64,000 nucleotides of DNA from an uncultured Acidimicrobiia bacterium (GTDB taxonomy: Bacteria > Acidobacteriota > Terriglobia > Versatilivoradales > Versatilivoraceae): the NCBI GenBank assembly GCA_963786955.1, contig CAWBAT010000005.1, forward strand, positions 768,001 to 832,000, in the 5' to 3' direction. The notes under the pieces are model-generated. The model was given only the letters and a program-made list of their open reading frames with translations. It was not told the origin of the DNA and searched no databases. Shown piece by piece: positions 1 to 64,000 of the stretch. A program made the translations under genes and the position numbers. Positions within the stretch are counted from its first letter, which is position 1. Each line of letters opens with the position of its first letter.

Positions 1-1606
1 TTACTAGAATCTTCTCTGCGGCCAGGATGCCTCTATATTGAGCTTCCTCGAAAATCGAAAATCCGCTGAGATCTGAATGGGCAAAGTGAATATTCCCGAT
101 CGACTGTGCCGCCTCTTGCCTGGCGGCCCCCCACATGAATCCGGGTCTTGGTCGCACCATGGCGTGTCCCCAGCGGAACACGTCAACCTGAGTGATCAAT
201 TGTGCAATGTCGGGATGGGGTTTGCTAAGATCTCGAACAATGAAGTCGAGCCAACTTCTCCAATCCATCTCCAACAACCGAGTTCTCTCATGGGAAGCCG
301 GAGGATCCCGTCATCGCGTAGTAGTAGGTGAACACGGTTTCAGGAATAAATGTCTTTAGACTCTGATGTGTCGCGACCACATATCCGAGAGATTCACTGT
401 CGTAGATGACATTATCCCAGGAAAGAGGGAAGCCGCTTCGAGGGAGCGGGAAATTTTTCAAGCTCAGGTTGGCGACCATCCAGGGGGCATATTCGAATTC
501 AGCCGAAATTCTCGAGGTTGTCTTCTGCCGCAGGATCTAACAAGTATTTTCCCAAGAATCTCGGACAGGAAAGAACCACATGGGATGCCTGAATGCGTGT
601 CGAGCTCCCCGTCTGGAAATGATAGACATCGACCAGCACCGAGTTTTTTGCCGGCTGCAACACGAAAGACCAATGAGCTGAGTCGTGATCGACGTTGCCA
701 GTGATTCCCGCAATCGGCGAATGATCCAGCCATTCCCTTCGGGCCAGGTCAGCACACTTGTATTTTCGATCTCTTCGTCTCCCGCATCCCGACTGGCAAA
801 ATAATGCAGTCCCGCCCAGGCGGAAACGATGGTATAAGACGTCCCAAAGTCGTCACGACAGGCATAATTGATATACCAGTGCAAGTGAGGAGAATCAAAA
901 TGATTACTCTTCAGATACTCGTGCATCGAAATTCGATCCAAATCCAGAAACTCCGGATCCCGCGAGCTGAAATCCATGGGGATCGCAAACGGTTTCCGCC
1001 CATCTTTGCCGCGCCGGTGCCGATAACTGAGCATCAAATCCTTAAATCGATTGTACTCGTCCAGATCCCTTCGTGTGGCGCCGACCAGCGGGAGAAGTCC
1101 TTCTTGCCAGCGTCCATGGAGATAAAGACGTTCTTGGGGATCAGAAGCAAAGATACTGCTCCCGATAAATGGGCGTCCCTGCACTCGTGTAGCCTTCAAT
1201 AACCCCAACTCTTCCAGGAGTTCAACAACCGCCTTCGACTCACGGGTCGGAATGGGAAGGTAATGAGCCCCCCACGGAAACGGCGTAATCCGGTTTTCTC
1301 CGAAGATGGCATTCCCTCCGCACTCCGGCTCAAGCTCAAAGAACTGAAATTCATGGAACCCTGCCTTCTTGAGCTTCCAGGCTGCGCTCAACCCCGAGAC
1401 TCCACCCGCCGATGATGACTACCGGGACCTTATTTCATGCGATGGTGCAGGGATCTTCCCCTCTCGAAGCAAATGTCCGACCTGGTGAAAGGGGCCCTTA
1501 AGTTCACCTGTGATGGAGTGAAGTGGGGAGTCTTCCTGCAGGAAGAAAGAACTCCACCTGCAGAGGCAAGAGCGGATACCAATTGAAGAAACTTACGGCG
1601 GTTCAC
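1..1606 (-). CDS. FAD-dependent amine oxidase-like oxidoreductase with Tat/lipoprotein signal (frameshifted, runs off window end)
   Basis: GTG start at 1606 overlaps the speE stop. N-terminus [23 protein letters not shown] has a twin-arginine motif and lipobox. Fragments 537-1391 (PWGAHYLP, SAWAGLHYFASR, LTWPEGNG) and 288-479 (LSWDNVIYDS); C-terminal FSIFEEAQYRGILAAEKIL read at 1-60. Confidence 0.8.
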
Positions 1607-3101
1607 GGCGTCACCTGATGCCACTCGGATTCGTAGTATTGGACCAGAGCCTGGTTGTTGAGCCGGTTGATTTCCACTTCGACCGGCTGCATATCGTTGG
1701 GAAATTGGAAAAGTGCCGGAGCCGTTTCCGCCGTCAGAAACTTTAGGTCCGGGAGAAAAGTTTGGGGAACAGCATAGGGCCGCTTGGTAGCCAATACGAA
1801 ACCCCCACTCTCCAAAAGACGGGACATAGGTGTGGTAAGGCTTTACCTGGAATCCGACGCTTTCTAAGGTTTTCGTGATGCACCAAAATGAGCGGCGAGC
1901 AAACAAAGGCGACGTGGCTTGAACGACGACTGCGCCATTTACTGACAGATGCTTTTCCAGTAGCCGATAAAAAGCCGTTGTATAAAGCTTCCCCAGGGAG
2001 TGACTGGTCGGATCCGGGAAATCGATCACCGCAAAATCAAACATCTCATCACTTCCGTCCAGCCAGATAAAGGCATCGGCATTGATCACTTTGACTTTTG
2101 GCGAATGAAAGGAGTCCTGATTGAGCTTCCGCAGAAGAGGATTCTGCGTGAAAAGCCGGGTCATCTCCGGGTCTAAATCGACCAGCAGAATCTGTTCGAC
2201 ACATTCGTATTTCAGAATCTCGCGAATCGCCAATCCATCACCACCGCCCAGCACCAAAACATGCTTTGGCGCTTGTAGGAATTGAAGCCCGGGATGAACC
2301 AGAGCTTCGTGATAGCGATATTCGTCCCTGGAACTGAATTGCAGGTGACCATTGAGGAATAAACGCAGGTCATCCTTCCAGCGTGTCAACACAATCCGTT
2401 GATAGGGAGAAGACGTGGCGAAAATGATTTCATCACTGTAGAGATTCTCCTCGGAAAGCGTGGTAATCGGGTCGGCATAAACCAATCCCAGGAGAAGTGC
2501 CAGCGATGACGGCTAGACATTGACTGCGCATAAAGAGCACCTGAGGGAGTTGCCGACGAAACACCCAGGTTGTCCAGGCAGCCACCAAGGCATTGAGGAG
2601 TCCAAAAAAAAGGCTAGCCCTGACTAACCCCAGCTTGGGAGCTAGTACGATAGGGAACAAAAGGGATGCAACCAGCGCGCCTAAATAGTCGAACGTCAAG
2701 ACCTGCGAGACCAAATCTTTAAAGGCGAGTCGCTCCTTCAAAATTCTTAGCAAAAGCGGAATTTCCAGTCCCACGAGGACACCAATGATTGAAACCAAGA
2801 AGTAGAGGACGATCCGGAAAGAGTTGACATACGAGAAGATCAGGAATAAAGCGGCCGCGGAATAACCTCCGATGATGCCAACAAACAGTTCCATGAGAAT
2901 GAATTTGGAAATCAGGCCTTTGCCGATGTATCGAGAGAGATAGGACCCCATCCCCATCGAAAACAGATACGTCCCGATGATGGTGGAAAATTGAGTGACC
3001 GAATCCCCTAAGAGGTAGCTCGCCAGAGTACCCGCGATCAGTTCATAAACAAGTCCGCAAGAAGAAATAATGAAAACGGAGATCAGGAGAGCGTAAGTCA
3101 T
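1603..3101 (-). CDS. speE: Membrane-fused polyamine aminopropyltransferase (spermidine synthase-like), frameshifted
   Basis: N-terminal TM fragment 2433-3101 ([19 protein letters not shown]). Catalytic fragment 1430-2485 ([33 protein letters not shown]). C-terminus in 1603-1827. Confidence 0.9.
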
Positions 3102-3262
3102 GAGGGATTGGTCGAGGACAAGTGGTGAGTACTGGGCAATCTATCGAAGCTGCCCATTTGATACTGGGCTGACTGGCCGGCCACTCAAAAAAGGCCGGCC
3201 GAAGTTAAGGTGCCATGAGCGCTAACTTTAAAGTTCTGTCGCGAACTTGCATACAGAAAAGC

Positions 3263-3401
3263 GAAACGCCGCGGGACGGCGCCAAGAACACAATAGCAGC
3301 AGAACCTGAGGCCGCCGGAGTGCTTTCAACAATGTCTTTGGGTACTTCGTCGGCAGTCACGATTAGCTGTACCTTGGCGATCTTTGCGTTCCTGGCGTTT
3401 C
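3263..3401. mobile_element. 9-mer-arm element copy (MITE-like), 139 bp
   Basis: Degenerate left arm GAAACGCCGCGGGACGGCGCCAAG (3263-3286); right arm CTTGGCGAT CTTTGCGTT CCTGGCGTT TC (3373-3401). Confidence 0.65.
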
Positions 3402-3432
3402 CATCAGCCGATTAAGCGCTGTCTCAAGCGAG

Positions 3433-3651
3433 TCAGGAATGAATCGCGGCAGCAATGATGATACAAATGCCTAGCGACATCGCTCCAACTACAATGGCGA
3501 GAGCCGTATTATGCTCCTCAATAATTTCCTTCCACAGGTGATAGGGCGTTAGTTTGTCTATCAAGACAAATGAAACCCAGAAAATAAAGATCCCCAGAAC
3601 AGAAAAGACAACCGCATTCAATACGAAACCAAAATTGATCAGTCCGCTCAC
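3433..3651 (-). CDS. DUF350 (YjfL-like) small membrane protein
   Basis: IDKLTPYHLWKEIIEEHNTALAIVVGAMSLGICIIIAAAIH; GGAGG upstream of GTG at 3651. Confidence 0.85.
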   Translation of the reverse strand: MSGLINFGFVLNAVVFSVLGIFIFWVSFVLIDKLTPYHLWKEIIEEHNTALAIVVGAMSLGICIIIAAAIHS

Positions 3652-3674
3652 GTTCGCCTCCCCTCCTTTGCCTT

Positions 3675-3845
3675 TCACTTGTGATAGAAACGCTGATAGA
3701 CACTTCGATAGGCGCCTGGATTGTCACGTATCGATTTGGGAATATTTTTCACTTCATCGTAACTCGTCAGACTCCACCCCCGATATTCAGCCCCCGTGTA
3801 AAGCCCCAGGACCAAAGTCCCGAAAAGCAAAAGAAAACGATACAT
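3675..3845 (-). CDS. Small single-TM hypothetical protein of the DUF4178/DUF350 operon (one frameshift; absent from ORF track)
   Basis: Manual reading: MYRFLLLFGTLVLGLYTGAEYR / GWSLTSYDEVKNIPKSIRDNPGAYRSVYQRFYHK*. It fills the gap between DUF4178 and DUF350. Confidence 0.65.
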   Translation of the reverse strand: MYRFLLLFGTLVLGLYTGAEYRGWSLTSYDEVKNIPKSIRDNPGAYRSVYQRFYHK

Positions 3846-3847
3846 GC

Positions 3848-5173
3848 CTATTCATCCTCCTTAGCGGTAACCATGGGGTGGTCACTTTCCGCCCATCTCC
3901 GGTATTCGAAGGAACGTCTTCTTGACCAAAGCATGAGAGGAATCAATAACAGGCCACCGAGAGCCATAAAAAAATACGTCCAGCGGGGGACGTCCCGGTA
4001 CACCCGAATGGAATAGTTCATCTCCCGAACTTGTGCATCCGGCTCGATGCGCAAGTAGTAATGTCCAGAAGGCACGGCAGGGATAATTGCCTCATCGCTT
4101 GGGCTGCCTTCTTTCCATGATTCGCCCCCATCGTAACCGTGGTAATAGCTGACCTCCCGGCCAAAGTCGTAGGCATTGCCAGTCTCTTCGTTGATCAGGG
4201 CCAGATTGAGATAGATCCAACTGTTATCCACGTTTGCGCGGCTTTCAATAATTACGTTGGAAGGGCGGCCTGTCAGTTCAAAGATGTCGGTGACTCGCGC
4301 CTTCTCCACATCCGCCTGGTGAAAAGCAAAAGCGTTCTGATAGACGAGCCTATTTTGAGAGAGAAGTAAGAAAAGTATTTGGAGAAAAAGGAGCAAGAAG
4401 AATAAAACGCTCCAAACCTTCCATATTTTTCCAGATTGCTCTTCGAAAGGCGAGGGTTGATTGGGAGCGACTCCGACCTTGGGCGGAATCGGCGTTTTCA
4501 GTTGAAAACTGCTCCACACAGTTTCCGGCTCAGTGTAGTCACCGATCGACCAGGTAACTTCCTTGTCGGTAACCTCTTTGCTTAGGATGTGAGGAGGAGC
4601 AACATAATCATGGACAGTACAGGTTTCTCCCACGGCAACCTTCCAATAAAACTCTCCGACCACGTAGCTCACTTGGGCCACGCAGGACTGGAAATGAAGG
4701 AAGGATTCTCCAAGATAATTCACCGGCCCCGTCGCCACTGTGAAAGTTTCTTTAGGAACATTGGTTGTGGTCCTTACATAGTTCCAATGTCCGTTGTATT
4801 CGGTCAGCCATCGAAACCCTTTGTAGGGGTTAAACAGGAGATACTCACTCCACTCATATTCGACGCCTTCCACTTCAATCTTGCGGCGAAGGTAACCGAT
4901 GGCCTCAAAGGGTTCTCCGCGAAGCTTTCCGCGAGTACCCAGAGGAATCATCGGCTCATATTTGATTCGAGCTTGGTAGGTCTCTATGATCCGCAGGTTT
5001 TCATCCGTCAGATCGATGACGGAGCCGCAAGTTTCACAGACGATGGACTCGGTCTGCTGCATGCCTCGGACAGTCAGAGAGTTACCGCAGCCCGGACAGG
5101 CAAAGGCTTTGACTGAGGGCGCGGATGGAGGGGAAAGCGGTGGTTGCAAAGTCGAATCCAATTTACCATCCAT
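3848..5173 (-). CDS. DUF4178 domain membrane protein with N-terminal Zn ribbon
   Basis: CPGCG...CETC zinc ribbon, WSEYLLFNPYKGFRWL, VVGEFYWKV, two TM segments. Confidence 0.85.
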   Translation of the reverse strand: MDGKLDSTLQPPLSPPSAPSVKAFACPGCGNSLTVRGMQQTESIVCETCGSVIDLTDENLRIIETYQARIKYEPMIPLGTRGKLRGEPFEAIGYLRRKIEVEGVEYEWSEYLLFNPYKGFRWLTEYNGHWNYVRTTTNVPKETFTVATGPVNYLGESFLHFQSCVAQVSYVVGEFYWKVAVGETCTVHDYVAPPHILSKEVTDKEVTWSIGDYTEPETVWSSFQLKTPIPPKVGVAPNQPSPFEEQSGKIWKVWSVLFFLLLFLQILFLLLSQNRLVYQNAFAFHQADVEKARVTDIFELTGRPSNVIIESRANVDNSWIYLNLALINEETGNAYDFGREVSYYHGYDGGESWKEGSPSDEAIIPAVPSGHYYLRIEPDAQVREMNYSIRVYRDVPRWTYFFMALGGLLLIPLMLWSRRRSFEYRRWAESDHPMVTAKEDE

Positions 5174-5792
5174 CGAATGCTTTTAACCCAGAGAGTTGTA
5201 ACTCGTCGAATTCAACATACTCGCCCAGAAAAACCAATGGGCTTTCTTCGCTATAGTCAATCGTTGCAAAAGTATTGTCTTCACCCACTAAGTCGACCAC
5301 GGGCGCTTCATAGCCCGGGCCAACTTGAAAGGGCAACTCCCCTTCTCCAGCGATACAGAGGGCCTTTTGGATATCCCGAATCTCGTACCGCTTTCCATTC
5401 AATTGAAGCTTTTTACCGGGAGCAACGTCTACAAAGGCCGGGACTGTCTCAGGGACCTGCACTAGAAACGAAACGGCATAAGTCCCTTGGGCTTCACCGA
5501 GCCATCCGTCTCGCATATCGTCAAACAAGAGATGCCATTCGTTCCAAAGCCCTTGGTCATAGCGCAATTGAATTCGTCCCACCACTCCGAAATGGACATT
5601 TCGGTAAATGCCCTCGGCCCGCAGTTGTACAGGGGTTCCGTCAACCTGCAGCTGAGCCATCTTGCCGATGTCCTCTAAGTTGAGGTCATGACGAACCAAG
5701 GTGGAGTGGCAGTACTCGCAAATGGCCAAAATCGAAGCTGCCGATTGGAAGTGAATGGCCGCGCCGCACGAGGGACAATTCGAAGTCATCAT
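5163..5792 (-). CDS. DUF4178 domain protein (short, Zn ribbon)
   Basis: CPSCGA...CEYC, GLWNEWHLLFDD, AGEGELPF, FATIDYSE. Confidence 0.85.
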   Translation of the reverse strand: MMTSNCPSCGAAIHFQSAASILAICEYCHSTLVRHDLNLEDIGKMAQLQVDGTPVQLRAEGIYRNVHFGVVGRIQLRYDQGLWNEWHLLFDDMRDGWLGEAQGTYAVSFLVQVPETVPAFVDVAPGKKLQLNGKRYEIRDIQKALCIAGEGELPFQVGPGYEAPVVDLVGEDNTFATIDYSEESPLVFLGEYVEFDELQLSGLKAFDGW

Positions 5793-5801
5793 TGAGCAAA
5801 C

Positions 5802-6170
5802 TCAAAGGGAGGATGTCTTCCCCTCCCTGTCGTAACAGCGGAGGTATTGCCGGACTTCGATGTCAGAGGCGCCGAGACGTGAAGATAGCGACGCCTTCCA
5901 GTCTATGGCTGGCCGGGGCCGGCAACAAAAGACATTCAAACAAACGGAAGAAAATTCCGGAAAAGAGTGAATCGTCAGATGCGACTCCTGCAAGAGCCAA
6001 ATTCCAGTAACCCCTCCATGCCCTGCAAATTGATGCCAAACTGGCTTGCCAATCGGGTTCAATCCCATCTCGCCAACGATTTGCTGGAAAAGCCCGCGCA
6101 ACTCGGTCAAGTCCTGCAAAGCCTCAGACCGGCACCCAAAAGCTTCAACCAACCACTCAACGCCACCCAA
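5802..6170 (-). CDS. speD: S-adenosylmethionine decarboxylase proenzyme
   Basis: GGVTGIWLLQESHLTIHSFPE (E-S autocleavage site); context with speE. Confidence 0.85.
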   Translation of the reverse strand: MGGVEWLVEAFGCRSEALQDLTELRGLFQQIVGEMGLNPIGKPVWHQFAGHGGVTGIWLLQESHLTIHSFPEFSSVCLNVFCCRPRPAIDWKASLSSRLGASDIEVRQYLRCYDREGKTSSL

Positions 6171-6227
6171 GCGATACTCCTTCCGTACTTAATACGAACA
6201 CAATAAATCGTGATATGTATCCAACCC

Positions 6228-6306
6228 AGACCCCCCTCAAGTCCCCCCTTTTTTAAGGGGGGACAAAGTAGAGACTGCTCCACCCTTGCACATGCAAGGG
6301 GGGACA
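6228..6306. repeat. CCCCC..GGGGG palindromic repeat pair
   Basis: GTCCCCCCTT-TTTT-AAGGGGGGAC (6241-6264) and CCCTTGCA-CA-TGCAAGGG (6283-6300). Confidence 0.6.
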
Positions 6307-6403
6307 CTGGTTGGTGAAGAACGAATTCCTCATTGGGGGATTGAGCATCTCCTCGAAGTCTTGAAACCCATAAAACTCGCGAGACGCCTGTACTCCCAGA
6401 ACT

Positions 6404-7405
6404 TCAGATGAGTTTCTTGAGTAACTCTGCCTTTTTTACTTCGAACTCTTCTTTCGTAAGAACCCCTTTGCTCATCAAATCATGTAATTTCTCAAGCAGT
6501 GCCGTGACTTCGGCAGTCGCATCAGTCGGGAGCTTCGGGGGCTGCATGGCGCTGGCCATCGAGGTCGCCATGGTCTGGCCAATAGTTAACCCCGCACCCA
6601 GCCCGGCTCCAATCCCTGCCACTCCGCCTTCGTTACCCGCCGCAATCGGAATGCTCTGAGCCGTTTGATACTGCGTGAACTTGGACATGTCTCCGATCAA
6701 TCCCATTCCGATGCGTTGATCCAGAACCTTTTGCAATTCGTCCGGAAGAGAAACATTTTGGACTTGGAGCGTATCGAGTGCCAAGCCGATCCGCTTGAAT
6801 TCCTGATCGAGTTTCTGCTTCATCTGGTTGCCCAGTTCATCCTGATTGGCTGCCATATCCAAAAAGGGGATAGACGATTGGCCAAACAAATCGGAAATGG
6901 AGGCGACAATTGTATTGCGCAATTGCCCGTCCAGGTCTGAGACCATATATTGTTCACGTGTACCACTCACTTGCATGTGAAAGGCACGAGGATCGAAAAT
7001 CTTGTAGCTATAGATTCCAAAGGCCCTTAGCCGGACAGCCCCGAATTCCTTGTCTCGAATAGTGATGGGATTTGCCGTTCCCCATTTTTGGTTCAGCTGT
7101 AATCGCGTGCTGAAAAAATACAGATCCGACTTGAAGGGAGATTCGAAAAGCTTATCCCAATTCATCAGGTTGGTTAGGAGAGGCAGAGTCTGGGTTGTCA
7201 ACGTATACCTTCCAGGGGGGAAGACGTCGGCAATTCTCCCTTCATTGACAAAGACAGACATCTGAGATTCGCGAACCGTCAGCGAGCCTCCATATTGGAT
7301 TTCAAAGTCCTGCATCGGATAGCGATAGGACAGAATTCCTTCACTGTTCTCCGTCCATTGAATGACATCAATAAACTGTTTCTTAAGAAAATCTTTCAGG
7401 GCCAT
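6404..7405 (-). CDS. SPFH/band-7 domain protein (YdjI-like) with C-terminal SHOCT domain
   Basis: QFIDVIQW, LTVRESQ, KWGTANPI, C-terminal LHDLMSKGVLTKEEFEVKKAELL. Confidence 0.85.
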   Translation of the reverse strand: MALKDFLKKQFIDVIQWTENSEGILSYRYPMQDFEIQYGGSLTVRESQMSVFVNEGRIADVFPPGRYTLTTQTLPLLTNLMNWDKLFESPFKSDLYFFSTRLQLNQKWGTANPITIRDKEFGAVRLRAFGIYSYKIFDPRAFHMQVSGTREQYMVSDLDGQLRNTIVASISDLFGQSSIPFLDMAANQDELGNQMKQKLDQEFKRIGLALDTLQVQNVSLPDELQKVLDQRIGMGLIGDMSKFTQYQTAQSIPIAAGNEGGVAGIGAGLGAGLTIGQTMATSMASAMQPPKLPTDATAEVTALLEKLHDLMSKGVLTKEEFEVKKAELLKKLI

Positions 7406-7637
7406 CGAACCCCTCCTTTGCTGAGGTCACCACAGGCTTCGGTGAATGAAACGTACTTTAAGTGATATTTGTTCCCATTTCCAAATTCAATCTATCAGAC
7501 TACACTGCGGGATGAACATGCCAATGTATTTATCTTGGAAAATGCCTTCCTTGAAGTCTTGTACTTTCAACAGGCTTGGCTTTATAGCCCTTCCGAGCTA
7601 AGATTCAATCCTGACTCTGAAGCACTGGAGAGGAATT

Positions 7638-8021
7638 ATGTCGGAATCAGTAACACGCGGGATTCGCGTTATCGCAGAGGCGACTTATCAGCCTGAACGT
7701 TCCTCCGCTAAGGACCAACACTATTTTTTTAGTTATCAAATCACCATTAGGAACGAAGGTGAAGAGACCGTCCAATTACTCTCGCGGCACTGGAAAATTC
7801 ATGACGCCGACGGCAACCAGGAAGAGGTCACTGGGCAAGGGGTCGTCGGGGAACAGCCCATCATTGTTCCGGGCGAACAATTTACTTATTCTAGTTTTTG
7901 CCCCTTGAAGACGGAAGTGGGCTCTATGCGAGGAACTTATCAGATGGCCACAGAGGAGGGGGAAAAATTTGATGTCGTCATTGCGCCCTTTACTCTCGCC
8001 ACCCCCTATTCCATTCATTAG
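7638..8021 (+). CDS. apaG: ApaG protein
   Basis: YFFSYQITIRN, VQLLSRHWKI, GVVGEQP, GSMRGTYQM. Confidence 0.95.
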   Translation: MSESVTRGIRVIAEATYQPERSSAKDQHYFFSYQITIRNEGEETVQLLSRHWKIHDADGNQEEVTGQGVVGEQPIIVPGEQFTYSSFCPLKTEVGSMRGTYQMATEEGEKFDVVIAPFTLATPYSIH

Positions 8022-8044
8022 ATCAATTCAAACGGAGTGTTGAT

Positions 8045-8919
8045 ATGCCTAAATTGAAGAACCTTATCTGGAGTCTTGCCCTGATGATCTGTTTGTGCCT
8101 ATTGGGCTGCGGAGGTCAGCCAACCAAGGAAACACCATCGCCCGCTCCTGCTCCTCCCCGTCAGAAAAAGCCCCTACTCCAGGGACTTCAGAGGAGCCGA
8201 GAAACCTGCAGCGCAACCGAGCCTGCAGCACCGACCGAAACCCCCGCCAAAGAGCCATCACTGAGTCAGCTCAAACAAAGAAACCCGGAACCAAACCGGG
8301 AGCTGAAACTGGCGCTCTTAAGCCGTCCCGGCCAAGCCAAAGGGACCTGCCCCAGAACTGTTTGACCCTTCCTTGGCAAAGGCAGTAGCCCCGCACAATA
8401 TAAGGTAAGGTTTGAGACCACAAAAGGAGATTTCGTCATCCAAGTCACGCGAGCCTGGGCGCCGCTCGGAGCGGACCGTTTCTACAATCTGGTGAAGGCC
8501 GGGTACTTCACCGATGTGGCCTTTTTCCGGGTCATCGAGGGATTCATGGCACAATTCGGGATCCACGGCGATCCAAAGGTCAGTGAAAAGTGGGAACCAG
8601 CCCACATCCAGGACGATCCGGTAAAAGAATCCAATGTGCGCGGGATGATTTCCTTTGCCACAGCGGGTCCAGGAACGCGAACCACCCAGCTATTCATCAA
8701 TTTTGGTGACAACAGCAAGTTGGATACGATGGGATTTTCGCCGTTCGGGAAAGTCATTGAAGGGATGTCAGTGGTGGACGCGCTCTATAAAGATTACGGA
8801 GAAGGTTACCCGAATGGCCGAGGTCCTTCACAAGGGCGAATTCAATCTGAAGGCAACACTACTTGAAGAGCGAATTTCCGAAATTGGATTACATTAAGCA
8901 GGCAACTTTTGTGAAGTAA
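8045..8919 (+). CDS. Cyclophilin-type PPIase lipoprotein (frameshifted)
   Basis: Lipoprotein signal (LLGC), Pro-rich linker, FFRVIEGFMAQFG, SNVRGMISFATAGPGTRTTQLFIN. Confidence 0.85.
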
Positions 8920-8970
8920 GGTCGAACCCTGAAGAACTGAGTTTCTTCGCGGGTGGACCCCAAAAAGATG

Positions 8971-9031
8971 GAAACGCCAAGAACGCTAAGATCGCCAAGT
9001 TTCCGCCGCTTTTCTTGGGCCTTGGCGTTTC
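8971..9031. mobile_element. 9-mer-arm element copy, 61 bp
   Basis: GAAACGCCAAG AACGCTAAG ATCGCCAAG ... CTTGGGC CTTGGCGTTTC, lying between convergent genes. Confidence 0.7.
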
Positions 9032-9065
9032 GGTTTATTTACAACTAGGGACACAGGGCTGCGCC

Positions 9066-9661
9066 TTAACCGGGTTTGGAAGTGGCTTGTTCGATGAGCC
9101 TCCGGGTCGCCTCGTCGAGATCCAATTGCAGAGCCATTCGCGTGCCCCTTGGAGCTCATTTTTTTCCAGGTTTTTTGAATGATCTCGACGAGTTTAGCTT
9201 CTTCTGTTTTTTCAGAGAACTCGGCAAATTGGCTTTCTAGAAAGACTAGACAGAGGGCGTCCTCCAACACTTGTGTCTCAAGGTCATGTCGGATGTCTTG
9301 TTTCAAGTTAAGTTCCCGGACTCGTTGAACGATTTCTTCAGAATAATGGAGGGCCCGAAGTGTTTCCTCCGCTCGGGAGGCATGATATTGGGACAGCTTT
9401 TTGCGCCAGTTCAAATATCCAACCCTTCCGGGGGGAAAGTCGCTTCGCGGAATTTTCCACCGCTCCAGATGCTGGGAGCGGGCGGCCAGCCGCAGGGCCT
9501 CGGAGGCGTTGGGTTGGAGTTGCAATACCCAACGCGTCAGTTCCCGGGCATACCACAATTCTCTGGGATGCTCCTGTCCCTGAATTCGCAGAACGTTCGG
9601 GTCTTGTCGCATTCAAGTAATCAAAAGCCTGAATGGCTTGTTGAAAGAGATCTTCCTGCAT
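9066..9661 (-). CDS. DUF4202 family protein (frameshifted)
   Basis: ASEALRLAARSQHLERWKIPRSDFP, LEDALCLVFLE, IIQKTWKKMS. Confidence 0.8.
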
Positions 9662-9740
9662 CGCTTCTATTCCTTTTTAATGAGACCCCTACTATGCTCT
9701 GCACTAATTCTCACCCCAGCACAAATATCCGGAGAAAACC

Positions 9741-12700
9741 ATGCGCATTAAACAATGATGCCTTTCATGCTACTCCTTCTTTTTGGAGGAACCAACACAC
9801 TTGCCCAGTCTGAAGCCCGATTACTGCGCTTTCCTGCGATTTATGACAATCAAATTGTCTTTAGTTACGCGGGGGACCTTTACGCTGTTTCTGCCACAGG
9901 CGGGACAGCCCGCAAACTGACCAGTGACAACGGGTATGAAATGTTTGCGCGTTTTTCGCCTGATGGCAAGACCATTGCCTTTCACCGGCCAATACGATGG
10001 GAATACCGAAGTTTATCTGATTCCAGCCGAAGGCGGAGTTCCCAAAAGACTCACGTTCACTGCGACACTAGAGCGGGATGACGTGGCGGATCGCATGGGG
10101 CCCAACAATATCGTCATGGGATGGAAAAATGACACCAGATTGTTTTTCGTTCCAAGAAAACTCAATTTAATGAATTCAAAGGACAATTACTGCTGGCGTC
10201 GATTGAGGGAGGGATTCCCGGAAGAACTGCCTTTACCTCGAGGCGGGTTCTGCTCGTTCTCCCCTGACCAAAATAAACTCGCCTACAACCGGATTTTCCG
10301 GGAATTTCGAACCTGGAAACGCTATCGCGGCGGACAGGCAGACGATATTTGGATTTACGATTTTCAAACCAAAACAACCACGAACCTGACCAATAATCCG
10401 GCCCAGGACATTATCCCAATGTGGAGTGGAAATAAGATCTACTTCCTCTCGGACCGCGATGAAAACAAGCGAATGAATCTCTACGTTTATGATCTGGGAA
10501 CCAAGAAAACCAGCGCTCTGACCCATTTTGTCGAATTTGACATCAAATTCCCGTCGCTGGGCAATCGAGCCATAGTTTTTGAGAATGGCGGATACTGTGT
10601 ATCGGATGGATCTATCGAGTGAAAAGGCCGAAAAGGTGCCCATCTTCATTCATGAAGACCTTGTCTGGAAGCGAGGTGGTCTGATCGATGTGAGCAAAGG
10701 GATTAGCAATTATGAGATCGCTCCCGATGGCAGTCGTGCGTTATTGGGTTCCCGAGGTGAGATTTTTACTACTCCCGGCAAAGTACGGCAATACACGGAA
10801 TCTGACAAACTCTTCCGGAATTCACGAACGGAATTCTAAGTGGTCTCCCGATGGCAAGTGGATCGCATACATCTCGGACGCTACCGGAGAAGAAGAGATT
10901 TACATCATGCCGCAGGATGGAAGTGGACCTGCCAAGCAATTGACCCACAACGGAGACACATACAAGTACAAGCTTCTCTGGTCACCCGACAGCAAGAAGA
11001 TCCTCTGGTCCGACAAGAAACTCCGCCTCCAGTACGTTGATATTGAGACTGAAAAAGTCACTCTGGCGGCGCAAGCCAAGGCATGGGAATTCGAGGACTT
11101 CAACTGGTCTCCAGACAGCCTGTGGATCACTTATGCCCAAATCGAAGAGGATAGACTCCCCACGGTCTCTATTTATTCCTTGGAAAAACAGCAGCGGATC
11201 GAAGTCACCGATGGCTGGTTCGCTTCAGGAGAACCAGCTTTCAGCTCGGATGGGAAATTCCTTTTCTTCGTTTCAAACCGGGATTTCAACCCAACCTATG
11301 GCCAGACGGATCGGGACTTCATTTATAGCGACTTGCAGAGAATCTATTTCGTCACCCTCGACCGCTCTACGAAATCTCCGTTCGAACCAAAAAGTGATGA
11401 GGTGAAAATCACCGAGAATGAACCGAAAGAATCATGCCGGAAAGGACAAAAAAAAGGAAGAGGAACAGAAGAAATCAGTGATTGTCAAAGTCGATGAGTC
11501 GGGGCTGAAGAGTCGAATTATTGAATTACCAGTTACTGCCTCTTCCTATCGAAATTTGGCGTCCGTGGGTGAGCGACTTTATTATGTTCGCAGCGGTAGC
11601 AAAGACGAGAAGCCCAAACTCCTGATGTTTGAATTAGACAAGCAAAAAGAGACCGAACTCGGTGAGGTCAATGGCTTTGAAGTTTCGGCGAATGGAAAAA
11701 AGATGATCGTAGGGCAGCAGGGTTCTTATGCCATCCTCGATGTTCCTAACTCCCGCCTGGATCTCAAAGAGCGTTTGAATTTGTCTGACATGAAAATGAA
11801 CCTGGATCGGTCTGCCGAATGGAGGCAGATCTACAATGAATGCTGGCGCCAGATGCGGGATTTCTTTTATGCGCCGAACATGAACGGAGTGAACTGGGCA
11901 GGAGTCCGGAAGACATATGAGCCTCTTTTAGAGCATGTGGGACACCGTGCCGATTTAGATTACGTCATTGGAGAAATGATTGGCGAGTTGAATGCTGGAC
12001 ATACTTATGTGGGCGGGGGCGATATGCCCAAAGTGGAGCGAATCAAAATGGGTTTACTGGGAGCCCGCATCGAACGAGACCCCGCTTCAAAATACTACCG
12101 GATCAGAAAAATTTTACCTGGCCAAAACTGGGACAAAAAAGTTCGTTCCCCTCTTTCGGAGGTGGGCGTAGACGCCCACGAGGGGGATTATATTCTGGCA
12201 ATCGACGGCAAGCCGACCAATTCCATGGTTGACATCTATGAATCTCTGGTAAGCACAGTCGATAAACAGGTTCGTTTGAAATTGAATGCTCAGGCGAAAG
12301 AAGAAGGGAGCCGGGAAGTGGTCGTGATCCCCATCAGCGATGAGCGACCTCTTTACTATTACGAGTGGGTAGAGAAGAACGTCGAAAAAGTCAGCAAAGC
12401 CACGGATGGGAAAGTCGGATACATTCATATCCCAAACATGAGGGTGGAAGGTCTCAATGAGTTTGCCAAATATTACTACCCTCAACTTCGGTAAGGAGGG
12501 ATTGATCCTCGATGTCCGGGGGAATGGTGGGGGCAACATCTCTCCGATGTTGATTGAGAAATTGCGCCGCGAAATCGCTCTATTTGGAGTGGCTCGGAAC
12601 ACAGCCATCGTCTATAACCCCAGCGGGCTGGTCCTCGGTCCAAAAGTCTGTCTCCTCGATGAATTTTCGGCTTCAGACGGAGATCTATTTCCTTACCGTT

Positions 12701-13017
12701 TCAGGATTCACAAACTGGGAAAACTGATTGGGAAACGCTCATGGGGCGGCGTCGTCGGGATTCGTGGAACGCTTCCGCTTGTCGACGGAGGATATTTGAA
12801 CCGTCCGGAATTTTCGGTTTTTGATCTGTCCGGGAAAGAATGGGTGATTGAGGGTCATGGCGTTGATCCGGATATCGTTGTGGATAACGATCCTGCCAAA
12901 GAATACGTTGGGATTGACGAACAACTCGACAAAGCCATTGCCGTCATCCTGGAAGAGATGAAGAAACAGCCCGTGAAACTGCCCACCCCTCCGCCTTATC
13001 CGGATAAGAGCAAGTGA
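9741..13017 (+). CDS. Tricorn protease (S41 family; PD40 propellers + PDZ), multiple frameshifts
   Basis: ARLLRFPAI, RTWKRYRGG, GELNAGHTYV, VGYIHIP, DVRGNGGG, SASDGD, GKRSWGGVVG, GHGVDPDIVV. Confidence 0.9.
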
Positions 13018-13035
13018 GCAGCCTGCCTGTCGTCT

Positions 13036-13142
13036 GGTAGCCACGATTGCCGTGTCTTCCGCGGCTATCGTGGGGTAATATCATCGAATCCCGTCCCAAC
13101 CCACGATTGAACTCCAAAAAGCCGAGTTCAATCGTGGCTACC
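13036..13142. repeat. GTAG-type REP doublet (REPIN-like)
   Basis: Perfect outer IR GGTAGCCACGATTG / CAATCGTGGCTACC; each half is itself a hairpin; lies between convergent genes. Confidence 0.7.
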
Positions 13143-13199
13143 TAATGGGACATAAGCCCCACCTTTGTGGCTCTCAGCTTCTGAAACTGTCAGGTATTA

Positions 13200-14536
13200 C
13201 TAATGTGAATCTTTTGGTTCAGGAAGACTCAACGCAACGGCGAGAGCAGGCAGAAAGAGGAAAGACGCATAGAACAGGGCAACGCGAAAACTGCCAACCT
13301 TGGAAAAAAGTCCGAAAAATACAGTGCCCAAAGCAGCCGCGATTCGTCCAATGTTATAACAGAACCCCGCTCCGGTCGTGCGCAGGAGAGTCGGGAAAAG
13401 AGGCGGGAGATACATCGTAAATAAGCCAAAGACACCTGAACAGAACCCAATCAAAGGCAGCCAGAGAAGGAGAGCAACGGTGGTCGCGCGGGACGCTATA
13501 GGCACCAAACATGGCCAGAAAAAAACACAGAACACAATAACGCAATACTCCTCCGGTATCCGAATAGGCTGGCAATCCATCCCGCAAAAAAATTTCCTCC
13601 CATCGAAGCCACGACGACGATGAAGAAAAACTTGCTCACCAGTTGCTCTCGATCATAGACCGTCCAGGTTGCCAATTCCGGAAGATTTCGCACATGCTGC
13701 TGGTTCCAGAACATGGAATGCCCACCAGGCGGTCAAGGAAAGAGAACAGACCAGGATCGTCTTGACAGTAATGGGGAGCACCTCCCCTCGAAAAAGCTCC
13801 ATAATCGAAGGTTCATGATGCTGCGCTTTGAGCTTTCGCGGCGTGCCACTCTGCCGGCTCAGGAACGGCTCGTCGAATCCAGAACACCAAAATGGCGGGA
13901 AGAATGCCGACGAAGAAAAACCCAGCGCGGATTCTGGTCCGCCATGACGTAAACGGTTACACACGCCAGCAACACGCCGATATTCACGCCGGTTTGAAGG
14001 ACGGCCGCAATCCAAGGACGCCACCGGCGCGGCCAGGTTTCCGACAAGAGAGCCGACCCAACGGCCCACTCGCCTCCAATTCCTAACGCCGCGAGGAAAC
14101 GAAAAATTAATAAATGCCACCAAGTCTGAGCAAAAGAAGAGAGGCCGGTAAAAATAGCATAGGTCAGAATCGTCAAGGAAAGCGCCCGGCTTCGTCCGAG
14201 AAGATCTCCGATTCGGCCAAAGAAACCGCCTCCCAAAGCCCATCCGATGAGGAAGGCTGCTTGAATCCAGGAACTGTACAGTTTGACCTTGGGGTCCGCG
14301 AAGCTATGCACCTGCAGCAACTGCATCACAAACGGGGCCGCCACGAGCGTGTAGAGATGCATGTCCAGTCCATCAAATAACCAGCCGAGCCAGGCTGCTG
14401 TGCCGGACTTCCATTGTTGGGAAGAGATTTCACTGAGACGAGTCGCTTCGGGGATCGTGGCCGGACGAGTCTCCTTTTCTACGAGCCTTCGATCTGGAGT
14501 CTCTCGCAAGAAATTTTCTGCCTCACGGTTTGCCAA
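13200..14536 (-). CDS. MFS transporter (frameshifted)
   Basis: AWLGWLFDGLD, GRIGDLLGRSR, FRFLAALGIGGEW, FPTLLRTTGAGFCYNIGR. Confidence 0.85.
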
Positions 14537-14724
14537 GTGACCCTCCGGGCTGATGATTTGATGGGATGGCGAGAAGTTCGAGTTGGAACGAGAAAACTAA
14601 CATTAACACAAACTCCTCATGAATATTCAATTCATCGGGCGGTGAGATGAAAAAAATTCAGAACTGATTACCCAACGAGACGGCACGAGAAATATCAAAA
14701 AACATGAGTAAGCTGGAAAGATTT

Positions 14725-14861
14725 GAACCGCTAAGATCGCCAAGAAAAGCAACGAAAACTCATCTCCAGTGAAATTTCATTCCTGCATATCCAAGAGTTC
14801 CCCAATGAAGCTTTAACCCCAATGTTTTTACTCTTGGCGCACTTGGCGTTCTTGGCGTTTC
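14725..14861. mobile_element. 9-mer-arm element copy, 137 bp
   Basis: GAACCGCTAAG ATCGCCAAG ... CTTGGCGCA CTTGGCGTT CTTGGCGTT TC; spacer homologous to the copy at 20027-20163. Confidence 0.75.
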
Positions 14862-14870
14862 TGAATCTCT

Positions 14871-14979
14871 CTAGTACAAACTTGCAGAATTCTGTGTTGC
14901 AGTTGGCCCCGCTATTTAAGCCCGGGGTCAACGACCCCAGCTACAACAATTGCCGCGAATTTGTGCAATTTAGTACTAG
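14871..14979. repeat. CTAGTAC-ended inverted-repeat element enclosing a GTAG REP-like hairpin
   Basis: Imperfect TIR CTAGTACAAACTTGCAGAATTC / GAATTTGTGCAATTTAGTACTAG; internal GGGGTC-AAC-GACCCCAGCTAC. Confidence 0.55.
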
Positions 14980-15001
14980 AACTCCCCTGCCAGGGCTTGA
15001 T

Positions 15002-16225
15002 TCAAGCTCCGAATTTGTCAAACAACCCGGCATTGGCCATCATGTAACGAATGAGGTTTTTGCTCTTGAAGACGCCTAGAGAGCCTCGATTTGCATTGGT
15101 TTCCGTAAAGCGTTCCAATTTGTCACTGCCGCTTACAGAACCCGCGATCATCACGGGTTGTGGGTGCCAGCTGTGGGACTTCATCGGAACCGGAGTGGAA
15201 TGATCACCCGTAATGGCCAACACGGTTGGCCGCTTCTGTAACAGGATGGGCAGGGCCTTGTCCACCTCTTCAATAACGGCAACTTTCTGATCAAATCGTC
15301 CGTCTTCCCCTGCCATGTCGGTTCCCTTCACATGAATGAAGAAATAATCGAAGTTGTCGTACTCCGCCAGGTATTTTTCAAACTCCTCCTGAACGGTACC
15401 GGTCCCTTCCAGTTTTTTCATTCCGATGAGCTGCGCCAGTCCCTTGTACATGGGATACACCGCAATGGCGCCGGCCTTGAGGCCAAAGCGTTCTTGAAAC
15501 GAAGGGATCTTCGGCGAATGAGCAATACCGCGGAGGAGAAATCCATTGGCCGGATGTTCTTGGGCAATCAGAGGCAGAGCTTTAGCGTAAAAGTCATTGA
15601 CTATATCTGCTGCTTCCTTTGCCTTGGCTGATTTCACGGCAGCTTGTACTTTCTTAATTGGTTCGCCTTCACGATGCGGGTCAGAATCCGTCAGTGGTCC
15701 TTCGAGACCTTTTCCCCGAAAAACGACGACGAAACGATGGGATTTCCCCGGCTTGATGATGATCTCGGCGCTACCAACCTTTTTCACTTTCCTCAGTTTT
15801 TCGCAGAGTTTCTCATTGACCTCTGTGGGAATCCGACCGGCACGTCGATCGGTCACAATACCCTTTGGGTCAAGAGTACAGAAATTCGCCCGCGCTGCCA
15901 CATCTCCGGTTTTCAAATCGATGCCAAGCCCAAGAGCCTCGATGACGCCACGGCCGACTTCATACTCGAGCGGATCATAGCCAAACAACCCCAGGTGCCC
16001 GGGGCCGCTTCCGGGAGTGATTCCAGGAGCCACGGGAATCATGCGCCCCATGGCGGCAGCCTTGGCAAGCTGATCCAATTGTGGAGTTCGGGCCGCCTCA
16101 AGCGGAGTCAAGTAGTTCGTACCCGGGGTAGCAATGTCTCCCACCCCATCCAGAACTAATAAGACCAACTTGGTGTGGGGTGGATTGGGAACCCGCAATG
16201 ATTGATAGACATTTTCAATATTCAT
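15002..16225 (-). CDS. apgM: 2,3-bisphosphoglycerate-independent phosphoglycerate mutase (ApgM type)
   Basis: LVLDGVGD, TPGSGPGHLGLFGYDP, HVKGTDMAGEDG, ITGDHSTP. Confidence 0.9.
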   Translation of the reverse strand: MNIENVYQSLRVPNPPHTKLVLLVLDGVGDIATPGTNYLTPLEAARTPQLDQLAKAAAMGRMIPVAPGITPGSGPGHLGLFGYDPLEYEVGRGVIEALGLGIDLKTGDVAARANFCTLDPKGIVTDRRAGRIPTEVNEKLCEKLRKVKKVGSAEIIIKPGKSHRFVVVFRGKGLEGPLTDSDPHREGEPIKKVQAAVKSAKAKEAADIVNDFYAKALPLIAQEHPANGFLLRGIAHSPKIPSFQERFGLKAGAIAVYPMYKGLAQLIGMKKLEGTGTVQEEFEKYLAEYDNFDYFFIHVKGTDMAGEDGRFDQKVAVIEEVDKALPILLQKRPTVLAITGDHSTPVPMKSHSWHPQPVMIAGSVSGSDKLERFTETNANRGSLGVFKSKNLIRYMMANAGLFDKFGA

Positions 16226-16475
16226 AAGCCTCCTGATTGAAGAGAACCAATGATCATAACCTTACTAGTTTAATCTAACTCAAACGCTGAAACGCATAAA
16301 ATACACCGTCGATTGACCCGGGAGATTCTAGGTCGGCAGAAGAGCAGCTCTTCAGAATGTGTCAGCATGTTCCCATTCTTCGATTTGAATTCGCTGCCCC
16401 TCCGTGTAAAATGACCACGCTTTCATCAGAAGGTTTTGCTCGCCACGAAGGCCGCAAAAACATCAATGGGTCTCT

Positions 16476-19400
16476 ATGAAGAAACTACTTGCCGCTAATC
16501 GAAGTGAAATTGCCATCCGCATCATGCGGGCCTCCACCGAATTGGGGCTGAGAACGGTCGCCATCTTCTCGGAAGAAGACCGACTGGGACTGCATCGTTT
16601 CAAGGCAGATGAAGCCTACCTTGTCGGGAAAGGCAAAGGACCGATCCAAGCTTACCTGGATATCGATGGGATCGTGGCGATTGCATTGGAAACGCAGGTC
16701 GATGCCATCCACCCAGGCTATGGCTTTCTCTCTGAGAATCCCGCTTTTGCCAGGGCTTGTCAGAAAGCCGGAATCACGTTCATAGGGCCGGAGCCCGAGT
16801 TGCTCGAACTTCTCGGGGACAAAGTGGCGGCACGTCGCTTGGCAGAAAAGGCCGGAGTCCCGGTAGTCCCCGGAACGCTCCAAGCCGTACATGGGTTTGA
16901 GGCCGCTAAGAAGGCTGCCCGGTCGATCGGTTATCCGCTCATCATTAAGGCCGCTTTTGGAGGTGGTGGCCGAGGGATGCGCGTCGTCCGAACCGCAGGG
17001 GAGCTAGAGCCCCTGCTGGAAGAGGCCCGACGGGAAGCCGAAGGCGCTTTTGGCGACGGTTCCATTTTCCTCGAGCGCTTTGTTCAGCGGGCCAAACATA
17101 TTGAAGTCCAAATTTTAGCGGACCAGCATGGTCACGTGCAGCATCTATACGAACGGGATTGTTCGGTTCAGCGCCGGCATCAGAAAATAGTCGAAGTCGC
17201 TCCGGGAGTCGGTGTCTCTCCAAAATTGAGAAAGCAACTTTGCGAAGCAGCCGTGGCTCTGGCTAAGGAGGCTCGCTATTCTAACGCCGGGACGGTTGAA
17301 TTCCTGGTAGACACCGATTCAGAAGAATGGTTTTTCATCGAGGTGAACCCTCGCATCCAGGTAGAACACACCGTAACCGAAATGGTTACGGGGGTCGATT
17401 TGGTTCGCTCGCAAATCTTGATTGCACAAGGCCATCGTCTGCATGAGGCCCCCCTGTTTCTGCCGAAACAAAAGGATCTCCCCCTTCACGGTTTCGCCTT
17501 GCAGTGCCGAATCACGACAGAGGACCCTGAGAATAGTTTTTCTCCGGACTACGGGAAGATTACGACCTATCGTTCCCCCGCCGGATTTGGCATTCGCCTG
17601 GACGGTGGGACAGCCTACGGCGGAGCCATCCTGACCCCTTATTACGATTCCTTGCTCGTCAAAGTGACCGCCTGGGGAGTCAGCCTCGTCGAAGCCTGCC
17701 AACGTATGGACCGGGCTCTCCGTGAGTTTCGTATCCGTGGAGTCAAGACAAACATTCCCTTCCTGGAGAATGTGGTGCATAACGAAGTCTTCCAGGCAGG
17801 CCGCTCGACCACCACATTCCTCGACGAGACCCCAGATCTTTTTCGATTTATCCGGCGAAAGGATCGCGCAACCCGGCTGTTGAATTACTTGGGCGACGTG
17901 ATTATCAACGGCAATCCTGAGGTCATAGGGAAGAAGTGGCCTGAAGGATATGGAGCGGGGTCCAGTTCCGTGAACAGTGAGCCCATTCTCCTCCCTGAAT
18001 TGTCTTTTCCAAAGGGCCAGGCGCCCCCTCCGGGCACACGCCAACTTCTCCAGGAACTTGGCCCCAAGGGATTTGCCGTGTGGGTTCGAAAACAACGGCG
18101 ATTATTGGTCACCGATACCACGTTTCGTGATGCGCACCAGTCGTTGCTGGCAACCCGCGTCCGATCCCTGGATATGCTTCGCGTGGCCGAAGCCGTGGCA
18201 CATCAACTCCCCAATCTTTTCAGTCTGGAAATGTGGGGCGGAGCCACTTTTGATACCAGCATGCGTTTCCTGTTGGAAGATCCCTGGCAACGATTGCAAC
18301 AGTTGCGAGAACTGATTCCCAATATTTGTTTTCAAATGCTCCTTCGGGGATCCAACGCCGTGGGTTACACGAGTTACCCGGACAATGTAGTCGCCGAATT
18401 TGTCCGGGAATCAGCCCGCCAAGGAATCGATATTTTCAGGATTTTTGATTCCTTAAACTCTGTTGAGAATATGAGGGTTGCGATTGATGCAGTGCTCGAA
18501 ACCAAGGCAATTTGTGAGCCGGCGATCTGTTACACGGGAGACCTCCTCGATCCCAACCGGCCAAAATACTCGTTGAAGTATTACGTCAAAATGGCCAAGC
18601 AGTTGGAGAGGTGGGGGGCTCACATTCTCGGAATCAAAGATATGGCCGGTTTGTGCAAGCCCTATGCGGCTTTCCAACTCGTGAAAGCATTGCGGGAGGA
18701 AATTGAGATTCCCATTCACTTCCATACCCACGATACCAGTGGCGTCAATGCGGCCTCTATTCTCAAGGCTTCTGAAGCGGGCGTCGACATTGCCGATGCG
18801 GCCATTTCGTCAATGAGTGGACAAACCAGTCAGCCCAATCTGAATTCTCTCATTGAGGCCTTAAGACATACTCCGCGAGACACCGGTTTAAATATTGAAA
18901 CCCTCAACGAATGTTCCGACTATTGGGAAAAGGTCCGGACCTATTATCTTCCTTTCGATGGTGGGCCGAAATCCGGCGATGCAAGAGTTTACTTGCATGA
19001 GATCCCCGGCGGCCAGTACACGAATTTTCTTGAGCAGGCAGCAGCGATGGGACTCGGACACCGCTGGGCCGAGGTTGAACAAACTTATGCAGAAGTCAAT
19101 CTGCTGTTCGGAGATATCGTGAAGGTCACCCCTTCCAGTAAGGTTGTAGGGGATATGACGATGTTTCTACTGACTAAGGGAATGCGTGCAGCCGATATCT
19201 TGAACCTGGATCTTCATCACGACTTATCCATTCCTAATTCAGTCATTGACATGTTTTCCGGTTCCTTAGGAACACCGCCCGGGGGCTGGCCACGCCAATT
19301 GCAGAAGATCATCCTAAGAGGCGCTGAACCCAAGAAGGGTCGGCCAGGAGCAGATTTGCCTGATGTTGATTTCGAGGAAACCCAGGTTGTCCTGGAAAGA

Positions 19401-19955
19401 AAAGTGGGGCGTTCAGTCCGGCATGACGAAATCTTGAGCTACTTAATGTATCCTGAAGTCTTTCTCAAATACGCCAAGCAGCGGCATAGCTTTGGAGACG
19501 TGAGCGTCCTGCCCACCCCCCAGTTTTTTTATGGGATGCGCTCTGGAGAGGAAATCACTGTGAATTTGGAGCCAGGGAAGACCTTGGTCATTAAATTTCT
19601 CACGGTAGGAGAGCCTCATCCCGACGGAAACAGGACGGTTTTCTTCGAACTGAACGGTCAGCCCAGAGAGGTGGTTATCCGCGATAAAACGCTTCGGGCT
19701 GCCGCTCCCGCTCATCCCAAAATCAATCCTGCCGAGCCCGGTCATGTTGGCTCCCCTTCCCCGGGAATCATCACGAGTGTCTTCGTCCAGCTCACTCAGA
19801 AGGTCAAACGGGGAGATAAGTGTCTAGCTTTGGAAGCAATGAAGATGCAAAGCACGATTTATGCTCCCATCTCCGGTCGCATCAGCCATCTCCTTGTCGA
19901 GTCCGGGCAAAGAGTGGATGTCAAAGATTTGTTGCTCGTGATCGAAAGCGAATAG
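16476..19955 (+). CDS. pyc: Pyruvate carboxylase
   Basis: ANRSEIAIR, RDCSVQRRHQK, TDTTFRDAHQSLLATR, IHFHTHDT, biotin site EAMKM. Confidence 0.97.
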   Translation: MKKLLAANRSEIAIRIMRASTELGLRTVAIFSEEDRLGLHRFKADEAYLVGKGKGPIQAYLDIDGIVAIALETQVDAIHPGYGFLSENPAFARACQKAGITFIGPEPELLELLGDKVAARRLAEKAGVPVVPGTLQAVHGFEAAKKAARSIGYPLIIKAAFGGGGRGMRVVRTAGELEPLLEEARREAEGAFGDGSIFLERFVQRAKHIEVQILADQHGHVQHLYERDCSVQRRHQKIVEVAPGVGVSPKLRKQLCEAAVALAKEARYSNAGTVEFLVDTDSEEWFFIEVNPRIQVEHTVTEMVTGVDLVRSQILIAQGHRLHEAPLFLPKQKDLPLHGFALQCRITTEDPENSFSPDYGKITTYRSPAGFGIRLDGGTAYGGAILTPYYDSLLVKVTAWGVSLVEACQRMDRALREFRIRGVKTNIPFLENVVHNEVFQAGRSTTTFLDETPDLFRFIRRKDRATRLLNYLGDVIINGNPEVIGKKWPEGYGAGSSSVNSEPILLPELSFPKGQAPPPGTRQLLQELGPKGFAVWVRKQRRLLVTDTTFRDAHQSLLATRVRSLDMLRVAEAVAHQLPNLFSLEMWGGATFDTSMRFLLEDPWQRLQQLRELIPNICFQMLLRGSNAVGYTSYPDNVVAEFVRESARQGIDIFRIFDSLNSVENMRVAIDAVLETKAICEPAICYTGDLLDPNRPKYSLKYYVKMAKQLERWGAHILGIKDMAGLCKPYAAFQLVKALREEIEIPIHFHTHDTSGVNAASILKASEAGVDIADAAISSMSGQTSQPNLNSLIEALRHTPRDTGLNIETLNECSDYWEKVRTYYLPFDGGPKSGDARVYLHEIPGGQYTNFLEQAAAMGLGHRWAEVEQTYAEVNLLFGDIVKVTPSSKVVGDMTMFLLTKGMRAADILNLDLHHDLSIPNSVIDMFSGSLGTPPGGWPRQLQKIILRGAEPKKGRPGADLPDVDFEETQVVLERKVGRSVRHDEILSYLMYPEVFLKYAKQRHSFGDVSVLPTPQFFYGMRSGEEITVNLEPGKTLVIKFLTVGEPHPDGNRTVFFELNGQPREVVIRDKTLRAAAPAHPKINPAEPGHVGSPSPGIITSVFVQLTQKVKRGDKCLALEAMKMQSTIYAPISGRISHLLVESGQRVDVKDLLLVIESE

Positions 19956-20026
19956 TTCACCGCAACGCGCTTGATTTTTTTGAGTTGGTCCCCCCCTACT
20001 CCCCTTCCCTTAGCCCCCTGTTGAAA

Positions 20027-20163
20027 GAAACGCCAGGAACGCAAAGACCGCCAAGAATCAATGCATTAGAGCCAACACCTTGCTGAGATTGTTTTTGGAT
20101 GAATAGGATTGAATTGCGTTGGAGATGAGTTTCAGTTGCTTTCCTTGGCGTCCTTGGCGGTTT
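20027..20163. mobile_element. 9-mer-arm element copy, 137 bp (inverted relative to 14725-14861)
   Basis: GAAACGCCAGG AACGCAAAG ACCGCCAAG ... CTTGGCGTC CTTGGCGGTTT. Confidence 0.75.
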
Positions 20164-20227
20164 ATATTTTTGTTGGGCCGAACAAATGGAAGAAATGCAA
20201 AGGCCGTCATGTCCTCCGAGAAAACAC

Positions 20228-20268
20228 TTGACTTTTGATTCATATTTCGACTATAGTCGAAATATGAA
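20228..20268 (+). promoter_or_regulatory. arsR promoter and ArsR operator
   Basis: TTGACT (20228) - 18 nt - TATAGT (20252); perfect 30-bp palindrome TTCATATTTCGACTA|TAGTCGAAATATGAA (20239-20268) overlapping the ATG. Confidence 0.75.
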
Positions 20269-20605
20269 GACGAAGGATCGACGCACCAATTACTACGCAG
20301 AGCTTTTTAAGGCCCTCGGTTCCGCCCCCCGATTACAGATCGTTCGACTGTTGGTGACCTACGGGGAAATGGGATGTTGTGTCGGTGATATTCAAAAGGA
20401 GATCGGGGGAGCCAATTCGACTCTCTCTCATCACCTGCAGACACTTCAACAACAAGGATTGATTCATTCTCGCAAGGAGGCCCAGTGGATTTATTACTCG
20501 TTGAATTTTGCAACTGTGAATGAGCTGCTTCATTTTCTGATGGAAGATTGCTGTGGCCGGAGTCGTCCGTTAGTCACGATTCAGAACGGACAATTTGACT
20601 CATAA
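20264..20605 (+). CDS. arsR: ArsR/SmtB family repressor
   Basis: FKALGSAPRLQIVRLL, STLSHHL, WIYY, C-terminal EDCC; upstream of arsM. Confidence 0.88.
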   Translation: MKTKDRRTNYYAELFKALGSAPRLQIVRLLVTYGEMGCCVGDIQKEIGGANSTLSHHLQTLQQQGLIHSRKEAQWIYYSLNFATVNELLHFLMEDCCGRSRPLVTIQNGQFDS

Positions 20606-20618
20606 TTTTTTTCATTAT

Positions 20619-20640
20619 TATTTCTACTATTATAGAAATA
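20619..20640 (+). promoter_or_regulatory. Second putative ArsR operator upstream of arsM
   Basis: TATTTCTACTATTATAGAAATA resembles the core ATTTCGACTATAGTCGAAAT; TTGACT at 20595. Confidence 0.5.
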
Positions 20641-20646
20641 AAGGAG

Positions 20647-21627
20647 ATGACTATGCCAGGAAAAAACAGGACAAACGTTCAGTTAGAAAGCCAGGGCGAG
20701 ATTGGGCAGGCAGGCGGAAATCTTGGGCCTTCCGACATCAAAACCATGGTTCAAGAAAGATATGGCGAGGCAGCATTACGAGTCCGTTCCAAGAAAAGCG
20801 GTTGCTGTGGAACGTCTTCCAACTTAAGCCAGAAGGACCCCATCACATCGGATCTTTACGAGAGCCAGCAGGTCGGCGAAATACCCGAAGAGGCGTTGCA
20901 GGCCTCATTAGGATGTGGAAACCCGACGGCCTTGGCCAGTCTGCGTCCCGGAGAAACCGTATTGGATCTGGGATCCGGTGGAGGGATCGATGTTTTGCTT
21001 TCGGCCAGACGGGTGGGGCCTACAGGCAAAGCCTTTGGCTTGGATATGACCGATCCGATGCTCGAACTGGCACGGGAGAATCAACGCAAGTCGGGTCTCA
21101 CAAACGTCGAATTCTTGAAGGGGGACATTGAGAATATTCCCCTTCCCGATCATTCGGTGGATGTCATCATTTCCAACTGCGTGATTAATCTGGCCGCTGA
21201 CAAAAATCGAGTGCTGCAGGAAGCGTTTCGGGTCCTGAGACCAGGGGGTCGGCTGGCCGTGTCGGATGTCGTGGTCAGAGGTGAAGTGCCACAAGAGATT
21301 CGCCGAAACATGGAGCTCTGGATTGGTTGCGTGGCCGGCGCGCTTCAGGAGTCAGAATATCTGGAGAAACTCGCCCAGGCAGGGTTTGAGGATATTCAAG
21401 TACAGCCAACTCGCATCTACCAAGGGGAAGATGCACGGGATTTTCTGACCGATTCCGGCCTGGATCCGGAAACTCTGGCTCCGGCGGTCGACGGGAAATT
21501 CATGAGTGCATTTATCCGAGCGAAAAAAGCCATTAATGTCATGAACCACGACGGTGGGAACGAAGGGCGGGCAGCGACATTATTGGTTATCGGTTATCGT
21601 CTATTTGTTATTGGTTATGTGTTGTAG
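20647..21627 (+). CDS. arsM: Arsenite S-adenosylmethyltransferase (true stop probably near 21543)
   Basis: [38 protein letters not shown]. Confidence 0.92.
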
Positions 21628-21721
21628 TCTTCGTTTCCCAGTGGTCATTTTTCATTTCTCAATTCGCCGTCATAAGTCAACGAAAAATGAAAATAGTAGA
21701 GAACCGATAGCGAATAACAAA
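21580..21721. repeat. Heptamer-array inverted-repeat element
   Basis: TTATTGG TTATCGG TTATCGT CTATTTG TTATTGG ... AGAGAACCGATAGCGAATAACAA; inner TCATTTTTC / GAAAAATGA. Confidence 0.55.
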
Positions 21722-21756
21722 TTCCACTTTTTTTATTCTCCGGTGGCTTTCCCCAA

Positions 21757-23353
21757 TCAATTGACTCGTTTCTCGCGTCCTTCCCAGAAAGGGCTGACGT
21801 AATTCCCGCTTCAGATATTTTTCCGGTCCCTCCTTTGGGTAACGAATCTCTGAAATGCACGGCTTTGGGGCACTTGAAATGAGCGAGTCCGGGTACGCGT
21901 GAAATCAATGATCTCTTGCTCGTTCAACTGGGTCCCAATTTTGGCACGACAATGGCAATTGGCAGCTCTCCCCAGCGGTCGTCCGGGATCCCAATGATCG
22001 CGCACTCCAGAACGGCTGGATGACTATAGAGGACGTTTTCAACTTCCGCCGAGGAAATATTTTCCCCACCGGAGATGATAATGTCCTTACTGCGATCTAC
22101 AATTCGCAGAGATCCTTCATTATCAACCGTTGCCAGGTCTCCGGTGTAAAACCAGTCGTCGCGAATGGCGTCCCGAGTGGCTTGCGGGTCTTTGAAATAT
22201 TCATTCATCACGACGTTGCTGCGGACAATCACTTCTCCAATCTCTTCATCATTAGGGGCTACTTCCTGACCTTCGGAATTGACCACGCGAATCTCGGCAA
22301 CGATCATTTCCCTCCCAGCCTTGTTTGGACATTCAATCTTCGAAGCGGATCCCACGTTTTCATCGGTGTCAGTTGGCAGTGCCAGGGAAATCACCGGAGA
22401 CGTTTCGGTAAGGCCATAGCCGGCGATGGCCAGACATTTGAACTTTTCTTCAATGCCTTGGATCAAGGTCAATGAAGCGGGAGCGCCTCCAATGATGGCC
22501 ATTTGAAGGCTACTCAGATCATAGTGGACCCGTTCCATGGCATGAATCAAAGCGGTAAAAACGGTGGGGACGGCGAAGATTCGACTGACCTTTTCATCTT
22601 GAACGAGTCGGAATATCTCTTGAGGGAGTGATTTTCCGAGTCATGACATGCTTGCCGCCTACTGCGGTCAGGAAGTGAGGTGAGCCCCATCCGTTGACGT
22701 GAAATAAAGGGACAACATGCAGAAGGACATCACGGTCGGAGAAATGCAGACAGGTCAAGAATCCCAAGGGCATGGAGATAGAGCGCCCGATGACTCAGCA
22801 CCACTCCTTTGGGGCGGCCCGTTGTCCCTGAAGTATAGAAAAGTTCAGCAGGAGCATTTTCGTCAGTTGACCGGTTCAAAAATGTATTTTCGCCCGCTGC
22901 GGCAAGCAAAGCCTCATACTCTTGACAATTTCCGGGAAGCGTTGAATTGGTATCAATCTCGACGAAATACTTCACTGTATTCAGGCGCGGTTGCAACTTT
23001 TGGATCAAGAGACGAAAGTCGGAGTGGTAAAAAACAATTTGCGACTCGGAATGGTTGAGGATGAATCCAATTTCTTCGCCTGCTAGGCGGACATTAATCG
23101 GATTGAGGATGGCTCCGAGCTTGAATGATCCCATAGTAAGCTTCCAACAGGTGATGGGTATTATTTGAGACAAATGAAACGACATCTGCTTTCCTGAATA
23201 CCCATGAGAATGCAGTCCCATGGCAAGCCTGTTGACACGATCCCCAAATTCCGAATAGGTAAATCGCTTCGAGCCATCAACAACTCCTATCTTTTGAGGG
23301 TAGAGATGGATTGCACGGCGGCGGAATTCCAATGGGGTCAGAGGAACAACCAT
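21757..23353 (-). CDS. Long-chain acyl-CoA synthetase / AMP-binding enzyme (frameshifted)
   Basis: PLTPLEF, YTSGTTGRPKGV, GYGLTET, WFYTGDL, DIIISGGENISSAEVE. Confidence 0.88.
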
Positions 23354-23766
23354 TGATTTCGTTTACTCCTCAACGTATTTTTCGTTCATAGATTGAGCAA
23401 TTTAAAGGGAGAGCGAGACTTCCGGCCAATCTATCAAACGGAAGGCTGATTTCTAGAGAAGGATGTCCCATAATTCCTGATTTCCATCCCATGGGCATTC
23501 TTGCGGGCAGGATTTTGACCGGAATCGATTGCAAATTCCAGCCCGGATTGTTAGATTTTAAGCGTAGTTGAGGAGTCCATCCAAAATCAACAATATATTG
23601 AAGATTGCAAGACATCTTACCGAACCCCTCATTCGGCTGAGCATGACGGACTCCTCTCCCGCACGAATAGAGGGGTGCCGAAGGCGGGGGGGGGAGAAGC
23701 ATAAAACAGAGTCACCTTTGAAGCAGTCAACTCTGATTTGTAAACATCGAAAATGAGGAGATCTTC

Positions 23767-24658
23767 ATGAGACCAATCTCTAGGCGACAGTTTGCTACCC
23801 AACTCACTATGGCCACAGGGAGCATGGCATTGCCCCTTCATCTGGCATGGGCACAGAAGGCACCGAGTTCGATGGTCGATGGTGTCCAACTGGGTGTCCA
23901 AAGTTATAGCTTTCGCGATCGGGACTTTGAACAAGCCATCAAAGCGATTGTAGAAGTGGGCATTAACAGTTGTGAACTCTGGAGCGGGCATTTGGAACCG
24001 CAGGGACTCGGGCCTGACAAGCTCCGCCGCTGGCGATTGGAAACTCCGTTGTCCTACTTTGAGAATGCCGGGCAGAAACTTCGAAACGCAGGGATTCAGT
24101 TGAACGCTTATAACTACAGCTTTAGAAAAGAAATGTCGGAGCGAAGAACTCCAACGTGGATTTCAGATGACCCAGCGCGCTAGGAGCCCCATCCATTACT
24201 GCCTCATCCAACCCGAGTATGGCCAAGCGGATAGACGAGTATGCCTCAGAAATTCAAAATGCGAGTCGGCATGCACAACCACGCTCAGGGAGGAAAAGGA
24301 GATGAATACGATGGGCCAAAGGACTTTGCGGCTGCCATGACTGGAAGCTCACTCTACATTTGCATCAATCTCGATATCGGGCATTTTGTGGCCGCCGGAT
24401 TTGATCCCGTGGATTTTATTGATCAGCACCACGCCCGAATCGTGACGCTGCACATCAAGGATCGCAAGAAGAATCTTGGCGTGAGACTCCCCGACTTTAA
24501 AATTCGGTACCGGCGACACGCCCATCCGGGAAGTCCTTTTACTCCTCAAGAAGAAGCAATACAAGATTCCTGCCAACATCGAGCACGAGATCGATGGTCA
24601 ACCTTCTCTCGAAGGAGTGAGAGAATCGCTCGATTACTGCAAGAAAGCACTCGCTTAA
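23767..24658 (+). CDS. Tat-exported sugar phosphate isomerase/epimerase (TIM barrel), frameshifted
   Basis: SRRQF signal, GVQSYSFRD, VGMHNH, NLDIGHF, LHIKD. Confidence 0.8.
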
Positions 24659-24726
24659 GAGTGGCGAACAGGCCATTGAATATGTCGGCTATTGCACTCC
24701 CCTTTAGCCTTCACTCGTAAAGATTT

Positions 24727-24902
24727 GAACCGCCAAGAAAAGCTAAAAAGGCTGAAGCTGTCACTTACGACTTCGGCTCCAGCTCACTTCTTTCAGGCCA
24801 ATTTGAGATCCGACTTATCCAAACAAAAGGGTTTCAGTAAGGTCCTTGCCTTCAGTCTTTCTTTCTTGGCACACTTTGCGTCCTTGGCGTTCTTAGCGAT
24901 TC
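24727..24902. mobile_element. 9-mer-arm element copy, 176 bp
   Basis: GAACCGCCAAG ... CTTGGCACA CTTTGCGTC CTTGGCGTT CTTAGCGAT TC; same AAAGATTT prefix as the 14725 copy. Confidence 0.7.
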
Positions 24903-24930
24903 CTTCATTTGTTTGGCCCAATAAAGACTA

Positions 24931-25219
24931 GAACCGCCAAGAGCGCCAAGAAAAGGGTCGAAAACCTGGACCCCCTGGCCCATTAGTCCTATTGGTCGAA
25001 TGGCCCTTCCCGATGATTTCTGAGAACTCGCTGGATGCCGTCGCGCACGGGGTGCGCGCCTTACTACAGCGACCACCGCTTCCCCCTCCTTAGCTAAGGA
25101 GGGGAACCAAAATTGAGTTCGTTCACAACTTCCTCCACTGGAGGGGAATTGAGGTAGGTCCGCTTCTTCATTCGCCCCAAGAATTCCGGCTTGGGGGAAC
25201 TTTGCGTCCTTGGCGTTTC
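24931..25219. mobile_element. 9-mer-arm element retaining the 3' end of a GxxExxY gene plus an inserted palindrome
   Basis: Arms GAACCGCCAAG AGCGCCAAG / CTTGGGGGAA CTTTGCGTC CTTGGCGTTTC. 25029-25047 is identical to 27403-27421. Minus strand reads RDGIQRVLRNHREGPFDQ*. Confidence 0.8.
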
Positions 25220-25379
25220 GATCTTTTGAGATACTTGGGAACAACAATGATTCAATCTTGAGTGGATGTTCATAAGCAAACGTCACATGCTAGGCATTTC
25301 ACGCATTTCGCCGTTTCATGAACAGTGAGAACGGCTTCCCCGCAAGATTTGACAATAGGTTGGGAGAGCATCTTTCCGT

Positions 25380-25988
25380 TTACTTCGACACAAAGGAATT
25401 CCCTTTAATATAAAACCTCCATGATTTTGAAAGCCACGGCTCTGGTGTCTTGCCGAGTCCGATCCGAGGAGAAGCGATGATCTCTCTGTCATCGGGTTTT
25501 ACTCCGGGTTCGATCCTGAGCGAAGATGCTTTCTCACAAAAATCTAAACCATTTTCAGCTTTTTGGATGGCCATCGCCTGAGTGAGACGACCGGGGCCCT
25601 TGCAGAGCAGCGAAATCTCGTTCATTCCACGCAAATGGCGCATGACCTCGATTCCTTCGATGGGTTCAACGGCTCGAATGAGGACCGCTGCCGGAAACCC
25701 TTCCTTCTCTGCCACGACGTTTAGCATCCAATGCATCCCATAAGTAAAGTAAACGTAAGCAAAGCCGGGAGGCCCATACATGATTTCCGTTCTCTTTGTC
25801 CGGCCAGCTTTAGCATGACAGGCGAGGTCCTCTTCCCCTCGATACGCCTCTGCTTCAACAATTCTGCCCGAGAGCCGAGTCCCATTCGATTGCCGGACCA
25901 GCAGACACCCAAGCAAATCGCGAGCCACAACTTCTGTGCGGCGCAGGAAGAAGGAGCGTGGTATTGAAGTTTGTGAATTCCGTCTCAT
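25380..25988 (-). CDS. mpg: DNA-3-methyladenine glycosylase (MPG/AAG type)
   Basis: VARDLLG, GRIVEAEAY, YVYFTYGMH, AVLIRAVEP, GPGRL, PRIG. Confidence 0.92.
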   Translation of the reverse strand: MRRNSQTSIPRSFFLRRTEVVARDLLGCLLVRQSNGTRLSGRIVEAEAYRGEEDLACHAKAGRTKRTEIMYGPPGFAYVYFTYGMHWMLNVVAEKEGFPAAVLIRAVEPIEGIEVMRHLRGMNEISLLCKGPGRLTQAMAIQKAENGLDFCEKASSLRIEPGVKPDDREIIASPRIGLGKTPEPWLSKSWRFYIKGNSFVSK

Positions 25989-26028
25989 CGTTCAGCCGTT
26001 TGGGAAGACCGACCTTCTTTGAGAATAC

Positions 26029-27066
26029 TTACTCTACCCAGTCCGCTATGAAAACGTTTGTTTCTCCCCGTACTTTTCCATTTCGGTTGGAAGCAAACAC
26101 GAGTTTCTTGCCGTCGGGAGAGAACATGGGGAAGCCGTCAAAAGTTTCATTGAAAGTAATCTGCTCGAGTCCCGAGCCATCCAGGCTAATCAGGAACAAA
26201 TCAAAGTTCCTGCCCTTAGGGTCTTGGACATTTGACGAGAAGATGATCTTCCTTCCGCTGGGATGAAAAAAAGGACAAAAAGTTGCTGCATGAAACGAGG
26301 TGATTTGAGTGGAGTGAGAGCCGTCCGCATCCATGACAAATAGCTCCAATTCCCGAGGCTCGATCAGATTTTGGGCTAGCAACTCTTTGTAATGAGCCAG
26401 AGCTTTTTCGTCGGCTGGATGATGAGCCCGATAGACGATCTTTTGGCTATCCGGAGAGAAGAAAGCACCCCCGTCGTACCCGGGTGTCCGTGTCAGGCGG
26501 CGAACATCCGTACCATCCGTCTTCATAGAATAGAGTTCCAGATCTCCATCCCGAACGGAGGTAAAGACAATTCTTTTCCCATCCGGGGAAATCGTTGCCT
26601 CGGCATCATAGCCGGGGGTTGTCGTGAGTCGCTTTAATTTTCCGCTGAGATCGGAAAGAAAAATGTCGTAATCCTTCTCAAGGGACCAGACATAACCGCG
26701 GGAATAATCCGGCTTGGGTGGGCAAGCCTCTCCTCCCAAGTGGGTTGAGGAATAAATAAAATGCTGCCCGTCTGGAAGGAAGTAAGAACAAGTCGTTCGC
26801 CCTTTCCCTGTGCTGACCCGGTGGACGTCACTGCCATCACCATTCATGATGTAGATCTGATCACAGGGCCACTCGCCGCGGGTGGATTGAAAGATTAATT
26901 TCTTTCCATCAAACGAGAAATAAGCCTCCGCGTTTTCGCCACCAAATGTCAATTGACGGATGTTCTTAAGGTGTTTCTCAGGGCTGGATAATTCTTGAGC
27001 AGCAGGCTTCATCGAAAAGAAAGCGACCGGGAATAGAAGAGCAAGTATCAGTTGGCGAATAGTCAT
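26029..27066 (-). CDS. TolB-like PD40 beta-propeller protein, secreted
   Basis: QLTFGGENAEAYFS, GYDAEATISPDG, FDGFPMFSPDG, TNVFIADW. Confidence 0.85.
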   Translation of the reverse strand: MTIRQLILALLFPVAFFSMKPAAQELSSPEKHLKNIRQLTFGGENAEAYFSFDGKKLIFQSTRGEWPCDQIYIMNGDGSDVHRVSTGKGRTTCSYFLPDGQHFIYSSTHLGGEACPPKPDYSRGYVWSLEKDYDIFLSDLSGKLKRLTTTPGYDAEATISPDGKRIVFTSVRDGDLELYSMKTDGTDVRRLTRTPGYDGGAFFSPDSQKIVYRAHHPADEKALAHYKELLAQNLIEPRELELFVMDADGSHSTQITSFHAATFCPFFHPSGRKIIFSSNVQDPKGRNFDLFLISLDGSGLEQITFNETFDGFPMFSPDGKKLVFASNRNGKVRGETNVFIADWVE

Positions 27067-27300
27067 GGCAGGGAAGTTTTTAACGGGGGAAAATGCGGAC
27101 GAGACGCCTGCGCCCCCGGTTTGATTCATCGAATTGAAAATGGCTCCATAAACTCCGTGCGACAGAGTTATTATACATCCAGCAACCCTTTATACTGACT
27201 ACTGCGAACGTGCAAAGGTTTGCGGAAATTGCCGTAGCCGAGCACGTTGACCAATGCGCGCTAACTTTATAAGGCTTTCCTCGCCTGCCGCAGGAAGAAC

Positions 27301-27802
27301 GAAACGCCAAGAGCGCCAAGTACACCAAGAAAAGGGGATACACCTCGGTCAGCGGCCTGATCTTAACCTACCCGTAGTTCTTCAGGATGCTTTCTGGCTA
27401 CCCGCTGGATGCCGTCGCGCAACAAAATCGCGTTCCAATTGATGATCAACCCCAAAGACAAGCCGCTCAATTTCAAGTATGTCAGCAACTGAGCGAGGTG
27501 GATGGGGAGAACTTTTTCGACCGTCTGGTTTTCCACCAACACCAATTGGTCGATTCGCATGTCGATGCGGCAACCGACCTCAATAAGCACCCCTGCAAAC
27601 TCTAGCGGAAAAGCGACTTGGCATTCGACCTGGTGGCGACGTCTTTGGAGCTCTTGTGCCAGACAAGCCTGATAGGCCGATTCCAGCAGCCCGGGCCCCA
27701 AGGCGCGAGGCACCCTGAGTACAGCGTAACAATATCCTGAGCTACTTCGTCGGCGGACATGAAGGCTCCAACTCTTGGCGAACTTTGCGTTCTTGGCGTT
27801 TC
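27301..27802. mobile_element. GxxExxY cassette flanked by inverted 9-mer-array arms (putative full-length element)
   Basis: Left arm GAAACGCCAAG AGCGCCAAG TACACCAAG A; right arm reverse complement GAAACGCCAAG AACGCAAAG TTCGCCAAG A. Confidence 0.75.
27363..27760 (-). CDS. GxxExxY protein (PD-(D/E)XK-like nuclease family); 1-bp frameshift near 27728 and atypical residues, possibly decayed
   Basis: LGPGLLESAYQACL, RIDM, LVE, HLAQLLTYLKLSGLSLGLIINW, DGIQRV. Likely start MSADEVAQDIV after GGAG. Confidence 0.85.
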
Positions 27803-27955
27803 CCAATTCTGGGCCTCATCTGCTCAACCGAGGATCCCCGAATGAACCCATCATCCAAGCTTTGGTTAGCACTTATGGGTTGTTGACCCTGGCCGACCCC
27901 AGAGGAGCCATGGATGACACGATCTTCTGATACTTAGGATTGGCTCCAACCTGCG

Positions 27956-29320
27956 TCAGCCGGTCACAGCCCGGATGCTCTCGTATGTGGCTTCGAGTAA
28001 TTCACTCAGCTGTTTCTTCGTGATGCTGAGCGGTGGCATGATGACGATCACATCCCCTAAGGGACGAAGAATAACACCCCTTTGGCGGGCCTCCAAGATC
28101 ACTTGGTGGCCAACACGCGCATTTGAGGGATAGGGAGTGCGCTGCTTCTTGTCTCGGACCAGCTCAATCCCTACGATGAAACCGGCTTGCCTAATATCTC
28201 CCACATGAGGAAGCATCTCAAACGCTTTGAGCTGATTTGAAAGATAGCGGATTTTAGGTTGGAGGCGACGTAATGTTCTCTCCTCTCGAAATATCCGCAG
28301 GTTCGCGAGTGCGGCGGCACACGCCACCGGGTTACCGGTATAGGTGTGGCCGTGAAAAAAGGACTTAAACTCCGAATGCTCCCCCAGGAAGCCATCAAAG
28401 ATCTCCTCAGTGGTCAGCGTCGCAGCTAATGGCAAGATACCTCCGCTGAGTCCTTTGGCGAGAGCTAAAAAATCCGGACGGACTTTTTCACGCTCGCAGG
28501 CAAACATCGTCCCAGTCCGTCCAAAGCCTGTTGCCACTTCATCCAGAATCAGATGAACCTGGTATTTCCGGCATTCTCTTTCAATCTGTTTCAAAAACCC
28601 CGGCGGCATGGTCAGCATTCCGGCAGCCCCTTGGATGGCGGGTTCAACGACGACCGCACAGACTTCCTGGTGATGAGCTTGCAGGGTTTCTCTAAAATCC
28701 TTGAAGCAATAAATGTCGCACGAATGCACTTCCTTCCCGAAGGGGCAACGATAACAAGACGGGTAGAAGGATTTGATCGAATGAAACAACAAGGGCTTGA
28801 ACATCTTGTGGAATAGGTCAACCCCGCCCAAACTCACCGAGCCAAGAGTGTCTCCGTGGTAGGCATTGGTAAAGGAAACAAAGGTGCGTTTTCGCGAATG
28901 GGCCTTTCCTTTTTGCCTCCAATATTGGAACGACATCTTCAGTGCCACTTCCACTGCCGTTGAGCCATCATCCGAATAAAATACTCTGGAAAGATTCGCT
29001 GGTGCGAATCGCAACAGTGCTTCTGCCAGTTCGATGGCAGGAATGTTCGACAGTCCGAGAAAGGTGCTGTGATCTAGTCGGCTGACTTGTTTTCGAACTG
29101 CTTGAATCAGGGTGGGATGACGATGGCCGTGAATATTAGCCCACAACGAGGAAACGCCATCCATGTATTTCTTTCCTTGGACGTCGTAGAGATATACGCC
29201 TTTAGCTCGTTCAATCACGAGCTGAGGGGCATTCTGCCATTCCCTCATTTGAGTGAAGGGATGCCACAAGTGAGACTTGTCAGCAGATTCGTAATCTTTA
29301 GGGGTGCGTTTGGATTTCAT
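27956..29320 (-). CDS. bioA: Adenosylmethionine-8-amino-7-oxononanoate aminotransferase
   Basis: LWHPFTQM, DGVSSLW, SDDGSTAVEVALKM, DEVATGFGRTG, FFHGHTYTGNP. Confidence 0.95.
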   Translation of the reverse strand: MKSKRTPKDYESADKSHLWHPFTQMREWQNAPQLVIERAKGVYLYDVQGKKYMDGVSSLWANIHGHRHPTLIQAVRKQVSRLDHSTFLGLSNIPAIELAEALLRFAPANLSRVFYSDDGSTAVEVALKMSFQYWRQKGKAHSRKRTFVSFTNAYHGDTLGSVSLGGVDLFHKMFKPLLFHSIKSFYPSCYRCPFGKEVHSCDIYCFKDFRETLQAHHQEVCAVVVEPAIQGAAGMLTMPPGFLKQIERECRKYQVHLILDEVATGFGRTGTMFACEREKVRPDFLALAKGLSGGILPLAATLTTEEIFDGFLGEHSEFKSFFHGHTYTGNPVACAAALANLRIFREERTLRRLQPKIRYLSNQLKAFEMLPHVGDIRQAGFIVGIELVRDKKQRTPYPSNARVGHQVILEARQRGVILRPLGDVIVIMPPLSITKKQLSELLEATYESIRAVTG

Positions 29321-29425
29321 TGGAGGAAATCAGTGCTATTCTCCAATGAGAATGGATATCGAATAGAATGGCATTCGGCACTACAGCAAAATGAATCCGA
29401 AAGACGGGATGAGACAGTACCTTTC

Positions 29426-29917
29426 TCAAGTCTTGGACTTGTCGTCAGGTCCCTTCTCTTTGAGGGACCGGTCGTAGTATTGCGTGATGTCCCCTTTGGA
29501 ATATTGGACTCCCAAGACTGTAAAATCCACTAAGGCAGATTTCACCACAAACATGAGTCGATTGTTACTGTTCGGGTCGGGGGGCTTTAAGTAAAAACCA
29601 TCTTCCACGAGAAACTTAATCGTATTGGCGACGATGCCCTCGATGGATTCGCTATCCAGGAAATGCAAACGGACCCACAGGCCATCGATCTTTGGTTGGC
29701 TCTCAAAGAACTTGACCTCTGAATACTCTTTGTCTCCGGAAAATTTCCGGACAAAGAAGAGCGCTTTGACATCCCGCTTGGAGATCTGAATTGTTTCCTC
29801 AGTCAAAGAGGCGATCGTGAGTTGATCCGCCGTAAGCAGATCGGGTGTGCCTTCAATATACCCTTTCAGGACTTCCCCATTCAGTTTTCTGAGAATCACT
29901 TTTCGTTTCTCGTCCAT
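29426..29917 (-). CDS. Conserved hypothetical protein, duplicated small beta domain (DUF6982-like)
   Basis: GEVLKGY...VKALFFVRKFSG and DSESIEG...GFYLKPPDPNSNN; family assignment from memory only. Confidence 0.6.
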   Translation of the reverse strand: MDEKRKVILRKLNGEVLKGYIEGTPDLLTADQLTIASLTEETIQISKRDVKALFFVRKFSGDKEYSEVKFFESQPKIDGLWVRLHFLDSESIEGIVANTIKFLVEDGFYLKPPDPNSNNRLMFVVKSALVDFTVLGVQYSKGDITQYYDRSLKEKGPDDKSKT

Positions 29918-30063
29918 AGATCCTCTGGAAAGAATTCCGCTCTGCGCTTTATCCTTTAAGCCAATGGTTCATCCCGCTAGTTTCATCGGCACCATATCAT
30001 GAAGTCAAAGAAATCCGAAATCAAGGTCGTTTTAGAAATCACTCCAGACGCCGTTGTGGTAAC

Positions 30064-30166
30064 TAATACAAACGCATTAAATTGGCGTCGCAATCTCGCT
30101 TGGGTAGCCACGCTGAGCAAAGCGAGGCGTGGGTGATTCGTAACAATACATAATGCGTTTGTATTA
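30064..30166. repeat. Element with perfect 16-bp TIR enclosing a GTAG REP-like hairpin
   Basis: TAATACAAACGCATTA / TAATGCGTTTGTATTA; internal GTAGCCACGC...GCGTGG (30104-30132). Confidence 0.65.
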
Positions 30167-30357
30167 ATATTGTTCTGGTGACAAGAGCGAAACAGTTTTA
30201 CTCAACAAACCTTCCTTGAGATGAGCATTATACGCATGGGGCAGGGAGGGGACAACTAAGTTATAAAGAGAGGCCACTGGAATCCGGAAAGGGGATCCGC
30301 TTGATATCTCAGCGGAGAATAAGTGATAATCGTGCGGCCCTCTAAGTTCCCCCTTGC

Positions 30358-30447
<90 letters not shown>

Positions 30448-30498
30448 ATTATTTCAATCATTTAAACGAGTATTTTTGGCAAGAGACTGGAAGTCTTT

Positions 30499-30822
30499 TC
30501 AAGCGGAAATATTGGCTGGTGCTGGCTTATACCCTGAAACCAGGGCTTCCTTGGAATCACTTGAAACCGGGTCATGGTCAAGCGTAATCCCCAAAGTCTC
30601 TAACAACCTCTTTGTCTGCCCCTCAAGCTTGTTGAGGATACGCTTTCTTTTCTTGAAACTCGTCCTATCCCCAATGATCTTCATGTTCCCCCTGTACTTC
30701 TGAGCAATACTTTCGAGCGCTTCAACGAAGCTGAGTAGCTTGCAGATCCTCTGCAAGCACTCCAGTTGGTCTTTGTTAAAGACAGAACTGCTTTTGTCTC
30801 GACTCCGCTGGCTCAGTAACAT
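30499..30822 (-). CDS. Hypothetical protein, probably an island relic next to the tRNA
   Basis: 107-aa ORF with GAGGG upstream, convergent on the tRNA; no recognised motif. Confidence 0.35.
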   Translation of the reverse strand: MLLSQRSRDKSSSVFNKDQLECLQRICKLLSFVEALESIAQKYRGNMKIIGDRTSFKKRKRILNKLEGQTKRLLETLGITLDHDPVSSDSKEALVSGYKPAPANISA

Positions 30823-30853
30823 GGACGCTTCCCTCGGCTTTCCATGTTTTAAG

Positions 30854-30915
30854 TTTGTCGGGCAGAGAAGGCGGAAAAGTTCCTTCCTTTTCGGGGATCA
30901 GCCTATCCCGACAAA
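30854..30915 (-). ncRNA. Putative structured RNA leader
   Basis: Closing stem TTTGTCGGG/CCCGACAAA with inner GAAGG/CCTTC stem; lies upstream of ORF 30499-30822. Confidence 0.35.
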
Positions 30916-31344
30916 TCAAATTACGGTCTATTTTTTCTTGCTATTCGCCTTAGTCAACGCAATTCAGAGGGCACGAAAACCAAGAAGGGCAGTAGTGCTT
31001 AAGCCACTTTGATGCCAGGGGGAAGTCATATGGGGTCGTCACAGGATGTATGGACTCAATCACTTTCCGCCTCTGCAGTGTCAAGGCCAATTACCCCTAA
31101 GAAGGGCAAAATGACCCAATATCCTCTGGAGATTAGGCCGATAGTCAAGGAAACCTATTGAATTTGTTGGCTCTTGCAGATTGGAACCTTCCCTGCAAAT
31201 GGGTTAGATGATGTGGATGAAAGTCTCGCGGTTTGTCCAAAATGAAGATTTCGGTTGGTGGTGACATAAGTTATAGATTCTTATTGATCCTAGGATCTGT
31301 AACACAATGACCAACAATAGGATCTGCATGGCGGAGGTCAAAAA

Positions 31345-31386
31345 ATGAAAAGACTAATCACCTACATTCGAGCAGTCCGCCAATGA
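31345..31386 (+). CDS. 13-aa ORF MKRLITYIRAVRQ coupled to the downstream gene
   Basis: GGAGG at 31333-31337; its TGA overlaps the ATG at 31383 (ATGA). Confidence 0.4.
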   Translation: MKRLITYIRAVRQ

Positions 31387-32567
31387 GGACTCTCGTCGTC
31401 ATACCGACTCTCATGCTCGATTGCTCGTTTTCCGCGCCGCTTGCCTGGATGTTCGCCAAGCATGCCGACAGAGTAAAGGGAGTATACGGTTTCGAACTGA
31501 CACGGGATATGGTTCTGGAACACGAGCAATTCATCATCGAGCTCAATTGGTTTGTCACATTGCATGAGTTTGGGCTGATTGTGGATTTCATCAGAACTCA
31601 CAATCGGTCGGCGAAGATACTATTCGGTGGAATGTATGCAGGCATTCGGTACCAGGACATATTCCAGCGATACGACGTGGACTACTTCATCCTCGGCGAC
31701 AATGAGCTGCCGATTCAGCTGTTCGTCGAATCCGTAGCGCCCCAGAAGATCCCGAATTGTGTCGGACGCGAGTTTGCGAACCCCATTTCCTACACGTTCA
31801 CCGAGGAGCAATATGGCCACTTGGACTTTGATCTAAGTTGGTTTCCGAGCTACTTCAAATACAGAACGCTGGACGACCAATTCCTTTTGCCCCACATTAT
31901 CACGACCAAGGGTGGCTGCAACGCCGTCCATGATGGATGCGGCTATTGCATGGGATCAAAACGTCAAGAACTCCGGCGCCTTTACAATAGGCCGCCGATT
32001 ACGATGACGAACGAAAACCTCATGCGGCTTCTTGATCGGGCACAGAAGAAGTTTAAGGAAGCTTCGCTCTATTTGACCCGCGCAGCGAACTATGATTTTT
32101 CTGGCAGGCGATTTGATTTGGACATGACCATCGAGGTAGATTCCCACACCTCTGTCGATCAAATAGCATCCGTATGCCGCGCCTTTCGCAAGGTATTCCT
32201 GCTGGTATCCGCCTATGAAGAGGGAATCAGCGGCTCGGCCCTTGATCAGAAACTTTTCAAGAGAATCCTTGACCTCGAGGATGCGGATCACCGTATTCGA
32301 TTCTACGTATTCAAGAAGGACATCAAAACCTCGGGCATCCCCAACAACCATATCATGTATTCCGAATTCGCTTTTCCCGAGGCCGCTGATTGGAACTTCT
32401 ATGTCAACCTAGACAATGCCATCGAGTTCAGTCGGCGCTTCTATGGAACATGCAATCGTCATTTTATCGACGGTGTACCCAATGTTGCGGCCACCAATCC
32501 TAACTACATTTCGCAGTGTTTTCACTTCTCAAAAGGATACTTGCGCCCCTCTGAACGCGTGCCTTGA
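31383..32567 (+). CDS. Cobalamin-binding domain / radical SAM-like protein with CX6CX2C motif
   Basis: KILFGGMYA...VDYFILGDNE (B12-binding fold signature); TKGGCNAVHDGCGYCMGS. Confidence 0.65.
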   Translation: MRTLVVIPTLMLDCSFSAPLAWMFAKHADRVKGVYGFELTRDMVLEHEQFIIELNWFVTLHEFGLIVDFIRTHNRSAKILFGGMYAGIRYQDIFQRYDVDYFILGDNELPIQLFVESVAPQKIPNCVGREFANPISYTFTEEQYGHLDFDLSWFPSYFKYRTLDDQFLLPHIITTKGGCNAVHDGCGYCMGSKRQELRRLYNRPPITMTNENLMRLLDRAQKKFKEASLYLTRAANYDFSGRRFDLDMTIEVDSHTSVDQIASVCRAFRKVFLLVSAYEEGISGSALDQKLFKRILDLEDADHRIRFYVFKKDIKTSGIPNNHIMYSEFAFPEAADWNFYVNLDNAIEFSRRFYGTCNRHFIDGVPNVAATNPNYISQCFHFSKGYLRPSERVP

Positions 32568-33057
32568 AGAGGTGTCCGTCCGCCGAATGACCGAGGGGTT
32601 ACTTGGAATCCAGCTTTGGCTTTCACTCCTGGGCTGGGGCAAGTGTCCGGTTGGCCGTGCGAAACACGCTGTGATGAAGGATGTCGCGGGCGAAATGCGG
32701 TCTGCCCGGGCGGCCGTGGCCTTTCAGCCTCTCTTTGGCCTGACCAACCACATGAGCGAGGAGAAGAACAACGTCCGTTGCCATGGCTTAGGCCAACCCG
32801 TGGTTCTTGATAAAGTACCTTCGCCGTGAGAAAGGGGGTTGATTCGGAATGTTGCCAGGCGCTCCGGGGAATAATTGAACGCTACAATGTCCTTGAACGA
32901 GGTATAAGAGAGTGCCTGTCGGTTCAAAGGGCAGAACAAATTAAGCAGGTTCAATTAAGTGCCCGCAACTTCGGCACTCGTCGCAGTTGGCCGCTGTTCA
33001 TCGCATTCCGTGTAACTCGTTGACGCAACCCCTGACAACCCTCGATCCGCAATGTTT

Positions 33058-33987
33058 CTAGATTTCGGGAATCCCTAAACCCTTCCCGCCTGGCTTTGAC
33101 ATCACGGCCTCGGGGTAATAACGCTGAATCATGTCGGAAGCAATTTTAGCGCGACGGACACGCTCGCGGGTCAAGGCGATTGCCGTGGACTCCAGGTGGC
33201 TTCCGCAGGGATAGACATCTGGTGCGTTTCTCAACCCCAACTTGACATAGAGCGGAGAGACCACACGGATCATTTCCGGAACCTCGTAATGACGGATGAA
33301 TCCTCCAAAGTTGTCCGGGGTTTCCACATAGAGGTCGAGAGGGAGAGAGACCGCTTTCCGGGCAGAGGCCAGGAGCGGCAAAGGCAAGTCAGAAGAGATA
33401 TTGAAGGTGTCCGCCCCGCAATCCTCCAGGATCTTCACCGAAATCGGATTGTTCGCGCTCAGTTGAACCGATACTTTTGCCACCAGGTTCGAAGGAAGCT
33501 TGCCGGCCTTCTTCATTTCGTTTACCAGCCAGAGTAACCCAAGATCAGCAATGAGGACTCCCCGCAGCCCGAGATCACAACCCCGCTTGATGTCTTCGAT
33601 GGCATAAACGAGCTGATCTGCCCCACGAAGGCTCCAGCCGATGATTTTTCCTGCAGGTGTCAGGGGCAAAGCTCCGATATCGAAGGCTGCTCGGGGACCC
33701 ACAAAGAGGCTGACTTCCATCTGCTGGTCCTTAGCCATTTTCAGCATCTCTTTGATTTCGTCATCGGTCAACAACATGATGCCACTTCCCTGGCTGACCC
33801 GATGAATAATCAAGTGGTGTTTTTGGGCTTCTTCAATGACAGCCTTTAAGCAACGTGGACCTTCAACGGTGGGGATCTCAAAGCGGTATTGAGCGCCGTC
33901 AGGGAATCGCTTTGGAGAGCTGGGAAGTTCATACCCGTCTCGTGCAGGGAATCCCAGGGCTTCAATGAATTTTCTCGTTTCTTCCAT
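33058..33987 (-). CDS. Peptidase U32-like TIM-barrel protein
   Basis: FPDGAQYRFEIP, HRVSQGSG, GVLIADLG, PLDLYVE, PLYVKLG. Confidence 0.7.
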   Translation of the reverse strand: MEETRKFIEALGFPARDGYELPSSPKRFPDGAQYRFEIPTVEGPRCLKAVIEEAQKHHLIIHRVSQGSGIMLLTDDEIKEMLKMAKDQQMEVSLFVGPRAAFDIGALPLTPAGKIIGWSLRGADQLVYAIEDIKRGCDLGLRGVLIADLGLLWLVNEMKKAGKLPSNLVAKVSVQLSANNPISVKILEDCGADTFNISSDLPLPLLASARKAVSLPLDLYVETPDNFGGFIRHYEVPEMIRVVSPLYVKLGLRNAPDVYPCGSHLESTAIALTRERVRRAKIASDMIQRYYPEAVMSKPGGKGLGIPEI

Positions 33988-34011
33988 AGGGGGATTCCTT
34001 TCAGTCCCTGA

Positions 34012-34138
34012 GTACTGCCTTTCATAAATAAGGTGACGTATCTATGGATGGCCGCCGCGTGGGGTCACGCGGCCTACAAAGGTGTGAGCCGGGTCACCGA
34101 CCGGGTGTTAACGTCATCGAATTTCTGAAGGGGAGTAC
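34012..34138. repeat. GTAC-ended inverted-repeat element enclosing GTAG REP(s)
   Basis: Arms AGTACTGCCTTTCATAAATAAGGTGACGT vs reverse complement GGTACTCCCCTTCAGAAATTCGATGACGT (22/29 match). Internal minus-strand GTAG-GCCGCGTG-ACCC-CACGCGGC (34054-34077). Confidence 0.65.
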
Positions 34139-34240
34139 CTGGTTTGTCATCTATCCATTTTCCAATATGCCAAGGTAAAACCACGAGGAACACAAAAGAC
34201 GCGTTCCTCGTGGACTGCCCACAGCTGATGAAACATAGAA

Positions 34241-35653
34241 TTAATTTTTAGGGGAACTCGCCGAAAGATCCTTTAGCCGATCCAGCACATGATCTTTAAT
34301 CCATTTCGCGTCCCACCATTCCGTAGGATTGATAGGGACGCCTTGCAGGAACATCCCAAAATGCAGATGGTCTCCTCCAGCCAAGCCGGTTGCGCCACTT
34401 TTCCCGATGACCTGCGTCTTCTTGACTGGATCGCCAACTTTCACATCCATGGAACTCATGTGGCCGTAGAGAGAAAGCAAGCCGCAGCCATGGTCAATCA
34501 GGACGGTATTGCCATAAATTCCAAAATAATCCGCATAGACAACTACCCCATCATTGGAAGCCTCGATGGGGTACTGCTGGGTTACCGAAAGGTCAAAACC
34601 CACATGGTCTTGCCGGTCGACTTCTTTCGCCTGATAGAAGTAAACCCGATGATCTGCAAAAAGGGATTCGACCTGAGAATTGCTGAGCTGTAAAAATGCC
34701 CCACTCCATAAGAAACGAGGGACTGACATCGCGCAAAATGCGCGGATCTGATCATGATTTGCTTTACGGAGTACGTTATTGATTTCCAGGTAAGTCTTCA
34801 GCAATTCTCCCTGATCTTTGATGTCTGGCGTATGAGACATAATCTCGGGAACTACTTTTTGCAGAAAAGCGTCATCCAATTGGATATCACGGCTGCGGAA
34901 TTTCTTGGGAAAAATCTTGTTCCAGAATGTGGCCACAGCTTCATTGCCTGCCTCGTCCCGGGCAATGACTTTCAGTGGGGCATTTTCAGGCAAATAGTAG
35001 GCAAAGGCAAAGAGGGAAAAACGTAGGCTGGGATCGGCTCCGGATATCGGGAACCCCGGGAAGAAATTGGGGCCTGCCTGAGCCCCGGAAAGGATCGCGT
35101 CGGGCGAAATGCGGTAGACAACACATTCGGATCCACCCTGGTTAATGTAATGCTGACCCGATAGAACTTCTAATCGCGGGGGATAAATGTCAAACTCGAA
35201 ATCCTTCTGTAACTGCGACCGATTTCCACCAAAGAAACTTCGAAACGAATGGTCGGACGCCACGACGGTCAGGCTGGCAGGACCTTGCTGCACTTTGTAC
35301 TTCTCAGTCAACAATTTCCCCAAATCAATCGTCAGCTCCTTCTGCTTTCCAGTACGCCAGATCGTAAAGAGAGACGGACCGGGATAATTCTCCTCAAAGA
35401 GGGGCACCAGCTGGTCCTTTTGTTTCAAGACCAATGAAACATGATTCAGTCCATTGCCCTGATCCTCGATCCGCAAATTTAAAGCGGGGTTACGTCCCAG
35501 CGAGTTAAAATTACGGTCAAATCGAATTTCGGGTGCTTTCCCTTCCCATCGTTTGTAGGTCATCAAAAAATAGAGAAGGAAGATGATCCCAATAAAGGAA
35601 AGAATGAATCCCAGAATGCTCATTCCCCGATCATTTCTTCTGTGTCGATCCAT
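34241..35653 (-). CDS. M23 family metallopeptidase with N-terminal TM anchor
   Basis: HVGFDL, GIYGNTVLIDHG, LYGHMS, TGLAGGDHLHF. Confidence 0.9.
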   Translation of the reverse strand: MDRHRRNDRGMSILGFILSFIGIIFLLYFLMTYKRWEGKAPEIRFDRNFNSLGRNPALNLRIEDQGNGLNHVSLVLKQKDQLVPLFEENYPGPSLFTIWRTGKQKELTIDLGKLLTEKYKVQQGPASLTVVASDHSFRSFFGGNRSQLQKDFEFDIYPPRLEVLSGQHYINQGGSECVVYRISPDAILSGAQAGPNFFPGFPISGADPSLRFSLFAFAYYLPENAPLKVIARDEAGNEAVATFWNKIFPKKFRSRDIQLDDAFLQKVVPEIMSHTPDIKDQGELLKTYLEINNVLRKANHDQIRAFCAMSVPRFLWSGAFLQLSNSQVESLFADHRVYFYQAKEVDRQDHVGFDLSVTQQYPIEASNDGVVVYADYFGIYGNTVLIDHGCGLLSLYGHMSSMDVKVGDPVKKTQVIGKSGATGLAGGDHLHFGMFLQGVPINPTEWWDAKWIKDHVLDRLKDLSASSPKN

Positions 35654-36246
35654 CAATAGTTCTCCTGAATACAAGCTTCGTAGGTAGAGGCTATCCTTTG
35701 CCACTACACTCAAAATCTGTCGTTGAGATTGATTCTAGTCCCTTACAGCCCCCCAGCCGAAACACTCGCTTCGGAAGGGCCAATCTTTTATCATGATCTT
35801 AAGCGGGAGACTCCCGCACATTTTTGATCAAAGGTCCGGTTGAAAAGTAATTTGTGGGCCCGGAAACCGACTTACCTTAGTACGACTTTCAAGAAAAGTC
35901 TAAATTTTTCATGTCGCAGAGGAGTATGATTGGGCAGAAGAGATGGGACACAAAAGCCTTTTATTATAATCGTATAGCCTCAGATAACACCCCCTCAATA
36001 GACTCGATTGGCCGTCCAGTAGCGAGTACTCGATTTCTTGATTTTCCGAAAGTTCGCGTTGGTTAGTAGAAGGCACAACTCCCTTGCTCAAGAGGGTTTA
36101 TCCTGATCTCTTAACCACGATATCTCCTCTTGCATTTAAAGATTTAGTCAATAACTCCTTGACAAATAAGGGGAAAACAAGATATACAATGATGTTTGTT
36201 TTGTCGTGAATGACCTCATTGGGTTCGGTGGGGGAGAGAATATGAA

Positions 36247-37206
36247 TTGCGCGGGAGGGACGGAGAATTGATTCCGAAAAAAAAGAAAAAGGTATTAGTG
36301 ATTGGTGAGCTGAATGTTGACATCATTGGCGTCGGATTACAGACGTTTCCGGTCCTTGGGCGTGAAATCACGGCTCAAGAGATGGCCCTGACCTTGGGAA
36401 GCTCATCGGCAATTTTAGCTTGTGGGTTGGCGAAGCTCGGCGTTCCTGTCACGTTCATCAGCAAAGTGGGGAAGGACGAATTTGGAAAATTCTGTTTGGA
36501 AGAATTGGAAGCAAAGAAGATCAAAACCAACCATATCATCCGCGATGCAAAACTGAGGACAGGTCTTAAAGTCTCGTTGAACTTTCGGAATGATAAAGCT
36601 CAAATTACCTACCCGGGGGCAATCCCACACCTTTATTACAAAGAGATTCCATCCCGAATCTTCAGGGAACATGACCATTTGCACATTTCGTCTTATTTCT
36701 TACAGGAAGGTCTACTTCCGTCGTTCCCTCAGATGTTTCAGGATGCCAAACAGGTTGGGATAACCACATCGCTCGACCCAAATTGCGACAATAAGAATCA
36801 GTGGAATTCTGGCATCTGGAAGTGTCTAGAGTACTTGGATGTCCTGCTCTTAAACGAGATGGAAGCCATTAATATTGCCAAAGCGAAGAGTCTGAACAGG
36901 GCTCTAGAGATCTTTTCTCAGAAGGTGCCAACCGTTGTGATTAAGCTGGGACCCAAAGGGGCCGTGGCCAAGAGCCATGGGCAGACCATTCAGCTTCCCG
37001 CTTTTAAGGTGAAAACGGTTGACACGACTGGGGCTGGTGACTCATTCGATGCGGGTTTCCTTTTTGGCACTCTGAACGGATTTGACCTGAGAAAGTCTCT
37101 CACCATCGCCAATGTCTGTGGCGCGGCTTCAACCATGGGGATGGGGGGAGCGGCCTCTCAATATGATTGGGAAGAGACACAAAAATTTCTAAGGCGCCAG
37201 CCTTGA
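36247..37206 (+). CDS. PfkB family carbohydrate kinase
   Basis: VIGELNVD, LGSSSAI, LLLNEMEA, VDTTGAGDSF. Confidence 0.9.
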   Translation: MRGRDGELIPKKKKKVLVIGELNVDIIGVGLQTFPVLGREITAQEMALTLGSSSAILACGLAKLGVPVTFISKVGKDEFGKFCLEELEAKKIKTNHIIRDAKLRTGLKVSLNFRNDKAQITYPGAIPHLYYKEIPSRIFREHDHLHISSYFLQEGLLPSFPQMFQDAKQVGITTSLDPNCDNKNQWNSGIWKCLEYLDVLLLNEMEAINIAKAKSLNRALEIFSQKVPTVVIKLGPKGAVAKSHGQTIQLPAFKVKTVDTTGAGDSFDAGFLFGTLNGFDLRKSLTIANVCGAASTMGMGGAASQYDWEETQKFLRRQP

Positions 37207-37259
37207 AGGATTCGAGTCCCGAACGGATCCGGCATCTCGCATCTGGCAGGACAATTTCC

Positions 37260-37973
37260 TCAAGTCAATATCCCGCGATCGGCAAAACTAAAATAGTGGT
37301 TGCTGCCCACCACAACGTGATCCAGTAGAACAATCTCCATCAGAGCACAAGCGTTCTTTAAGTCGGTCGTCACACGTTTGTCTTCGCTACTGGGCTCAGG
37401 GTTGCCACTGGGATGATTATGAACGGCAATGATCGCGGCAGCACCCAAGTTCAGCGCCCGCTTGACGATTTCTCTGGGAAATACGCTGGCGGTATTGATG
37501 GTACCGCGGAATAACTCCTCAATGGATATGACCCGGTGTTTAGTGTCGAGGAACACCACGCTAAAGATCTCCTGGTCAAGATCACGATATCTTTGAGCCA
37601 AAATCTTAAAGACATCCGCAGAGCACTCAATAAAGTCCTCCCTCTTGACTTTTTCCAGAAGGCAACGCTCATTCAGCGTTGCAATGGCTTTTAATGTCGC
37701 GATCTTAGCAGTCCCCAATCCTTTAACTTTGCGCAGTTCCTGCTCGCTGGCTTTAAACAGCCCTCTCAACCCATTAAATTGGTCGAGAAGCTTTCGGGAG
37801 AGATCTAACACACTCAATCCTTGGACACCCACCCTGAGGAAGATAGCAAGGAGTTCGGCATCCGTCAGGGCTTCTGGACCTTGAGATATGAGCCGTTCAC
37901 GAGGCTGTTCCGACTTGGGCCAGTAGCTCACCCAGTTCTCGGAGATTTTTTTGCGGGGGACCGGTTGATTCAT
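37260..37973 (-). CDS. radC: RadC (JAB domain) protein
   Basis: PRERL, DAELLAIFLR, VFPREI, HNHPSG, LLDHVVV. Confidence 0.93.
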   Translation of the reverse strand: MNQPVPRKKISENWVSYWPKSEQPRERLISQGPEALTDAELLAIFLRVGVQGLSVLDLSRKLLDQFNGLRGLFKASEQELRKVKGLGTAKIATLKAIATLNERCLLEKVKREDFIECSADVFKILAQRYRDLDQEIFSVVFLDTKHRVISIEELFRGTINTASVFPREIVKRALNLGAAAIIAVHNHPSGNPEPSSEDKRVTTDLKNACALMEIVLLDHVVVGSNHYFSFADRGILT

Positions 37974-38119
37974 AAGATCACCATTAAACAAGACCCGCAG
38001 ATGACCACTGATTAACGCGGCTATTTGCAGTTATAAGTTTGTTCGATTGTTCACCTTGTTGTTCTCGGTTCACACGCATGCCGATTCCAAGGTCGATGAG
38101 GATAGATGCACAAAGTCAG

Positions 38120-38677
38120 TTACAGTCCCAGCTTGTCTGAACAGGCTTCCAGCGCGCCAATGCAGAACGAGATATGTTCGTCTAGATCCATTCCCAGTTC
38201 CTGGGCTCCTTTGATAATATCTTCCCGGCTGACGGAACGAGCAAATGCTTTATCCTTCATTTTTTTCCTGACGGATCGTGATTCCATTCCCTGGATTCTC
38301 TTATCCGGGCGCACAAGAGCAACAGCCGTAATGAATCCGCTCAGCTCATCACAAGCAAATAGAGTTTTATCCAGCAAGCTTCTTCGTGGACAATTCGTCC
38401 AGTCTGCATGGGACAGAATCGCGTAGATGACTTCATCTGGATATCCCAGCTCTTTCAAAATAATGGAGCCTTTTTGAGGATGGTCGGGAGGATTCGGATA
38501 CATCTCATAATCAAAGTCGTGTAACAGACCGACAATACCCCATATTTCGATGTCTTCTTCAAATCTCTTCGCATAGGCGCGCATACAGGCTTCCACGGCC
38601 AGCATATGCTTGATGAGGCTTTCACTCTTGGTGTATTGCTGAAGTAATTCCAACGCCGACGGACGATCCAATGCCAC
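38120..38677 (-). CDS. HD-domain phosphohydrolase
   Basis: KHMLAVE, GLLHDFDYE, DELSGFI, KDKAFARSV. Confidence 0.88.
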   Translation of the reverse strand: MALDRPSALELLQQYTKSESLIKHMLAVEACMRAYAKRFEEDIEIWGIVGLLHDFDYEMYPNPPDHPQKGSIILKELGYPDEVIYAILSHADWTNCPRRSLLDKTLFACDELSGFITAVALVRPDKRIQGMESRSVRKKMKDKAFARSVSREDIIKGAQELGMDLDEHISFCIGALEACSDKLGL

Positions 38678-38686
38678 CTCCAGAAG

Positions 38687-38772
38687 CAGAAAGCAGAAGG
38701 CAGTTGGCAGAAAGCAGTCAATGAGAAAGATCTACTCCTTCCTGCTTGCTGCCAACTGCCTTCTGCTTTCTG
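38687..38772. repeat. Heptamer-array hairpin (31-bp arms, 1 mismatch)
   Basis: CAGAAAG CAGAAGG CAGTTGG CAGAAAG CAG - 24 nt - CTGCTTG CTGCCAA CTGCCTT CTGCTTT CTG. Confidence 0.75.
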
Positions 38773-38780
38773 TTGCTGAT

Positions 38781-41397
38781 TCACGTTTCCATCCAGTTTT
38801 TTCCCCGAGCCGATTTTGACGACTATCGGCACCAGTAGCGGATGAACGGATTCCATTTCAGTTCTCACAAGCTCTTCCATACATTGAAGTTCATCCTGCG
38901 GTACATCAAAAACAAGCTCATCATGAACCTGTAGGAGCATTTTCGATTTCAGCGGATTCAGTTCCATCTTCTTGTGGATTCGGATCATCGCGAGCTTGAT
39001 CAGATCAGCCGCGGTTCCCTGAATAGGGGAATTCACCGCGGTCCTTTCGGCAAAGCCACGGAGATTAGGATTCTTGCTATTGATTTCCGAGATCTGGCGC
39101 AGACGACCAAACAGCGTCCGGGAAACACCAGTCCGTCGGGTCTCTGCAATGGTTTGGTCGATGTAATTCTTTGACGCCACGATAGTGTTCAAAGTATCGA
39201 TTGATAAATTCCTGAGCCTCGCGGCTGGAGATTTCCAATTCTTTCGCCAAGCCAAATGCGGTTTGCCCATAAATAATGCCGAAATTAATGACCTTCGCCC
39301 GACGCCTGATCTCAGCACTTTGTAAGCCCGGGTGAATTCCAAAGACCTCTCTGCCCGTACGACTATGAATATCTTCCCCATTGCGAAAAGCCTCTAAAAG
39401 AACTGGATCCTGGGAAAGATGCGCCAACACCCGAAGTTCGATTTGCGAATAGTCTGCAGCCAACAGAACACATCCGTTGCTGGGGATGAAGGCGGAACGG
39501 ATTTTCGTCCCCATCTCTGAGCGAATGGGAATGTTTTGTAGGTTTGGATTACTACTGGAAAGCCTTCCGGTCGCAGCTACTGTCTGGTTAAAGGAAGTAT
39601 GGACGCGGACCGGTCACTGGGTTGACAAGGCGAGGGAGAGCATCGACATAGCCGGTCTTCAGCTTGGCAATCTGCCGGAACTCCAGGATCAGCCTGGGCA
39701 ATTCATAGTTTTGCGCGAATTGTTCCAGCACCTCAACAGAAGTAGAAAACTGGCCGGATTTTTTCAGCTTCTTAGGGGCAGGAAGATTCAATTTCTCGAA
39801 AAGTATTTCCCCAAGCTGTTTTGGAGAGCTGATGTTGAAATCTGTCCCTGCCAATTCAAAGATTTTTTGACTTAAGGTATCGAGTTTCTTCTCAAATTCG
39901 AAGAAAGATCCTCAAGCAACCGGGAATCAATCCGGATCCCGGCCAATTCCATGGCCGCAAGAACTTCAGAGAGTGGCCTCTCGATTCCCTGGTAGACTTG
40001 TTCCAACCGCTCTTCCATAATTTTTGGGTGCAGCAGGGAAAATAGTTCTCGTGTCGCCATGCTTCTATCGGCGGCTAACTTTTGCAGGGGTCTTTTGCAG
40101 ATGGGCGAAAACGATCTCTTCAAATTGGTGATTGCTTCGATTCGGTTGTGTCAGATAAGACAACAGCATCGTATCCCATTCCAGCCCTCGGAGTTTCTGT
40201 CCTTGCCGCAATAGAACAACCTGGAGATTCTTGGCACTATGGATCACCTTTTGGATCGCATCATCCGAAAAGAACCCGTGAAAATCAGAAAATCGCAAAA
40301 GACTCTCTTCGCCGAAGCTCGCCTGCCATTCCCGCTGTTCTCCCGCGAATCCCACACTCCGAATGTTGACCTGCATGGGGTCTTCCTCGTCAAATTCGAC
40401 ATAGCAATAAGTCCTTGCCTCAGCCTGGAGAGCCTTCATCATTTCGCGAACTTCAGACAAATTCCGAATTGTCTCAATAGAGGCAGGAATCAAGTCGACC
40501 TGTGGACTTTGGCTTTCATACTCCTTTAACAGTGATTGAAAACCCAATTCCGCAAAAAGCTCTGGTAACTGCGTGATGTCCGGCGGATTGCCTGGAGTCC
40601 GTTAAATTCCAATCGAGAGGGACCGCGGTGTGAATGGTCACCAATTGTCTGCTTTGAAGAATTTGGTCCCGATTTGCAACTGAAGAGATTCCCGGTAGGT
40701 TTTGCGATTGACTTTGTCTGATTGCTCCAGCAGATTATCGATCGAGCCAAACTGTTTGATCAGCTCTTTGGCGCCTTTTTCTCCGATCCCTGGAGCTCCC
40801 GGAACATTGTCAACCGAGTCGCCCATTAATCCGAGAACATCGACAACCTGAGAACGGGGGTACACCGAAGAACTCCTCAACTTTAGCGGAATCAAACAAG
40901 ATGTCTGCCTTGGCCTGATGCAACACTCGCACTTGCTCAGTCACCAGCTGAAACATGTCTTTATCATTGGACACAATGACAGCCTCGAGATCCTCCTGCT
41001 CCGCCCTCTGGGAAAAAGTTCCGATAATATCGTCTGCTTCGAATCCTTCAATCTCAAGAATCGGGAGGTGCAAAGCTTCGCAAAGCTTCCGAATCAGAGG
41101 GATTTGTCGTGCAAGGTCCTCCGGCATAGCCGCACGATTGGCTTTATAACCCTCAAACGATTCATGCCGGAATGTGGGTTTCATACCATCGAACACGATG
41201 GCGATATAGTCTGGCTGATACTGGCGGACGAGCTTGCGGAGCATGGAGGCGAATCCGAAAACAGCATTGGTGGGTACCCCTTGGCTGTTTGTTAAGCCAC
41301 GGATTGCATAAAACGCCCGAAAAATGTGCGACATGCCGTCGACCAGAAAGAGTCTCTTTTTCTTTACAGCCGTGGATACCGGCTGGCTGGTCGTCAT
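38781..41397 (-). CDS. polA: DNA polymerase I (multiple frameshifts)
   Basis: LFLVDG..RAFYA, GFEADD, GDSVDNVPG, FNISSPKQL, ADYSQIELR, AKVINFGIIYG, IQGTAAD, LQVHDEL. Confidence 0.93.
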
Positions 41398-41737
41398 GGC
41401 GTCAAGCCTTTCTCTGAGAAATAAAGACAAAATCTAGCATAGAAACTCGACTCGGAGTGAAGATATCTCGGATGGTTCTCTCTCCAGATTCATGGCGGGG
41501 GACACGCCCTTCTATAGGCTGGGGCCTCCCACCCGACCTGCAACCATTGAGCAGGTCTAATAGAAGGAATTTTTAGTTAGCCTCCCGAGTATCCGATTCA
41601 ACCTTCTGAACACCAGGAAGAACCATATTAAGAACTGAAGTGCCTGACAGGCCTATCGTTAAGATAGTTGAACCAGTCCTATCCATGAATTTCATCCTAC
41701 AAGGTGTTTCCTCTATGCGTCGTCCGATTCTCTTCAT

Positions 41738-42454
41738 CACCCGGATTTCGGCTCAAATCTCACTTATGGCATTCCCTATACTGTTGTCCCGGGATCACAA
41801 ACCAAAGTACCCATGACCTTTGATTATGCCGATGAGAGTGATCCCGGCCCTTATCCGATTCCTCCGAATCCCCCGATCGAAGGGGGCAATCAATCCAGCG
41901 GGGACCGCCATGTTCTTGTCCTCGACAGGGACAATTGCCTGCTTTACGAAACCTGGGATTCGCATTTCGTCGGACCAGGATGGCATTGCGGGTCTGGAGC
42001 CATTTTCAATTTACGCTCAAACAGTCTTCGCCCGGATGGGTGGACTTCGGCAGATGCTGCTGGTCTTCCCATTCTGCCTGGCCTTGCCCGATACGATGAA
42101 GCTGTGACCATCGGGGAGATCAAGCACGCGCTGCGCTTCACGGTTCAGTCCACCCAACGCGCCTACATACACCCTGCCACCCATTATGCCAGCAGCAACA
42201 CGGACCCCAATGCTCCACCCATGGGACTGAGAGTCCGGCTCAAGGCCAATTATGACCTCACTCGTTTCACTGGCGCATCGAGAGTGATCTTAACAGCGCT
42301 TAAGAAGTATGGAATGTTGGTGGCGGATAATAGGTCCGATTGGTTTATCACCGGGTCTACCGATTACAGTTGGAATGACGGAGATTTAAACCAACTCAAG
42401 ACCGTTCCCGGCAATGCTTTTGAAGTAGTTCAGACTGGGGCAATCCTTAAATAA
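41738..42454 (+). pseudogene. 5'-truncated conserved secreted-type hypothetical protein (DYADESDPGPYPIP family)
   Basis: In-frame HPDFG..YGIPY upstream of the ORF start but no intact N-terminus; DRHVLV, TSADAAGLP, IKHALRF, PMGLRVRL. Confidence 0.55.
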
Positions 42455-42532
42455 GCGCTTGGGGTAGACTTCGAACTTAGCCCAGCCAAGGCCCTTTCAT
42501 CTCGATGGGGTATCGAGTGCTGCTTTGGATGC

Positions 42533-44230
42533 TTACATCTTGCGGGCGACGACAAGTGTCATGTCATCGTGGGCAGTTCCTTCCCCTATCCAATTCTGGA
42601 GGTTCTGAATCAGAGCTTGCAGAATTTGGTCTGCCGGTTGGTGACGGACCATCTGTACAAAATCTGCTAACCGTTTTTCACCAAATTCTTCACCGCTGGG
42701 ATTATTCGCTTCCGTCACCCCGTCGCTGTAAAGAACTGCGATGTCTCCCTTCTCGAGTTTCACGGATTCTTCCTCATAACTGATGTCCGGCAGAATTCCG
42801 AGAACGGGGCCTCCGCCTTCAAGCCATTCAATCTTGCCGTCCTGACGCACCAGCAACGGTGAATTGTGGCCCGCATTACAGAATTGGATCTCACCCGACA
42901 GAGGGTGAATCATGGAAAGAAAGAAGCTGATGAAGCGATTATTGAGGGACGCCAAAACCAGAATTCGATTGAGGCGCTCCATCAACTGGGCCGGATTTGC
43001 AGGCTGTTCGGCTAAGACCTGGAATCGGGCCTGCAACGTCATCATCAACAAGGCTGCCGGCATGCCTTTCCCGCATACATCACCGACAACGATCGCCAGC
43101 TGGCCATTGGGGTAGCTGACGAAATCATAATAGTCCCCTCCAACCGTCCGGCACGGTAAGTTGTATCCGGCTAATTCCAGACCGGGTATCTGGGGGATCT
43201 CTCTGGGCAAAAACTGTCGCTGGATTTCAGCCGCTTGTTCCAATTCATTCGCCAATCGTCGTCGCGCATTTTCAATTTCGGCAAATCGTTCTCGCTCGAT
43301 TCGAATGGCCGCTACGTTTGCCATGACAGTCAAGAGATTGAGATCATCGATTGTAAACTCGCGAAACGGATGAGCCAGATCGATATAGATCAATCCAAGC
43401 ACCTGGGTGTCAGTCTGCAGGGGAACGGCCATGAGCGTCCGTACGTTCTGGGAAACAATACTCTGCATGGATCGAAAGGCCTCATCCGCCTGTGCATCTC
43501 GAATCAAGAGGGATGCCTTTTCCCCAATAACCCGATCGCGGACGGTTGAACTGATGCGAAAACCATCCCCACGCGAAGCTCGAACTTGCAATTGCCCCCC
43601 CTCGACTGTCAGTAACACCCCACGTTCTGCTCCGACTGCTTCAATGGATAGATCGAGGATCACTTGAAAGAGTTCTTGTAAGGGTCTTCCGAGCGTGAGT
43701 TCACGCCCTGCCCTCAAGAAAGCCGTCATTGGAGCTTTCCAGCTAAGGGAGGGCTGACCTGTCGGTGTTCTTGCGTTGAGCGTCTCCCCGGAAATCAACT
43801 TGTCGAGGGATGTGCTGACGGCTTGGTTCAATTCGCCCTCGGTCGTCGACGGGTCAAAAACAATGGAAACTTCTGAAACGCGAGATCCAAGGGTTTGAAA
43901 AACTAGTTGAAGGTGGCTGGCGGTGACCTTGTCTCCAGGCCGTAACACTTGCTTGTCCTGGATCCGGGCCCCATTTAAGAAGGTCCCATTCTTACTGCCG
44001 AGATCCCGTATAATCCACTCTTCACCTTCTTTTTCGAAAGTTAGGTGACGGCGGGAAAGGCCCGAGTCTTCAGGGTAACCCAGATCATTTTCGGTCGACC
44101 GCCCCAACGTTAAGGCCGATTGATCTAAAGGCACAGCCCGCGTGTGTCCGTCGGGAAATGTGATGAGAAGCTCTTTCCCCTTCGATAATGAGGGTTCACT
44201 TATGGATGTTTGCATGTTAGGTATGGACAT
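42533..44230 (-). CDS. FHA-GAF-PP2C (SpoIIE-like) phosphatase
   Basis: LGRS..SRRH..DLGSKNGT (FHA), GAF domain, VGGDYYD, GDVCGKG, YSDGVTE, DDMT. Confidence 0.9.
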   Translation of the reverse strand: MSIPNMQTSISEPSLSKGKELLITFPDGHTRAVPLDQSALTLGRSTENDLGYPEDSGLSRRHLTFEKEGEEWIIRDLGSKNGTFLNGARIQDKQVLRPGDKVTASHLQLVFQTLGSRVSEVSIVFDPSTTEGELNQAVSTSLDKLISGETLNARTPTGQPSLSWKAPMTAFLRAGRELTLGRPLQELFQVILDLSIEAVGAERGVLLTVEGGQLQVRASRGDGFRISSTVRDRVIGEKASLLIRDAQADEAFRSMQSIVSQNVRTLMAVPLQTDTQVLGLIYIDLAHPFREFTIDDLNLLTVMANVAAIRIERERFAEIENARRRLANELEQAAEIQRQFLPREIPQIPGLELAGYNLPCRTVGGDYYDFVSYPNGQLAIVVGDVCGKGMPAALLMMTLQARFQVLAEQPANPAQLMERLNRILVLASLNNRFISFFLSMIHPLSGEIQFCNAGHNSPLLVRQDGKIEWLEGGGPVLGILPDISYEEESVKLEKGDIAVLYSDGVTEANNPSGEEFGEKRLADFVQMVRHQPADQILQALIQNLQNWIGEGTAHDDMTLVVARKM

Positions 44231-44767
44231 ATTGAATTCACCTTGGCGATAGTGGCAAGAACTTGGATTTTCTGGGACCGCTCCAGTTGCCGGGTAATGA
44301 ATCGTTCGAGTTCTACAATCCGACTGTCCTGAGAAAACTTTTCATCAGCTTGCTGCAGAAGTTCGCGCTCTGAAAAAGAAAGTCCGCCGCATTTGGAGTG
44401 TGTCTGAAATCGTCGGACGAAAGGGGGGAGCAGCGAGCCCATAGTTTATCAACCCTGCAGTCCGAGGTAAAGGTATAGATAACGGCCTTGAGAGGTGCGG
44501 ATCATGTCAAACCCATTATTATTGTCCCTGACTTGGAATAGTCCACTTTGCCCTCCTTTTGGAACACAAACCAATGAGGGGCGATTAGGGGGGGGGGTAG
44601 TTTCCGGCTAGCCTAATTATCGGGCACTTGAAAAAAGTGGACTTAGAAAGGAGCAGTCTCAGGCATCTGCACAATTGCCCCTCTTGGGCAAGGTGGTAGC
44701 CTGCATGTTCTCTTGCTTCTAGTCCGGCATGGTTCACAAGAAGGACTTGGCGAGGTCAGTTCGCTGT

Positions 44768-46216
44768 TCACTTCACCAACTGGATCCCCAGCGGTTTCCA
44801 TGTGCCTTCACCGGCTGGTAAGATCGACGGTGGCGTTGCCTTAGGCCAGTAGAGGCGCATAACAAGATAAATCGGACCGTTTGGCGCGGGCAGCCAATTC
44901 GATTCCTTTGCCTTTCCCGGAGAATCTTTCTGGATGTAGAGCGTCAATGAACCGTCAGCGTTTTTCTTCATCTGCGGCAGCATAGGCGAGTTGATGAGGT
45001 AACGATTGATGGGGTTCTTGATCAGAAACTGTGTCTTGCCGTCGTACATTGTCACCGACCAGAAGGCATTCACCGGCGGGAACTGCCCGGCGGGGAACGT
45101 GAGGGTGTAGTTGTGCTTGCTACCGTCAAGCGGCTCACCATCCGCCATTGTTTTGGCCATGGGATACATGGCCTCAACGGCGTCGTTGCCGTAGATGCCC
45201 GCTTTCGCAGCGGCGGCACGCTTGAGCCAGTCACCATTGAAAAAGGCCCGGTCACCTGTGATCGAGGCGACATTCCAACCGTTGATCTTAGTGCCGAGGT
45301 GATTGACAGCATCCTCGACTTTCTTTTCCCCCTCCTTCATGCCCAGCCCCACTTCGGCTTTGTGCTCAGGCGATAAATCCTTGAAGTCGAACTTCTTGCC
45401 GGGGCCGATGCCAATGCTGGCTAGTTTGGCGCGGATCGCTAGCTCCTCCGGTCCAGGAGGTGCAAATTGCAACGCAAAGTCTAGGTACTCAAAGAAGTTT
45501 GCCTTCACCATTTCCTCATTGGCCTTAGGGAAATCAATCACAGGCGCCGCGGGTGGCGCGGGCTGCTTGAGGTAGGCAGAGAGGGGCTGTACCTTGTAGC
45601 CCGACTGCACCTTGACGACGTTGGGCATGTCGGCTGCGTTGAAGAGCTGGGTGCGGTAGGCCACTAACGAGAACTGCGTGCTAGACTGGAAAACTTGCTT
45701 GATGCCGGCTGGGGTCTCGCCCTTCCAATCAGGTCCGACCACCAGGTAGCTGCCCGCTCCGGGACCGGTGGCTCGACTTCCGATATAGCCATAGTTGAAG
45801 GTATTGCCATCACAGAGCATCACCGAGTAGTAACGCGATTTCTCTACGGCCGGCACCGAGATCACCATCGGTTCCGCGCGGAGGTCCAGCCAGAGCAACG
45901 AATACGGAGTGTCGCTGTTGGGCGTGATGATGGCCGTGTCCTCGTAAGTGAACACACGCGCTTCGTTCTTGATCTGGTTGAACGGCGCTTTGTATTGCCC
46001 GGAGTCCTTGTTCACGCAATACTCGTACATCACCGCGTAGTTCATCACGATCGGTAGACCGTATATAAATCCCTCCTCAGCGATAGCCTTAGCCTCGGCG
46101 ATGGTCGGCTTTGCTTTGTCCGCTTTTTCCGCTTGGGAGATCGTGTCGTTCTTGGTGGCGCAAGTGGTTTGCAACAGGGCAGCAAGCGCAGCGACGAGGA
46201 TCGTCTTTGTTTTCAT
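44768..46216 (-). CDS. DUF1254/DUF1214 domain lipoprotein
   Basis: IYGLPIV, TPNSDTPYS, LDLRAEP, FWSVTMYD, NWLPAP, MRLYWP. Confidence 0.88.
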   Translation of the reverse strand: MKTKTILVAALAALLQTTCATKNDTISQAEKADKAKPTIAEAKAIAEEGFIYGLPIVMNYAVMYEYCVNKDSGQYKAPFNQIKNEARVFTYEDTAIITPNSDTPYSLLWLDLRAEPMVISVPAVEKSRYYSVMLCDGNTFNYGYIGSRATGPGAGSYLVVGPDWKGETPAGIKQVFQSSTQFSLVAYRTQLFNAADMPNVVKVQSGYKVQPLSAYLKQPAPPAAPVIDFPKANEEMVKANFFEYLDFALQFAPPGPEELAIRAKLASIGIGPGKKFDFKDLSPEHKAEVGLGMKEGEKKVEDAVNHLGTKINGWNVASITGDRAFFNGDWLKRAAAAKAGIYGNDAVEAMYPMAKTMADGEPLDGSKHNYTLTFPAGQFPPVNAFWSVTMYDGKTQFLIKNPINRYLINSPMLPQMKKNADGSLTLYIQKDSPGKAKESNWLPAPNGPIYLVMRLYWPKATPPSILPAGEGTWKPLGIQLVK

Positions 46217-46672
46217 GGTTGTGTCCTTTCGGTAATGTTTTGGTTTCGGGAAGTTGGAATCCAGTTCGCCTCCCGACCGGTGGACGGCCTCAGGCGGAAG
46301 CAGATGTTCGCTGAGCTTTCATTATTGAGAGACCAATACGAATTTCACACCAAGCCCATGCCCGTTAGTTCTCGAATTCCATTTCTTGGTACTATAAGTC
46401 TCCATTAACAGGGGTCCTGATCCATGTCCGGTGACAAGACATGAAAAAAAGAGCCGACAATAATGGACGCAAAAGACATTATCAGCCTGCTGGGGGGAGA
46501 AATAAAGGTCAAAAAGTAATAAATGCTCTTCACTCAGTTGGGGAAAATCAACAACTAAGCTGGAGCTCGAAGCTCCTTGGTTACCCCCAATAACTTCGTC
46601 ACATCACTATGATTACCCGGCCGGTTTTTTTCTCTGCGCCTATTTGGGCTGTTCGCGGTTATATTACTTTCT

Positions 46673-47593
46673 ATGGGTCAAATCTTGATTGCAGGTTGTG
46701 GTTATGTTGGAACAGCTCTTGGCGAACTCTGTGTTCTGGAAGGGAAAACTGTTTGGGGACTGCGGCGAAGAAGTCATCTTCTTCCGAACCGAATTCGATC
46801 GATTACAGCCGATCTTGGCAAACCGGAAACATTGCGTTCCCTTCCCTCTCATCTGGAATATCTCCTTTATACAGCAGCAGCAGATCGATCGGATGATGCC
46901 TGTTACGAAGCAGCCTACGTTGAAGGCTTGAAGAACCTAATCACGGCTCTGGATGAACAAAAAATCTATCCCAAACGTGCCTTCTTCACCTCCAGTACTG
47001 CGGTCTATGCCCAAACAAACGGCGAATGGGTTGATGAAAACTCCCCTACGGAGAACAAGCATTTTAGCGGGTCGCGTCTCCTGGAGGCGGAACGTCTCCT
47101 CTTGGCCAGCCCCTTCCCCTGGACTGTTGTGCGACTCTCCGGCATCTATGGCCCAAACCGAACTCGCTTGCTTGAACAGATCAAGCAAGGGGAAATCACC
47201 GCACGGGGATCCTCTTCATCATACACGAACCGGATCCATCGAGATGATTGTGCAGGTCTGCTCAATCACTTGATGCTCTTGAAGAATCCCCTCGAACTGT
47301 ATCTCGGTTCAGATCATGAGCCTGCCCGGCTTTGTGATGTCGTCGGATGGTTGACCCAGAAGTTAGAGATAATACCGCAAGATAAGGCTGCGTTACCCTC
47401 GAATTCCGAGAGCCGATTCCGCAGTAATAAGCGATGCAATAATGCGCGTGTGGTCGATTCAGGATATTGTTTTCGCTACCCCACTTTCCGTGAGGGCTAT
47501 ACCGCCCTAATCGAGCAGGTGCCTTCAAATGAGATTCTGCGAAAAACTGCGCCTAACGCTCTGCCTTCTAACTTTCCTGCTCCTTGGTGTTGA
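46673..47593 (+). CDS. NAD-dependent epimerase/dehydratase (atypical SDR)
   Basis: IAGCGYVG, TSSTAVY, RLSGIYGP, NRIHRDD, YPTFREG. Confidence 0.85.
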   Translation: MGQILIAGCGYVGTALGELCVLEGKTVWGLRRRSHLLPNRIRSITADLGKPETLRSLPSHLEYLLYTAAADRSDDACYEAAYVEGLKNLITALDEQKIYPKRAFFTSSTAVYAQTNGEWVDENSPTENKHFSGSRLLEAERLLLASPFPWTVVRLSGIYGPNRTRLLEQIKQGEITARGSSSSYTNRIHRDDCAGLLNHLMLLKNPLELYLGSDHEPARLCDVVGWLTQKLEIIPQDKAALPSNSESRFRSNKRCNNARVVDSGYCFRYPTFREGYTALIEQVPSNEILRKTAPNALPSNFPAPWC

Positions 47594-48752
47594 CCGCGAG
47601 ATTCATGCGGGCTCCGCGATGACCAAAGTTTGGACCGGTATCGATATTCTTGAGGCTGAGAATTTTTCCAGACTGCGGGGTCTTCATGTGGGTTTAATTA
47701 CTAATCTCACCGGACGAAACCGGGAAGGCAAGCGAACCCTGGACCTGATGCAGAAATCGCTCAACTTCAGGCTGGTCCGGGTTTTCAGCCCCGAACATGG
47801 CCTCAATGGAGATCTCGACCGTAAGGTGGGGTCTTCGGTTGATCGACAAACAGGATTGCCAGTTTATAGCTTGTACGGGGAGACGCGGCGGCCGACCGCA
47901 GAGATGCTGAAAGGGTTGGACATTCTAGTTTTTGATATTCAAGACGTGGGGGCTCGTTTCTACACCTACATCACAACCATGGCTTATGCCATGGAGGCCG
48001 CTGAAAAGGCTGGCATTCGATTCATGGTTCTGGACCGGCCAAATCCTGTAAACGGAGAACATGTGGAAGGGCCTGTGCTCGATGTGAATCGCTTAAGTTT
48101 CATTGGTTACTATCCTCTGCCCGTCCGACATGGGTTAACAGTTGGTGAGTTAGCAGAGCTTTTTAGAACTGAAAACCACCTCGAGGTGCAATTAGAAGTC
48201 GTCAGAATGAAAGGTTGGGAACGAAAGTTCTGGTTTGATGAGACCGATTTGTCCTGGGTCAATCCGTCTCCAAATATCCGTAACCTTTATGAAGCGACTC
48301 TGTACACAACCACTGGGCTCTTGGAGGCAACCAATATTTCAGTGGGGAGAGGCACGGGCACGCCTTTTGAAATTATTGGTGCCCCTTGGATCCAATCAGT
48401 CGAGTTGCAGCGCGACCTTCAAGCACGCAAGATTATTGGAGTTCAATTCGAAGAGGCGAAATTTACGCCTATTTCCGATCAGCACAAAGGTCAACCTTGT
48501 CAAGGCGTGCGACTGATAGTAACTAACAGAAGTCAATTTCAATCCGTCGCCTGTGGGTTGGAACTGGCCCAAGCCTTATGGCGCCTCTATCCCAAGGAAT
48601 TTCAAGCGAAGGAGTTAATCCAGCGAGTCGGCTCAGAAAAAGTTGTGGAAGGAGTTCTCAAAAATCAGCCTCTCGAAGAGCTGATCAAAGCCGATGAAGA
48701 GCCATTAAAGAATTTCCTGCAGATCCGGAAAAAGTATCTGCTTTACCCGTAA
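47529..48752 (+). CDS. namZ: Exo-beta-N-acetylmuramidase NamZ (DUF1343)
   Basis: FSPEHG, DIQDVGARFYTY, LDRPNP, RHGLTVGE, PSPN, SVGRGT. Confidence 0.85.
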   Translation: MRFCEKLRLTLCLLTFLLLGVDREIHAGSAMTKVWTGIDILEAENFSRLRGLHVGLITNLTGRNREGKRTLDLMQKSLNFRLVRVFSPEHGLNGDLDRKVGSSVDRQTGLPVYSLYGETRRPTAEMLKGLDILVFDIQDVGARFYTYITTMAYAMEAAEKAGIRFMVLDRPNPVNGEHVEGPVLDVNRLSFIGYYPLPVRHGLTVGELAELFRTENHLEVQLEVVRMKGWERKFWFDETDLSWVNPSPNIRNLYEATLYTTTGLLEATNISVGRGTGTPFEIIGAPWIQSVELQRDLQARKIIGVQFEEAKFTPISDQHKGQPCQGVRLIVTNRSQFQSVACGLELAQALWRLYPKEFQAKELIQRVGSEKVVEGVLKNQPLEELIKADEEPLKNFLQIRKKYLLYP

Positions 48753-48920
48753 TTGCGAACCACCAGAAATTGTCGAAAGAGGAGGTGTGAATAACAATTG
48801 TCGAACGGGTTTGCATGAGGATCAACTCAACCACCGTCAGCCCGGTATCCGATATTCCGAGAGCAATGGGTTCTAGTCGGTTGGCGCCGCTTTATAGAAC
48901 GGAGTAGCGGTTTTCGTTCC

Positions 48921-50639
48921 CTACAGCACTTCCTTGAGGATCACCGCCATTTTTTCCGCCGCAATTCGGTTTCCTTCGAGATTCGGATGAACTTGATCGG
49001 TGGTGTGCTTGCCTGGCTCAATCCAGCCAGTCGTATCGACATAGCGAATTTTGGGGTCGGCCAATCGTCGCACGGTTTCCTCGATGGCTGCCGCATGAGC
49101 ACCCACAAAGGGCCGCATACAGAGAATGATGGCAGTCGGGTATTTTTTGCGGATTGTCTCTACATAACTCTTATAGAGCACAGCGAACAATTCACTACTG
49201 GCACGATTGCGATCATTACTCCCCATGTTAATCACGACAACATCGGGTTGAGCGCAACGAGTCGATTGAAACACCTTCATAGATGAATGGAAAACTCTGG
49301 ATGGCAGGAGGTACCCCTCCGTTGGCATTGACCGTCAGACCTAATCTACCAAATCCGACGGTTCGGGGTTCAGCCCCAACAAGCAATGCGCTTTGATATG
49401 CCCAGGTCTGGCGCCCGTCACTGAATCGCGGCCAGCCTTCTCGTTTTCCCTTTTCCTCCGGAGCCGGTTTATGAACGAGGACTCCTTCCGTTATACTATC
49501 TCCTAAGGTATTCAATCAGCTTCAGAGGACGTTCAGGCGGCGCGAGCAACTGCCCTCCATCCACTGGAGTGGCGCCACGGAACAAAATGGCACCCACTAG
49601 AGGCTTATCCCACCGGTTCTCCCATTCACGAAAACCTTTTACCACCAGCTTGGCTTTGTGGGGTCCTTGAGATAATGGAGTCTTTGCCAGAGGCAAATCT
49701 TCAGAGGGTGTAATGACTTTCCATTCCCCAGCATCAATTTGAAGCCAGAGTGTCGGGAACTGCTGGGAATACTGGGAGGTCGTGAAGTGGAGTATCAGGT
49801 TGTTCCCTTCAAACTGAAACAGGAGGGTGCTCCCCGTATTCACCGTGATGGCCCCAGCTGTGGCGGCTTCGCGCAGGTCCCAGCGACCCCAATATTGAAA
49901 TCGATTATCGTCAGCCCGAATGGTAGGGATGGGCGCCTCCGTTACTTGCAGGATTTGACTCATCGGAACGCCCAAGGCACCCAGGATTCCGGCAGCAATA
50001 CAAAAAATCTCCGCTGGGTTTCATATGGACACCGTCTGAAGTGGGGTGGAAATCGGGAGCGCCACCGATCTGGGTCGATCGAAGTACGAGATTGAAAAGG
50101 CTGTTCAGGTCGACCAGATGGACTTTTTCTTCGAATGCAATTTTCCGAACAGCCTCGCAATAGGATTCCAACTTGAAGGTTCTCGGCACCGCAAAGATTT
50201 TCGTGGATAACCGTGGGAGTGAGCAGGTAAATCTCAGCTTGAGTGGAGACTTTGAGTTCCTGAACCATTTGAGTCATAAACCGCGTGTAAGTACTTGAGA
50301 TCGACACCACGAGGATGGTTGGCTGAAAACCCGTGCCAGACGTCATTCACTCCGCATGAGATCGTGACGATCGTAGGATTTTTATCAATCACGTCCCGCC
50401 TTAAGCCGGGCAGCCATATCGGGTGATTTATGCCCGCTAATTCCGGCGTTGATAATTTGAATTTTCAAATTGGATAAAATCGATCAAAAACGTTCTTCCA
50501 TAACGGCCTGATAACCCCCTGCTTCCGTGATACTGTCTCCTAAAGTGACAATCCGGTCTCCTGATTTAAGGCGGGGTTGCCCCAATAAGACTGAGGTAGA
50601 CGACAGCATCAGGAATAGAAAGATCATCATTGGTTTCAT
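48921..50639 (-). CDS. Secreted tandem SGNH/GDSL esterase (SGNH + CE2-like), frameshifted
   Basis: Signal peptide, TLGDSIT, DGVH, YWGRW, GDSITEG, NMGSND, DQVHP. Confidence 0.75.
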
Positions 50640-50756
50640 TCGGAATGCCTTCTCTTGTCATAGATCTAGATCCAGTTTCGAAATTACTCAATGTGGTATC
50701 ATAAGTGTGTCTTGATTGGATTGACTTGAAACAACTCTATTTTACATTTCCCTGTC

Positions 50757-50945
50757 ATGATTCGCAAAATAGTCAAGAAGACAAGCTCTGCTGGTATCCG
50801 CGAAAAGAAAGTGAATCTAGAGTATTGGTTGAGCCGATCTCCGGAGGAGCGCATGGCAGCTGTTGATTTTCTGAGAGATCAAATAAATGGAACCAAACAA
50901 AGACTTCAACGAGTTGGTCGAGTTATTCAACGACAACGAAGTTGA
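50757..50945 (+). CDS. Small hypothetical protein (YWLSRSPEER), partner of the nucleotidyltransferase
   Basis: 62 aa; overlaps the downstream NTase gene. Confidence 0.6.
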   Translation: MIRKIVKKTSSAGIREKKVNLEYWLSRSPEERMAAVDFLRDQINGTKQRLQRVGRVIQRQRS

Positions 50946-51348
50946 ATTCGTTATCGTCGGTGCGTATGCTCTGGCATTCCACGGCGCTCCACGGTTTACT
51001 GGTGATCTCGATATTTATGTGCATCCGACTACCAAAAATGCCGGAAGAGTCTTGTGCGCATTAAACAAATTCGGTTTCGGAGAGATTGGGCTCGAGCTCG
51101 GTGATTTCTCTGTAGAAGATAAAGTGACTCAACTTGGTGTTCCCCCCGTGCGAATTGACATCATGACCTCGATCAATGGGGTATCGTGGAACGAGGCTTG
51201 GTCGAAGAAAGTCTCTGGCCACTATGGAAGTCAGGCGGTTTTTTTCTTGGGGAGGGATGAATTCATTGCAAACAAGAAGGCAATCGGACGGCCTCAGGAT
51301 CTCGCCGATATCGCCGCCATCGACTCCAGCCCGATTGGCCCGGAATAA
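50887..51348 (+). CDS. Minimal nucleotidyltransferase family protein
   Basis: IVGAYALAFHGAPRFTGDLD, RIDIMT, NKKAIGRPQDLAD. Confidence 0.8.
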   Translation: MEPNKDFNELVELFNDNEVEFVIVGAYALAFHGAPRFTGDLDIYVHPTTKNAGRVLCALNKFGFGEIGLELGDFSVEDKVTQLGVPPVRIDIMTSINGVSWNEAWSKKVSGHYGSQAVFFLGRDEFIANKKAIGRPQDLADIAAIDSSPIGPE

Positions 51349-51477
51349 CCATAATTCATCCGCACGATTTTACTCTTTCAAAGCTGTTCGACCTTTCTTA
51401 ATGCGTAATGATGTCAATTTATCCTTAATCCCCGTGTCAAATGCTATCCCGATTCGACGCTCAATGATGCTAGGGTC

Positions 51478-52680
51478 ATGTACATGAATCCCTCGGACGT
51501 ACTTCCCGGTCTGCCTCTCAAAGCGAAGATCTTGTTCATTCGTCTCCGCTCACTTGGAGATACGATCCTTTCCATTCCGCTTTATACGGCCTTAAAGAAC
51601 TGGCGGCCGGATCTAGGAATCTCGGTGCTGGTAGAAGAACCCAACGACCAAGTCATCGCCAACAATCCCTGCGTCGATCATATCATTTCAATTCCCGCAG
51701 CCGACGGATCGAATTGGAAGGTCTTTCGGGCGCGCCTGTCCGCCTTAGCCAACATGAGGCAAAGTCGTTTTGACTGCTGTATCAATTTACACGGGGGCTC
51801 CACGAGTGCTTGTTTGACCGCTCTGAGTGGAGCTCGTTATCGCGTGGGATACCGCGGGTTTCGCAATGCATTTGTCTACAACCTGCGTGTGGGCTCAACG
51901 ACAATGCTCTCGCCTGGAATGAAGAGTCATACCGTGGAGCATCAAATTGAATGGCTCAGAGCGTTAGGTTTGCCGAAGGCAGAAATTCCACCGTCAAGAG
52001 TCATTCCAAATCCTCAATTTGAAGCCGTCGTGAAAGATCGCCTCACTAAAGCTGGCTTGAAGGCTGACAGTCGCTACGCGGTCATTCAGCCGACATCAAA
52101 GTTCTACACCAAAGAATGGACAGCGGAGGGATTTGCTGAAATCGCGGACTACCTGGGAAGTCGATTCGGTTTGTCTGTGATGTTGACAGCGGGGCCCGGG
52201 CGAAGAAGGCAAACTAAACATAGTCCAGGATAAATCTCAATCAAAACCAAAGGTTTTGACGTCTCTCTCCATCTCTGAGCTGGGATGGATTTTAGGTCGC
52301 GCCAGCTGTTCGTTGGAAACGATAGCGGTCCCACACATTTAGCCGCAGCATTATCCGTTCCTGTCGTTGTGCTTTTTGGTTCTTCGGATTCAGCATTGTG
52401 GTCCCCCTGGAAGACTTCGTATAGGATGGTTCAAAATTCGTTCGACTGTAATCCATGCCCAGGTTACCGTTGCCTCGTCTACAACGAACCCCGCTGTATT
52501 TTGAGTATAACCTCTTCACAGGTGAAGGTGGCCATTGATGCGTTGTTGGGCGACAATATTATGCAGAGAAAGCCAGAGACTCACAAAGCAACGTGTTATC
52601 CCTCGAGCGTGCAAGTCCCTCTCCGGTCCCCTTTGGATAAGGCGGGGCGAGAACATTGGCCGAAATTTGCTGTCCGTTGA
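51478..52680 (+). CDS. Glycosyltransferase family 9 (heptosyltransferase-like), frameshifted
   Basis: IRLRSLGD, KEW, GNDSGPTHLAAA, CNPC. Confidence 0.85.
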
Positions 52681-52784
52681 GCTGAAGGTACCAGCTATCC
52701 CGGCAGAACCAACCGTTAGCACGGGGTGGCTCGACAGGGCAGGAATCCCACCATTATTTCGAGAATTAGCCTCGCTTTCAGTCT

Positions 52785-53432
52785 CTAAACCGTCGAATCG
52801 TTCCTGCGTGGATTCTGAATGACCTCTATAGAGACTAATTCAAGATTGGCATCCAGAACCACTTTACCAAGAAAGCGGTTTCCGTAGGCCCGATCCAAGT
52901 GTTCCTGCCGTCTCTCAGGGTCAAAGAGCATAGCCAGCAGCCGCAGCGAACCTGCGTGAGACACGACCAAAACGCGACTACCGGGAGACTCGCTCTTTAG
53001 CTGAAAAAGAAATTGCTGAGTACGCTCCTCGAGATCAATGAAACCTTCACCTCCGGGATAGCGTCGCCCTTGGGTCCACTTTGTAATTCAGAAATTCAAA
53101 GGTTTCGGAAACAGGTTTTTCCGTGAAATCTCCATAGTCTAATTCTCGCAGCAACGGGAAAAGTTGATCGGACAATTGAGCTTCAAGTAATTGCAAATTG
53201 TCTCGGCTGTTTGCTGGGCCCTCAAGAGATCGCTACAGTAAACCACGTCGAAGTCGGATCGTCCAATGGCTACGGCCACGCCTTGGGCATCCTGAAAACC
53301 TAATTCGGTTAGTCGGGAATCATGTTGACCGGCAATGCGATCCTCAAGATTGTGTATGGACTGGCCGTGACGTACCAGGTAGATTTCTGTTGTCTTCCTC
53401 ATCAAATCCACAATTTCGTCCAACGCTTTCAT
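52785..53432 (-). CDS. Histidine phosphatase family protein (frameshifted)
   Basis: LVRHGQS, SDLLRAQQTA, VVSHAG. Confidence 0.8.
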
Positions 53433-53685
53433 TTTGTTCCTGAAGGGGAGAGGCATTCGAATAGGATAGCCAGCTGCAAAGAAAAGAATTGTAAAACATA
53501 TCCTCCACCTCAGTACACTATCGTGTTGGTTCCTTTTGTTTCAAGATTGAGCGTTTCCAGTCAAGTTTGACTAAACGACTCTCTGCAGCAGCCCGCTGGC
53601 CCCCAAGGGCGAAAACCCTTTACATTAAAATTTGGATTGGGTAGATTGCTAAAGAACTTACCTGAACGAGGCTTAACGGTTTCTC

Positions 53686-53781
53686 ATGCAGATTTCTAGA
53701 GTTCAGCAACTCGGGATCTCTCTTCTGACGACCCTTATCTTTATCTTCCTGCTTCTGCGCTACCTCTTGGCTCCACAATGA
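53686..53781 (+). CDS. 31-aa single-TM small protein coupled to miaA
   Basis: MQISRVQQLGISLLTTLIFIFLLLRYLLAPQ*; ATGA overlap with the miaA start. Confidence 0.5.
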   Translation: MQISRVQQLGISLLTTLIFIFLLLRYLLAPQ

Positions 53782-54803
53782 GTTTCCCCCTGATTGCTGT
53801 GGTTGGTCCAACCGGAAGCGGGAAGTCCAATCTGGCATTGGAACTGGCCAAGCGCTTCTGCGGAGAAATTGTCAGTTGCGATTCCATGCAGATCTATAAG
53901 GATTTCAATATCGGCACGGCCAAACTCACGGGAACTCAACAACAGCAAATCCCCCATCACCTCATTGATCTCGTTGAACCAGACCATTTGTTCACAGCCG
54001 GGGATTATGGGCGGCTCGGACGAAAGGTCCTTGAAGATATCATTCGCCGAAACCGACTCCCCATTGTTGCGGGAGGAACCGGGCTCTATTTGAAAGCTTT
54101 GCTGGAAGGACTTTTCGAGGGACCGCAACGTTCAGAGAAATTGAGAGAAAGATTCCACAATTTGGCCGCTCTCAAAGGCCCGGCACACCTTCATCGTCTC
54201 CTCCAGAAAGTAGACCCTACGTCCGCGTTGCGAATTTCTCCGCATGACCAACCCAAACTCATTCGGGCCATCGAAGTTTTTTTCTTAACCGCCAGACCCC
54301 TTTCCCAGCATTTCCGTGGAGGCAGAGATCCATTAAAAGGATTCACAATTCTAAAAATCGGCTTAAACCCTCCCCGTGAGCCGCTCTACCGGACAATTGA
54401 TCTCAGAGTGGAGTCTATGTTTCATGTGGGCCTCATCCAAGAAGTTCAATCTCTTCTCGCAACAGGGTATTCCTGCGAACTGAAACCCTTCCAGTCTCTG
54501 GGATACATACAGACGGTTGCTCACCTGCGGGGAGAATTAAGTGTGGAAGAGGCCATCTCTTCCACTCAAAGAGAAACCCGCCGTTACGCGAAACGACAAT
54601 TGACATGGTTTCGAAAAGAAAAAGAAGTCCTATGGTTTAATGGTTTTGGTTCTGATACAACATTAGTGTCGTCCGTCTTTCGCGAAGTTGAGGACTTCTT
54701 CAAAACGACAATTCAGCAAGATGAAAGACCGCACCCTTTCCGGTTGTTCGAAAGGAATCGAACCGAAAAAGACGGTCATGAGATTGAAGTGAACGGGAAA
54801 TAA
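53778..54803 (+). CDS. miaA: tRNA dimethylallyltransferase
   Basis: GPTGSGKS, DSMQIY, GGTGLY, YAKRQLTWF. Confidence 0.96.
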   Translation: MSFPLIAVVGPTGSGKSNLALELAKRFCGEIVSCDSMQIYKDFNIGTAKLTGTQQQQIPHHLIDLVEPDHLFTAGDYGRLGRKVLEDIIRRNRLPIVAGGTGLYLKALLEGLFEGPQRSEKLRERFHNLAALKGPAHLHRLLQKVDPTSALRISPHDQPKLIRAIEVFFLTARPLSQHFRGGRDPLKGFTILKIGLNPPREPLYRTIDLRVESMFHVGLIQEVQSLLATGYSCELKPFQSLGYIQTVAHLRGELSVEEAISSTQRETRRYAKRQLTWFRKEKEVLWFNGFGSDTTLVSSVFREVEDFFKTTIQQDERPHPFRLFERNRTEKDGHEIEVNGK

Positions 54804-54827
54804 GGTGTCATGCCTTGAAAGGATACT

Positions 54828-55076
54828 ATGGAAAAACAAATTCAAAACATTCAGGACGTATTTTTGAACAATGTAAGAAAAGACAAGGCACAGACGACAG
54901 TTTATCTGATGACGGGGGTAACGTTGACTGGCAAAATCAAAAGCTTCGATAAGTACTCCGTTATCCTGGAATCGAATAACCAGGACCAGCTCATTTTCAA
55001 GCATGCTATTTGCAGTGTTGCGGCCGGGAAACTGGTTCCAGGAGAGTCTGGAGCAACAACCCCGACGAAACCATAA
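54828..55076 (+). CDS. hfq: RNA chaperone Hfq
   Basis: [25 protein letters not shown]; miaA-hfq-hflX synteny. Confidence 0.93.
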
Positions 55077-55093
55077 TCCCCATCAGGTCCCCA

Positions 55094-56371
55094 ATGACAT
55101 CGAATCGATTGAAGAAGGAAAAGACTCTACTCTTTGGGTGTCCATTGAAGTCATCCCGTCATGGTTCTTCCCCAAACCACTATGCATTCACTCCGGAAGA
55201 GTCGCTGGAGGAACTGGGGTCTCTCGTTGTTTCTGCCGGGGGGGAAGTTTTGGATCAATTCATTCAGGAACGCGCCCATTACGATTCCGCGACCTTGATC
55301 GGCAAGGGGAAAGTCCAGGAACTTGCAGACAAGATACAACAGTTGAAAGCCGATCTAGTCGTCTTTGATGAGGCTCTTTCTCCTGCCCAACAAAGAAACA
55401 TTGAGCAACGCATTGCATGTCGAGTAATCGATCGGACACAACTTATTCTCGATATTTTTGCCCATCGTGCCAGAACGCGAGAAGGTAAACTACAGGTTGA
55501 ACTGGCCCAGCTGAACTATCTCTTGCCACGACTTTCAGGAAAGGGAATTGAACTCTCCCGATTGGGTGGCGGAATCGGAACCCGCGGACCCGGAGAAACC
55601 AAATTGGAAACCGACATTCGGAAGATCCGTCGTCGGATCCACACCATTAAACTAGAGTTGGAGCACGTTCGAAGTCACCGCGCTTTGCACCGCGGATTGC
55701 GGGGTTCGATCCCAATGGCCACAATTTCCCTGGTTGGTTATACCAATGCGGGGAAATCAACCCTTTTCAATTTATTAACACGCGCAGGGACATTTGCCTC
55801 TGACCAATTATTTGCAACTTTAGATCCACTCTTACGCCGGCTCAAGCTGCCCTCTAAACGCCAAGCTGTACTCTCGGATACCGTTGGATTCATCAACAAA
55901 CTTCCTACCGATCTCGTGTCGGCATTTCGCGCTACCCTCGAGGAAATTGGCCAAGCAGCGCTGCTCCTTCATATCATTGACGTATCGAATCCCCGTTGGC
56001 AGCAACAACGCGATTCCGTGCTTCAGGTTCTCGACAACCTGGGTTACGCCTCCAAGCCAATCCTGGATGTTCACAATAAAGTAGACTTGATTGACTCCGT
56101 TTCAGTTCCGGATACCCTCCACGAATATGTTCCCATCTCTGCGGCACAAGGTTCGGGGATTCCTCTTCTCTTAAAGAAAATAGATGAACTGCTGCAGCAG
56201 GACCCTCTCATCCGGGCGAGGTTTATCTTCGACCATCAAAATATCAGTTACTTGTCCCAACTGCATGCCAGCAGTCGCTTGATCAGCGAAGCCTACACTG
56301 AGGAGGGGGTCTGCGTGGAAGTTGAAGCACCTTCCTCCCTCGTCCAAAAACTCAGGCAGTTCCAGGCATAA
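55094..56371 (+). CDS. hflX: GTPase HflX
   Basis: QVELAQL, RGPGETKLE, GYTNAGKS, FATLD, DTVGF, NKVD. Confidence 0.95.
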   Translation: MTSNRLKKEKTLLFGCPLKSSRHGSSPNHYAFTPEESLEELGSLVVSAGGEVLDQFIQERAHYDSATLIGKGKVQELADKIQQLKADLVVFDEALSPAQQRNIEQRIACRVIDRTQLILDIFAHRARTREGKLQVELAQLNYLLPRLSGKGIELSRLGGGIGTRGPGETKLETDIRKIRRRIHTIKLELEHVRSHRALHRGLRGSIPMATISLVGYTNAGKSTLFNLLTRAGTFASDQLFATLDPLLRRLKLPSKRQAVLSDTVGFINKLPTDLVSAFRATLEEIGQAALLLHIIDVSNPRWQQQRDSVLQVLDNLGYASKPILDVHNKVDLIDSVSVPDTLHEYVPISAAQGSGIPLLLKKIDELLQQDPLIRARFIFDHQNISYLSQLHASSRLISEAYTEEGVCVEVEAPSSLVQKLRQFQA

Positions 56372-56399
56372 AGAATGTAACCCTTTTTCTTGTTTGTAC

Positions 56400-57257
56400 G
56401 GTGATCACCCTTCCGGCTCTCGCCCCCCTCTGCGACAAAGGGGACTGGCGCTGGACTTAGGACTAGCAAAGAAGCGAGCGGATCGGATGTGGGAAAAGTC
56501 CCCGTCATCAGCGAGAGCCCAGTGTTACGACAGATTCTTTCGAATCCAATCGTTCGCGTACTTGTAGTCGGGAAATTCTTTTTCTCGAATCTTAAATTCT
56601 CTGGAATGCCGGATTCGGCAATCGAAATTTGCAGAATCAGCGGAGGTGGCATGGAGCATTTCGTGGTAAAGCACATAGGAAACAATCGCTTCAGGCACTC
56701 GCGGTTCATCAAAGACACGGCTAATGGTTATGGAATGGTGGGAGGGGTCAAAGTGCCCGAGTATGCGCCGGCTTTTTTTCAGACTCCAGCCCAGCTTAAT
56801 CTCTTTAAGTTTCCCTTCAAAGTATTGATGATTCAGCTGGGTGAAGAGGGTTAAGCAGGTCGAAATGTGTCCCCCTCGGACCAGAATGAAGTTTCCGTCC
56901 CCGCTCCCTTCGGTTGGTCTGGGATTTCTGTTTCATTTCAAACGAATTTGAAAAGGCGAGGTACTTTTGGGAAGCGGAGCGCGGAATCCGGCGACGATAA
57001 AGTTTGAATAGAAGGATGACGGCCAGTGCTTCAATCACATCCCCAGGAGCATGTTCGAACAAGTCGCTGAGTCGCACTAAAAGATAGCCATTCCGGAGCC
57101 GAATCGTGTGATTGATCCCCACAAAAGGATAGATCTCGATGTGAATCGAAGGCTGCGAATCGAGGTGTGTGAGTTGCTCCAGAACATCCTCAAATGCTCG
57201 ACGTGTCTGCTGAATAAATTCCAAACTACTTTCCTGAAACAAAGAACGTTGGGTCAT
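56400..57257 (-). CDS. SprT-like / zincin metalloprotease domain protein (frameshifted; 3' end approximate)
   Basis: N-terminal ORF 56817-57257; YVLYHEMLH read on the minus strand near 56650-56680. Confidence 0.65.
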
Positions 57258-57946
57258 GACTTAGTTCTTTCTTATCTTTCGCCTTCTTGGCATCTCTTAT
57301 CCTTTTGATTTCTAGCATGAGCTGATCCGTGGCTTTATCCAGATCTTCGGCTAATTCGTGTTGAGCTTGCACAATTTCCTCGGTTGTTTCCCGTTCCGCC
57401 TTGCTCCAGCTTTTGGTCTCCATTGCCTTGAACCACTGAATTTGCTTTCTGAAGGAATCCATCCAATTTATTTAAGGATTTTAAGTACTCCTTGGGGTCC
57501 AAAGGAATGCTTCTAGAGTTTTCAACATTCGTGCTCACTTCATCCACGCAATAAAGGTAGCCATTCAGGATTTCCTCCAATGTTTCAGGCGGCTCCTTTC
57601 TTTTTCCTTCTTTCGGGATGGAAGGACTGGATTTGGACTCGGCCGGCTTCTGGCTCGCCGACCTTCGAATTTGAGCCATCTTCTTTCACTTCTTCTTTAG
57701 CATCCGTTTTGCTCGGGGACCGCTAGGCGGACTTTTTCAAACCGCTTATTCAGAATTCCGTTAAAAACATTCATCCGAAAAGGCGGATCTTGAGCCTCCC
57801 GGAGTTGTTCAATTTCTTCCTCGGTCAGGTAATCATGCTTCTGAGAGGCCACGGTACTTTTCAATTGGGATAAGAAAGATGAGACAGACACACAGGAAGA
57901 GTGCCATTCTCAAAATCGTCGGCACCAGGCTGTATCCGGATCTCAT
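57226..57946 (-). CDS. Secreted helical hypothetical protein (frameshifted)
   Basis: Signal-like MALFLCVCLIFL, then DYLTEEEIEQLREAQDP; fragments 57697-57891, 57335-57679, 57226-57462. Confidence 0.5.
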
Positions 57947-57949
57947 AGC

Positions 57950-58470
57950 CATACGCCTAGTCATTTGAGTTTCATTTCGTGTGCCAAAATTTCCTTCCCC
58001 GAAGATCTTCACAAGCATGCTTTCCTGAGCCGCTCTGGCATCCTCAATTGTCCCATTTAATTTCTGAGCCTGTTCATAAGGGTAACTCGATCTCAGATCT
58101 TCCAGTGCCCGCAATTGTCTCCTCAAGGCAATCTCAAAATCCTTGAAACCCGCTGGATTTTTTTGAGCGTTCTTCCCTGACGATATGAGTATTTCTTGAG
58201 TTTGGTGGATGATCGCCCGGTAACGAGACAAAGATTGATCCGCTTCATGTGAAATTACTTTTCTTGGCTTGTTGAGCCGCGCCTCGCAACTGGAAGTCTG
58301 CCATCTGGATGAGTGTCTTAGCTTTACCAATCGGGTCCGTCGGTCGTCTTTGAGTTTTTCTCGAGTTTCAAGTAATTCTTATCAGAAATTTCCTCGGCGG
58401 AATGAAGCACGCAAACAAAACAAGCCAAGGTCAGAATCTGAAAAAGAAGAACTAGACGAGAATGTAATGG
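57950..58470 (-). CDS. Helical hypothetical protein (boundaries approximate)
   Basis: ORF 57833-58330 core (GFKDFEIALRRQLRALEDL) in the co-oriented cluster. Confidence 0.4.
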
Positions 58471-58479
58471 TTTGACTTA

Positions 58480-59882
58480 TTCGGTGATGCAGGCATCTGA
58501 TCCAAGAAAGAAAATAAGCTTTAGCGTCTTCTTGATTTTTTTCAAAACTTTCAGCCTTTCCCTGGCTTGAAAGTTTTGGACGTCGCTCTTTCCTTGGTCC
58601 ATTCCAGAAATTTTTGATAATTGGACATGGCATCGGGAATATCCTTGAGATTGTCATAGGCAAGGCCAAGATGGAAGTAGGTTCCGGGAATTTCAGGTCG
58701 AGCTTCTTTGAATTTCGAGAGGGCAACAATGGCTTCCGGATATTGCTCTGAGCATCAAAACAGACCCTAAATTACTATAGCACTGGACGAAATCCGGCTT
58801 TAGTTGCAGTGTCGTCAAGAATGATCGCAATGCACACTCATAGTCCTTTTGGTGCCGACAAAGGGTTCCCTAAATGAAAATGCAGCTGGAGATTAGCCGA
58901 AGTTGCGGCCTCCTTCCTAAATATGATCATGGCTTTATCTAATCTGGCCAGATTTTTCGTAGACGGCAGCTAAGTCCAGCAGAGGTTCTGACGTCGATTC
59001 TTATTCGTTTGCTGCTTGATAGCCAATTGAAAGTAGTGAATGGCACCTGGCATATCTCCTTTTTTCACGAGGATTCTGGCCATCATCTCCTGTACCTCAG
59101 CCTCTTGAGGGTTCGCATCCGCCAAGGGTTTGAGGAGATTCACGCATTTCTCCATCTGATCTGTTTCAAAATAGATTTGGGCCAAATCAAGACCAATCGG
59201 ATGTTTTTTTCCCCACCCTCTTTTGCCATGGCTAAATGACTCTCTGCTTCTTTCCAATTCCGCTGCTTCAGGTAAATGGAGCCGAGTGCTTCATGAACGT
59301 CAAGCTGATCTTTTTCAGTCTTCGCTAAAGGCAGTGCCTGCAAAAGTGAGGTCAATGCATTGGCAAGATTGCCCCCAATTCTTGGGCTTTCCCTCCCAGA
59401 AAAATTGACTGGAAGTTCCCTTGATTAAGGATTTTCGCTGTCTGAAAGTGAGCGATCGCTCCCTCAAGATTCTTTTGGCCGAGCAGGATAATGCCCCAGT
59501 TCAACTCGGCTTCCCAGAGCTTAGGGTTGATTTGGAGAGCAGCTTGATAGGACTGAATCGCTTCACCGGTTTTTCCGAGACGGGTAAAAGCAAGGGCTAT
59601 GCCGAAATGAGCGCCATCGTTATCTGGTTGGTTTTCGAGTGAGACGACGGTACTCCTGCACAGCGTCCTGGAACTTCCCTTCATTGAGCAATTTTTGCGC
59701 CTTTTCGTAGTGTTCTGACGGATTCGGATCTCCTGAAGGCGGTTTCCCTGCAGAAGTTTTTCCGGGACTTTTTCCCTTACCCTCCCTTGTGGCTTGAGAC
59801 ATCGAGGAGAGAAGAGGGGGGAAGCAGTTGCAAAAGAAACCAAAAGGCAAGCAACGATGGTCTTGACGCGGTAACCATTCAT
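58480..59882 (-). CDS. Tetratricopeptide repeat protein, exported (frameshifted; 3' end approximate)
   Basis: Signal MNGYRVKTIVACLL; TPR motifs AHFGIALAF..GEAIQSYQAALQINP and LAQIYFETDQ. Confidence 0.75.
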
Positions 59883-59924
59883 GGTAGTTGAAAATGATTT
59901 CATCCCCTTGGGATTGAGAGCAGC

Positions 59925-62877
59925 CTAGCCTGAAGAGTTGGTGACCGCGGGTGGATTCCCCTGGGTTGAAAGACACGTCTTTCAGATAGGAACCGGTATA
60001 GCTCCCAGCAGTCTGGGCAACTTCTTCAGGTGTTCCGCAGGCAACAAGCTTCCCTCCCTTGTCCCCCCCTTCAGGGCCAAGATCAATGATCCAGTCCGCA
60101 GTCTTGATCACATCCATGTTGTGCTCGATGACAAGCAGCGTCGCCCCGGTCCGAAGCAGCTTTCTAAAAGCGATCAGCAATTTGTGAATATCATCAAAAT
60201 GGAGCCCCGTGGTGGGCTCATCAAAAATATAGAGTGTACTTTGTTTGACCTGTTTCGCGAGAAAAGAGGCCAGTTTAACCCGCTGAGCTTCTCCTCCTGA
60301 GAGAGTAGAAGCGGGCTGCCCCAAACGAAGGTAGCCTAATCCTACTTCCTGCAGGAACTTGAGACGGTTGGTCAGCCTGGGAACGGCTGCGAAAAAGGCG
60401 ATTGCCTCTCTCACGGTCATTTGGAGCACATCATAGATGTTCTTACCCTTGTAGCGAACTTCCAAGATACCCGGCTTAAAACGCATTCCTTTGCATTCCT
60501 CGCAAACCAACTCCACATCAGCGAGGAACTGCATTTCCACGGTGACCGTGCCATCCCCCTCACATGCTTCACAACGTCCCCCCGGGATATTGAAGGAAAA
60601 ATGGCCAGCCGCAAACGACCGATTCTGAGCTTCTGTTGTCGAAGCAAAGAGATCGCGAATGGCATCATAGGCTTTTGTATAAGTCACGGGGTTTGAGCGA
60701 GGAGTTCTTCCGATAGGCGACTGGTCTACCAGCACAACATCCGAAATCCATTGGTCCCCTTCGATGGCGCGAAAATTTCCTTTTTCCGCAGACTCTCCGC
60801 GTCGTGCTTTCATTGCCGAGAAGATGACATCATGGACTAGGGTCGATTTACCTGAACCAGACACACCCGTGATGCACGTCATGACTCCAAGAGGAATCGC
60901 GACATCCAGGCTCTTGAGATTGTGTTGGGTGGCTCCATAGATCTTAAACCATCGTCCGTTTGTCGATAGGCGAGCTGCTGGCAGTGGAATTCTCAATTCG
61001 TTTTTGAGATATCTTCCGGTCAGTGAATGGGCAGAGGCAAGAAGTTCCTGATAGCTACCTGCAAAAACCACCTGCCCCCCTTGTTCACCAGCACCCGGTC
61101 CCAGGTCAAGGATGCGGTCGGCCGCCTTCATCATCTGTGCCTCGTGCTCAACAACCAGCACGGTATTTCCTGTATTTCGGAGATTCTTCAGGATATCGAT
61201 CAATCGGGAATTGTCTCTCGGATGGAGACCAATGGAAGGCTCATCCAGGACATATAACACACCCACCAGAGCGGATCCTAGTGAGGTTGCGAGCTGAATG
61301 CGTTGTGACTCTCCCCCCGACAAAGTAGACGCCAGCCGGTCGAGGCCCAAATATTCCAGGCCCACATCCAAGAGGAATTTCAAGCGCAATTGGATCTCTT
61401 CTAAGATTTTCTCCCCGACCGAAGACTCGTAAGGCGAAAGTTCCAAGGAACCAAAAAATGTATTTGCTTGCTCGACGGTCATCGCGGAGATTTCGGTGAT
61501 ATCCTTTTCGGCAATCTTGATCGCTCGAGCTTCAGGTCTCAGCCGCGACCCTTCACAATCCGAACACAACGTATAACCCCGGTAACGGCTCAAGAAAACG
61601 CGGATATAAAGTTTGTATTTCTTCGATTCCAATCGATCAAAGAACCGACGAATCCCGATGAATTGATCATCGCCTTTGTAGATGAGCTCCTTTTGGTCGG
61701 AAGAAAGGCTGCGGTAAGGAACATTCAATGGAATGGCCTGCCGCGTGGCAAAACGTTTGAAGTCTGCGCTCAAAGTCCGATAACGCGGCTTTGTCCATGG
61801 CTCAATGGCACCTTGTTGAAGACTCTTCTCGGGATCAGGGATCACCAGATTCATGTCGAAATCGACGGTATTGCCAAAGCCCTGACAACGCGGACAAGCC
61901 CCAAAAGGATTGTTGAAGGAAAATAGGCGAGGTTCTGGATTCGTATACTCAATGTGGCAGCGCTGACATTCAAATTTGTCACTGAAGGAAAAACGGGTGC
62001 CAACGTCCAGAGTCAGCTTCTGGCCTAGAGCCGATGGCCATTTCTCGGAAAGAATTGTATTCTGTTCCACCTCTCCAGGCTCAGGTAGGCTGACGATTTC
62101 GACGGTCACATGACCATCCCCTTCGCGACAACAGGTTTCTAAGGAATCCACAAGACGCTGCCGCATCCGGGAGTTGATTTCAAGTCGGTCGACCAAAACG
62201 AAGAGGTCTCGTGTAAAATCAAGGTCAAGAAGCGATTCCGGTGAAGATAAATCATGAATTCTCCGCTCCTGAAACAGACGGTGAAATCCCTCTCTCCTCA
62301 AATCCATCAGCACTTCACGAAGGGCGTCTTCAGCAAGGGCCGGTTTCTTTTTCCTGGTTTTAGTCTTGACCGCCAGATGGCGACTCTCTTTCGCCTTGCG
62401 ATAGGCAGAAAACGGAAAAAGAACATAAATTCGGGTCCCTGCTGGCAAGGAAAGAAGCCCCTGAGCGACGTCTCCCATTTCGTCTTTCTTAACTTCCTGA
62501 TGACATTGCAAACAAATTGTGCGCCCAACCCTCGCAAACAGGAGCCGAAGATAGTCATAGACTTCCGTCACCGTTGCCACGGTCGATCTGGGATTGCGTA
62601 CTGCATTCTTCTGACGAATGGCAATGGCCGGGGCGATTCCTTCGATCTCCTCCACATCCGGCTTTTCAATTCGTTCCAGGAATTGACGGGCGTAGGCCGA
62701 GAGGGATTCAATATAACGTCTTTGACCTTCTGCATAAATCGTGTCAAAAGCCAGGCTGGACTTGCCTGACCCGCTCACTCCAGTAATGACGGTCAAACTG
62801 TTATGCGGGATTTCGCAACTGATGTTCTTGAGGTTATGGACTTTGGCGCCCTTTACGATAAGAGATTCGCTACTCAT
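59925..62877 (-). CDS. uvrA: Excinuclease ABC subunit A (C-terminal read-through is a frameshift artefact)
   Basis: GVSGSGKS twice, LSGGESQR / LSGGEAQR, CxxC zinc fingers, DEPSIGLH / DEPTTGLH. Confidence 0.95.
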
Positions 62878-63002
62878 TTCACTTCCGTTTCGGACTCGTC
62901 CTATAGAGATAGAAACTAAGCCGGTTTGAAATCTTTTATTATAGGAAACCTAAGAATCGGTTTCAAGGCTAGTCCGAAGCTGTAATATACTCAGAAATCG
63001 TC

Positions 63003-63737
63003 ATGAGCAACCCGCTAGACATAACCATCGTCATTCCAGCCTATAATGAAGCGGCTCGCCTTCCCGCAACCCTTAAGACTATTCGGGATTACTTCGAAAA
63101 GCAAACCTGGTCCGCAGAGGTGATCGTGGTCAACGACGGGTCAACCGATCAAACGGTAGGTGTTGTCGAAGAACTCTTAACAAAGTGGGAAAGTCTCAGG
63201 CTGGTCGATAACCACGGGAATTGCGGGAAAGGCTACAGCATTCGACACGGCACATTGCAAGCGAAAGGCAAGATCGTTTTGTTCAGCGACGCAGATCTTT
63301 CGGCCCCGGTGACTGAATTACCCAAGTTGGTGATGCCAATTCTTCGGGACGATTGTGACATCACTTTGGGATCGCGAGGAATCGATCGGTCCTTGATCGG
63401 TGTTCATCAATCCCGGTTTCGTGAGATTTCGGGAATGATCTTTAATCTTCTGGTCCAGATCACAATTGGGCTCCCTTACAAAGATACGCAATGTGGTTTT
63501 AAAGCTTTCAAGCGGGAAGCTTCCCTCCCGGTTTTTGAGCGGCAAACGATCATGGGTTTTGGGTTTGACCCTGAGCTTCTGTACATCGGAAGGAAGCGAG
63601 GGTTAAGGATACGGGAAATTCCGATTCGGTGGAATCATGTGGAAGGCACGACGGTCCATTTCCTGCAAGACTCTTTGAAGATGTTTCTGGACTTGATTTT
63701 GATCCGCTGGAATGATCTGAAAGGGAAATATGATTGA
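63003..63737 (+). CDS. GT2 polyprenol-phosphate glycosyltransferase
   Basis: VIPAYNE, VNDGSTD, GKG, SDADL, DTQCGFK. Confidence 0.9.
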   Translation: MSNPLDITIVIPAYNEAARLPATLKTIRDYFEKQTWSAEVIVVNDGSTDQTVGVVEELLTKWESLRLVDNHGNCGKGYSIRHGTLQAKGKIVLFSDADLSAPVTELPKLVMPILRDDCDITLGSRGIDRSLIGVHQSRFREISGMIFNLLVQITIGLPYKDTQCGFKAFKREASLPVFERQTIMGFGFDPELLYIGRKRGLRIREIPIRWNHVEGTTVHFLQDSLKMFLDLILIRWNDLKGKYD

Positions 63738-63746
63738 GAGGCCATT

Positions 63747-64000
63747 ATGACGATGCTCGGAGTCAATATCGACCACATTGCGACGATCCGCGAGGCTCGA
63801 AAAACCAACGAGCCGGATCCGGTTGCCGCCGCGGTAATCGCCGAACTTGCCGGCGCCCAGGGGATCACGGTCCATTTGCGAAGTGACCGCCGGCACATTC
63901 AGGATCGTGACGTCGAATTACTCCGTGAAACGATTAAGACTCGTCTCAATCTCGAGATGGCCGCAACCGATGAGATGGTGGGAGTCGCTCTGGACGTGAA
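63747..64000 (+). CDS. pdxJ: Pyridoxine 5'-phosphate synthase (partial)
   Basis: [44 protein letters not shown]. Confidence 0.93.

Follow-up and report, generated by a model that had tools for sequence, protein, structure and literature searches.

The interval 24931-25219 of the DNA window analysed here (64,000 nucleotides of the assembly GCA_963786955.1 of an uncultured Acidimicrobiia bacterium, contig CAWBAT010000005.1, positions 768,001 to 832,000 of the forward strand) is bounded by two inverted arms and contains a short sequence identical to part of a GxxExxY gene located elsewhere in the same window. The first-pass annotation had considered it an internally deleted derivative of a gene-bearing cassette, intermediate between this cassette and empty copies, and the best evidence that arms and gene travel together. 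The question raised by this locus is whether the interval descends from such a cassette, and what kind of element the cassette is. According to the comparisons described below, the interval is quite probably what remains, dead and non-autonomous, of a GxxExxY cassette bounded by hairpins, a small selfish element.

The reference full-length cassette of the window, designated E7, extends from 27254 to 27876 on the minus strand and is a probable pseudogene. It is delimited by terminal repeats at 27254-27265 and 27865-27876 and flanked by a target duplication of 13 bp (left copy 27241-27253, right copy 27877-27889), and its neighbours are bioA and a TolB-like gene. The arms of E7, at 27301-27330 and 27774-27802, enclose the gene body (27363-27725, minus strand); the ancestral ATG, at 27760, is in another frame. 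The ORF 27363-27806 matched TIGR04256 with 102.4 bits (cut-off 35) and PF13366 (PDDEXK_3) with 100.1 bits (cut-off 22). Homology among the copies of this group, named family A, spans from 27237 to 27893, past the arms, which are internal, at 35 to 62 nt from the element ends, and hug the ORF. The mobile unit is, in E7, larger than the arm-to-arm interval: it comprises the whole of 27254-27876, flanked by the 13-bp duplication.

Four long copies of family A were detected in this genome (G000): E7, C4:154750, C6:452418 and C8:196387 (the last three abbreviated below as C4_154, C6_452 and C8_196). They are accompanied by at least 13 internal-deletion derivatives and by arm-only copies, and 22 loci gave at least one profile match with an E value of 1e-3 or better. 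E7 and C4_154 have in common a deletion of 1 nt, which leaves the ATG at 27760 out of frame, with K79Q, H18P and H36Q at columns that hardly vary; C6_452 carries an insertion of 2 nt, and in C8_196 the 5' part has been replaced and a stop codon is present. Judged by these lesions, all four long copies look dead. Among the shorter elements of the window, E1 (3199-3444, minus strand) is a deletion derivative of family A in which the left terminal repeat (3215-3226) and the two arms are still present, as are the first codons of the gene, with profile matches at positions 2-95 and 471-612; in keeping the first codons it is the mirror case of the relic. The element E5 (24719-24901), located directly to the left of the relic, is an arm pair without a recognisable gene remnant. 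In the smallest copies, 14703-14870 and 20014-20171, similarity does not extend past the arms, suggesting that these copies have the arms as their ends.

In the window, 19 occurrences of the arm motif (two CGCCAAG cores 9 nt apart) were counted, where 0.39 would be expected, and none of 100 shuffled sequences reached 19. Inverted arm pairs were found at 8970-9033, 14714-14861, 20022-20162, 24719-24901, 24931-25219 (the relic, designated E6), 27301-27802 (E7) and approximately 3262-3405 (E1). A search for the motif over the whole genome, with two mismatches allowed, returned 207 hits grouped into 179 arms, which include chance matches in coding DNA and were for this reason not used for counts.

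The left arm of E6 (24923-24955, plus strand) consists of two 9-nt units with the core CGCCAAG, followed by AAAAG, and lies on the 3' side of the former gene. The right arm (25194-25225, minus strand) is on its 5' side and has three units, the innermost of them degenerate. Between both arms are found, from left to right, the equivalent of the 3' untranslated region (24956-24988, minus strand), which is poorly conserved and falls in a low-confidence part of the nhmmer alignment; a remnant of the 3' end of the GxxExxY gene (24989-25047, minus strand), with 18 codons and the stop, in frame over 24989-25045; a partial copy of a dispersed repeat, R2 (25048-25153, plus strand); and a spacer (25154-25193) that carries a short hairpin. 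Upstream of this remnant the gene is missing, and with it the GxxExxY motif, and neither genome matches nor a profile search gave a significant match to the 5' end of the gene within the spacer. E6 is the sole copy in the genome that keeps some of the 3' coding end without any 5' coding part. It is located between the convergent genes 24241-24720 and 25380-25988; the protein-coding genes that flank it are a sugar-phosphate-isomerase-like ORF and a methylpurine glycosylase.

All five direct observations of the first-pass annotation were reproduced. The sequence 25029-25047 is identical to 27403-27421 (19/19), and it begins 98 nt after 24931 in E6 and 102 nt after 27301 in E7, a similar distance from the left arms by simple arithmetic. 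On the minus strand, 24989-25045 encodes RDGIQRVLRNHREGPFDQ followed by a stop codon, and 27363-27419 of the full copy encodes RDGIQRVARKHPEELRVG followed by a stop codon; both peptides were confirmed by translation. The motif AAAAGGG was read after the left arms of both elements, and the 22-bp palindrome at 25083-25104 is perfect (22/22 in a self-match of opposite strands), and was found to belong to R2.

Similarity to the cassette extends beyond the identical segment and is above chance. The 19-nt match has an E value of 1.7e-6 among the seven elements of the window and is part of an ungapped alignment of 42 nt, 25006-25047 against 27380-27421, with 83% identity. The same 42 nt match six copies of the family at 81-86% identity, with E values from 3e-6 to 2e-3 over the whole genome of 5.65 Mb in 9 contigs. 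Using a profile HMM of family A built from five full-length copies, three of this genome and two of a sister genome (G002), nhmmer aligned the 117 nt of 24931-25047, that is, the arm, the 3' untranslated region and the last 18 codons, collinearly with profile positions 65-185, with an E value of 1.7e-8 genome-wide. The left arm (24923-24955) aligned to profile positions 65-97, and the right arm gave a weak match at positions 540-568, with 95.7% identity over 23 nt between 25197-25219 and 27780-27802. Additionally, 24930-25047 is collinear with a divergent derivative at C8:397298-397414, with 69% identity.

These results bear out the claim of a gene-less derivative of a GxxExxY cassette, in which arms, 3' untranslated region and last 18 codons follow each other, are spaced and are oriented as they should be. 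They do not place the relic in the same sub-lineage as E7, because it has neither the outer 12-nt terminal repeats nor the R3-type flanks of family A; E6 is accordingly an old, diverged member of the cassette family. The homology is evident in the nucleotide sequence; for the translated remnant by itself tblastn gave no significance (E value of 8.6), and searches with the TIGR04256 and PF13366 HMMs gave no match for the ORF 24852-25286 that runs over the relic. With only 18 codons left, the relic is a gene fragment and no member protein, and it encodes nothing.

The rest of the gene has indeed been replaced by other sequence, as had been described. This sequence corresponds to a left-truncated copy of R2, and the event was not a simple internal deletion. 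R2 is a dispersed multi-hairpin repeat unrelated to the cassette, of which approximately 35 nt are missing at the left end of the copy in E6. R2-like sequence (25035-25153) has matches at about 45 places in the genome, from which an alignment of 32 loci, the relic and 31 others, was obtained, and the repeat is also present in other genomes of the family. At the junction, the 13 nt of 25035-25047 are identical to the gene sequence (13/13) and nearly so to most R2 copies (11/13); matches to R2 begin at 25035 or 25039, and the alignment with family A stops at 25047. Since R2 sequence is joined at a 13-nt microhomology in the place of the gene, the loss of the gene was more than a plain deletion. 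The relic may have originated from a gene-bearing copy by a deletion or a template switch at this microhomology, which would have occurred after, or together with, the insertion of R2.

The reality of the locus was assessed with Logan contigs. Three of them, one from each of the metagenome runs X1 (1243 nt, covering 24300-25481), X2 (354 nt, 24855-25205) and X3 (750 nt, 24485-25225), span the element and the junction 25047/25048. Between 11 and 26 substitutions and 3 to 6 small gaps separate each contig from the window, and these letter differences indicate that the contigs come from near relatives and not from the same assembly. The runs X1, X2 and X3 possibly belong to one campaign, so that their mutual independence is incomplete; three bridging contigs nevertheless exclude that E6 is an assembly chimera of this genome.

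The ends of family A are 12-nt inverted repeats (ATGAGCGCTAAC and variants), which in this genome were found, in that context, only with family A; no larger element with these terminal repeats was found in the genome. The target is a GC-rich palindrome, GGGNCNNNGNCCC, which is directly duplicated over 13 bp and usually lies inside a repeat of approximately 110 nt, R3, with intact copies elsewhere in the genome. In the nine copies with two ends, the direct matches between the 13-nt flanks were 13/13, 12/13, 12/13, 11/13, 10/13, 10/13, 9/13, 9/13 and 8/13, and the central triplet of the flanks agrees directly, and not as the reverse complement, in 6 to 7 of the nine. Over the 11 copies scored, the flanks match with a mean of 9.5/13 within a copy and of 8.4/13 across copies. 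As the targets are alike across copies, the case for a duplication depends for the most part on the copies that match best and on the empty sites.

Such sites were identified in the sister genome G002, whose flanking DNA is 85-92% identical to that of G000. At the site of E7, G002 has one uninterrupted target inside an R3 repeat. The sites of the copies C4_533 and C7_47 are empty, with flank alignments that overlap by 13 and 14 nt, and those of C4_154 and C8_332 have neither R3 nor cassette. Copies that were dead or deleted beforehand (E7, C4_154, C4_533, C7_47 and C8_332) thus came to new sites after the split of both species, mobilised in trans; in principle, five precise losses in G002 would give the same pattern. 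The remaining sites are less simple: in G002 those of C6_452 and C6_1065 are rearranged or have other content, that of the copy at 20014-20171 is occupied by 252 nt of unalignable sequence without arms, and in a more distant genome, G001, the site of C6_452 is short (89 nt vs 821 nt). On the evidence of aligned filled and empty sites, the comparison established that the family A cassette is mobile, that its ends are defined and that a palindromic target is duplicated over 13 bp.

The same comparison is informative on decay. Two intact GxxExxY genes of 132 aa are present in G002. Full-length copies of G002, with intact genes, are located at the loci of the G000 remnant C3:335482-335797 and of the G000 derivative C6_874, and a deleted copy of G002 is orthologous to the longer C8_196 of G000; with orthologous pairs in different states, the copies decay in place. 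One deletion is common to C4_533 and C7_47 and another one to C6_874 and C6_1065, at unrelated loci. These alignments demonstrate the decay of cassette copies by deletions of a short-repeat-mediated type. The proposal that arms and gene travel together is supported by these data. The relic is not the best evidence for it; among the deletion derivatives of the genome, at least 13 in number, it is in fact the weakest, cleaner cases being the deletions common to different loci and the orthologues that are full-length in G002 and deleted here.

With respect to the relic itself, G002 lacks at the orthologous site a block of approximately 628 nt (24668-25295) that comprises E5 and E6. No clear target duplication was found for this block; the G002 flank alignments end at 24667 and start at 25296, with a weak overlap of approximately 32 nt. 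The genome G001 has its own arm pair at the orthologous site, with only the arms in common with E5 and E6, which would be expected if an old element had been lost in G002, and equally if insertions had occurred repeatedly at a favoured site.

The structure of the intact protein of G002 was modelled with a pLDDT of 93.5. A Foldseek comparison of this model with the PDB gave no match at an E value of 0.001 or better, the best one being Cas4 SSO0001 (1.6e-3), and a sequence search of solved structures gave no match at 0.01 or better. All neighbours obtained with VIA-align were restriction-endonuclease-like, Cas4 or Hjc, with Z scores of 6-8, a middling range for this tool. Residues D67, E77 and K79 are conserved and are present in the intact 132-aa ORFs of G002. 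The model supports the assignment of the GxxExxY protein to the PD-(D/E)XK nuclease fold, and nothing more specific. In the accessible text of a survey of this superfamily published in 2012, the function of PF13366 is given as 'Unknown' (PMC3424549), and a passage of another paper mentions GxxExxY only as a domain adjoining a reverse transcriptase gene. A search of the openly accessible literature gave no description of this cassette architecture.

The cassette consists of one gene, encoding a putative nuclease of approximately 130 aa with PD-(D/E)XK fold (TIGR04256/PF13366), between inverted arms of tandem 9-nt units. In the scheme that we propose, the nuclease would make a staggered cut at the palindromic target, leading to insertion, and the arms may be its binding sites or, alternatively, may form an RNA stem around the ORF as in the intervening sequences of rRNA. 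Two points speak against this scheme. No known transposase mechanism that we can name pairs a small PD-(D/E)XK enzyme standing alone with a duplication of 13 bp; and all four long copies of family A in G000 look dead, yet dead copies have moved.

Several other explanations of the interval were considered. That nothing at 24931-25219 descends from a GxxExxY cassette, the similarity being due to chance or to a chimeric assembly, is extremely improbable. The window belongs to a repeat-rich metagenome-assembled genome, and the translated remnant is not significant by itself; against this, the collinear profile alignment joins arm, untranslated region and gene end with a genome-wide significance far from chance, six independent copies match the 42-nt core, and all junctions are bridged by contigs from three runs. 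Misassembly or a chance-level match, which the first-pass annotation had named as what would undo its reading, is contradicted by the same three contigs, profile match and six copies. A further explanation grants the homology and denies the history: an arm element of the 'empty' type of 14703-14870 would have gained a patch of family A (25006-25047) by gene conversion or template switching, without a whole gene ever having been at this site. The left arm of E6 is nearest to the empty copy at 14717-14759 (84% identity over 43 nt), the core resembles family A with a poorly conserved untranslated region in between, and the R2 junction indicates that microhomology-mediated joining did happen here. 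We nevertheless consider this history improbable, because order, orientation and distance from the arm are as in the cassette, the profile alignment is continuous through all 117 nt, the divergent derivative at C8:397298-397414 is collinear over 120 nt, and graded deletion series are common in this genome.

Other alternatives concern the nature of the element rather than the ancestry of the relic. The arms could be mainly an RNA device, as in the intervening sequences of 23S rRNA, forming a stem around the ORF that is cut by RNase III, in which case the relic may be kept as a hairpin useful to the host, for instance in the processing of 3' ends between the convergent genes 24241-24720 and 25380-25988. 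The arms pair in the minimum-energy folds of E6 and E7, and the internal position of the arms of family A, hugging the ORF, means that they need not be transposition ends; the same layout of stem, looped ORF, tandem repeats, ORF deletions and excision by RNase III is reported for the Coxiella intervening sequence in the accessible text of PMC4990558. This possibility is judged unlikely, given that the folds of the whole elements E6 and E7 are not unusually stable (z scores of -2.3 and -0.7), no Rfam family matches them (at gathering thresholds, only a tRNA at 30358-30444 was detected in the window), similarity ends at the arms in 14703-14870 and 20014-20171, and the absence in G002 of the block containing E5 and E6 makes it dispensable there. 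A scan of 24200-28100 for promoters and terminators gave nothing above the shuffled expectation. A further possibility is that of integron-type gene cassettes or REP/RAYT-type elements, for which a tyrosine recombinase or a Y1 transposase would be encoded elsewhere. They have in common with the cassettes hairpin repeats, small ORFs without promoter and numerous copies that lack a gene, and the outer repeat ends in a sequence that may be loosely similar to an integron core site. An origin of this kind is highly improbable. The best match to the integron integrase family TIGR02249 reached 190 bits against a cut-off of 265, was partial, and is at a locus unrelated to the cassettes; the copies are single and dispersed between housekeeping genes, without arrays; and the arms flank the gene instead of being both 3' of it. 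The sole ORF corresponds to PF13366 / GxxExxY in Pfam and NCBIfam and not to a RAYT, and a 13-bp target duplication is a known feature of neither an integron nor a REP/RAYT system.

The reading of E6 as a relic of a mobile GxxExxY cassette was placed in a wider context by analysing other genomes. Matches to TIGR04256 were found in 22 of 61 genomes sampled across the phylum, and this genome, with 14, has the most in the sample. Inverted repeats were searched between the 160-nt flanks of the GxxExxY genes. In the phylum sample (30 loci, from which two of this genome, one of an unpublished genome and one with flanks too short were removed), 17 of 26 genes have flanking repeats of at least 24 bits, and none of 51 control windows shifted by 900 nt does. 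In records labelled with several phyla, arms of at least 24 bits were present at 56 of 80 genes and in 2 of 151 shifted windows, and arms of at least 30 bits at 41 of 80 and in 0 of 151. These proportions are to be read with the fact that the bit thresholds were chosen after the scores had been seen and that the loci are relatives of one query. Inspected by eye, the arms are tandem units of approximately 9 nt, with a sequence that differs between sub-families. It is conceivable, and we put it forward only tentatively, that GxxExxY genes are the autonomous form of undescribed mobile elements present in multiple phyla, whose nuclease would cut a GC-rich palindromic target with a 13-nt stagger, recognise the arms and spread MITE-like relics.

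Compared with known systems, the cassette family resembles MITEs in its short, gene-less, intergenic copies with terminal inverted repeats and target duplication, mobilised in trans, and in their origin by internal deletion from a gene-bearing parent (e.g. C6_874). It differs from them in that the parent has no DDE, serine or tyrosine transposase, its sole gene encoding a predicted PD-(D/E)XK nuclease of approximately 130 aa, and in the 13-bp duplication in a palindromic target and the conserved arms, which are internal in family A. In the relic (24931-25219) the arm pair is present, and neither outer repeats nor a definable duplication were found; derivatives of family A have arms and outer repeats. 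REP/RAYT systems (REPINs) also have one small gene between inverted hairpin repeats together with many gene-less copies. In the cassettes, in contrast, the gene encodes no Y1 (RAYT) transposase, the arms are made up of tandem 9-nt units in place of REP palindromes, and the target is duplicated. Homing endonuclease genes of the PD-(D/E)XK type, free-standing or intron-borne (e.g. I-Ssp6803I), encode a small nuclease with a specific palindromic target, and in homing the element is copied by repair, without target duplication. They are comparable to the cassette in having a small PD-(D/E)XK nuclease as the sole gene of a selfish element. The duplicated 13-mers vary between copies and match within a copy, which argues for fresh staggered cuts, unlike homing. 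By analogy, the closest described layout is that of the Coxiella intervening sequence. According to the accessible text of PMC4990558, the intervening sequences of 23S rRNA in Coxiella and Leptospira, with an S23p four-helix-bundle ORF, have in common with the cassettes a long stem around a small ORF of unknown function, short tandem repeats just upstream and ORF decay by deletion, and are seen as selfish and horizontally acquired. They differ in that the cassettes lie between protein-coding genes, carry an ORF of another family (PF13366) and are inserted at the DNA level with a target duplication.

Considered alone, the relic is ordinary decay debris, and its value is that of a rung in a ladder that goes from an intact gene to a frameshifted copy, to internal deletions and finally to arm-only hairpins. 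The system is an uncharacterised kind of small mobile cassette. This ladder, together with the filled and empty sites, indicates that a widespread family of proteins whose function is unknown belongs to a mobile cassette, the ends and the target of which are defined, and makes the function of GxxExxY proteins a testable question, in terms of cutting of the palindromic target and binding of the 9-nt arm units. It also explains intergenic hairpin repeats of these genomes, which annotation pipelines possibly read as spurious short ORFs.

The intergenic site of the relic cassette that retains the 3' end of a GxxExxY gene (window 24660-25380) has its orthologue in the more distant congener G001 at positions 2394-2900 of sequence L003, which carries an arm pair of its own with an interior of about 200 nt, and an additional partial arm. 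The site is possibly a hot spot, or else its occupation may be ancient.

Two further repeats are dispersed in the genome. R2, of which a piece abuts the gene remnant (window 25048-25153), is a multi-hairpin repeat composed of one common right module, with a Shine-Dalgarno-like palindrome inside it, and either of two left modules. Other copies lie at C5:566137-566254, C6:977799-977899 and about 30 further loci, and R2 was also found in the sister genome G002 and in G003, G010 and G011, other genomes of the family. R3, the preferred landing site of the family A cassettes, measures about 110 nt; it is palindromic, resembles a MITE and has terminal inverted repeats of its own (window 14871-14979; C3:333000, C5:1685572, C6:918477, C7:45301 and C7:85278). 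It appears to be mobile in its own right, since at two cassette loci, C4_154 and C8_332, the entire R3 is missing from G002 together with the cassette.

Dense clusters of other arm families, with 9-nt units that differ in sequence, were located at C3:238600-260900 and C5:242900-265400. One of these two clusters surrounds an intact GxxExxY paralogue (C3:250961-251281), flanked by direct, not inverted, arms. At C9:233412-233756 a GxxExxY gene is followed directly downstream by a second one that has the same upstream arm, and the two form a tandem cassette pair. Within the window, an inverted repeat of 37 nt (38681-38778; 92% complementary, 24 nt between arms), built from short periodic units, may belong to a further arm family as one of its 'empty' hairpins. 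The integron-integrase model gave a partial match at C4:289913-290350, which covers positions 1-146 of 315 and, at 190 bits, falls short of the cut-off; this locus has no relation to the cassettes.

The longest open reading frame of the full copy (window 27363-27806, minus strand) starts at a TTG within the right arm, which is translated as ...NAKNAKFAK.... Arm repeats can therefore pass for N-terminal extensions of annotated GxxExxY proteins.

Follow-up and report, generated by a model that had tools for sequence, protein, structure and literature searches.

The GxxExxY gene at 27301–27802 of the window—the window being the whole stretch of 64,000 nucleotides analysed here—is enclosed by inverted arrays of a tandemly repeated 9-mer, and the link between this type of gene and such arms is general. 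The class of armed cassettes to which it belongs, with a period rule for the arrays and a conserved word, is widespread and apparently undescribed. The window cassette itself may be a decayed copy of a polar selfish cassette, the arms being the putative cis-site of the cargo protein and the cassettes forming a sister class of the ORF-bearing intervening sequences (IVS) of 23S rRNA; this explanation, built on comparisons of sequences, is adopted here tentatively, its probability being judged slightly below even.

The two arms, 30 nt each, occupy positions 27301–27330 (plus strand) and 27773–27802 (minus strand), lie 442 nt apart and are 87% complementary. Each is composed of three 9-mers, the core of those in the left arm being CGCCAAG; seen on the strand of the gene, the right arm carries the word in the sense orientation upstream of the gene, and the left arm its complement downstream. 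A search for CGCCAAG-N2-CGCCAAG with at most one mismatch gave 16 matches in the window vs. a mean of 0.01 in shuffled sequences (0/100 shuffles reaching 16), so that an origin of the arms by chance or as an artefact can be rejected; all 16 matches fall within seven armed elements, i.e. the window cassette and six others. The longest open frame over the gene body (27363–27806, minus strand) starts at a TTG inside the right arm and matches both PF13366 (PDDEXK_3; E 1.3e-28) and TIGR04256 (GxxExxY; 102.4 bits vs. a curated cut-off of 35), with the family match at 27399–27725 and the GxxExxY motif reading GLLESAY. The GxxExxY gene between inverted arms of about 30 bp, each of three 9-mers, on which the preliminary description was based, is therefore real with regard to both the arms and the family assignment. 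The neighbours of the cassette are a TolB-like gene on one side and a bioA-like gene on the other. No target-site duplication was seen at the 9-mer arms, in agreement with what had been noted at the outset. No sigma-70-like promoter was found in 27100–28000, where the only terminator-like match was at the level of shuffles; in positions 1–32000 of the window, a single tRNA was the only Rfam family detected, with no rRNA there. A match to the Acido-Lenti-1 RNA was observed in a relative from the same phylum.

Concerning the cargo, the model of the GxxExxY protein (pLDDT 97) is a minimal PD-(D/E)XK fold of the Cas4/RecB/lambda-exonuclease-like type, its best structural matches being Cas4 SSO0001 (E 7e-4, TM 0.60), a restriction-endonuclease-like protein, lambda exonuclease, AddB and RecE. 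These are enzymes acting on DNA ends or single strands. Among 25 aligned sequences, the invariant residues are D62, E72 and K74, which make up the catalytic D...E-x-K, together with G19, E22 and Y25. A sequence search for a solved structure returned none, the best match (E 0.24) being irrelevant. In the 2012 survey of the PD-(D/E)XK superfamily, the function of PF13366/GxxExxY was listed as 'Unknown' (PMC3424549).

The window copy of the gene, judged from its sequence, looks defective. The match of its ORF to the GxxExxY profile begins only at profile position 9–10, and the ancestral start codon of the family (ATG at 27758–27760, minus strand; MSADEVAQDIV...) has been thrown out of frame with the gene body by a 1-nt deletion at 27727/27728 (minus strand), as indicated by the alignment of the copies, by the intact copies in G002, a genome of the same genus, and by metagenome contigs with an extra base at the deletion site. 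The sediment metagenome sources were assembled contigs, none of the sources having more than 0.36 of the sampled words; a run of an RNA library also yielded contigs over the element, which do not demonstrate transcription, the uncovered parts being uninformative. Furthermore, the codon at 27525–27527 (minus strand) is CAG, i.e. Gln, at the invariant catalytic Lys of the E-x-K motif, the window copy having E-N-Q (VENQ) where 25/25 aligned members have K (VELK or VEIK in the intact paralogs; the G002 members of the window-cassette family have VENK). The 1-nt frameshift in the window copy could be an assembly error; real decay of the gene is favoured by the Lys-to-Gln substitution and by the relaxed dN/dS, which amounts to 0.52 when the window copy is compared with the contig-4 copy (154750–155406), its sister in the copy tree. 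Since both the frameshift and the Lys-to-Gln substitution are common to these two sisters, it is suggested that they were copied from an already defective source. In G002, two copies of the window-cassette family retain an intact 132-codon frame and are, with a dN/dS of 0.17 between them, under purifying selection; in the genome studied here, there is an intact paralog of another GxxExxY lineage but with the same word type (CGC[CA]AAG) on contig 3 (250961–251305). The window gene with its arms had originally been proposed as the autonomous unit, a role that is unlikely for a gene with its start codon out of frame and with Gln in place of the catalytic Lys; the window copy is probably non-autonomous.

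The generality of the arms was evaluated in a sample of the phylum consisting of 120 genomes plus the present one (121 in total), in which a GxxExxY gene occurs in 41/121 genomes and a gene for a four-helix-bundle protein in 64/121, both tallies including the unpublished genomes G077 and G053, which enter into no other result. Of the 29 loci analysed per family, those situated at a contig end or containing N were excluded, namely one for GxxExxY and three for the four-helix bundle. Arms scoring above every shuffle were found at 23/28 GxxExxY loci, with periods of 8 (4 loci), 9 (10), 10 (7) and 11 (2) and none with 7, as well as at 22/26 four-helix-bundle loci, with periods of 7 (16 loci), 8 (4) and 9 (2), the enrichment of arms around GxxExxY genes predicted in the preliminary description being thus borne out. 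For the difference in period between the two families, Fisher p = 1e-7, with the related genomes in this comparison not being independent of each other. None of the 54 sampled loci (0/28 for GxxExxY) is in rRNA. The same distinction applies within the present genome, where arms of period 7 enclose 8/8 four-helix-bundle genes (TIGR02436, the '23S rRNA intervening sequence protein' family), every other intact GxxExxY paralog is surrounded by inverted arrays of its own with a period of 8, 9 or 10, and 3/4 DUF559 genes tested have inverted repeats that are not periodic. It should be pointed out that, because non-nuclease four-helix-bundle genes share the same arm design, a nuclease is not needed for it, and the design alone does not indicate a nuclease-driven mechanism. 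Some ordinary host genes also lie between heptamer arrays that form large inverted pairs (contig 4 at 381225, contig 5 at 10686 and contig 8 at 335490); they were considered as possible new cargo and rejected, these arrays being arms of neighbouring cassettes.

As far as the word is concerned, at least four 7-mers of the CRCNRAK type and of one class are present in the flanks of 27/38 GxxExxY genes vs. 0/26 four-helix-bundle genes. Mapped on the protein tree, the word class requires 7 changes vs. a mean of 11.4 after shuffling, a value reached by 1/300 shuffles, and a deep split (support 97) separates the GAT/AAT words (6/6) from the GAG/AAG/GGG words (21/21). Word class therefore clusters with GxxExxY phylogeny, the correlation that had been proposed as a check; such clustering is, however, expected from co-inheritance alone, since the word and the gene are physically linked. 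Loci from other phyla were collected by tblastn against plasmid records, the seven records comprising two with clear arms, three with partial words and two with none. The clear arms are those around the GxxExxY genes of Bacteroides finegoldii (TTCACCACAGAGG..., period 9, between radA and a FAD-dependent gene) and Bernardetia; partial words lie beside the gene in Treponema, Gemmatirosa and a plasmid of Fusobacteria, and no such words were found beside it in the records from Persicobacter and Prevotella. The cassettes are also polar: 20 loci have the word upstream of the gene in the sense orientation, 2 have it flipped and 5 have another arrangement, with three word units per side being commonest. 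The gene and the ORF upstream of it point in the same direction in 62/74 cases overall (23/28, 20/25, 11/13 and 8/8), which is weaker evidence than a null expectation of 50% would suggest because ordinary bacterial neighbours are often co-oriented.

Across the whole genome (5.65 Mb in 9 contigs), blastn with the sequence 27150–27950 as the query found about 10 copies, 79–92% identical to the window copy over 27237–27893. The sequence common to the copies, at about 27231–27893, thus extends beyond the 502-bp unit initially regarded as the whole repeated unit. The alignment of nine copies reveals three nested pairs, namely an outer inverted pair (27231–27265 and 27865–27893), linkers—one per side and not complementary to each other—and the 9-mer arms. 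The left outer repeat, conserved in the nine aligned copies, consists of a REP hairpin of the GGGTC-N3-GACCC type plus GCGCTAAC, and is mirrored by the right one (GTTAGC.CTTAT plus the REP hairpin), as seen in the copy alignment. The hairpin GGGTC-N3-GACCC is the REP core of this genome, with 422 sites at up to 2 mismatches, and it also forms part of REP-B, a 109-nt hairpin composite; of the 54 blastn hits to REP-B, 25 span 85 nt or more. One complete REP-B element lies in the window at 14871–14979, and a degenerate left outer arm of the enclosing REP-B-type element was recognized at 27199–27252 through its similarity in blastn to other REP-B copies of the genome. In the loop triplets of the small outer hairpins, direct agreement (15/21 positions) exceeds inverted agreement (7/21), compared by eye in 7 of the 9 aligned copies; as a sign of target-site duplication at the outer hairpin this is suggestive only.

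The outer layer looks like an ordinary REP/RAYT system, the armed cassette being apparently nested in a REPIN-like doublet, and this leads to the first of the competing explanations, according to which the cassette is a passive passenger of that doublet, multiplied to about 10 copies by an HUH transposase of the RAYT type that uses the outer REP hairpins, the arms are an inherited decoration and the GxxExxY protein has an unrelated role. All aligned copies do lie between inverted halves of REP-B, defective copies have still multiplied and the site of the contig-4 copy in G002 lacks both the cassette and REP-B, i.e. the composite acts as one unit. There is also an ORF with a Y1_Tnp (HUH) match on contig 6 (573854–574129), which has the REP core on both sides; the match is weak (28.6 bits, E 5.5e-6), so that it represents a candidate RAYT only. 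With the composite bounded by REP hairpins and a RAYT-like gene flanked by the same core, the copy number may owe nothing to GxxExxY, and the enclosing REP element may have contributed no less than the nuclease to the multiplication of the cassette here. What speaks against a merely passive cassette is that no REP-B surrounds the armed short elements at 8971, 20027 and 24727, and that the arms accompany the gene without this REP both in the phylum sample and in other phyla. Moreover, 9-mer arms are present within 500 nt of 0/20 Y1_Tnp loci, one apparent match being a chance match inside a gene; an HUH transposase with the same ends, the finding that would have spoken against the armed unit from the beginning, was thus not encountered at these loci. 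Altogether, the passive transport of the cassette by the REP element is considered rather unlikely.

Signs of copying and of decay are mixed within the family. Two copies with a common internal deletion (27382–27607) are sisters in the copy tree, which fits the copying of a derivative. Another common deletion (27439–27733) was rejected as a proof of copying, its two copies not being sisters and its junction having the microhomology CAAT, so that recurrent deletion is as likely. Arrays of the CGCCAAG word type number 57 in the genome and occupy 26/193 bins of 30 kb, 25 of them being in three bins.

The six further elements of the window reported together with the cassette all carry arms of the same type. 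They are located at 3263–3401 (with a remnant of the 5′ end of the gene beside the right arm), 8971–9031 (61 bp, arms only), 14725–14861, 20027–20163, 24727–24902 and 24931–25219 (with a remnant of the 3′ end of the gene). The claim that all of them are intergenic holds nearly, the exception being a 208-aa ORF (8986–9612, minus strand) that runs 46 nt into the element at 8971–9031. Similarly, the view of the short copies as derivatives is justified for the internally deleted ones they include, gene-end remnants being retained in 2/6.

Compared with the window, the flanking genes in aligned blocks are 84–91% identical in G002 and 70–78% identical in a second sister species, G001. The sites differ among the three genomes: that of 3263–3401 is occupied also in G002, whereas the elements at 14725–14861, 24727–24902 and 24931–25219 are not in G002. 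The site of 14725–14861, taken together with REP-B, measures 359 nt in the present genome vs. 26 nt in G002 and 732 nt with armed nested hairpins in G001; for the site of the two elements at 24727–25219, the respective values are 719 nt, 64 nt and 804 nt, the last again with armed nested hairpins. In place of the arms-only element at 8971–9031, G002 has 230 unrelated nt and G001 640 nt of armed nested hairpins, and at the site of 20027–20163 G002 has 252 nt without arms. At about 13014–13200, the present genome has 187 nt with no arms, G002 an armed element in 283 nt and G001 an armed nested hairpin in 248 nt. With regard to the larger copies, the site of the contig-4 copy carries the cassette with REP-B here and neither in G002; that of the full copy on contig 6 spans 821 nt here and 89 nt in G001, G002 being without 2.2 kb including the cassette. 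The site of the window cassette is occupied in G002 by a gene for a protein of ~310 aa, which is also there in five further relatives, and in G001 by about 202 unrelated nt with neither cassette nor gene; the exact ends are for this reason not definable from the window site. The search for empty orthologous sites proposed previously was therefore successful for the contig-4 copy (in G002) and the contig-6 copy (in G001), with no clean empty site for the window cassette. These presence/absence differences with the two sister species represent turnover, and the polymorphism expected among close relatives is evident. Three copies in G002 are orthologous to copies in the present genome, which means that much of the family is old and static, and an intact copy of G002 is the orthologue of an internally deleted copy here, pointing to decay in place.

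The second competing explanation places the function of the arms in RNA only: they would act in the transcript, where a stem cut by RNase III frees the RNA of the cassette and keeps the host operon functional, as in the 23S rRNA IVS, and would not be a site of the cargo protein. It derives its appeal from the ORF-bearing IVS of 23S rRNA in Coxiella burnetii and Leptospira (PMC4990558), where the loop of a terminal inverted repeat of ~30 bp encloses a small ORF, the arms contain tandem short repeats varying in number between copies, and the insert, regarded as selfish, is situated inside a host transcription unit, features that are all shared by the present cassettes. Specifically, the Coxiella IVS has an S23p (four-helix-bundle) ORF within a 28-bp terminal stem; the ORF is preceded by two or three heptamers in tandem, at the first of which RNase III cleaves (PMC4990558). 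The heptamer-armed four-helix-bundle cassettes found here match this layout, which suggests that they are the same kind of element outside rRNA, with the GxxExxY cassettes as their sister. The GxxExxY cassettes differ from the IVS in their cargo, which is of the PD-(D/E)XK nuclease fold and not S23p/four-helix bundle, in the period of the word (8–11, not mostly 7), in having a CRCNRAK word common to different hosts, and in their position between protein-coding genes (0/28 in rRNA), unlike the IVS located in helix 25 or 45 of 23S rRNA.

An action restricted to RNA would agree with the polarity of the cassettes, with their mostly co-oriented neighbours and with the lack of a promoter of their own in 27100–28000. 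The predicted fold of the whole element does pair the arms; its energy is, however, no better than that of shuffles (z = −1.27). The arm mismatches show no wobble bias, G-U and A-C numbering 41 and 38, respectively, for GxxExxY and 43 and 44 for the four-helix bundle, with transversions as common, and this absence of a G-U excess is evidence against an RNA stem under strong selection. For 12 copies, the compensatory changes in their arms (one double change and two single restoring ones vs. several disruptions) were discarded as uninformative evidence on such a stem. The host RNase III, moreover, would not account for a cargo-specific period or for a word that tracks protein clades across phyla, and the 0/54 loci in rRNA also stand against this explanation, which is regarded as unlikely.

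That GxxExxY is instead a host-beneficial protein of repair or defence, the words being operators for its autoregulation and the short elements decayed, immobile loci, would accord with the purifying selection on the intact copies and with the word kept beside the gene across phyla, but is highly improbable in view of the many arms-only elements polymorphic between species (with 57 arrays in this genome), several near-identical composites with common internal deletions, and a gene wedged between unrelated housekeeping genes in different hosts.

The preferred explanation, i.e. that of a selfish cassette with arms recognized by its own cargo, may be outlined as follows. On its coding strand, the cassette usually consists of three tandem words, a GxxExxY gene of ~125 aa and the inverted words, the word being NNCGCCAAG here and C-R-C-N-R-A-K with a period of 8–10 family-wide. 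It would be a selfish insertable DNA, placed mostly between co-directional host genes and in their sense; as no promoter of its own was recognised, its transcription probably depends on read-through. Since the period differs according to the cargo family, and the type of word tracks protein clades and not the host, the word arrays may be the cis-site of the cargo protein, on DNA or RNA. The nuclease would then cut at or beside the arms once these have folded into a hairpin or cruciform, and the unit would be copied to new hairpin-prone intergenic sites by the repair or replication of the host; paired arms in the host transcript would let the insert loop out, as in the rRNA intervening sequences. 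In this genome, the CGCCAAG family became nested in the REP-type hairpin element and reached about 10 copies; any mobilising function would have been supplied in trans, either by the intact paralog with the same word on contig 3 or by the REP/RAYT machinery, and the armed short elements are partly internal-deletion derivatives. A more far-reaching proposal is that the GxxExxY and four-helix-bundle cassettes are two branches of one transposase-free mobile class, in which each cargo would recognise its own word length (8–10 nt and ~7 nt, respectively) and drive the copying of its own hairpin unit; this we consider rather unlikely.

Apart from the IVS, the cassettes resemble several other known systems. 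They have in common with REP/REPIN-RAYT a small gene flanked by a hairpin-forming inverted repeat that is also scattered without the gene in intergenic DNA, and the outer layer of the composite is itself a REP hairpin; the inner arms are, however, tandem arrays of a non-palindromic word and not single palindromes, and the enclosed gene belongs to PF13366 (PD-(D/E)XK) and not to the Y1 HUH transposases, thus differing in both fold and chemistry. Terminal inverted repeats, internally deleted multi-copy derivatives—some of them apparently copied after the deletion—and presence/absence polymorphism are reminiscent of MITEs and subterminal-repeat transposons, from which the cassettes are distinguished by the lack of a transposase gene and of a clear target-site duplication at the arms, by arms made of word arrays and by the orientation of the cargo being fixed relative to them. 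Finally, the STRR/heptamer repeats of cyanobacteria and Xanthomonas have been read as forming G-quadruplexes, with no link to a gene stated in the abstract (Rehm et al. 2015, PMC4692102). They are likewise intergenic tandem repeats of 7–9 nt with a preferred small copy number, transcribed and situated between co-directional genes near stop or start codons (PMC4692102); the arrays described here are, unlike them, in inverted pairs around a specific gene family. A literature search, with subscription journals outside its coverage, retrieved no paper linking GxxExxY/PF13366 to flanking repeat arrays, nor a formal description of this system, as had been presumed from the start.

The window copy, decayed and probably non-autonomous, is of less interest than its class as a whole. 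A word that is kept beside a PF13366 gene across phyla and tracks the protein clades is a concrete candidate for a substrate, and the occurrence of period 7 vs. 8–10 in the same genomes links specific proteins to the rRNA intervening sequences and to the short tandem repeats of intergenic DNA. In the annotation of genomes, the cassettes explain many spurious small ORFs and repeats between the genes of operons. If the two branches indeed belong together, the class would be the source of many unexplained heptamer, octamer and nonamer repeats in bacterial intergenic DNA as well as of the rRNA intervening sequences, and CRCNRAK would be the first substrate for PF13366.

The interval between the TolB-like and bioA-like genes (window 27130-27955) was compared with that of the relatives. 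The genome under study carries there the GxxExxY cassette and is missing a gene of ~310 amino acids, which occupies the interval in G002 from the same genus (locus L013) as well as in five more relatives (L015-L019), and the product of which ends in these genomes with the C-terminus ...NNRWxLNLxDPDG..ELMEPF. The sister species G001 and three genomes from another genus possess neither the cassette nor the ~310-aa gene at this place. Concerning the internal structure of the cassette copies, the deletion corresponding to window 27439-27733, with the microhomology CAAT at its junction, is common to two non-sister genomic copies (positions 874021 and 1065566 of contig 6), and it is also present in one contig from an RNA-library metagenome run. 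Several other deletion variants from metagenomes have their start directly at the left arm's inner edge (27320-27333).

In G001 (loci L029 and L031), elements with GAAACGCCAAG arms are found at intergenic sites matching those of the window, i.e. at 3108-3429, 8921-9113, 13019-13209, 14441-14999 and 24664-25385. The interior of these elements is formed by a second hairpin with heptamer arms of the TCATTGN type, so that each represents a hairpin within a hairpin, in some cases arranged in tandem.

Of the 57 arrays of the word CGC[ACT]AAG in the genome under study, which show strong clustering, 25 are located within three 30-kb bins—contig 5, 240-270 kb and 780-810 kb, and contig 3, 240-270 kb. 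One cluster surrounds an intact same-word GxxExxY paralogue (contig 3, 250961-251305); the one at 240-270 kb of contig 5 contains no GxxExxY gene. Inverted heptamer arrays located in consecutive intergenic regions also bracket ordinary host genes, one resembling a sugar isomerase with SIS/CBS domains and one coding for a ~330-aa membrane protein (contig 8, 335490-336973; contig 4, 381225-382388; contig 5, 10686-11742). The resulting appearance of large cassettes is false.

Strong inverted repeats likewise enclose genes for DUF559 (Vsr-like endonuclease) proteins (contig 3, 242511-242834; contig 7, 57292-57612; contig 5, 101325-101645), although these repeats are of a different type, consisting of a small CCCCTCC...GGAGGGG hairpin and a G-rich box, and lack a short period. 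In a plasmid of Fusobacteria bacterium ZRK30 (L105, ~1100-1640), a GxxExxY gene is flanked by a 22-nt repeat, CAGATTTAATCCGTGTACCTAT, in direct rather than inverted orientation, which includes the complement of the word CACGGAT. The REP core GGGGYC-AAC-GRCCCC occurs at 422 sites in the genome under study. In the region 573697-574418 of contig 6, a candidate RAYT of the corresponding REP family is represented by a Y1_Tnp (HUH) ORF with one core on one side and three on the other.

Within the window, a tRNA gene is located at 30358-30444 (Rfam RF00005, 57 bits). The ORF of 208 amino acids at 8986-9612 on the minus strand extends with its last 46 nt into the 61-bp armed element 8971-9031, and the element may therefore supply the final codons and the stop of this gene.
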